Assembly: GCF_008065095.1 (NCBI RefSeq)
Contig: NZ_CP042911.1
Location: 3,780,001-3,812,000, forward strand
Source: Gemmata obscuriglobus
GTDB taxonomy: Bacteria > Planctomycetota > Planctomycetia > Gemmatales > Gemmataceae
Direction: 5' to 3'
DNA length: 32,000 nucleotides
Of this stretch, positions 1 to 32,000 are shown in pieces; position 1 is the first letter of the stretch; each line of letters begins with the position of its first letter. Made by a program: the position numbers and the translations under genes. A model generated the notes under the pieces. The model was not told the origin of the DNA and searched no databases. It saw nothing but the letters and a program-made list of their open reading frames with translations.

Positions 1-778
1 GCCGGTCGATGGTGTGGTCCTGGTCGGGCTCGTAGTCCAGCGCGAAGCACACGGTCGCGGCTTGGTGGTTGCCGGGGGCGGCGCGGTCCGGGGCGTGCGG
101 CTCCCGGGTGTCGGCGCTCGATTCGGCCCCGGTGACGTGTTCGACCTTCGCGAGCGGCAGCAACTCGCCGGTCTCGGTCGCGTCCACGAAGTACGGCGCG
201 GTGAGCGCGATCCGCGTGCCGAAGTTTTGGGCCACGCCGAGGACCGCGGTGACGGTGTCGCCGTCCGTCTCGACCCGCACCGGCACGAACGGCTGGATCA
301 GCTTGACCCGGCCGGCGGTGATGTGTGGGGCCAGCATCTCCAGGAGCACCGCCAGCGCCACCCGCGGCTCGTGGCACAGCTTCGAGACGCTCCCGTTGCC
401 GGGGTTGAGTCTGGGGTTCTTCGCGGCGTCTTCCGAGAGCGGGTAGTTGCGCCGGTAGAAGTCGCGGACCTTGGTGCGGAACTGGCGATAGGTTTTGGTG
501 CTGCCGCGGTCCTCGATCCACGGGTGCTCGTCCGGCGGGACCGCCTGCGAGGTGAGCTGCCCGCCGATCCAGCCGGTCTCCTCGGTGAGCAGTACCTTCA
601 GCCCGTTGCGGGCGGCGGCGAGCGCGCACGCGACCCCGCCCACGCCGGCCCCGACGACCACCAAATCGGCCTTCAGCTCTCGCACGGGCGGTTGCGCGGC
701 GCCCGCTCGGGCGTGCGCGGGGAGCAGGTGGGCGAACGGGGTGAAGGCCGAGAGCGAGAGGAATCCGCGGCGGTTCAT
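1..778 (-). CDS. FAD-dependent oxidoreductase, N-terminal part (gene continues beyond window start)
   Basis: The minus-strand reading frame starts at the ATG at 778-776 and has no stop inside the window, so it is absent from the ORF track. The N-terminus MNRRGFLSLSA looks like a twin-arginine signal. It is followed by the Rossmann dinucleotide motif DLVVVGAGVGGVACALAAARNG. The plus-strand ORF 14..1888 is its shadow over this stretch. Confidence 0.8.
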   Translation of the reverse strand, partial: MNRRGFLSLSAFTPFAHLLPAHARAGAAQPPVRELKADLVVVGAGVGGVACALAAARNGLKVLLTEETGWIGGQLTSQAVPPDEHPWIEDRGSTKTYRQFRTKVRDFYRRNYPLSEDAAKNPRLNPGNGSVSKLCHEPRVALAVLLEMLAPHITAGRVKLIQPFVPVRVETDGDTVTAVLGVAQNFGTRIALTAPYFVDATETGELLPLAKVEHVTGAESSADTREPHAPDRAAPGNHQAATVCFALDYEPDQDHTIDR

Positions 779-937
779 TTCGTCGGCTCCGGGGAACGGG
801 GTACCCCAAGGTATCGGCTCGTCGGGCGTCGCGAAAGCACCCCCAGCCGCCCGCGCGAATGCCATTGCTGCCCGGAAGGTGCAGGGGTACGCTACAGCCG
901 GGATCGACTTCTGTTCACGCCCGTCGCGGACTCGCTC

Positions 938-1888
938 ATGAAACTCTCCTTCAGCCCGCTGCAACTGCTCAGCCCGGTGCAACTCATCTTCTGCTTGATC
1001 CTGTTCTTCCTCCCGTGGATCGAGCTCTCGTGTACGCTCCCGCCGGATGTGGCCAAGAACGCGCCGCCCGGCGAACTGGAAAAGCTGAAAAAGGATACGG
1101 GGATCGATCCGTCCAGGCCCATCCGCATGTACACCCAGAGCGGGCTCCAGATCGCCACCGGTGACGTTTCCGTGTCGCCGGATTTTGAGAAGGGTGTTGA
1201 GCGCGTGAGGGGCGGTGCTGGTGCCGGACCCGGTCCCAAGTTCGGTCCGGACCCTTCCAACAAGGCCGACGGCCAGACCGCGCCGCTGCTGTTCCTCTTT
1301 CCGGTCGCGCTTCTCGCCGGGATCGTGATCGGGTTCGTCCCGTGGCCGCACCTCGCCCGGCGGCTGGTTCTGGTCGTGTGCTGCCTGGGGGCGATGGGCA
1401 TCGTCGGCGCGCACGCGGCCATCGGGTTCCCGCTCGAGAAGGAGATCGCGAAGCAGAAAGAGAAAATGAAGGGGGGCGGCGCGTTCGGGGCCGCGCCCGG
1501 TGCGAAGGCGGCTCCGGGCACGGCCGGCGAGCCGGAGGTGTTTCGGGTCCGGTGGCAGATCCCCCTGTACCTGACGCTCATACTGCTGCTCGGCGCCGCC
1601 GGCACCGCGTTCCTCGACGCCGGCCTGACCGCGAAGAAGAAGCCGAAGCGCCGGTACCGTGCGGACGAGGAGTACGAAGACGATGAGGAGGAAGAAGAAC
1701 GGCCGCGGAAGCGGCGGCCGAAGGCGGTAGACGAAGACGAGGACGAGCGCCCCGCCCGTAAGCCGAAATTCGAGGTGGTGGACGAAGACGAGGACGAGCC
1801 GCCGCGAAAGAGGCCGAAGCCCCGGCGGCGGGACGAGGACGAGGATGACGACCGGCCCCGACGGTCGCGCCGGCGCGACGACGATTAA
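938..1888 (+). CDS. Hypothetical polytopic membrane protein with long mixed-charge (D/E/R/K/P) C-terminal tail
   Basis: An ATG at 938 lies in frame within ORF 14..1888. About four hydrophobic segments are visible (LIFCLILFFLPWI, LLFLFPVALLAGIVIGFV, LVLVVCCLGAMGIVGAHAAIGF, LYLTLILLLGAAGTAFL). A roughly 85-aa tail of DEDEDE/RPRKRRPK repeats follows. The gene is divergent from the oxidoreductase gene. Confidence 0.6.
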   Translation: MKLSFSPLQLLSPVQLIFCLILFFLPWIELSCTLPPDVAKNAPPGELEKLKKDTGIDPSRPIRMYTQSGLQIATGDVSVSPDFEKGVERVRGGAGAGPGPKFGPDPSNKADGQTAPLLFLFPVALLAGIVIGFVPWPHLARRLVLVVCCLGAMGIVGAHAAIGFPLEKEIAKQKEKMKGGGAFGAAPGAKAAPGTAGEPEVFRVRWQIPLYLTLILLLGAAGTAFLDAGLTAKKKPKRRYRADEEYEDDEEEEERPRKRRPKAVDEDEDERPARKPKFEVVDEDEDEPPRKRPKPRRRDEDEDDDRPRRSRRRDDD

Positions 1889-1955
1889 CCGCGCGAGCCC
1901 CGGGAGCAGGCATCCGAACCTGTTCCCGGGGCTCATGCGTTTTGTGCGGCGCGTC

Positions 1956-2531
1956 TCAGTCCTCGCGCTTGGCGTCGGCGATGCTCTTGATCTTTTCGCC
2001 GAGCAGGGCCACGTCGAACGGCTTCTTGAACACGTCGTTGAAGCCGTACTGGTGGAGCTGCTCGGGCGCGGCCTCGTCCTCGCTCGCCAGCCCGACGATC
2101 AGCGTCGTGGCGAACGCCTCGTCCTTGCGCAGGTTGGAGACGATCTGGATCGATTCGGCGCGGCCGAGACCCAGGTCGATGATGATGGTGTCGGGGTGGA
2201 AGCTGCTCGCCAGGATGCCCGCCTGGAACCCGCTGTCCGCCAGCTCGAACTTGTAGTCGTCGTTCTCGGGCAGCAGCTCCTTGATCCGGTCGTTGAACAG
2301 CCGCTCGGTGCCGATGAGGAGCACCTTGTGCCATTCCTCTTCTTCGAGTTCACCCAGCGGCATGCCGTGTTCCTTGAGGAACCGGATGAGCTGCTCGCGG
2401 GGGATGCGCCGGTCCTGGCTGCCGGGGATGCGGTACCCCTTCAAGCGGCCCGAATCGAACCACTTGGACACGGTGCGCGGGGCGACCTTACAGATCTTCG
2501 CGACCTGTCCGGTGGTGAACACCTTTTTCAT
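1956..2531 (-). CDS. DNA-binding protein with N-terminal excisionase/MerR-type HTH fused to a C-terminal receiver-like (REC) domain
   Basis: The N-terminus MKKVFTTGQVAKICKVAPRTVSKWFDSGRLKGYRIP is a typical excisionase-family HTH. The C-terminal half has a receiver-like layout: KVLLIG, then IIIDLGL carrying the putative phospho-acceptor Asp, then FKKPF as the K-P motif. GGAG lies about 9 nt upstream of the ATG. Confidence 0.75.
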   Translation of the reverse strand: MKKVFTTGQVAKICKVAPRTVSKWFDSGRLKGYRIPGSQDRRIPREQLIRFLKEHGMPLGELEEEEWHKVLLIGTERLFNDRIKELLPENDDYKFELADSGFQAGILASSFHPDTIIIDLGLGRAESIQIVSNLRKDEAFATTLIVGLASEDEAAPEQLHQYGFNDVFKKPFDVALLGEKIKSIADAKRED

Positions 2532-3167
2532 GGCGAGACACTCCGTTTGAACTCGCTAACCCCGCGCCCGTTTCGCCTTTTCGGCCGTCCTGGCGGGCTT
2601 GACGGGTCCGCAGCCGTCTGGTGCGGACCCGCAGGGTCGCGGGGCGTGCCGCACACGACCGGGGCGTCGTGGCGGCGGGTGTATGAACGTCCGGCGGGCC
2701 GATTCCGGAATACTTAGCACTGCGCGCGCCGCTCGCACCATTCCTGCTCCGCCGGCGGGTTACGCGGGCGGAGCGGGCCGGGCAAAAGTGCCCGGTGGCG
2801 CGGGTGACGGTTGCGACGCTAACTCCATCGGCTACACCAAGCACCCGTCTTCGCAAAACCCGCGAAATTGGGAGGTTGGTAAGCGCCGTGGGTTCCGGCG
2901 GGGGTATAGCCCACTGGATCGGGCGAACGGTCCAAGGCCGACCACCGGCCTCCGGGCGCTCGCACTGTCAGTCACAGTGATCGTTCGGGCTGGATGTGTA
3001 ACTTGGGTGAGAACTCTTCGCCGAGACGTGCCTTCCGTGGCAGAGGGACCGGTAGGTCCGGTTACTCCGGTTCTACCGACCCGCGACACAGTATAGGCCG
3101 ACGGGCAAGAGCCGAATGAGGCGAGTGTAAACGCGGGAGCGGACGCGCAATGTGTGCGGGTCCGCGC

Positions 3168-3638
3168 TCACACCCGCTTTGTAAAAACTGCCATTCCGTC
3201 ACCGTCGGCGTAGAGGTCCGGCACTGTCGCGACGTGCGCGTAATCGCACTTGAGATAGAACCGGCGCGTCGGCTCGTACTTCGCGGTCGAGGACGTTTCG
3301 ATCACGAGCAACCGTCCGCCCGCGGCGCGGACTTCGTGCTCCGCGAACGCGAGCAGCTCTTTGCCGATGCCCCGGGCCTGACGGTCGGCCGCGACCGCGA
3401 TCCACCACACGTACCAGGTGCGGTCGGTCATCTCCTCCGGCGCGAAGTACACGTAGCCGATCGGTCGGCCCGCCTCTTCGTACAAGACGGCCCGGTGCCC
3501 GTAGTCGTCGCGGTTGGTGGCGAAGTAGTCCGCGAGAACGCCGTGGAGCGTCTCGATCTCGCCGGGGTGGAAGAACCCCGTCCCCGCGGACAGGTCCGCG
3601 AGCGCGTGCGCGTCGGCCGGTGTGATGGGTCGGATCAT
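3168..3638 (-). CDS. GNAT family N-acetyltransferase
   Basis: This uses an internal ATG of ORF 3168..3890. The acetyl-CoA binding motif A is present (WIAVAADRQARGIGKELLAFAE). Length is about 156 aa, and the acetyltransferase fold pattern continues as LVIETSSTAKYEPTRRFYLKCDY. Confidence 0.8.
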   Translation of the reverse strand: MIRPITPADAHALADLSAGTGFFHPGEIETLHGVLADYFATNRDDYGHRAVLYEEAGRPIGYVYFAPEEMTDRTWYVWWIAVAADRQARGIGKELLAFAEHEVRAAGGRLLVIETSSTAKYEPTRRFYLKCDYAHVATVPDLYADGDGMAVFTKRV

Positions 3639-3717
3639 GAGCGGGAGTGTAAACCCGCTCCGCAAGAAGGTAAACTGGAGTCGCGATCCGTTGCCGCATT
3701 CCCCAACCGAGACGCCC

Positions 3718-4212
3718 ATGCGAAAACCCGTGCGGAATCTGCTACTCGTCGTTGGGGGCTGCGCGCTCGTCTTGTTACTGGTTGAAACATCCCGACTGAT
3801 GTGGGTCGGCAGCACCGACCTGACAGTGGAGTTCGTCATCACCGATGCCGACACCGGGCAACCGCTGAACGGTGCAGAAATCGTGGTCACCTCTCGTGGC
3901 GGCTTTTACGAAGGTGACAATCGGCTCCGGGCGAAAGGGGTGCGGGAGGAAGAGTTCATTCTGAAAACGGACGCGAATGGTGCCGCCGAGTACGTGTGTC
4001 GCGATTCAATGTGCCACGGTCAGAGTAGCCCTTTGGGGCTGAACGACACGTTCGCCGTTTACATGCCACACTGGAACATCACGGTGAAGGCCCTCGGATA
4101 CTCGTCAACAGCACTGCCCCATCTCGAGCAATTTATGCGAAGCGCCGAACGGACGGGACCGAGACGATCGAAGGTTGTCGTTCCGATCGCGTTGCACCGC
4201 GACGCCTCGTAG
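3718..4212 (+). CDS. Membrane-anchored protein with carboxypeptidase-regulatory-like (CarboxypepD_reg-type) beta-sandwich signature
   Basis: The ATG at 3718 gives MRKPVRNLLLVVGGCALVLLLV, a signal anchor. The following pattern VEFVITDADTGQPLNGAEIVV...LKTDANGAAEY...ITVKALGY is typical of CarboxypepD_reg-like domains. GC3 is visibly lower than in neighbouring genes. Confidence 0.5.
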   Translation: MRKPVRNLLLVVGGCALVLLLVETSRLMWVGSTDLTVEFVITDADTGQPLNGAEIVVTSRGGFYEGDNRLRAKGVREEEFILKTDANGAAEYVCRDSMCHGQSSPLGLNDTFAVYMPHWNITVKALGYSSTALPHLEQFMRSAERTGPRRSKVVVPIALHRDAS

Positions 4213-4244
4213 AGCGAACCTCTGCCGACCGGCGCGCGTCCGGG

Positions 4245-4877
4245 GTGCGGAGGATCAACCCCATGTCCCGGTTCCACCGCAAAACCGCCCCGGGTGTTCG
4301 TAACGGTCGCGTGCAGCGCACGAACAACTGGGAACGGTCGCCGAGCCCGTACACGCACACACCGGCACGGCTGGTGATCGACCGCCGGCGCCCGAGCGCC
4401 GGCTACCGGCACTTGCTACTCAAGCGGGATGTCGAGCGGTTCATCGCCCTCATCCCGAACTGGGACAAATTGGCGGTTGGGCTGGACGTGATTTGCCTCG
4501 ATCACGGCCGCGACGATTGCGACGGGTGGTACAACCGCGGCGTCCTCGGCGTGTGCGCCTGGTCCGAGCAGATGCGGTACGAACTCCGAGGCGACTGGTA
4601 TCGCGGGCACCGGGCTTTTCTCGAACGCATTGGCGCCCGGGTGGAGGTAGATGAGCCCCGTGACGCTCCGGTGATACACTGGACCGACGACACTGCTCGC
4701 GCGTACCAACTCTGCCACGTGTTCCTTCACGAACTCGGGCACCACGCGGACCGCATGCACACCCGCACGAAGCGAGACAGCGGCCCGCGCGGCGAGCCGT
4801 TCGCCGAAGGCTACGCGTTCGATCTGGAGGCGGTCGTTCTGGAACGGTACTTCGCAGCGTTCGGGGTGCCGGAGTGA
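4245..4877 (+). CDS. Hypothetical HExxH zinc-metallopeptidase-like protein with very basic N-terminus
   Basis: This is a 210-aa ORF, with an alternative start at 4263 (MSRFHRK). It contains LCHVFLHELGHHADRMH, which is HExxH followed by a further His, reminiscent of the ImmA/IrrE or SprT-like minimal metallopeptidase motif. I recognise no other family signature. Confidence 0.55.
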   Translation: MRRINPMSRFHRKTAPGVRNGRVQRTNNWERSPSPYTHTPARLVIDRRRPSAGYRHLLLKRDVERFIALIPNWDKLAVGLDVICLDHGRDDCDGWYNRGVLGVCAWSEQMRYELRGDWYRGHRAFLERIGARVEVDEPRDAPVIHWTDDTARAYQLCHVFLHELGHHADRMHTRTKRDSGPRGEPFAEGYAFDLEAVVLERYFAAFGVPE

Positions 4878-4911
4878 GATCGGCGCGGCAACTGAAGTAC
4901 CACCGAACGGG

Positions 4912-4931
4912 CGGGGCATTCATTCGCCCCG
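4912..4931 (+). terminator. Weak candidate hairpin downstream of the HExxH gene
   Basis: CGGGGC (4912-4917) pairs with GCCCCG (4926-4931) across an 8-nt loop, 35 nt after the stop codon. There is no clear U-tract. Confidence 0.3.
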
Positions 4932-5069
4932 GTTGTGCCGCAAATCCTTCCTCAACCTCAACGACATGACGCGGATCACGACAACCCGCCGCACCCTGTT
5001 TGCCGGTCGCTCATTCGTCCAAGCGGCTCTGCCTGCCATCCGCCCGCCTGCGCCCGGGACGTAGTGGAA

Positions 5070-5098
5070 TTGACAGTTACGCGGGGTGATGGAACAAT
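5070..5098 (+). promoter_or_regulatory. Candidate sigma70-type promoter for the Cys-rich gene pair
   Basis: TTGACA at 5070-5075 is followed by a 17-nt spacer and AACAAT at 5093-5098, about 34 nt upstream of the ATG at 5132. The -10 element matches only 4 of 6 positions. Confidence 0.3.
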
Positions 5099-5131
5099 TC
5101 AAATCAGTACAGGGTGATAAATCGAGACCAC

Positions 5132-5599
5132 ATGACGCGGGCACTCCTTCACATCGGGCTGGCGGTGGCACTTGTGCTTTCGCCCTCCCGTTGCTGCTGT
5201 AGAGCGGATTGGTTCGTTCCATCCGCGCGCCCCGCTCGCACGTCCACACTCAAGACACCGGCTCCGATTCCTGTCGAGTCCAGTGTCTGCTGTTTGAAGG
5301 TGAAAAAGGCGTGTTGCGGTTCTCAACCGCACGAGCACTCATCGACCGCCCCCGAGAAGCCCACGCCGGCCCGCGTGCCCGGCTGTGCTTGCTGCCCAGA
5401 GCGGGCCGAAGCGGTCCCGCTTAAAAGCACCGTTGCCGATTCGGCACCACAGCCGACCGGCGAACGGCTTTCCCTCGCGCTGAGCGATCTTCTCGGCGCC
5501 TCCGCACACGCCGACTTGACCCGGAGAAACATCCAGCCGGGTGTCGGCGTTGACGCTCGCCGTTCCGCGCTCTTCGAACGCCACGTTTTGCGCTGTTAG
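5132..5599 (+). CDS. Hypothetical Cys-rich protein (CCC/CC/CC/CxCC motifs) with N-terminal hydrophobic signal-like segment
   Basis: The ATG at 5132 lies within ORF 5114..5599. The product starts MTRALLHIGLAVALVLSPS and then carries SRCCCRA, SVCCLKVKKACCGS and PGCACCPE, giving 11 Cys in about 155 aa. Coding status is less certain than for the next gene. Confidence 0.45.
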   Translation: MTRALLHIGLAVALVLSPSRCCCRADWFVPSARPARTSTLKTPAPIPVESSVCCLKVKKACCGSQPHEHSSTAPEKPTPARVPGCACCPERAEAVPLKSTVADSAPQPTGERLSLALSDLLGASAHADLTRRNIQPGVGVDARRSALFERHVLRC

Positions 5600-5714
5600 A
5601 CAGAATTTCGTGGTCACAACGACCCGAATTGGGATAAGCTGTGTCGTCTTGGCCGGGTTGTCCGGCGCGAACAACGTTCGCATTCACTCCATTACACATT
5701 ACTGGGACTGTGAC

Positions 5715-6134
5715 ATGAAGCTGTTTGCCATCATCACGGCGGGGCTGATGACTGTTGCGGGCGGGGTGTACTTCTACTCCTCTTCCACCTGCTCAACGGC
5801 CACGTGCGGCGCTCCGGTTGCGAAGAGCGGCGGCTGTTGCGCGAAGGAACAGGCCGTGGCGGACTGCTGCGCGGCGAAGGACGAGTGCTGCGAGACCGTC
5901 GAAGCCTGCTGTGCGATCGCGTCTGGCGTCAGCACCCAGCCGAAGGCGACCGCTTCGGCTTGCTGCGCAGGCAAGGACGAGTGCTGCCTCGTGCAGGCCG
6001 CCTGCTGCACCGCGGAGAGCGTTCGCGCGGCCGCGAAGCCGCGCGAGATCAAAGGCTGCTGCGATGAGGCCTGTTCGGCTTCCGCCATTCAGGCCGTCGC
6101 CGGTGCTGCAGCGAGCATCGCGAACGTAAAGTAA
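5715..6134 (+). CDS. Hypothetical membrane-anchored Cys-doublet repeat protein (8 CC pairs, 19 Cys in 139 aa)
   Basis: The ATG at 5715 lies within ORF 5541..6134. An N-terminal TM anchor (MKLFAIITAGLMTVAGGVYFY) is followed by GGCCAKEQAVADCCAAKDECCETVEACC...ACCAGKDECCLVQAACC...GCCDEAC. There is an internal duplication: AAGGACGAGTGCTGC occurs at 5877-5891 and again at 5973-5987. A terminator-like hairpin follows the gene. Confidence 0.6.
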   Translation: MKLFAIITAGLMTVAGGVYFYSSSTCSTATCGAPVAKSGGCCAKEQAVADCCAAKDECCETVEACCAIASGVSTQPKATASACCAGKDECCLVQAACCTAESVRAAAKPREIKGCCDEACSASAIQAVAGAAASIANVK

Positions 6135-6149
6135 ACGGCGCCAGTTAAG

Positions 6150-6190
6150 AGGGCACGGGCGGCTAATCGCTGCTCGTGCCTTCGTTTTCC
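6150..6190 (+). terminator. Intrinsic-terminator-like hairpin after the Cys-doublet gene, overlapping the trmB stop codon
   Basis: 6150-6163 pairs with 6169-6182, giving about 14 bp including three G-U pairs. The core is GGCACG/CGTGCC plus GCGGC/GCTGC, with loop TAATC. CGTTTTCC follows. The trmB stop codon (6163-6165, minus strand) sits at the top of the stem and loop. Confidence 0.55.
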
Positions 6191-6975
6191 GCTTCAGTTG
6201 GATCGGCGGCCACCGTCACCGGTGCGCTGGTGCGTTCATAGACCGCACGCCAGACCCCTCCGCCTTTCTCCAGGGCTTTTCTCTCAAAATTGGTGGCGAA
6301 GCCGGCATCCGTTCGCGGCGCGGCGAGCTGTTCCTCTGCGGGACGGAGTTCGAAGCAGGGCATCGCTCCGACGATTGCGGTCATCACGCCGAAGTACTCT
6401 TCCACATCGGTTGCGATGTAGAGCCGGCCGCCTTCGCGGATGGCACGGGCAGCGTCGGCCGCGAACTCCGGGGTGAACACCCGGCGCTTCTTGTGTCGCG
6501 CCTTCCACCACGGGTCCGGAAAGTAGACGTGGACGGCTTGAACGCTTCCGACCGCGACGAAATCGCGGAGGACGAGTTTCGCGTCGGCGCACGCGGTCTT
6601 GACGTTCGGGATCTTGCGGACCGCGTAGCGGCTGGCCGCGTAGAGCTGGTACTTCCGGACGATCTCGATGCCCAGGAAGTTCGTGCCCGGGCGAGCGATC
6701 GAGGCGTTCAGGAGGAACAGCCCTTTGCCCGTCCCGACCTCGATTTCGACCGGGTTCGCGTTGCCATAAAACTGCTCCCAGTCGATGCGATTGAGGGCGA
6801 CCGGCGCCGCGGGAAGGGCCGCCGCTGCGGCCTTGAGGCCCACCGTCCGCGCCCCTGCTTCTCGAGGCAGCTCCCAGACCCACGGCGCGAGTTCTTCGGC
6901 CGAAAGACGCCGCGGCTTACGCACCCCGAAGCTCCTCCATCTTGCCCAGCGGTACACCGGTGATAACTGCCTCAA
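6163..6975 (-). CDS. trmB: tRNA (guanine-N7)-methyltransferase
   Basis: The SAM-methyltransferase motif IEVGTGKGLFL and the TrmB signature VHVYFPDPWWKARHKKRRV are both present. The start is uncertain. The ATG at 6975 overlaps the upstream fabZ-like gene by 59 nt, whereas an in-frame GTG at 6924 would overlap it by only 8 nt. Confidence 0.85.
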   Translation of the reverse strand: MRQLSPVYRWARWRSFGVRKPRRLSAEELAPWVWELPREAGARTVGLKAAAAALPAAPVALNRIDWEQFYGNANPVEIEVGTGKGLFLLNASIARPGTNFLGIEIVRKYQLYAASRYAVRKIPNVKTACADAKLVLRDFVAVGSVQAVHVYFPDPWWKARHKKRRVFTPEFAADAARAIREGGRLYIATDVEEYFGVMTAIVGAMPCFELRPAEEQLAAPRTDAGFATNFERKALEKGGGVWRAVYERTSAPVTVAADPTEAENEGTSSD

Positions 6976-7426
6976 AGGCGCGCTCGGCGCCGACGTATCC
7001 CTTCACCAAGAAGCGCGTGAGCCGCCGGTGGACGCGGAGCCCCGTCCCGACGAGCACGAGCCGCTCGCCCGGGCGCACCGTGCGGACGAACTTGGCTTCG
7101 TCCACGCCGCCGAGGCCGAGCAGCGAGCCGGCCTCGCCGATTTTCTGCGTGGAATAATAGTACCCGCAGAGCTGCGCGGCCGCCTCGCACATCAGCACGC
7201 CCGGCATCAGCGGGAACCCGGGCATGTGGCCGCGGGTCCAGAAATCGTCCGGTGTGGCGTCCTTGAAGCCCACGATGACGTGCGCCGACGGGTCGACGTG
7301 CACGATCCCGGTGAGCATCTCGAACTCGTACCGGTGCGGGTTAACGGCCCGGATCTCCTCGATCCCGGCAATGGGCCGAGAGAAGTCGAACGCGGTCGGA
7401 TCGAGCACCGGTCCTGCGGCGGACAT
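6917..7426 (-). CDS. fabZ: 3-hydroxyacyl-ACP dehydratase FabZ-family (hotdog fold) protein
   Basis: An internal ATG at 7426 is preceded by AAGGAG at 6-nt spacing. The active-site region RGHMPGFPLMPGVLMCEAAAQ matches the FabZ His...Glu motif pattern. Confidence 0.75.
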   Translation of the reverse strand: MSAAGPVLDPTAFDFSRPIAGIEEIRAVNPHRYEFEMLTGIVHVDPSAHVIVGFKDATPDDFWTRGHMPGFPLMPGVLMCEAAAQLCGYYYSTQKIGEAGSLLGLGGVDEAKFVRTVRPGERLVLVGTGLRVHRRLTRFLVKGYVGAERAFEAVITGVPLGKMEELRGA

Positions 7427-7472
7427 GAACACTCCTTGACAGCGGTTGGGTCGGTCGTGGGCGACCAGCGGT

Positions 7473-8423
7473 TCATTCAACGAGTTCGAGCACCTGCGGC
7501 AGTTCGGTCACGAGCGCGTCGGGGCGGAGGGCCGGGTCTTTGAGCTGTTCCCCGGTCGCGGTGAGGCTGGCCTTGTCGCCGGCGAACAGGGCCGTGCGGA
7601 AGCCGTGCCGCTTCGCCGGGCCGATGTCACGCTCCAGGTTCGATCCGACGTGCAGAACCTGGGCGGGAACGAACCCGCGGCCCGCCGCCAGCTCGGCCGC
7701 CGCCTTGAACAGCGTGTCCGACGGCTTGCGGGCTTTCCGGTCGCTTGAAACGATCTGCATCGCGGCCGGGATGACGGCGCGCAACTCGAAGTCGGGGTTC
7801 TGCTGCCGCACGCAGCGCTCGAGTTGCGCGGCGGTGAAGCACTGCCCGTCCGCGAGTAACCCCTGGGCGACCCCGCGGGCGGCGAGTTGCGTGAGCGCGT
7901 CGGCCGCGCCCGGGTACGCGCCGGCCCCTTGAATGCTGGCGTGGTAGAAGTACGCGATCTTCTTGACGTATTCCGCGAGCGTTCCGTATTGCATCGCGTC
8001 GAACGTGTACTCTTTCTGCTGCAACTTTTTGACGATGTCGTCCCAGATCCGTTCGGTTTGAACCTCGGGGAACTTCTCGCCCCCCCCGCCGGTGAGCCGG
8101 AGGGTGCTGAACGCCTTGTTGAACAGCTCCCGCATGTACTCCGAGGGCGCCCCGGGCTTGCGGCTCATCGAGTTCCACATTTTGAACTCTTTGATCACCT
8201 TCTCGAGCGCCGCTGCGGTGATGAAGTCCTTTTCGTGCTCGAACTGGATGTCGCCCGTGGGGACGGAAACGAGCGTCCCGTACACGGTCCAGAACACGCA
8301 CTTGACGGGCATCGCTGTGAGAGACGGCTTGGCCTTGGGCGCGTCGACCTTGGGCGCCGGGGGCCACGGCAGGTCCGGACGGTCGTGGATCTTCTCGACG
8401 TACTGCTCGAGTGTGAGCGGCAT
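7473..8423 (-). CDS. HAD-superfamily-like protein with degenerate catalytic motifs
   Basis: This is a 316-aa ORF. Its C-terminal half has the HAD motif III/IV layout (RKARKPSDTLF, HVGSNLERDIGPAKRHGF). Motif I reads VFWTVYGTL instead of DxDGTL. Confidence 0.6.
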   Translation of the reverse strand: MPLTLEQYVEKIHDRPDLPWPPAPKVDAPKAKPSLTAMPVKCVFWTVYGTLVSVPTGDIQFEHEKDFITAAALEKVIKEFKMWNSMSRKPGAPSEYMRELFNKAFSTLRLTGGGGEKFPEVQTERIWDDIVKKLQQKEYTFDAMQYGTLAEYVKKIAYFYHASIQGAGAYPGAADALTQLAARGVAQGLLADGQCFTAAQLERCVRQQNPDFELRAVIPAAMQIVSSDRKARKPSDTLFKAAAELAAGRGFVPAQVLHVGSNLERDIGPAKRHGFRTALFAGDKASLTATGEQLKDPALRPDALVTELPQVLELVE

Positions 8424-8535
8424 GACCCGGCCCCGGCGGCAAGTTGCGGTCCGTCGTTGAGTTGCGCGTCAAGTTCGTAACGTAGCAGCCCGCGCCGGCG
8501 GAAGCAAGTTGCCAAACCGCGCCGCCGCGAGTTCG

Positions 8536-9009
8536 TTACTCGGGCGGCTCCGCAAATTCGTTCAACAGTGCCGTGTGCCGCTCGCCGGAGGCCGCGAGGT
8601 GAAACCGGCGTCGGTCCGCGCTCACGATTTCGATGGTGACACGGAGGTGCTCGCGCGGCAGTGCGGTCTCGACCTTGTCGGCCCACTCGATGACGCACAC
8701 GCCGTCGCCACGGAGGTACTCGTCCGCCCCGAGTTCGGCAAACTCGGTCGGCCCCGACAGGCGGTACGTGTCGAAGTGGTAAATCGGCAACCGGGCCGGG
8801 TATTCCTGGATCAGCACGAACGTGGGGCTGTTCACCGCGGCCGGGTTCTTGACCGACAACCCTTCGGCGATCGCCCGCGTGAGGTGGGTCTTGCCGGCCC
8901 CCATCTGACCCACCAGGGCCACCACGGCGCCCGGGAAGAGGAGGGTGCCGAGCTTCCGGCCGAAGGCTTCGGTCGCCGCGAGGTCGGCAATGTTGTGGGT
9001 GTGAGGCAT
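8536..9009 (-). CDS. tsaE: tRNA threonylcarbamoyladenosine biosynthesis ATPase TsaE
   Basis: It has the P-loop GQMGAGKTHLTR, the SPTF motif, and HFDTYRL. The 157-aa size is typical of YjeE/TsaE. Confidence 0.9.
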   Translation of the reverse strand: MPHTHNIADLAATEAFGRKLGTLLFPGAVVALVGQMGAGKTHLTRAIAEGLSVKNPAAVNSPTFVLIQEYPARLPIYHFDTYRLSGPTEFAELGADEYLRGDGVCVIEWADKVETALPREHLRVTIEIVSADRRRFHLAASGERHTALLNEFAEPPE

Positions 9010-9039
9010 GGGAGTTGGGCCAGCCGACGGGGGCGGAAC

Positions 9040-9093
9040 GGTGCCGGCGGTCGCGGGCTCGAAATTCGGTTCGAGCCCGCGACCGCCGGCACC
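9040..9093. repeat. Perfect 24-bp inverted repeat (54-nt hairpin) in the prfB-tsaE spacer
   Basis: GGTGCCGGCGGTCGCGGGCTCGAA (9040-9063) and its exact reverse complement TTCGAGCCCGCGACCGCCGGCACC (9070-9093) are separated by the 6-nt loop ATTCGG. Confidence 0.9.
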
Positions 9094-9115
9094 ATCTGCG
9101 GATCAGCGGAGCCGA

Positions 9116-10235
9116 TCACTTCGCTTTCACTTTGTTGCTTTTGGCCGCCTTGTGTCGCAAGTAGGCGTGCATGAACTGGTCGAAGTTGCCGTCGAGCACA
9201 TCGTTGACGGCGGGCGTCTTCACGTCGATACCGTCGCGCTCGTCGCGGACCAGCGTGTACGGCTGAAGCACGTAGCTGCGGATCTGGGAGCCGAACGCGA
9301 TTTCGCCCTTGGCGTCGTAGCTCTTCACCGCGTCGCCCATCCGCTTCTGCTCTTCGACGGCTTCGAGCCGGGTCTGAAGCATCTTCAACGCCTCGGCCTT
9401 GTTCTTGTGCTGGCTCCGGCCCATCCGGCACTCGGCCCGGATGCCCGATTTGTGGATGAGGCGCACGCCCGACTGCGTCTTGTTCACGTGCTGACCGCCC
9501 GGCCCGCCGGTGCTGAAGGTCTGCACCTCGTAGTCGGTGTCCTTGATGACGATCTCGATGTCGTCGGGCAGTTCGGGGAGCACGTCGATCGCCGCGAACG
9601 AGGTCTGGCGCGTGTCGCCGCCGCCGAACGGGCTGATGCGAACGAGCCGGTGGACGCCGATTTCCGACTGCATGTAGCCGTAGGCGTAGGGGCCGACGAT
9701 CTTGAACGACACGCTCGCGACGCCGGCCTCCTGGTTCGGCTCGATGTCCTCGTCCTCGACCGAAAACCCGTGCCGCTGCGCCCACCGCCCGTACGCGCGG
9801 AACAGCATCTCGGCGAAGTCGCACGCGTCGGTGCCGCCGGCACCGGGCTTGATCGTCACGATCGCGGACCGCGAGTCGTGCTTCCCGCCCATCATGATCT
9901 GAAGCTCGAACGCCTCGTACTGCGTTTCGGCCTTCTGGAGCGCGGGCTCCAGCTCGGACTCGAACGCGGCGTCCTCCTCGGCCAGCTCGGCCATCGCCTT
10001 GATGTCGTTCGCTGCGGCCGTCAGCTCTTCGTAGGGCTTGAGCAGCGCGTTACACACCTTCAACTGGCCGATGACGCTTTTGGCCTTCTCGGGGTTGTTC
10101 CAGAAGTCGCCCTCGGCCTGCTTGGCCTCGAGCTGGTCCCGCACCGCTGTTTTGCCAGCGATGTCAAAGAGAGTCTCGCACTTGGGTGAGCCGGGTGCAG
10201 AGTTCGTCGGTCCGGCGGCGCAGGTCCGGGTTCAT
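9116..10235 (-). CDS. prfB: Peptide chain release factor 2, requiring programmed +1 ribosomal frameshift (segments 10235..10167 and 10165..9116)
   Basis: Frame 0 encodes MNPDLRRRTDELCTRLTQVRDSL and ends at CTT TGA C (10169-10163). After a +1 shift the frame continues DIAGKTAVRDQLEAKQAEGDFWNNPEKA. The SPF motif (RISPFGGG) and GGQ motif (GGPGGQHVN) are present. Confidence 0.92.
10163..10169 (-). promoter_or_regulatory. RF2 autoregulatory +1 frameshift site CUU UGA C
   Basis: The exact heptamer CTTTGAC sits at codons 23-24 of prfB, and the downstream frame is open in +1. Confidence 0.9.
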
Positions 10236-10385
10236 CGCGGGATCGTCCTTCCGTATTGCGTGCGGTGCAACGGCCGCACGTCGAGTTAGACAGTAGCATA
10301 GCGAACGGGGTTCAGCGCCAGAAGGCCAGCCGGGGCGCCGAGGGGGGCTGAAGCCACGGGCGCTTGGTTCCAAACGAGTCGTCAC

Positions 10386-11120
10386 ATGAGCAAGCTCGCA
10401 AACAAGGTCGCGGTGGTCACGGGCGGCGGGTCGGGGGTCGGCAAGGCGACGGCCGCGCTGTTCCTGAGCGAAGGCGCCAAGGTGGTGATCGCCGGCCGCG
10501 ACGCGGCGAAACTCACTGCCGTCGCTCAAGAGCTTAACGCCGGCGCCGCCCTCGTCACGGCGCCGACCGATGTCACCAAACCGGACCAGTGCGCGGCGCT
10601 GATCGCGCTGGCGACCACGACGTTCGGCCGGGTCGACGTGCTGGTCAACAACGCCGGCACCAACATCAAAGACCGCACGCTCCGCGAACTCACACCCGAG
10701 TCGTGGGACATGATGATCCGCACGAACCTGGACGGCGCCTTCTACTGCACCAAGGCCGTTCTCCCGCAGATGCTCGAGCGCAAGGACGGCGTGATCGTGA
10801 ACGTGGTGAGCGTGGCCGGGAAGCGCGCGAACCCGCTCGGCGGGGCGGCCTACGTCGCCGCGAAGTTCGGGATGGGCGGGCTCGGCCTCGTGCTTTCGAA
10901 CGAGGAGAAGGACAGCGGCGTGCGGGTGAGCAACGTGTACCCGGGCGAGATCGACACGCCGATCCTGGCCGCCCGCCCCCGGCCGGTCACCGAGGAGCAG
11001 CGGTCGGTCATCCTGAAGCCCGAGGACGTGGCCGAGGCGGTGCTGTTCGTCGCCGGGCTGCCGCCCCGCGTGTCGATCCCCGAACTGGTTATCAAGCCGA
11101 CGGTGCAGATGTACTGGTAA
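10386..11120 (+). CDS. SDR family NAD(P)-dependent oxidoreductase
   Basis: Classical SDR motifs are present: TGGGSGVG (TGxxxGxG), NNAG, and YVAAKFG (YxxxK). Length is 244 aa. Confidence 0.9.
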   Translation: MSKLANKVAVVTGGGSGVGKATAALFLSEGAKVVIAGRDAAKLTAVAQELNAGAALVTAPTDVTKPDQCAALIALATTTFGRVDVLVNNAGTNIKDRTLRELTPESWDMMIRTNLDGAFYCTKAVLPQMLERKDGVIVNVVSVAGKRANPLGGAAYVAAKFGMGGLGLVLSNEEKDSGVRVSNVYPGEIDTPILAARPRPVTEEQRSVILKPEDVAEAVLFVAGLPPRVSIPELVIKPTVQMYW

Positions 11121-11573
11121 CGTCGAAGGGCCGGGGGCGAGCCTTTGCGCGTCGCGTAGGTGGGGAGCGGGCGGATGGCCACTGTGCGCGGAAGGGAATT
11201 TCGATTTTCAGCCTATTTTTTCTTTTGAGGGCATGTATAGTCAAATCAGCCGCAGGGGGCGGACCCCGGCGGCGAGGAAGATTTGGAACCGGTCTTCGCG
11301 TATGCGGTCTGGTCCTTCGGCGGATCGGCTTTGAAGCCTGGCGACAGCTCATCACTGCCTTGCGCACGCTCCCAAGCTCGTCGAGTTGGCCCGTTCCACT
11401 ACGCCACCTTCGCTCTCGACAGTCCCATTGCGATCCAACCTTACACATTCGCGGCGGGCTGCTGGTGCGGGCGGTGGATCTGTTTCTCCGCGTCTTCCCG
11501 GGAGCGATGCCGCTCTCGGTCCAGTTGAGTGCCCGGCCGGGTCGGTGAAGAAGCCCGGTCGGGGGGGAATGAC

Positions 11574-12008
11574 ATGGCGAGCAAGAATCTGTACGTCGGC
11601 AACCTGCCGTTCACGACAACGCAGGCGGATCTCGAGCAACTGTTCGGCAACTACGGCACGGTCACCAAGGCTCAGGTGGTCTCCGATCGTGAGACCGGCC
11701 GCAGCCGTGGGTTCGGGTTCGTTGAGATGTCCAGCGGGGCGGACGAGGCGATTGCCGCTCTGAACAACGCGGAATACCAGGGTCGGCGGCTCACGGTTAA
11801 CGAGGCCAAGCCCCGCGAAGAACGTCCCCGCGGTGGCGGCGGCGGGTACGGCGGCGGCGGCGGTGGGTACGGCGGGGGCGGTGGTGGTGGGTACGGCGGT
11901 GGCGGTGGGTACGGCGGTGGCGGCGGTGGCCGTCGCGGTGGTGGTGGCGGATACGGTGGCGGCGGCGGTGGGTACGGCGGCGGCGGCGGTCGTGGCGACC
12001 GCTACTAA
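11574..12008 (+). CDS. RRM-type RNA-binding protein with glycine-rich (GGYGGG)n C-terminal tail
   Basis: The ATG at 11574 lies within ORF 11529..12008. RNP2 is LYVGNL and RNP1 is RGFGFVEM. The C-terminus is made of GGGGYGGGGGGY repeats and RGG. Confidence 0.9.
   Translation: MASKNLYVGNLPFTTTQADLEQLFGNYGTVTKAQVVSDRETGRSRGFGFVEMSSGADEAIAALNNAEYQGRRLTVNEAKPREERPRGGGGGYGGGGGGYGGGGGGGYGGGGGYGGGGGGRRGGGGGYGGGGGGYGGGGGRGDRY
11832..11990 (+). repeat. In-frame GGN/TAC low-complexity tandem repeat encoding the Gly/Tyr tail
   Basis: GGCGGCGGCGGTGGGTAC-like units recur. This repeat generates the spurious Ala/Thr-rich minus-strand ORF 11352..12014. Confidence 0.85.
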
Positions 12009-12029
12009 CCACATCTGAACTGTTCGGAT

Positions 12030-12066
12030 CGGGTCGTGGCGGTTCCGCCGCGACCCGACTTGGTTT
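12030..12066 (+). terminator. Intrinsic terminator after the RRM gene
   Basis: CGGGTCGTGGCGG (12030-12042) pairs with CCGCCGCGACCCG (12045-12057), giving 12-13 bp with one G-U pair. It is followed by ACTTGGTTT and lies 22 nt after the stop codon. Confidence 0.6.
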
Positions 12067-12192
12067 AGAGGCGCTGCGCTTTTGCCCCTGACGCTGAGGC
12101 ACCCGCGTGGACAAATGTGGGATGTGGGTGCTGGCGTCTCGCCGGTCGGCCGGTTAGCATTTTTTCACGCCCCGATCCGATGGGAACCTGAC

Positions 12193-12780
12193 ATGCCCAC
12201 CTCCACGTTCGACACGGCACACCTGAACGATTGCCTTCAGCGCTGGCGCAACGGCGAACGTGAGGCGGCTGACGAACTGCTCAACTCCACGAAAGAGCGG
12301 CTCGAACGCTTGGTCCGTCGGATGTTTCGGGCGTTTCCGAATGTCCGCCCCTCTGCGGACGTTGGGGATGTGCTTCAGAACAGCATGGTTCGGCTCCTGC
12401 GCTCGCTCCGCACGATGCGCCCGGCAACGACGCGCGATTACTTCAACCTCGCGGCGGTGCACATTCGCCGCGAACTGCTCGACCTGGCCCGGCGGTGCAA
12501 GAGCAAGCCGTGTGTGTCGTTCGAATTCGCGGGCGTGACCGGATCGCGGCACGAACCGGCGGTCGAGGTGCCGGCTGATTTGGATTTCTGGGTTCGGTTC
12601 CATCAGGCGGTCGACGAACTCCCCTCCGAGGAACGCGAGGTTGTCGGGCTAATTTTTTATCACGGCTGGAAACAGGCGCAGATCGCGGAACTGTTCGGAG
12701 TCGACGAGCGGACCGTTCGGCGCCGCTGGCGGCGCGCCTGCGAGCACCTTCGCAAGCTGGTGGGCGACGACGGCCCGTGA
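12193..12780 (+). CDS. ECF-type RNA polymerase sigma factor (planctomycete/acidobacterial TIGR02999-like type)
   Basis: The ATG is at 12193. The N-terminus LNDCLQRWRNGEREAADELL...LVRRMFRAF resembles the Sigma70_ECF family opening. Region 4 HTH is LPSEEREVVGLIFYHGWKQAQIAELFGVDERTVRRRWRRA. Confidence 0.8.
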   Translation: MPTSTFDTAHLNDCLQRWRNGEREAADELLNSTKERLERLVRRMFRAFPNVRPSADVGDVLQNSMVRLLRSLRTMRPATTRDYFNLAAVHIRRELLDLARRCKSKPCVSFEFAGVTGSRHEPAVEVPADLDFWVRFHQAVDELPSEEREVVGLIFYHGWKQAQIAELFGVDERTVRRRWRRACEHLRKLVGDDGP

Positions 12781-12786
12781 CCGCGG

Positions 12787-14706
12787 CTACCGCACGAGCA
12801 CCCGCAGGTCTCCGGCCCGCCTGGTTAAGCCGATGCGGTCGAGGTACTCGCACACCGGCACCGCGTACTTTCGGGTGGTGCCGAGGAGGTCCCGGATCTC
12901 GGCCACCGTAGCACCGGGGCCGCCCGTCAAACGTTCCGTCACCCGCCGGCGCATCTCGGCCTCCGCTTCTGCGGAGAGGTAGAACTCGGAAGTGATGCGC
13001 ACGAGGAACCCCTCGGCGCACGCGACCTCGAAGATGTCACCGAGGGCCGCCGCGTTGCCGCCGGCCTGGTTCGCGAACTCCTTCGGCTCCGGCGGCGTGA
13101 ACCCGCTCGCCGCGTGCGCGTCCACGATCTTGTCTTTCAGCTTCCGCTGGTTCGCGCTCAGCTTCGGCTTGAAGTCGGCCCGGGCGATCCGCCGCGCGTC
13201 TCCGACGACCTTTTTCGCGCGGATCAGGCGGTCTGTGACCGCCTGGAGCAGTTGCTCGTCGCCGACGTAGTCGAGCCGGGCGAGCACCTTCTGCCGGTCG
13301 TGGTTGGTGACCAGCGGGTGATCGGCGTGCAGCACGGCGAGCGTACCGAGGATGCGCGTTTCCAGTTCCGCGATGCGGTCCGGGTGGACCAGAAGGGTGT
13401 GGTTGGCCGCGAGCGTGATCGGGGTCAGCTTCCCCGCGCTGATCAGCCCGCTTACCAGAAGTTCCACGTGCTCGGGCTCCGCGCCCGCGGCACGCACGAG
13501 GTCGTCCGGGGTGAGCCCGTGGAACTCGGCGAACCACGCCGTCGCGAGGGCTCGCGTTTCGGGGGCGTCCGACCACAAGCGCTCGATCTGCTCGATGGCC
13601 TCGGTGTGCCGCCGCCGCACCTTGGCGGCACTCGGCTGAAGCACCTGACCGCCGCCGAGCGTGCGCTCGGCCGACGAGTCGCGCACGACGAACGGTTGGC
13701 CCCACACGACGGTCACCGGGTCTTCGAGGAAAAGTTGGGCGAGCCCCCACTGACCGGGGGGAACAGTGTCGCAGTCGAGGAGCGAGACCGTCGCCATCAC
13801 TTCCGCCGTGCCGACGTGCAGCCGCACCGGGAGCCGGTGCTTGATCGCGTGCGGTCCGTCGGCCGGAACCGTGAGCCGCACGGTCACGACCTTGCTCGCG
13901 GCGAGGTAGCCGGGGCGGGCGAGTTCCTGCCCGCGCCGCACCGCCTCGTGCGGCACGCCCGCGAGGTTCACGGCGGCGCGCTGCCCGCGCCGCACCGCCT
14001 CCACCGGGCGGCCGTGGTTGTTCAGCCCGCGCACCCGCACCCGTTCCGAGGTGCCGTCCCCCTTGTGCCACTCCAGTTCGTCGCCGGTTGCTACCGAACC
14101 CGACACGATGGAACCGGTGACGACCGTGCCGTGCCCTTGAACAACGAACGCGCGGTCGATCGGCAGCCGCACCCATTCGGCCCCGGTGCGCTGTTGAACC
14201 GTGGCGCACAACCCCGCCAGCGCCGCGCGCAGTTCCGCAATGCCGAGGCCGGTGTGGGCGGAGGTGTGGACAATCGGCGCGTGTTCGAGGAACGAACCCT
14301 GAACCAGCTCGCGTAGTTCCAGCCCGACGACCTCGCGCGTGGTTTCGTCCACGAGGTCCGCCTTGGTGAGCGCGATCAGCCCGTATCGCACCCGGAGCAG
14401 TTTGAGGATTTCGAGGTGCTCGCGGGTTTGCGGCATGACCGAGTCGTCCGCGGCCACGACCAGCAGCGCGAGATCGATGCCGGTGGCACCCGCGAGCATG
14501 TTTTTGACGAACCGCTCGTGACCGGGCACGTCGACGATGCCGAGCCGGACGGCGCCGAGTTCCAGGTGCGCGAACCCGATGTCGATGGTGATGCCGCGGG
14601 CCTTTTCTTCCGGGAGCCGGTCGCAATCGATGCCGGTGAGCGCTTTGACCAGTGACGTCTTGCCGTGGTCGATGTGTCCGGCTGTGCCCAGGATCAGGTC
14701 GCGCAT
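12787..14706 (-). CDS. selB: Selenocysteine-specific translation elongation factor SelB
   Basis: The ATG at 14706 gives [17 protein letters not shown] (G1). DVPGHERF (G3) and TKADL (SelB-type G4) follow. The C-terminal winged-helix region ends in [26 protein letters not shown], typical of the SECIS-binding domain. Confidence 0.9.
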
Positions 14707-14851
14707 GGTCGTGTTCGTCCGTCGGCCGGGGAGGACGAGTATTCTACCGCGCACGCGGTGCGGACGAGCCGCGAGAGTTGCTGGCGTGGTCGGAACGAAC
14801 GACGCCGGTGAAGTGTCCCGCCCGGCACCGTTGCGAACGCGCTGACCGGTT

Positions 14852-17407
14852 TCAGTTGTTGGGCGTTCCGAACCCGGTGAGCTTAACCGAACGGATGTGG
14901 AGGCGGTTCTCGGCGCCGACCGCGAGCGCGTCCACCTGACACCGCAACGGGCTGGTCCCGCGCGTCACCACCACTTCGACCGTTTTCCAGCTCCCGTTCG
15001 AGTTCGGGAGGAGCGTGCGACCGATCCATTTGCGGTCGTCGAGGTTCTGGAAGTATGCGGCCCCGTGCCCGGTTCCGGTGGTGCGGTAGGTGACCTCGAG
15101 CCGCAGGTGCTCGCCCCTCGCGAACGCCAAACCCATCTCGTCCTTCTCTTCGAGCCGGAAGGCGATCTGGGCCGAAACCGGTTCGTTCAAGTTGGTGAAC
15201 CCGATGGTGCGAGCGCCCGCGATGGTGCCGCCGCGCCACGTGCTCACCGTGTCGGGCTTCCACGCACCCAAGGTGACGCCCTTCAACTTGAGATCCGGGT
15301 CCGTGCCTGCGGTGGTGGTGTGCCCGCGCTTCGTCATGTCGAAGCCGGGCAGGAGATCGGCCGACCAGTTGACCCACTCGCGACCGGTTTCGGCCGGGTT
15401 CGGTTCCACAACCGTGATGTTCCCGAGGTAGAGCGTTCCGGCGGGGTCACTGTTGTGGAACTCGAGCAGCCCGCCGCTCGCGCCGCGCAGGTCGATTAAC
15501 CGCTCCTCCGTCCGCCACCCGGTGCCGACGGCCGGCCGGACCACCTCCCACGCCGGACGCGCGTCGTCGGGTTTGAATTTGATCGTTACCGCCTTGTCGC
15601 GCACCGGGGCCGCGTACTCGACCTTCAACCGCACAACTGCCGAGGGCGCGTCGAGCCGCGCGCTGAAGAGCATCGCCGACCCCGGGCCGCTGGCGGTCCG
15701 CAACCCGACCGCCGGCCGCGCGTCGTGGACCGTGGTGAACAGCTCCATCTCGGAGTCCTTGTTCCAGCACCGCGCGGACCAGTCCGGTGGCAGCGTCCCG
15801 TCGCCCGACCGTGTGACGAGGAACGGCGCTTTCTTGTTCGCGTCCGCCGGATCGACCTTCAGCCCGACGCGCTCCACGAAGGGCTTGAGGTCCGCGGGGG
15901 CGAGCGCGGCGCGAAGGTGCTCCGTACCGGCGACCGAAGGTGTCGTTTTTGGAGCCGGGGACGTCTTCGGAGGCGTCGCCAATTGCTGCGGGGCCGGCTG
16001 AACGTTCGGGGCAACCTCATGCGCGGGCGCCGGCGAACGGGTGGCTCGGTCCGACGGTTTCTCCCCACCGGTTCCCAGCCACACCGCGACGCCTGCGGCC
16101 ACGAGAAGACCCGCCGCGAGCGCCGCAACCACCAGCCGCCGGCGCCGCCGCGGCTCCCATTTGCCCGGAGCCCGCGCGGGCGCGGGGCTGTCGCGCATCG
16201 TGTCGCCGGCACTCAGCTCGACCGTTCCCGCGGTCGCCCCGGAGGGGTCGTCGACGATGTGTGACGAAGCCGGATCGCCGGACGCCGCGGCCCCCAGCAC
16301 CGCGCTGCTGGGGCTCACGCGCGCGAGAACGGGGGCGCTCTTCCCCTGGTTGGTGTGCGCCAGTGCCGCGGCGACCCGCTCGCTGTTCTCGGTCCACGGC
16401 GCGAGCGCCGCAACGACTTCCACACCGCTCTGGTATCGGTCGGACGGTTTCTTGGCCAGCATCCGAGCCACCACCGCCGTCAGTTGCGGCGGCAGGTCGG
16501 GGCGGATGCTGGCGAGCGGGGCGGCGGCGCGGAGCTGGTGCTGCATCAGCTTCTGGGTGGTGTTGCCGTCGAACGGCGGCCGGCCGGCCAGGAGCGTGTA
16601 GAGCGTCGCGCCCAGGCTGTAAATGTCGGCGCGGCCGTCGGTGTGCGGGCTGTTGATGGCCTGTTCGGGAGCGATGAAATCGGCGGTCCCGACCACCGCC
16701 CCGCGGTCGAGCAGCTCGGTGAGTTTGTCCTGTTCGTCGCCGGACCGGGCCAGCCCCATGTCCAGCACCTTCACCACGCCCTCGCGGTTGCGAATCAGGT
16801 TGCCGGGCTTGATGTCGCGGTGGATGAACCCGCGCTCGTGCGCGTGCTGGAGCCCGGCCGCGGCCTGGGCGACGCACTCGGCCGCCAGCGCGACCGGCAT
16901 CGCGCCCTCGCGGTCCACGTACTGCTGAAGCGTCTCGCCGTCCACGTGCTCCATCACCAGACAGTAGGTGTTCTGGTAGTTCAGCACGTCGAACACGCGG
17001 ACGATGTTCGGGTGGTCCAGCGCGCCGGCCGCCCGGCCCTCGCGCAGGAACCGCTCGACCGACAGTTGCGCGCCCTCGCCCTTGACCGGCGCCAGGATCT
17101 TGATCGCCGCCTTGCGCCGCAGCTCGTGACGGTCTGCGAGGTACACGGCGCCCATCCCGCCGCGCCCGAGCAGGTCCAGGATGACATACGGCCCGATCCG
17201 GAACCCTTTGTGGCGCCCGGCGAGCAGTTGGGAGGACTGAAATTTGGTGAGGAAGCCGCGCTGGATCAGCGCCGCGGCGGCGGACTGCGGGTCGGCCGGG
17301 AGCGCATCGTGGGCCGGCAGCTCTGCGACCCGAGCCGGAGACAGAATGCCGCTCTTGCGGATCAGTGCCAGCAGATCGGCAACAGAGATCGGGGCGATGG
17401 CTGCCAT
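14852..17407 (-). CDS. Serine/threonine protein kinase with single TM helix and large C-terminal extracytoplasmic region
   Basis: Hanks kinase motifs are present: GRGGMGAVYLA, AIK, HRDIKPGNLI, DMGLAR, APE. The TM segment is LVVAALAAGLLVAAGVAVWL. About 400 aa of non-kinase C-terminal sequence follows. Confidence 0.9.
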   Translation of the reverse strand: MAAIAPISVADLLALIRKSGILSPARVAELPAHDALPADPQSAAAALIQRGFLTKFQSSQLLAGRHKGFRIGPYVILDLLGRGGMGAVYLADRHELRRKAAIKILAPVKGEGAQLSVERFLREGRAAGALDHPNIVRVFDVLNYQNTYCLVMEHVDGETLQQYVDREGAMPVALAAECVAQAAAGLQHAHERGFIHRDIKPGNLIRNREGVVKVLDMGLARSGDEQDKLTELLDRGAVVGTADFIAPEQAINSPHTDGRADIYSLGATLYTLLAGRPPFDGNTTQKLMQHQLRAAAPLASIRPDLPPQLTAVVARMLAKKPSDRYQSGVEVVAALAPWTENSERVAAALAHTNQGKSAPVLARVSPSSAVLGAAASGDPASSHIVDDPSGATAGTVELSAGDTMRDSPAPARAPGKWEPRRRRRLVVAALAAGLLVAAGVAVWLGTGGEKPSDRATRSPAPAHEVAPNVQPAPQQLATPPKTSPAPKTTPSVAGTEHLRAALAPADLKPFVERVGLKVDPADANKKAPFLVTRSGDGTLPPDWSARCWNKDSEMELFTTVHDARPAVGLRTASGPGSAMLFSARLDAPSAVVRLKVEYAAPVRDKAVTIKFKPDDARPAWEVVRPAVGTGWRTEERLIDLRGASGGLLEFHNSDPAGTLYLGNITVVEPNPAETGREWVNWSADLLPGFDMTKRGHTTTAGTDPDLKLKGVTLGAWKPDTVSTWRGGTIAGARTIGFTNLNEPVSAQIAFRLEEKDEMGLAFARGEHLRLEVTYRTTGTGHGAAYFQNLDDRKWIGRTLLPNSNGSWKTVEVVVTRGTSPLRCQVDALAVGAENRLHIRSVKLTGFGTPNN

Positions 17408-17529
17408 AGGCCGGTCGGTTCCAGAGCAAGGAACGGGCGACTTGACACCCTACCAGCGGGCGCGGCGATCCAACATAGAACACAAACACGTATCGTGCGA
17501 GGGGAAACGCGAGTAAAGCGAAATGCGAA

Positions 17530-18156
17530 CTATTCGCCCCCCGTTTCTCCCCACCGGCGGACCAACCCGTGCGCCACGCCGAGTTGGTCGCAGACCCGGC
17601 CCACGACAAAATCCACCATGTCTTCGATTCGCTCCGGTCGCGTGTAGAACGCGGGCATCGCGGGCAGCACGACGGCCCCGGCCTCGGTGACCGTGACCAT
17701 GTTGCGCAGCGCGATCAGCCCGAGGGGCGTTTCGCGGGGCACCAGCACCAGCTTGCGGCGCTCTTTCAGGTGAACGTCGGCGGCGCGGTGGATCACGTTC
17801 TCCGACACCCCGTGCGCGACCGCGGCCAGCGTTCCCAAACTGCACGGGCAGATCGCCATCCCGCCGGTCAGGAACGAACCGCTCGCGATCCCGGCCCGGA
17901 AATCGCGGAAGTGGTGATACCGGAGCTGTGACAGGTCCAACCCGTTCCCGCGTGCCCCGAGCAGTGCCGCCGGGTCGAACGCGCCCGGGGCCAGGGCGAC
18001 GGTGCGGCCCGATTCGGTTTCCAGCACCTCGACCGCGGCCGGGCTGATCGTGAGGTGAACCGTGCGCCCGGCGCGGAGCAGCACCTCGACCAGGCGCAGC
18101 CCGTAAGGCGACCCGCTCGCTCCCGTGAACGCTACAACCAAGTCCGACGCGGCCAT
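17530..18156 (-). CDS. ubiX: Flavin prenyltransferase UbiX
   Basis: The ATG is at 18156. The product carries VVAFTGASGSPYGLRLVEVLL, ICPCSLGTLAAVAHG and LVLVPRETPL. Size is about 208 aa. Confidence 0.9.
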   Translation of the reverse strand: MAASDLVVAFTGASGSPYGLRLVEVLLRAGRTVHLTISPAAVEVLETESGRTVALAPGAFDPAALLGARGNGLDLSQLRYHHFRDFRAGIASGSFLTGGMAICPCSLGTLAAVAHGVSENVIHRAADVHLKERRKLVLVPRETPLGLIALRNMVTVTEAGAVVLPAMPAFYTRPERIEDMVDFVVGRVCDQLGVAHGLVRRWGETGGE

Positions 18157-18241
18157 GAACGCCTCCGGTCCCGAACTCCCTTCCAATCCTACCGTTTCGG
18201 ACGCACAATGGGTAACAGGGTCCGTACCGTTTGGGGGCGTC

Positions 18242-19636
18242 ATGCGCACCGCCGTCACCGTCGTTCTCGTCGCCCTTGGCTCTGCGGCGGCTCAACCGGA
18301 GGGGCCGGCCGCCGGGCTGTCCAAGTGGCCGTTCGACGAGGTCACGCTCGCCAACGGGTCGAAGCTGGAAGGGCTGATCCTGTACGAACTGCCCGACGGG
18401 ATCGAGTTCCGTTCGGTGTCGCGCCCGCCCGGCCGCCCGACGGTCACGCTGACCAGCTTCCTGAGCAAGGCCGAGGTCGCCCGGGTTCGGAAGATGACCG
18501 ACCAGGAGCGGGCGTTCCTGAAGGAGAAGCTCGCGGAACTCGACCCGAGCGGGGAAGGGGAGCGGCGGCGGATGGAGTCGCTCGAACTGGTCCCCGCGGA
18601 CTGGCCCGAGAAGCCCCGGGCCGCGAAGCTGTACGACTCCGATTACTTCACGCTGGTGAGCACCGGGACCGAGGAGTTCACCCGTCGCTCGGCGGTGCGG
18701 CTCGAACAGATATACACCGCGTTCGCGCGGTTCCTGCCGCCGACCGTGAAGACCGCCCGGCCCACGCAAATCATGCTCGCGACCGATCCGGAGGAGTACC
18801 GTGCGATCCTGGGTGGGGCGAAAGTCCTGAACCCGGCGGTGTACGATGCGACCCGTAACCGGGTGCTGTGCGGCAGCGATCTGACCACGCTCGGGAACGA
18901 ACTCCAGTCGGCGCGCGTTCATCACGCCCAGCAGCTCGCGGGGCTGGACCGGTACGAAACCGGCGTGCGCAAACTGTACCGGGGGGACGAACTGGGCCGG
19001 CACCTCCGGGCGATCGAGGTCGAGCGGAAGCGGGTGTTCGTGGCGGAAGCCAACAACGGGTACAAGTTCGACACCGCGACCGGGAAGCTGCTCTTCGCCC
19101 TCCTGTACCACGAGGCGTTTCACGCCTACGTGTCCACGTTCGTGTACCCGCCGCTCAAGCCGGCCCAGGTGAAAGCCGGGGAGGGCACCGGCGAACTCCC
19201 GCGGTGGCTCAACGAGGGGCTCGCCCAGGTGTTCGAAACAGCGGTGGTCGAGGCCGGCGAACTCCGCGCCGACCACCCGGATAAGGAACGACTGCAGCGC
19301 GCGAAGGACTGGCTGAAGGGCAAGGACGGCGGTGCGCTCGTGCCGCTCGGGAGCATCCTGGTGACCGGCCGTGATGCGTTCCTGGCGTCACACGCGGACC
19401 AGAAGGCGGCTTCCGACCGGGCGTATCTCTCGTCCTGGGCTCTGGCCCACTACCTGACCTTCGACCGCCGCCTGATCGGCACCAAAGCGTTCAACGACTA
19501 CCTCGCGGCCGTGAACAGCGGCGACGATCCGAAGCAGGCGTTTGCGGCGCTCGTGGGTAAGGATCTGGACGCGTTCGAGAAGGACTGGCACACCTACCTG
19601 GCCCGTCTACAACCGAACGGCACGCTGACCAAATAG
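18242..19636 (+). CDS. Secreted DUF1570-like / peptidase-MA-like (gluzincin HExxH...E) protein
   Basis: The ATG at 18242 gives the signal peptide MRTAVTVVLVALGSAAAQ. The motif LYHEAFHAY is followed about 30 aa later by WLNEGLAQVFE. Confidence 0.7.
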   Translation: MRTAVTVVLVALGSAAAQPEGPAAGLSKWPFDEVTLANGSKLEGLILYELPDGIEFRSVSRPPGRPTVTLTSFLSKAEVARVRKMTDQERAFLKEKLAELDPSGEGERRRMESLELVPADWPEKPRAAKLYDSDYFTLVSTGTEEFTRRSAVRLEQIYTAFARFLPPTVKTARPTQIMLATDPEEYRAILGGAKVLNPAVYDATRNRVLCGSDLTTLGNELQSARVHHAQQLAGLDRYETGVRKLYRGDELGRHLRAIEVERKRVFVAEANNGYKFDTATGKLLFALLYHEAFHAYVSTFVYPPLKPAQVKAGEGTGELPRWLNEGLAQVFETAVVEAGELRADHPDKERLQRAKDWLKGKDGGALVPLGSILVTGRDAFLASHADQKAASDRAYLSSWALAHYLTFDRRLIGTKAFNDYLAAVNSGDDPKQAFAALVGKDLDAFEKDWHTYLARLQPNGTLTK

Positions 19637-19675
19637 GGCCTCAGCAGGAAACACACTTGCCACGCGCTGAGGTGC

Positions 19676-19695
19676 TGCCGGCCGCACGGCCGGCA
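19676..19695 (+). terminator. Candidate terminator hairpin after the DUF1570-like gene
   Basis: TGCCGGCC (19676-19683) and GGCCGGCA (19688-19695) form a perfect 8-bp stem with loop GCAC. ATTTTCC follows a few nt downstream. A second hairpin, CCTCAGC/GCTGAGG, lies at 19639-19672. Confidence 0.35.
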
Positions 19696-19944
19696 CATCG
19701 AGCATTTTCCGGACTCCTGTCTTGCTCAGAACAGCAACTTGCGCCCGGGCAAAGCACGTGCGATTCGGTAGTAGCGATCAACCAGCGAAAGACAGAGCAG
19801 CCAGTCGGTGCCCAGCCGGTGAACGGACCTCGGCAGCATTTGAAGCTGGAATAAACAGCTCACCTGTACCGCCACCGTCGGATAAACCGTGCGTCACAAT
19901 TCAGACGCCGTTTGTCAGGGCAGCGCCGAGTTCGTGGTGCGTTG

Positions 19945-20511
19945 CTACCCCAGGGCGACCAACTCGCCGCCCTCGAATCGCAGCCGCCCCGACTCCAGAT
20001 CCGCGGCGTACCCCTCCAGGTACGCCCGCCAGCTCGGGGCCACGACCTCTACCGGCCCGACCTCATGGCAGAAATAGATCACCTGACCCGACACGCCGCC
20101 GGAGGCCGGGTCCAGGTCGATGCACAGGTGGTCGCCGCCTCCGTCCCACGTGACGGGCACCCACCCGCGACACCACCACTGCGCCCGGACGGGGCCGCGC
20201 GGGTCGGCCCGCCGGTCATCGAAGGAGCCATCCTCCCACCATCCGAGCCACATCTCGCGGTCGCGCACCACCGCGTCGAGCGAGAGTAGCGGCACGTCGA
20301 TCAGGCCCATGGTTCGGTGCGCCAGAACGTCCGCATCGCCGCTGCCGTTGTGGACCGCGTAGGACTCACGTACGTCGACCGGCAGCGTGACGCCCAACCG
20401 GGTCTCGGCATCGGCGATGACCTCGGGCGTTGCTCCGCCAGCGAGGACGGCGAGCCGATCCGGGGCCGAAGCCCTCAGCGCCGCCTTGATGCGTGCCCAC
20501 AGCTTTCGCAC
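19945..20511 (-). CDS. SMI1/KNR4 (SUKH-1) family protein
   Basis: EVIADAETRLGVTLPVDVRESYAVHNGSG matches the N-terminal SMI1_KNR4 pattern. Later, GGGDHLCIDLD...VIYFCHEVGPVEVVAPSWRAYLE matches the C-terminal pattern. Confidence 0.75.
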   Translation of the reverse strand: MRKLWARIKAALRASAPDRLAVLAGGATPEVIADAETRLGVTLPVDVRESYAVHNGSGDADVLAHRTMGLIDVPLLSLDAVVRDREMWLGWWEDGSFDDRRADPRGPVRAQWWCRGWVPVTWDGGGDHLCIDLDPASGGVSGQVIYFCHEVGPVEVVAPSWRAYLEGYAADLESGRLRFEGGELVALG

Positions 20512-20568
20512 CTTGAGGCCTCCGGAGCCGAACCCCCGTTACCGCGCCGCGAACCGCGAACGGTGGGC

Positions 20569-21399
20569 TCATTTGCCGCGGTCTTCGCCCTTGCGGCCGT
20601 CGGCCGACTGGTGCGGTGCCGGCTCCTGCGCCCGGATGCCGAACTCCTGTTCGGCGGCGCCGTCGTGTTGCGGCCCTTCGGCGGGCGGCTTCTCGGAGTG
20701 CCGGCCGGTCACCGTGTCCACCACCTTCTCGACCGCGTGCGCCGCCGCCACCGCGGGCTTCGCGATGATGCCGGGCACGTGCGGCGCCTCGCCGGTCGAG
20801 ATGCCCCGGCTCAGCACGTACTTCTGGATCAGCGCCCCGGCGATCCCGGACAGGATGGCGACGACCACCAGCGGCTTGTACTCGTTGATCTTGTTGAAGA
20901 TGTACAGCACCTGGTCGGTGAGGAAGTACGAGAGCCAAAACATGATGTTGACCAGCGGGATCGCGTAGATCACGTCCGCCAGCATGAACCGCCCGAGCGG
21001 CACCTTCAGAACCCCCGCCATGACGAAGATCGGCCCGCGGATGCCCGGCAGCAGCCGCGCGCCGAGGAGGATCATGATGCCGCGGTCGTGGAAGTTCTTC
21101 TCGATCTGCTCGCGCTTCTCGGGCGTCACGATCCGCCGCTGCACCCAGCCCACTTGCAGCAGCCGCCGGCCCCAGATGCGGCCCACGGCGTACAGCGAGC
21201 CGTCGCCGATCACCACCCCGGCCATCAGCACCGGGAGCATGATGTACCACCGCAGCGGCGGGTCGCCGTGGCCCACCATAATGCCGGCGGTGATGACGGG
21301 CAGTTCCTCCGGGACCGGGACGACCGACGCCGACGCGATCAGCGCGGTGAACACGCCGAGGTAGTGGTAACCGGACTCGCTGAGGTGTTCGAGCATCAA
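20569..21399 (-). CDS. DedA/VTT-domain family membrane protein with extended hydrophilic C-terminus
   Basis: The sequence YLGVFTALIASASVVPVPEELPVITAGIM...GDGSLYAVGRIWGRRLL...ARLLPGIRGPIFVMAGV matches the SNARE-associated/DedA core. Confidence 0.85.
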   Translation of the reverse strand: MMLEHLSESGYHYLGVFTALIASASVVPVPEELPVITAGIMVGHGDPPLRWYIMLPVLMAGVVIGDGSLYAVGRIWGRRLLQVGWVQRRIVTPEKREQIEKNFHDRGIMILLGARLLPGIRGPIFVMAGVLKVPLGRFMLADVIYAIPLVNIMFWLSYFLTDQVLYIFNKINEYKPLVVVAILSGIAGALIQKYVLSRGISTGEAPHVPGIIAKPAVAAAHAVEKVVDTVTGRHSEKPPAEGPQHDGAAEQEFGIRAQEPAPHQSADGRKGEDRGK

Positions 21400-21475
21400 T
21401 GACTACCCGTGGGACCCGCCCGGTGCGCGCGGGCCATCAGAATCAAGTTACCACCGGCCGCGCGGCGCGGTCAGT

Positions 21476-21507
21476 GTTTTGTGTTTGGGGCTGCCGGTTT
21501 TGTGTTT
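21476..21507. promoter_or_regulatory. Two perfect 11-nt direct repeats GTTTTGTGTTT spaced 21 nt apart in a divergent intergenic region
   Basis: The copies at 21476-21486 and 21497-21507 are identical. They are AT-rich in a GC-rich context and lie between the dedA-like start (21399) and the TIM-barrel gene start (21568). Confidence 0.5.
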
Positions 21508-21567
21508 ACTCTGTGGCGGTCCGGGAGCGCGACCGGCCGGACTCCCTCCACCAACCTAATCTGCACT

Positions 21568-22392
21568 ATGAAACTCGGACTGATCAACTCGGCGTGGGCG
21601 CAGGCGGGGAAGGGCACCGCCTTCGGCATCCGGCAGACGAAGGCCATCGGGTTCGACTCCATCGACATTTTCGCCGACCCGCTCGACACCGACGCCCGGG
21701 AGCGGAAGCTGATCCGCACGGAGTGCGAGCGGGCGGGGCTGCCGGTCGTCAGCGTCGCGTGCGTCGCGGTCGGGCTGATCGACTTCAACCCGAGCGTCCA
21801 GCGGTTCCACCTGTCGCGCTGCAAGGCGTACCTGGACCTGTGCTACGAACTCGGGGCGCGGAACCTGCTGCTGGTGCTCGGCGAGTACATCTGGGAGCGG
21901 CAGGTGATCGCGCCCGCGGAGCAGTGGCGTGCCGGCGTCGAGCACCTCAAAACGCTCGGCGACTACGCCGCCGGTCTGGGGCTGGACATCGCACTGGAGT
22001 TGGAGCCGTTCAAGCTGTCGCTCTTGAACAACGTGCCCAGCATGGTCCGGTTCATTGACGACGTGGGCCACCCGGCCGTGCGGGCGAACATCGACGTTTC
22101 GCACCTGCACCTCGCCGGCTCGCGGCCCGAAGAGCTGCGCGCGCTGAAGGGCAAGGCGGTCCACGTTCACATCAGCGATTGCGACGGTAAGGTTCACGGC
22201 GACCTGCCGCCGGGCCGCGGGGTGGTCGATTTCGTGCCGTATTTGAAGGAGATCGCCGGGCTGGGCATCAGCGGGGCAATCAGCATCGAGCTGGAGTATT
22301 CGCCGGAGCCCGAAAAAATCGTCGAGTGGGTAACGGAGGCGTACCGCGCTACGGCGGATTTGCTGCAAGAGGCCGGCATCCCGCGCGAATAA
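21568..22392 (+). CDS. Sugar phosphate isomerase/epimerase (xylose isomerase-like TIM barrel) family protein
   Basis: The ATG is at 21568. The pattern GFDSIDIF...LLLVLGE...IALELEP...NIDVSHLHLAG...HVHISD...ISIELE is typical of AP_endonuc_2/xylose-isomerase-like barrels. Confidence 0.8.
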   Translation: MKLGLINSAWAQAGKGTAFGIRQTKAIGFDSIDIFADPLDTDARERKLIRTECERAGLPVVSVACVAVGLIDFNPSVQRFHLSRCKAYLDLCYELGARNLLLVLGEYIWERQVIAPAEQWRAGVEHLKTLGDYAAGLGLDIALELEPFKLSLLNNVPSMVRFIDDVGHPAVRANIDVSHLHLAGSRPEELRALKGKAVHVHISDCDGKVHGDLPPGRGVVDFVPYLKEIAGLGISGAISIELEYSPEPEKIVEWVTEAYRATADLLQEAGIPRE

Positions 22393-22439
22393 TACCCCGT
22401 GGCGGATCAGGTGTCCGGTCTGCCACTGGAGTGCCCACG

Positions 22440-23252
22440 ATGGCAGACCGTGTGATTGAAACAGACCTCCACAAACTTTCGGGTGAGTGGCAGCGCAAGG
22501 CCGGTGAAACGGCCCTGGAGGCGAAAAAGTTTCTCCAGGGGCCGCAGCGCCGCCGGTTCGAGTTCTGGCAGGCCGTGAAGATCTTTCGCGAGACCATATA
22601 CGGGTTCCGGAAGCTCCATTTCGTCGGCCCCTGCGTGACCGTCTTCGGGTCCGCGCGGTTCGACGAGCAGCACCGCTACTACCAGATGGCACGCCAGGCC
22701 GGGCGGTACCTGGCGGAGTCCGGGTTCACCGTGATGACCGGCGGCGGGCCGGGGATCATGGAGGCCGCGAACCGCGGCGCGAAGGACGTGCAGGGCCGCT
22801 CGATCGGGTGCAACATCGTGCTCCCGCACGAGCAGAAGCCGAACCCCTACGTCGATTCGTGGATCGACTTCGAGTACTTCTTCGTCCGCAAGCTGATGCT
22901 GGTGAAGTACAGCTACGCGTTCATCGTGCTGCCGGGCGGCTTCGGCACGCTCGACGAGCTGTTCGAGGTCGCGACCCTGATTCAGACGGGGAAGCTGGAG
23001 CAGTTCCCGGTGGCGCTGATGGGGGTGGACTACTGGAAGCCGCTGGTCGATCAGCTTCGGCTCATGGTGAACGAAAAGACCATCAACTCCGAAGACCTGG
23101 ACCAGCTCATCGTGTCCGACGACCCCGGCGAGGTGGTGTCCGGGGTGACGGATCTGGCGATGAAGCGGTTCGGGCTCACCTACGGGCCGGAGTGCGAGCC
23201 GAAGTGGTGGCTCGGCGAGCGCGTCGGCCGGTGGTTCCGGAGCAGGAAGTAA
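22440..23252 (+). CDS. LOG family (TIGR00730-type) nucleotide 5'-monophosphate nucleosidase-like protein
   Basis: The ATG is at 22440. The product carries VTVFGSAR, MTGGGPGIMEAANRGA and the LOG signature LPGGFGTLDELFE. Confidence 0.85.
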   Translation: MADRVIETDLHKLSGEWQRKAGETALEAKKFLQGPQRRRFEFWQAVKIFRETIYGFRKLHFVGPCVTVFGSARFDEQHRYYQMARQAGRYLAESGFTVMTGGGPGIMEAANRGAKDVQGRSIGCNIVLPHEQKPNPYVDSWIDFEYFFVRKLMLVKYSYAFIVLPGGFGTLDELFEVATLIQTGKLEQFPVALMGVDYWKPLVDQLRLMVNEKTINSEDLDQLIVSDDPGEVVSGVTDLAMKRFGLTYGPECEPKWWLGERVGRWFRSRK

Positions 23253-23340
23253 GAAGTTCTGGCGGAATGAGTTCCGCTCGGGGGACTGCAGGCCCAAGGC
23301 AAGGGGTGCGGCACCAAAGCTCACTCAAAGCGCCAGGACG

Positions 23341-23421
23341 ATTTTGACAGGATTTACAGGATAAACAGGATTTCAAGTCGATCGGCCTTCATCCGGTGAA
23401 TCCTGTCGATCCTGTCAAAAT
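23341..23421. repeat. 81-nt imperfect palindrome built from three direct ACAGGAT heptamers and three inverted copies, each set at 9-nt spacing
   Basis: ACAGGAT occurs at 23347, 23356 and 23365. The inverted copies are ATCCgGT at 23391 and ATCCTGT at 23400 and 23409. The outer 13 nt, ATTTTGACAGGAT (23341-23353) and ATCCTGTCAAAAT (23409-23421), are perfectly complementary. The element lies between convergent genes. Confidence 0.85.
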
Positions 23422-23484
23422 TGGTTTTCCTAAACATGAGACCCGCATGGGCTGAAACGAAACCCCGACCATTCGCCTATCCCA

Positions 23485-24474
23485 CTACCCGTTCTGAACG
23501 ATCGCACCGGACCGCAGCCGATTAATCGCGTCGAGCGCGGTTGCGAGCCGCTCGGCCGGTGTTCCGAGGACGCGCACGAAGGAGCGGTTATCGGTGGTCA
23601 GCTCGTTCACGAAGGTTTGGTGCATCCAGTCGCGGATTCGTTCGCCGTCGCGGGTGCCATCTTGGAAGAACGGCGTGTTGATGTCGGTGAGGAGGTACAG
23701 GTCGGGCCGGCGGTGCGCGCGGGCCACGGCGTCCACCTCGGCGGACCAACTGCCCATGTACCGCCGGTGCCACACCCGTGTGGCGAACGCGTCGGTGTCG
23801 CAGACCAGCACCCGGTTCGCCCGCCGCGCGGCGGCGTCCTCGCGCTCGCACTGCCCGCGCGCGATGGTCACGAACTCCTCCGGCGCCCACACATCGGGTT
23901 CGCCGCGGGCCGCCTTTTGTTCCCAGTATTCACGGCCGTACTCCGGAACCCAGACCGTCCCGAGCGCGGCGGCCAGGTCGGCGGCGAGAGTCGTTTTGCC
24001 GGTCGATTCGGCGCCGATCAGGACGACGCGCCGCGCGTAAAAGCCGCGAACGGGCGGGTCGAGAAAGTCCCAGTTCGCGAACGGGTCCGCCCGCACCGCG
24101 GTGCCCGAGACGGGAACCGCGGCCCGCTGCCGATCGACGAGCACGTGGCGGCAGCCGAGGTGCGCCGCGAAGGGCTCGCCGTAGCTCTCGGAGGTGAAGA
24201 CCACCTCGGGCGCGAAGCCGAGCAGGGCGGTGCAGACGGCGGCCCACACGCGCGAGTCGTTGGGGTCGTACCGGTCGTCGATCAGGTGGACCGTTGCGCC
24301 GGGGTGGATCTCCCGAATCCACCGCGCCCGCACGTCCGCGGGCGGGTGTTCCCCCGGCCGCGCGCAGACAACCACGTGGACCTCGTCCGCCTGGGCCAGT
24401 GCTGTGTCGATGAGCAACTTGTGACCCCGGTGCGGCGGGTAGAACTTGCCGACCACCAGTCCCCGCGTCTTCAT
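23485..24474 (-). CDS. nadR: NadR-type bifunctional NMN adenylyltransferase / ribosylnicotinamide kinase (no HTH domain)
   Basis: The ATG at 24474 gives MKTRGLVVGKFYPPHRGH, the nucleotidyltransferase (H/T)xGH motif. A second domain carries the P-loop GAESTGKTT. The start overlaps the pnuC stop as ATGA. Confidence 0.85.
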   Translation of the reverse strand: MKTRGLVVGKFYPPHRGHKLLIDTALAQADEVHVVVCARPGEHPPADVRARWIREIHPGATVHLIDDRYDPNDSRVWAAVCTALLGFAPEVVFTSESYGEPFAAHLGCRHVLVDRQRAAVPVSGTAVRADPFANWDFLDPPVRGFYARRVVLIGAESTGKTTLAADLAAALGTVWVPEYGREYWEQKAARGEPDVWAPEEFVTIARGQCEREDAAARRANRVLVCDTDAFATRVWHRRYMGSWSAEVDAVARAHRRPDLYLLTDINTPFFQDGTRDGERIRDWMHQTFVNELTTDNRSFVRVLGTPAERLATALDAINRLRSGAIVQNG

Positions 24475-25169
24475 GTCACGTCCTTCGCGAGCCGGTGGCG
24501 CCATTCGATCAACCCCGACACGCACATGAGCAGAAGCAGCGCGGACAGGGCGGCCGTCAGGTACATCTCGCGTGAGAGGAACAGCGCCACGGCCACCTGA
24601 TCCACGACGATCCATGCGAGCCACGTTTCGACGTACCGGCGGTTCAGGAGCCACTGTGCCGCCAGACTGAGGGTCGTGACGAACGCGTCCAGCGTGGGGG
24701 CTGCGCCGTTAACGACTTCGAGCCACTTCATCAGTCCGAACCAGACCACGGGGAACAGCGCCGCCAGCGCGGTCAGTTCGCCGAGGGGCACGCGGCGCAC
24801 GCTCAACTCCACTTCGCGGCCGCGCGCCCAGGCGATCCACCCGTGAAGGCTCAGCGCGATAAACACGATTTGGAGGCCGGCGTCTGCGAACAGCCTCCCT
24901 TCCGCAAAGAACGCCAGGTATGCGGCGCAACTGACGATGCCGACCGGGAAGTTCCAGATGCTTCGGGCTACGACCAACAGCACGCAGCCGGCCCCGGTCA
25001 GCACCGCCACGATCTCGAGCCAAGAGAAGGGCACCGCTCCGAACGCCCGGCCGACCAGAAGCCCAACTGCTGTGATCGCAAACAGCAACCCGGCGACACG
25101 CACGCCGCGGCGGTGCGAGGGCCGGACCTCTGTGGGCGGGTTCGTCGCGGGTTCGTGCCGTTCGCCCAT
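24471..25169 (-). CDS. pnuC: Nicotinamide riboside transporter PnuC
   Basis: The product is a multi-TM protein (WLEIVAVLTGAGCVLLVVARSIWNFPVGI...LHGWIAW...TLSLAAQWLLNRRYVETWLAWIVVD) located directly upstream of nadR. I prefer the start at 25169. The ORF-track start at 25262 would lie 1 nt from the divergent gene's ATG. Confidence 0.8.
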   Translation of the reverse strand: MGERHEPATNPPTEVRPSHRRGVRVAGLLFAITAVGLLVGRAFGAVPFSWLEIVAVLTGAGCVLLVVARSIWNFPVGIVSCAAYLAFFAEGRLFADAGLQIVFIALSLHGWIAWARGREVELSVRRVPLGELTALAALFPVVWFGLMKWLEVVNGAAPTLDAFVTTLSLAAQWLLNRRYVETWLAWIVVDQVAVALFLSREMYLTAALSALLLLMCVSGLIEWRHRLAKDVT

Positions 25170-25263
25170 CTGTTGGTTCTCGTGGCTCGCGGGAGCAACT
25201 CCGCCCGCTGGGGTCGCTCGTAGAGTATGCCCGAGGGAAACAGAAGCCGTAGCGGAAATCATA

Positions 25264-26250
25264 ATGCGGGTCTTCGTTTACGAGTACATGACGGCTCTCG
25301 GAATCGGGCGCGAACCGCACACGCCGGAACACGGCATGTACCTCGAAGGGCGCGCGATGCGGGACGCGCTGCTGGCGGATTTCGGGCGCGTCGAAGGTGT
25401 GGAGGTGCTTGCGGTTCCGGATGCGGCGGCACCTGTCGGGTCGGACGGTTTTGAGGATTTGCGCAGCGGGGCGGTTGCGGACTGGACGCTAGTTGTGGCG
25501 CCCGAGACGGATGAGATCCTGTTTCGCCACGCGCAGACGGTCGAGCGTGAACCGCAGAGCGGGCAACTTCTCGGGTGTTCACCCGCTGCCATCGGACTAA
25601 CGTCGGACAAGCTCGCGCTCGCCGAGCACTGGCGTGCTCACGGGGTCCGAACCCCCGCCACCAGCGACCGGGAGCCGACGCCGTGCGAGGCGTTCCCGGT
25701 GGTGTGGAAGCCGCGCGACGGGGCCGGTTCGACCGACACGTTCCTGATCCGGGACCGCTTTGAACTGGCGTCGGCGCTGGCCGCACGTGACGGGGGGCGG
25801 TCGATGATCCTTCAGGAGTTTGTGGCAGGTACGCCCGCGAGCGTGGCCTTTCTGTGCGGTCCGCGTGCTCAGATGCCTCTGCTTCCGGCAGTTCAGCGGT
25901 TGAGCACCGACGGGCGGTTCAAGTACGAAGGCGGTGAACTGCCGATCCGGCCGGAACTCGCCGGTCGCGCCGTCAGCCTGGCTCGTGCGGCTGTCGTGTG
26001 TGTGCAGGGACTTTTGGGGTACGTGGGGGTCGATCTCGTACTGGGTGACCGATCCGACGGTTCGCGGGATTTTGCCATCGAGATCAACCCGCGGCTCACG
26101 ACCTCCTACATCGGGCTGCGGGCGCTCGCGGACTTCAACGTTGCGGACGTGATGCTCGCGGTCGCGAGTGGACGAGATGTGGAGCCGCTGAAGTGGAAAC
26201 CGGGGCGTGTGCAGTTTGGGGCGGACGGGCGGGTGACAACGCGGTGCTGA
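25264..26250 (+). CDS. ATP-grasp domain-containing ligase, substrate unknown
   Basis: The ATG at 25264 gives MRVFVYEYMTALG. ATP-grasp motifs are VVWKPRDGAGSTDTFLI, MILQEFVAGTPASVAFL and GYVGVDLVL...FAIEINPRLTTSY. Confidence 0.7.
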   Translation: MRVFVYEYMTALGIGREPHTPEHGMYLEGRAMRDALLADFGRVEGVEVLAVPDAAAPVGSDGFEDLRSGAVADWTLVVAPETDEILFRHAQTVEREPQSGQLLGCSPAAIGLTSDKLALAEHWRAHGVRTPATSDREPTPCEAFPVVWKPRDGAGSTDTFLIRDRFELASALAARDGGRSMILQEFVAGTPASVAFLCGPRAQMPLLPAVQRLSTDGRFKYEGGELPIRPELAGRAVSLARAAVVCVQGLLGYVGVDLVLGDRSDGSRDFAIEINPRLTTSYIGLRALADFNVADVMLAVASGRDVEPLKWKPGRVQFGADGRVTTRC

Positions 26251-26667
26251 TTGCGGGGCGCCGGGTGCGGGAACGATACCGCATCGACTGGACGCTGACT
26301 GGCCTCTCGCGGGCCGATCGCTACCGCCCGACTGGCAATCCGCTGGTGCGTCGCTACCACGGGGCACTCGCGCCGGGCCTTGAATGCGGCTCCCTGAGGC
26401 GAACGAATGCGGTCCGGATGGCATCAAGATTGCGAGTCGCAACAGATTGTAGATACGGCGTTTGCGCCCTGGTTGATTGCGCGGGTCGGGGCGATTGCTG
26501 TTCAAGAATCAGGGGCGTCTGGCCCGTTTCGTGGGGCAAGACGGCGCGAACTTTTGGGAGTGCTGCGAGAGAAATGCCCGATGTGCCAGTTGCCGTTCTG
26601 CGAGGGGAAGGCGTTTGCTTGCCTCCATCGCGCACCGACCGGGCGAGCGGCCGGTGCGCGTCGGCGA

Positions 26668-28533
26668 TTACTTCTTCGCGGCGTTCAAAAGCTGTTCCGC
26701 ACGGGCCGAGAGCGTGCGGGCGTGTTCCACCCGGCCCGGGAACCCGGCGTGGGCGCTCGACTGCCCCTCGTAGGTGCGCCACGCGGAAAGGGCCGTTTGC
26801 CACTGGGCCGCAGCCTCCTGGCGCAACCGGGTGGCTTCCGGGCCGCTCGCCCGCTCCACGCGGACCTGCGCCCGCTCCGCGATCTCGTGCTTGCACAGCG
26901 CCAGCAGAAGGGTCGCTTCGGCCAGGCCGACTTCCGACGCCGCCCGGTCCACGATGTACTGTGCCCCGGGCTGCTTCCACTGGGCCTCGATCTGGCCGAG
27001 CTTCTGGCCTACGAGTTCCTTGTTGTTTTGGATCTCCGCCCGGCGCGCTTCCGGGTACAGCTCGTTCATGGCGTCGACCCAGTCGCGGATCTGCTGGTCC
27101 GCGTCCTTGTTCAGCCGGAGCCGTTCCAGCCCGCTGGAGAACATCTCTTGCTTGTTCACGAGGTCCTTCGCCGCGTCCTGGAACTGCCCGCGCTGGATCC
27201 GCTCGCGCGGGTTCGGGGGCTCGATGAACGAGCCCCCGATCGCACCGGCCGCCATCGCCCAGAGCCGGCTCCGCGCCGGGGCGGCCTCTTCGGTCAGCGT
27301 GTTCGGCACGCGGAACACGCCGAACGGGAGCTGCTCGCGGCGGAACGCGTCGTACAGGCGCTGCCCGGTCTCGCCGCGGTCGGAACCGCCGGCGTCCGCC
27401 GGGAGCAGCGACCGCGCGACCCGTCCGTAAGCGAACGGCTCGTCGGACGGGTTCCAGAACGCGGGCTTCGGGTCCGGGAACGCGGCCCGCAGCTTGGCGG
27501 GGTCGAACGCCAGGTTCACGTCCAGGTCGGTGCGCAGGCGGTCGCCGGCGGTCGCCATGCGCGGCGCCAGGGAGTTGACGGGCACGGCGAGGTAAACGGT
27601 TGCGGCCTTCGCGTCGGCGAGCGTCGCCCCGCCCGCGTTCGCCGGGTCCTCGAACCAGGCTTTTGCGGCGTCGGGGTTCGCCCGCAACTGTTTCAGGGTG
27701 AACGGGACCGCGGCCCCGCGCCACGGGTCGTACAGCCGCACGTCGTCGCCCGTTCGGACCCCGACCGCCCAGAACGGGCCGCGCGGTGCCAGCCCCGCGA
27801 CGTTGGGGACGGGGGCGTTGGCGGGCGCGGAGACCTGGAACACCACGTTCGCGGCGCCGGCGCCGGGGCGACCGACCAAACAGGCGTCGAGGTTCAACTG
27901 CTGGAGCAGGGCGAGCAGCACGTAGGCGCGCTCGAGCCCGGAGCCGGACCCGCGGCGCAGCACCGCGGTCGGCGCGACGGAGGTTGTTCGGAAGGTGTGG
28001 ACGACGGCGTTGCCGTTGAGCGGTTGGGCCCCGAGGTGCCACGCCCACGGCTGCAAGTACACCTGCCGGCACACCCACGCCAGAGCGACCTCCGCCCGGG
28101 CCTCGGGCGGCAGGGCGGCCAGCGCCAGCGACCGGGCCGCGTCCCGTAGGTAGAGGCAGTCCGCGATGTAAACGCTGTCGTGGCTGGTGAACCCCCCGGC
28201 ACGCACCTCCTCACGGTCTTCCGGGGTGAGCGGCACGACCTCGGTGAGCTTCGCCAGGTCGGCCTCCGACAGCGCCGGCAGCCGCTCCTTGTTTTCGGCG
28301 TTCAGCTCGGACCCCAGCGCCGTGAGGGCCACGCGGACGGTCGTCGGGTCGGTGTCCTTCTTGAGCCGCTGGGCGGCGTTGGCCCACGGGTTCACCTTCG
28401 GCCCCTCGGTTGCGGCGGGGCCGTCCACCTGGGCCGGGGGGCGGCCGCAACCACCGGCACCCGCGGCGAGGAGAAACAGTATGAGGGCGGCTCGGGGCCG
28501 GCGGGCGCCGGGAGCGCGTTCGGTACGGTTCAT
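26668..28533 (-). CDS. Hypothetical lipoprotein with transglutaminase-like core lacking the catalytic Cys/His, plus helical C-terminal region
   Basis: The ATG at 28533 gives MNRTERAPGARRPRAALILFLLAAGAGGC, a signal with a lipobox-like AGGC (alternative ATG at 28560). The core region VLRRGSGSGLERAYVLLALLQQLNLDACLVG...FWAVGVRTGDDVRLYDPWRG mirrors the transglutaminase-core layout. The gene lies 10 nt downstream of kdsA. Confidence 0.55.
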   Translation of the reverse strand: MNRTERAPGARRPRAALILFLLAAGAGGCGRPPAQVDGPAATEGPKVNPWANAAQRLKKDTDPTTVRVALTALGSELNAENKERLPALSEADLAKLTEVVPLTPEDREEVRAGGFTSHDSVYIADCLYLRDAARSLALAALPPEARAEVALAWVCRQVYLQPWAWHLGAQPLNGNAVVHTFRTTSVAPTAVLRRGSGSGLERAYVLLALLQQLNLDACLVGRPGAGAANVVFQVSAPANAPVPNVAGLAPRGPFWAVGVRTGDDVRLYDPWRGAAVPFTLKQLRANPDAAKAWFEDPANAGGATLADAKAATVYLAVPVNSLAPRMATAGDRLRTDLDVNLAFDPAKLRAAFPDPKPAFWNPSDEPFAYGRVARSLLPADAGGSDRGETGQRLYDAFRREQLPFGVFRVPNTLTEEAAPARSRLWAMAAGAIGGSFIEPPNPRERIQRGQFQDAAKDLVNKQEMFSSGLERLRLNKDADQQIRDWVDAMNELYPEARRAEIQNNKELVGQKLGQIEAQWKQPGAQYIVDRAASEVGLAEATLLLALCKHEIAERAQVRVERASGPEATRLRQEAAAQWQTALSAWRTYEGQSSAHAGFPGRVEHARTLSARAEQLLNAAKK

Positions 28534-28543
28534 GCGGGTCGGC

Positions 28544-29392
28544 TCAGGTGGCAGTGGCATCGTCGGGGCGGTTCAGTGCCGCGCGGATCCTCACGCACTC
28601 GGCGATCACGCGCGGCAGCACGTCGAGCGGGATCATGTTGGGGCCGTCGCTCTTGGCCTCGTCCGGGCGCGGGTGGGTTTCCAGGAACACCCCGTCGCAC
28701 CCGGCGGCGACCGCGGCCCGGGTCACGACCGGCACCATCGCCCGGTCCCCGCCGGTGCGGTCCCCGAGCGCCCCTGGCTTCTGTACGCTGTGCGTGCCGT
28801 CAAAGATCACCGGGGCACCGGTTTCTTGCATCCACGGCACGGACCGCATGTCGTTGACCAGCATCCCGTAGCCGAATGTCGTGCCGCGTTCGGTCAGGAG
28901 GACGTTCCCGGTGCCGAACTCGGACAGCTTGGCGACCACGTTCTTCATATCCCACGGGGCCATGAACTGCCCCTTTTTGACGTTCACCACCCGCCCGGTG
29001 CGGCCGCACGCCTCCAGCAGGTCCGTCTGGCGGGCGAGGAACGCCGGGACCTGCAGAATGTCGCACACCTCGGCGGCGGTCGCGGCCTGGGCGCACTCGT
29101 GGATGTCGGTGGTGACGGGAAGCCCGGTCGCGTCCTTCACCGCCGCGAGCGTTTTCAGCCCCTCCTGAAGTCCGGGACCGCGGAACGACTTGCCCGAACT
29201 CCGGTTCGCCTTGTCGAAGGACGCCTTGAATACCAACTGGAGGCCCAGCCGGTCCGCGTAGCTCTTGAGGGTTTCGGCGATCCGCAGCGTGAGGTCGTGC
29301 GACTCGATCACGCACGGCCCGCAGATCCACAGCAGCGGCCCGCCCCCGCCGACGCGGTACGGACCCACCGTGACGGCTCGTTGCGGCTCCAT
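28544..29392 (-). CDS. kdsA: 3-deoxy-8-phosphooctulonate (KDO-8-P) synthase
   Basis: An internal ATG at 29392 gives a 282-aa product. It carries [46 protein letters not shown] and [10 protein letters not shown]. Confidence 0.9.
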
Positions 29393-29615
29393 CGGGGGCA
29401 GTCCTCTAATGTTAAAGGAGAATGCAACCGGTGCTGTACCGCCGAACACCGGGCGGGTGCAACCCCAAAACGAGCGGGGCGCGGATCGGAAAAAGTTGCT
29501 CTCGTTTTGTAAGAACGCAATTGGTAAAGTCCGCCGCCTTCCCGGTCCCGGGTGGTTTCCACTCGGAGGGACGGCCCCACCCACGGACGGGCGGGTTACG
29601 GCAGGAGGTTGTCGC

Positions 29616-31238
29616 GTGGCTCGCCGTCGATTGCGCCACAAACTGATGCTGGGCTTGGTCCTCGTGGCCGCGAGCATCGGCTTGCTGGCCTGTGGCGCAG
29701 CGTACGGCATTTACAACTACTACATCAGCTACAAGGTCACGCAGCGGAAGATCCAAGAGTTTCAGCACGTCACCCAACTGGTCGATGATTTAAACAAGAT
29801 CGATCGGTCCACGGACTCGAAACGCTACGAGCGGAACCTGGTTCAAGTCGTCACGGCCAAGAATCAGCTCAAGATAGTCAAGGAAGCGAACGAGAACGTG
29901 AAGAATGCCGGGCTCGACCCCGACAACGGGAACATGGAGAGCGGGTTGGTGAGCCAGCTCGAGGTTGAACTGGCCGCACTGATGGCTGCGGTGGACGGCG
30001 ACCTCAAGCCCCGGATCGGGATGCCCGACGGGAATAATACGGACCCGCTCATCCCGGTACACAGCCGGTGTGTGCAGATTGCCGAGCAGCTCCGACAGGC
30101 ACAGGTTGACGACATCAGGCAGAGCTGCGAAGAGTCGGTCGTAGCGGTTAAGCGGGCGATTTGGTCTACGGGTTTTGCGATGGGCTGGGCGCTGGCGCTC
30201 GTCGGCACCATGCTGTACTACTTCCGCGTGTGGATGTTCGCGCCAATCCGCGAGCTGCAAGGCGGGGTGCAGCGGGTTCACAACGGCATCTTCAACCAGC
30301 CGATCGTGCTGGACTCTGGCGACGAGCTTCAGGAACTCGCGGACGAGTTTAACGCGATGGTGGCGCGGCTCCACGCCGTTTACGCGGACCTGGCCCGACA
30401 GGTGACCGAGCGCAGCCGGCAGCTCGTGCGCTCGGAGCGGATGGTGTCCGTCGGGTTCCTGGCCGCCGGGGTCGCGCACGAGATCAACAACCCGCTCGCC
30501 AGCATCCTGTTCTGCTCCGAGGCGCTCGAGCGCCGGCTCCAGGAAACGCTCACGGCCCTGTCCGCCAACACCGCGGTCGCGCCGCCCGCCGACGCCGAAG
30601 TGCTGGCCCGTTACCTGAAGATGATCCAGCAGGAAGCGCTCCGCTGCAAAGACATCACCCAGAAGCTCCTCGACTTCAGCCGCACCGGCGACCGTAAGAA
30701 GGAGCCCGCGGACCTCACGGGGCTCGTGAGCGGCGTGCTGGAAGTGGCGCGGCACCTGCCGTCCAGCCGCGGGAAGCTGGTGGCGTTCGAGCCGACCGGG
30801 TACATCGTCGCCCCGATCAACGCCCAGGACCTCAAGAGCGTGATTCTGAACCTCGTTGTGAACGCGCTCGACAGCATGGACGACGGGGGCCGGCTGGACA
30901 TCACGCTGGGCACCGTCGCGGGGTACGCGGAACTGGCGTTCACCGACACCGGCTGCGGAATGGCGCCAGACGTGCTCGAGAACATTTTCGAGCCGTTCTA
31001 CACCAAGAGCCGCACAGGCAAGGGGACCGGACTGGGGCTATTCATCAGCCACCAGATCGTGGACCAGCACGGCGGCACCATCACCGCTTCCAGCCCCGGG
31101 CCGGGTGCCGGAAGCACGTTTACGGTTCGCATCCCTTTGCAAGTTGCGCCGGCCGTAGCGGACGCGCCAGGCGGGGACCCGGAAACCGACCCGGCCCCCG
31201 CTGTACTGACGTTCCCTGGCGGGCGCAACGCGGCATAA
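29616..31238 (+). CDS. Sensor histidine kinase (two TM helices, periplasmic helical sensor, HAMP, HisKA, HATPase_c)
   Basis: A GTG at 29616 is preceded by AGGAGG at 7-nt spacing; an alternative ATG is at 29646. The H-box is [13 protein letters not shown], the N-box is [10 protein letters not shown], the G1 motif is DTGCGM and the G2 motif is GTGLGL. Confidence 0.85.
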
Positions 31239-31412
31239 GTGGGATGCGAACGCGGCGAGTTCTGATTGACGATGGGCGGCGCGCAGGTCACGTCACTAAT
31301 CGCACTCTCAACCTCGCCAGTCGGGGACGACGAATCGGGGTTGTAAATACTGCAAGCCGGTTTATCTTCCCCTCCCGAACGAGACACCGGACGGACGAAA
31401 CGGAGACCGCGA

Positions 31413-32000
31413 GTGGCTACCACACCCGCTCACAACCGACTGCGAATCCTGTTCGTCGACGACGAGACGCACCTGCGGGAGTTCATGCGATCGGAGCTGC
31501 CCCGCCTCGGGCACGAGGTCACCGTTTGCGCGGACAGTAAGGCCGGGATCGAGACCGTCAAGAAGCAGACGTTCGACGCGGCCATCCTCGACATGCGGAT
31601 GGAGCACGACAAGGCCGGGCTCCAGGTGCTCGCCGCGCTCAAGCAGGTCGCCCCGGACACCGAGGCGGTCATCATGACCGGCTACGGCAGCACGGAGACC
31701 GCGGTCGAGGCGCTGCGCCTGGGGGCGTTCGACTACCTGACCAAGCCGTGCAAGCTGACCGACATCGAGGCGCTGCTCCTGCGCATCCAGGAGAAGCGGC
31801 GGCTGAAGCACAAGACCGCGGCCCTGGAGAGCCGGGTGCAGGCGGCGGAAGGGCCGGCCGGCCTGATCGGGGCCAGCGCGGCGATGGTGCCGGTGCAGCA
31901 GTTCATCCAGCGGGTCGGGCCGACCGACGGGCGGGTGCTCATCACCGGCGAGACCGGCACCGGGAAGGAAGTGGTCGCGCGGGCGCTGTACACGGCGAGC
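31413..32000 (+). CDS. Sigma54-dependent (NtrC-family) response regulator, N-terminal part (continues beyond window end)
   Basis: A GTG at 31413 is preceded by GGAG. The receiver domain carries RILFVDDE, AAILDMRM and YLTKP. The AAA+ start follows (LIGASAAMVPVQQFIQRV...VLITGETGTGKEVVARALY). There is no stop before the window ends, so it is not in the ORF track. Confidence 0.9.
   Translation, partial: MATTPAHNRLRILFVDDETHLREFMRSELPRLGHEVTVCADSKAGIETVKKQTFDAAILDMRMEHDKAGLQVLAALKQVAPDTEAVIMTGYGSTETAVEALRLGAFDYLTKPCKLTDIEALLLRIQEKRRLKHKTAALESRVQAAEGPAGLIGASAAMVPVQQFIQRVGPTDGRVLITGETGTGKEVVARALYTAS

Follow-up and report, generated by a model that had tools for sequence, protein, structure and literature searches.

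We report a pair of adjacent genes, ORF1 and ORF2, in a stretch of 32 kb of the Gemmata obscuriglobus genome (the window), whose products are rich in adjacent cysteines (CC doublets). Both genes are real and conserved and, by the profile searches and alignments presented here, form an undescribed, lineage-restricted family. As a tentative reading, which we regard as quite possible but short of probable, we propose that the pair is a Gemmataceae operon in which ORF2 is a membrane-anchored metallothionein-like protein and ORF1 its accessory partner. It is a reasonable inference that the two proteins bind metal or act as redox sites; for metal binding itself, as for the identity of the ion, the side of the membrane on which the cysteine domain lies (periplasmic or cytoplasmic) and an interaction between ORF1 and ORF2, we infer rather than observe. 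A sequence-only reading had proposed two such genes with a regular CC period, a promoter of their own and no described relatives, all of which stands, and had compared the cysteine domain to a helical bundle, which is not supported.

Results

Two conserved genes of the Gemmataceae

ORF1 (5132..5599, plus strand) encodes a Cys/Pro-rich protein of 155 aa with 11 Cys, and ORF2 (5715..6134, plus strand) a protein of 139 aa with 19 Cys and 8 CC doublets; the coordinates first assigned to both genes are upheld, homologues exist for each, and ORF2 bears the mark of selection described below. The search for ORF1 returned 13 homologues (E from 2e-48 to 4e-10) and the first search for ORF2 returned nine, while 34 ORF2 representatives were found among 1.84 billion proteins searched; a 10-sequence ORF2 alignment served for a genome scan. 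Homologues of the two proteins were found only in Gemmataceae/Planctomycetota, and their source names are 'hypothetical protein' throughout, or absent. Relative to Gemmata algarum JC673, ORF2 carries 16 synonymous and 9 non-synonymous codon changes, with a dN/dS (omega) of 0.14 and no change to any Cys, and on this codon-level evidence it is under purifying selection. An antisense ORF at 5774-6088, in which the CC doublets are mirrored as QQ, was rejected because it contains a stop codon in JC673 while ORF2 shows the substitution pattern just given; GC3 cannot pick the strand here, as the antisense ORF and ORF2 have their third codon positions in common. A GTG at 5114 was also considered as the start of ORF1 and rejected, the N-terminus of the family agreeing with the ATG at 5132.

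Neither Pfam nor NCBIfam yielded a match to ORF1 or ORF2 at E<=10, in line with the earlier failure to recognise a described family. Against PDB sequences, ORF2 had no match at E<=10, and ORF1 gave a single chance match to the PDB sequence profiles (E 1.6). Pfam searches at E<=1 with 14 members of the ORF1 family and 42 of the ORF2 family produced only scattered single chance matches, and a survey of the literature on Cys-rich or vicinal-cysteine proteins of Gemmata and Planctomycetes found nothing specific.

Promoter, terminator and genomic neighbourhood

Upstream of ORF1 lies a sigma-70-type promoter (5070..5098, plus strand), composed of a -35 TTGACA (5070-5075), a 17-nt spacer and a TG-extended -10 AACAAT (5093-5098), which scores 10/12 matches in a consensus scan and confirms the promoter-like element noted previously. 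Nine loci have TTGAC and a GGAAyAAT-like -10 ahead of ORF1, in alignment and with the spacing unchanged, and the same motif stands directly upstream of ORF2 in two loci where ORF1 is deleted (L011 and L018). The sequence of the promoter spacer varies among the nine loci and contains no conserved operator; a regulator-binding operator was therefore rejected, and nothing points to metal induction. The intergenic spacer (5600..5714, plus strand) carries a weak ribosome-binding site, GGGA (5704-5707), where relatives have GGAGAAC 5-8 nt ahead of the ORF2 ATG; a consensus fold of this spacer revealed no real conserved RNA structure, and scanning 4800-6400 against Rfam brought up no more than a chance match below threshold. 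Downstream of ORF2, the terminator that had been rated as good (6149..6193, plus strand) proved to be a hairpin with a 15-bp stem at 6149-6183 followed by a U-rich tail; its RNA fold has a dG of -33 kcal/mol (z -4.93), and 0/200 shuffles were as stable. The terminator shares sequence with the 3' end of the convergent trmB (ORF 6163-6975, minus strand) and is therefore probably bidirectional.

The neighbours at this locus are housekeeping genes (trmB, FabA-like, HAD, tsaE and prfB). The pair adjoins trmB at a position conserved across the family, and persists despite different flanking synteny in three loci (L014, L015 and L017). An operon is supported by the conservation of the promoter in nine loci, by its retention ahead of ORF2 when ORF1 is deleted, and by the survival of the pair through changes in synteny. 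The absence of an adjacent metal-related gene, remarked on earlier, extends to the whole 32-kb window: neither the window nor about 14 related loci contained a metal transporter, a chaperone or a metal-sensing regulator, and the window had no ars genes, merR, merA or merP. A claim that the pair sits in a lower-GC islet holds only marginally (GC 0.63 against a typical 0.65-0.70, with other 500-nt bins lower), and this marginal dip, together with the conserved position by trmB, led us to reject horizontal transfer as an explanation.

The same neighbourhood bears on the proposal that ORF1, ORF2 or both are precursors, with cysteines undergoing RiPP-like modification, or the CCC being S-acylated at the membrane interface, by enzymes encoded elsewhere. 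Both are small Cys-rich proteins, and their highly conserved termini (MKLFAIITAGLM in ORF2, invariant in the close homologue set, and RHVLRC-COOH in ORF1) could be recognition elements. However, in about 14 loci the pair has no maturase, protease, transporter or radical-SAM/MNIO gene beside it; among called genes with Pfam families, no RiPP maturase, protease or transporter occurs in the window or in loci L001-L006 and L015-L019; and, as membrane-anchored proteins of 139 and 155 aa, the two are atypical of RiPP precursors. We regard this proposal as very improbable.

ORF1, a proposed accessory partner

The ORF1 protein begins with a hydrophobic helix that has CCC at its end, and continues through CC-x6-CC, CxCC-x-ER and QPTGE to an invariant C-terminal RHVLRC. 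The motifs recognised in the sequence-only reading are all present (CCC21-23, CC53-54, CC61-62 and C85xCC87-88), along with a C-terminal Cys that it had passed over. Five CC doublets occur where shuffling predicts 0.71 (P=1e-4), and the residues invariant in the alignment are C54, C85, C87, C88, E90, R91 and 150-155. The AlphaFold2 model from the family alignment (mean pLDDT 47.6) contains only a helix at 3-28 (pLDDT 70-80) and another at 142-154, the remainder falling below 50. ORF1 has been lost independently in three lineages, and we regard it as an accessory partner of ORF2.

Cysteine-doublet modules of ORF2

ORF2 starts with a membrane anchor (residues 1-21, nt 5715-5777, plus strand); a Cys-rich domain follows, and then a conserved C-terminal tail, rich in Ala, with K as its last residue. 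The anchor, MK followed by 19 hydrophobic residues, had been read as a transmembrane segment from one sequence and is conserved among the homologues as a hydrophobic stretch of 19-21 residues; K+R on its two flanks (0.88 vs 0.86) do not settle the topology. The 8 doublets, whose number and total Cys count agree with the first description, start at residues 41, 51, 58, 65, 83, 90, 97 and 115, where 2.46 would be expected from shuffling (P=5e-4). In the two blocks CCAAKDECCETVEACC and CCAGKDECCLVQAACC the doublet spacing is 7, as originally described. CC-x5-CC-x5-CC occurs as module 1 (residues 51-66, 5865..5912, plus strand) and as its internal duplicate, module 2 (residues 83-98, 5961..6008, plus strand). 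The duplication is visible in the DNA, with the previously noted 15-mer AAGGACGAGTGCTGC present at 5877 and again at 5973, inside a 32-nt direct repeat (5860-5891 / 5956-5987) that is 84% identical over copies 96 nt apart.

The CC positions and the 7-residue period are kept in homologues. Across 42 ORF2 relatives, 72% of Cys lie in doublets, 105 of the 227 intervals between successive doublets are exactly 7, and the usual module is again CC-x5-CC-x5-CC. Modules are gained and lost, so that their number differs between homologues (P0001 has one extra), and a single doublet may be exchanged whole, as where P0024, P0003 and P0027 have SS or AG in place of CC. An acidic or small residue precedes each doublet; Gly is the commonest residue at the centre of the x5 spacer, position 2 of which is sometimes Pro; a third Cys, where present, is at spacer position 3 (14 cases); and CxxC motifs appear in distant members. 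The extramembrane domain averages 16.2% Cys in the 42 members, with W 0, F 0.7, Y 0.3, L 2.8, I 1.8, H 0.8 and Met 0.2%, so that aromatics amount to about 1% and large hydrophobics are very few, and its mean net charge is mildly acidic (-3.2).

The 7-residue period had been taken to indicate a Cys-lined regular helix and a Csp-like bundle. Stated in full, each CC-x5-CC-x5-CC block would be an alpha-helix with its Cys on one face, and two blocks, in a hairpin or bundle, or an oligomer would enclose Cu(I) as in Csp. The period sets the doublets at heptad a/b, the third Cys at spacer position 3 falls on heptad e of the same face, Ala, Glu, Lys and Leu abound in the spacers of the subclade to which the window belongs, and helices at 58-69 and 89-100 appear in the AlphaFold model, at very low confidence. 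Against this, the AlphaFold2 prediction, for which the family alignment supplied only 10 sequences, has a mean pLDDT of 35.6 and a pTM of 0.19, with pLDDT below 50 at every residue; Gly or Pro interrupts 44/105 of the x5 spacers (42%), including xPGxx; there is no hydrophobic surface for helix packing; and no Csp/DUF326 match was obtained with ORF2 (E<=10) or the 42 members (E<=1), nor among PDB sequences. A helix may form in the Ala/Glu/Lys-rich subclade to which the ORF2 of the window belongs; the bundle is unsupported, and we consider a helical copper store improbable.

Discussion

The composition of ORF2 recalls the metallothioneins in its high content of Cys, mostly in CC doublets, and in its near absence of aromatics and His. 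We favour a metallothionein-like reading because the scarcity of aromatic and large hydrophobic residues, the odd Cys counts (28/42 family members) and the gain and loss of doublets one by one fit a thiolate-cluster domain on a membrane anchor; the low pLDDT of ORF2 is likewise what a domain dependent on metal for its folding would be expected to give. Limpet metallothionein, ArsD and ArsR, described below, provide precedents from experiment for the CC pattern. Several observations weaken the assignment. The protein is not a small soluble one, and its Cys content, at 14% of the whole chain, is at the low end for metallothioneins; Pfam and NCBIfam gave no match to the described metallothionein families, including the bacterial SmtA type; and the lack of a nearby metal gene, the housekeeping locus and the lack of an operator also count against it. 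The bacterial metallothioneins known to us are soluble and cytoplasmic, and free thiolates would be hard to keep in the oxidising periplasm if the domain faces that way.

An alternative is that ORF2 is an exported, oxidised protein, its doublets forming vicinal or intermolecular disulfides in a component cross-linked into the cystine-rich envelope of planctomycetes or in a periplasmic thiol-disulfide buffer or switch. The signal-anchor-like N-terminus and mildly acidic domain are compatible with export, although inspection of the sequence showed no lipobox or cleavable signal-peptide motif. Bacteria of the PVC group use Cys-rich envelope proteins, as with OmcA/OmcB in Chlamydia, but neither the chlamydial Cys-rich OMP, granulin nor any other disulfide-rich family in Pfam matched ORF2, and the even, fixed Cys framework of a disulfide ladder or chlamydial envelope protein is replaced here by doublets that are lost singly. 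Such loss of whole doublets would also fit self-contained vicinal disulfides, and the Gly at the spacer centre and occasional Pro at position 2 would suit tight turns between them; to our knowledge, however, vicinal disulfides are rare and strained, and eight in one protein are without precedent. MsrA, an oxidative-repair enzyme, adjoins the pair in L014 and L017, but these are only 2 of about 14 loci. Odd Cys counts are unusual among disulfide-framework proteins, and because of these counts and the gain and loss of modules and doublets we favour a plastic thiolate cluster over a fixed disulfide framework; we judge the oxidised envelope protein to be doubtful.

Returning to the metallothionein-like reading, we propose the following model. 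The two genes form a vertically inherited operon restricted to the Gemmataceae, whose strong, conserved sigma-70-type promoter lacks a conserved operator. ORF2 would be the core component, a single-pass membrane protein whose metallothionein-like extramembrane domain, built of duplicating CC-x5-CC-x5-CC modules, would have no stable fold by itself; its thiolates may wrap soft metal or metalloid ions, with Cu(I), Zn/Cd(II), Hg(II) and As(III) as candidates, into thiolate clusters at the membrane surface and so buffer or sequester them. ORF1, also predicted to be single-pass, with CCC ending its membrane helix, further CC/CxCC sites and an invariant C-terminal Cys, could plausibly pass ions to or from ORF2.

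A bolder interpretation, which we think unlikely, is that the pair constitutes a membrane-bound thiol system of a kind hitherto unknown: either (a) a two-protein relay that catches soft metal or metalloid ions at the membrane on stacked CC-x5-CC sites, and would be the first bacterial metallothionein to combine a membrane anchor with a dedicated partner, or (b) a redox capacitor or switch of the planctomycete envelope, in the form of a protein with up to eight vicinal Cys-Cys disulfides. A new structural class of Cys-doublet repeat would follow from either. Should ORF2 bind metal, it would represent a new bacterial metallothionein-like design, membrane-tethered, with CC doublets in heptad modules and a Cys-rich membrane partner; it would add a metal-buffering solution in the Planctomycetota, a phylum about whose metal homeostasis and envelope chemistry little is known, and would mean that the CC-pair cluster of limpet metallothioneins had been invented a second time, independently. 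Should the doublets be oxidised, ORF2 would be an uncommon example of repeated vicinal disulfides. As the family is small and confined to one lineage, the wider impact is moderate.

Comparison with known systems

The gamma domain of patellogastropod metallothioneins is a metal-binding domain that consists of CC pairs alone and evolved as a modular add-on; in limpets its pattern is CCx5CCx4CCx6CCx7CC, and the thiolate cluster it forms is Cd4(SCys)10 (PMC7826182, PMC10235030). Its CC pairs, at short and regular spacing, are echoed in ORF2, where the CC-x5-CC-x5-CC modules likewise duplicate and get lost. The limpet domain is animal and soluble, has about 35 residues and ~26% Cys, and is fused to a classical beta1 MT domain, whereas ORF2 is bacterial and membrane-anchored, with ~14-16% Cys, longer linkers and a partner gene; with no sequence relationship between them, the likeness is an analogy of pattern and not homology. 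Vicinal pairs at the spacing of ORF2 also occur in E. coli R773 ArsD, an As(III) metallochaperone/repressor, where Cys112-113 and Cys119-120 make up CC-x5-CC (PMC4562236), and in A. ferrooxidans ArsR, where CCx5C forms a trigonal As(III) site (PMC11672702). Here too only the pattern is shared: ArsD (thioredoxin-like) and AfArsR (winged-helix) are soluble, folded proteins from ars operons, and no ArsD/ArsR Pfam match was found for ORF2 or its family.

Csp proteins are four-helix bundles that assemble into tetramers, with CxxxC/CxxC spacing rather than CC doublets, and the Csp1 class is exported. An overview of Csp is given in PMC11672702. ORF2 resembles Csp in its many periodic Cys, which have been proposed to line one surface and could then hold many Cu(I). 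Csp proteins are confidently folded; ORF2, by contrast, matches no family, lacks any helix predicted with confidence, often has Gly/Pro in its spacers and is anchored in the membrane. For ORF1 the closest parallel lies with MerT, MerF and MerC, small membrane proteins in which a vicinal Cys pair in, or ending, the first TM helix passes Hg(II) to further Cys pairs. No Pfam/NCBIfam match to the Mer transporters was found for ORF1 or ORF2; ORF1 is similar to them in arrangement, with its CCC ending a predicted N-terminal helix and further CC sites beyond, although it has one helix where the Mer proteins have two to four.

Results

The two adjacent plus-strand reading frames proposed in the sequence-only reading were found exactly where it had placed them, at 5132-5599 (ORF1, 155 residues with 11 cysteines) and 5715-6134 (ORF2, 139 residues with 19 cysteines). 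In ORF2, 16 of the 19 cysteines form eight CC doublets, with first residues 41, 51, 58, 65, 83, 90, 97 and 115, which give the pattern CC-x5-CC-x5-CC in two blocks (residues 51-66 and 83-98). The cysteines of ORF1 lie in CCC21-23, CC53-54, CC61-62 and C85-x-CC87-88 and at the C-terminus (C155). Shuffling of each protein demonstrates that the doublets are no by-product of cysteine content, with eight observed against 2.46 expected in ORF2 (P = 5e-4) and five against 0.71 in ORF1 (P = 1e-4). The DNA duplication described earlier is real and sits inside a larger, 32-nt direct repeat (5860-5891 and 5956-5987; 84% identity, 96 nt apart); the lower-GC islet said to hold the pair is only marginal.

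GC3 is indecisive for ORF2, since an antisense frame (5774-6088, minus strand, 104 codons) uses the same third codon positions. This frame mirrors ORF2, with TGCTGC (CC) becoming CAGCAG (QQ), and is coding-like by GC3; a stop codon in Gemmata algarum JC673, the closest genome (94% nucleotide identity), rules it out as a gene. ORF2 has nine relatives in a collection of 5.8 billion proteins and 34 among 1.84 billion cluster representatives; the relatives retain the CC doublets, and within the close set the N-terminus (MKLFAIITAGLM) does not vary. ORF1 has 13 relatives, with C54, C85, C87, C88, E90, R91 and a C-terminal RHVLRC invariant. Against JC673, ORF2 shows 16 synonymous and nine non-synonymous codon differences, zero cysteine changes and an NG86 omega of 0.14, the values for the neighbouring FabA-like and HAD genes being 0.07 and 0.05. 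The homologues and the JC673 comparison thus indicate that both are real genes under purifying selection.

Neither protein matches Pfam or NCBIfam, even at E<=10, or PDB sequence profiles; family-wide Pfam scans at E<=1 gave nothing consistent, and homologues are annotated at source as 'hypothetical protein' or not at all. By sequence, this places the pair outside the copper storage proteins (Csp/DUF326), any metallothionein family, ArsD, MerT, MerC, MerF, the granulins and the chlamydial Cys-rich envelope proteins. The genome matches are all Gemmataceae or unclassified Planctomycetota MAGs, with one MAG labelled Singulisphaera. The pair represents a conserved family that is confined to Gemmataceae and has not been described; the sequence-only reading had likewise recognised no described family.

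The promoter-like element at 5070-5098 (+), the sole such site in the region, consists of TTGACA, a 17-nt spacer and a TG-extended AACAAT. It was noticed in the earlier reading, and nine loci preserve it in the form TTGAC, about 17 nt and a GGAAyAAT-like -10. Among these loci the stretch separating -35 from -10 shows no sequence conservation, which points to a plain sigma-70 promoter, probably strong, lacking a conserved operator. The terminator hairpin, judged good before, is strong (6149-6183; 15-bp stem, dG -33 kcal/mol, z -4.9, U-rich tail) and runs into the end of the convergently oriented trmB.

At most loci the pair is convergent to a housekeeping block of trmB, a FabA-like dehydratase and a HAD-like hydrolase (6163-8423 in the window), while the upstream neighbour varies: Kelch/NANM with MFS, a sigma-70/RND-adaptor fusion, DUF188 or MsrA. 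Despite different flanks, Frigoriglobus (L014) retains the pair, as does L015, the branch most distant from the others, whose ORF1 partner still has an LCCC-bearing transmembrane helix and finishes with HHALRC; at L017 an ORF1-like frame without its 5' part also precedes ORF2. Comparison of the loci indicates three independent losses of ORF1, with ORF2 and the promoter staying in place. In JC673 (L007, 5824) collinearity with the window starts abruptly at 5538, inside ORF1, which is reduced to its last ~15 codons in degraded form (DARFSALSEHHVLLC), and window 1-5537 has no counterpart within 12.4 kb of JC673 DNA at this locus; the breakpoint of this strain-level rearrangement falls within ORF1. 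At L011, where ORF1 is gone, a fusion has put the promoter immediately upstream of ORF2; L018 retains, besides the promoter, a few codons from the start of ORF1. These losses argue that ORF2 is the core component and ORF1 an accessory.

Several further features were seen around these loci. Upstream of the JC673 breakpoint an MFS transporter replaces the window sequence. The ORF2 of L011 (4647-5087) has lost most CC doublets, with CC changed to SS or SL and the second module deleted, and similar doublet losses occur in two homologues, P0027 and P0028 (9-10 cysteines). ORF2 may decay after partner loss; a counter-example is JC673, which keeps all 19 cysteines without ORF1. A divergent MsrA (MsrA/PMSR) gene lies directly upstream of the pair in L014 (4654-5511, minus strand) and L017 (3540-4151, minus strand), whose flanks otherwise differ, and may reflect an oxidative-stress link or coincidence. 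In the window, the frame directly upstream of the pair (4245-4877, plus strand) has GC3 0.82, good coding statistics and an HExxH-like HELGHH motif, with no Pfam match.

Elsewhere in the window, prfB (9116-10235, minus strand) carries the classic site of programmed +1 frameshifting, CTT TGA C (10163-10169, minus strand), preceded by the short frame MNPDLRRRTDELCTRLTQVRDSL-stop, with the PCRF/RF-1 domains in the +1 frame. A SelB selenocysteine-specific elongation factor gene (12787-14754, minus strand), whose presence makes it probable that the organism produces selenoproteins, adjoins an ECF sigma factor gene (12082-12780, plus strand).

Across 42 aligned ORF2-type sequences, CC doublets hold 72% of all cysteines, and successive doublets are exactly 7 residues apart in 105 of 227 intervals (the next commonest value occurs 17 times), so that the 7-residue period first seen in the window is conserved. 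Doublets usually come in runs of three (38 runs). Module number changes through duplication and deletion, P0001 having an extra module and P0027 and P0028 lacking most; in distant members the first module is replaced by CC-x2-PC-x2-C-x3-C-x2-CC-x2-C-x2-CC, with CxxC motifs. Single doublets are swapped as units (CC to SS in P0024 and P0027, CC to AG in P0003), and 28 of the 42 members have an odd cysteine count. Small residues abound in the extramembrane domain, and aromatics and large hydrophobics are nearly absent (A 19.7, C 16.2, S 9.5, T 7.8, V 7.4, G 7.1, P 6.0, L 2.8, I 1.8, H 0.8, F 0.7, Y 0.3, M 0.2 and W 0%). In the x5 spacer, Gly (29), Gln (18), Cys (14) and Lys (13) predominate at position 3, Pro fills position 2 in 13 cases, and Gly or Pro occurs in 44 of the 105 spacers.

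Discussion

The Cys-lined helical copper store suggested by the sequence-only reading is an unlikely explanation of this layout. The third cysteine, where present, does occupy a heptad position predicted to lie on the same helical face, and a helix is conceivable in the Ala/Glu/Lys-rich subclade that includes the window's ORF2. A Csp-like bundle is not supported by the Gly/Pro-rich spacers, the near absence of core-forming residues or the AlphaFold2 model of ORF2 built from its family alignment. This model, weak evidence given the shallow alignment, has a mean pLDDT of 35.6 with zero residues above 50, its helices (58-69 and 89-100) being drawn without confidence. The ORF1 model (mean pLDDT 47.6), likewise built from a family alignment, contains only the N-terminal helix 3-28, ending in CCC, and the C-terminal helix 142-154.

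The broader form of the earlier proposal, a putative metal- or redox-active cysteine module, stands as the best reading. We tentatively propose that ORF2 would be anchored at the membrane, its cysteine domain forming a metallothionein-like thiolate cluster, with ORF1 as an accessory Cys-rich membrane partner and the pair expressed from a constitutive-type promoter. The composition, the absence of an autonomous fold, the gain and loss of modules, the odd cysteine counts and the loss of doublets as units all fit a thiolate cluster. The modest cysteine density does not, nor do the absence of metal-related genomic context and of any sign of metal regulation: metal transporters, chaperones, metal sensors and maturation enzymes are absent from the whole 32-kb window, extending the earlier remark that no metal efflux, chaperone or regulator gene is adjacent, and from related loci with listed called genes. 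That the proteins are substrates for modification seems very improbable. The cysteine domain may also face the oxidising periplasm, which would count against a thiolate cluster; the anchor is flanked by equal Lys plus Arg counts (0.88 and 0.86), which favours neither topology. A rather unlikely alternative is that the protein is exported and oxidised, its cysteines forming vicinal or intermolecular disulfides.

This small, lineage-restricted family is unusual in its motif regularity and two-protein membrane arrangement; as a thiolate cluster, the pair would join the Cys-rich thiolate proteins. Experimental precedents for the motif fit this reading by analogy. The gamma domain of limpet metallothionein uses CC pairs only (CCx5CCx4CCx6CCx7CC) and forms a Cd4(SCys)10 cluster (PMC7826182, PMC10235030), ArsD of E. 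coli R773 has CC-x5-CC in Cys112-113 and Cys119-120 (PMC4562236), and A. ferrooxidans ArsR binds As(III) via CCx5C (PMC11672702); these proteins may be regarded as functional analogues of the doublet pattern of ORF2.
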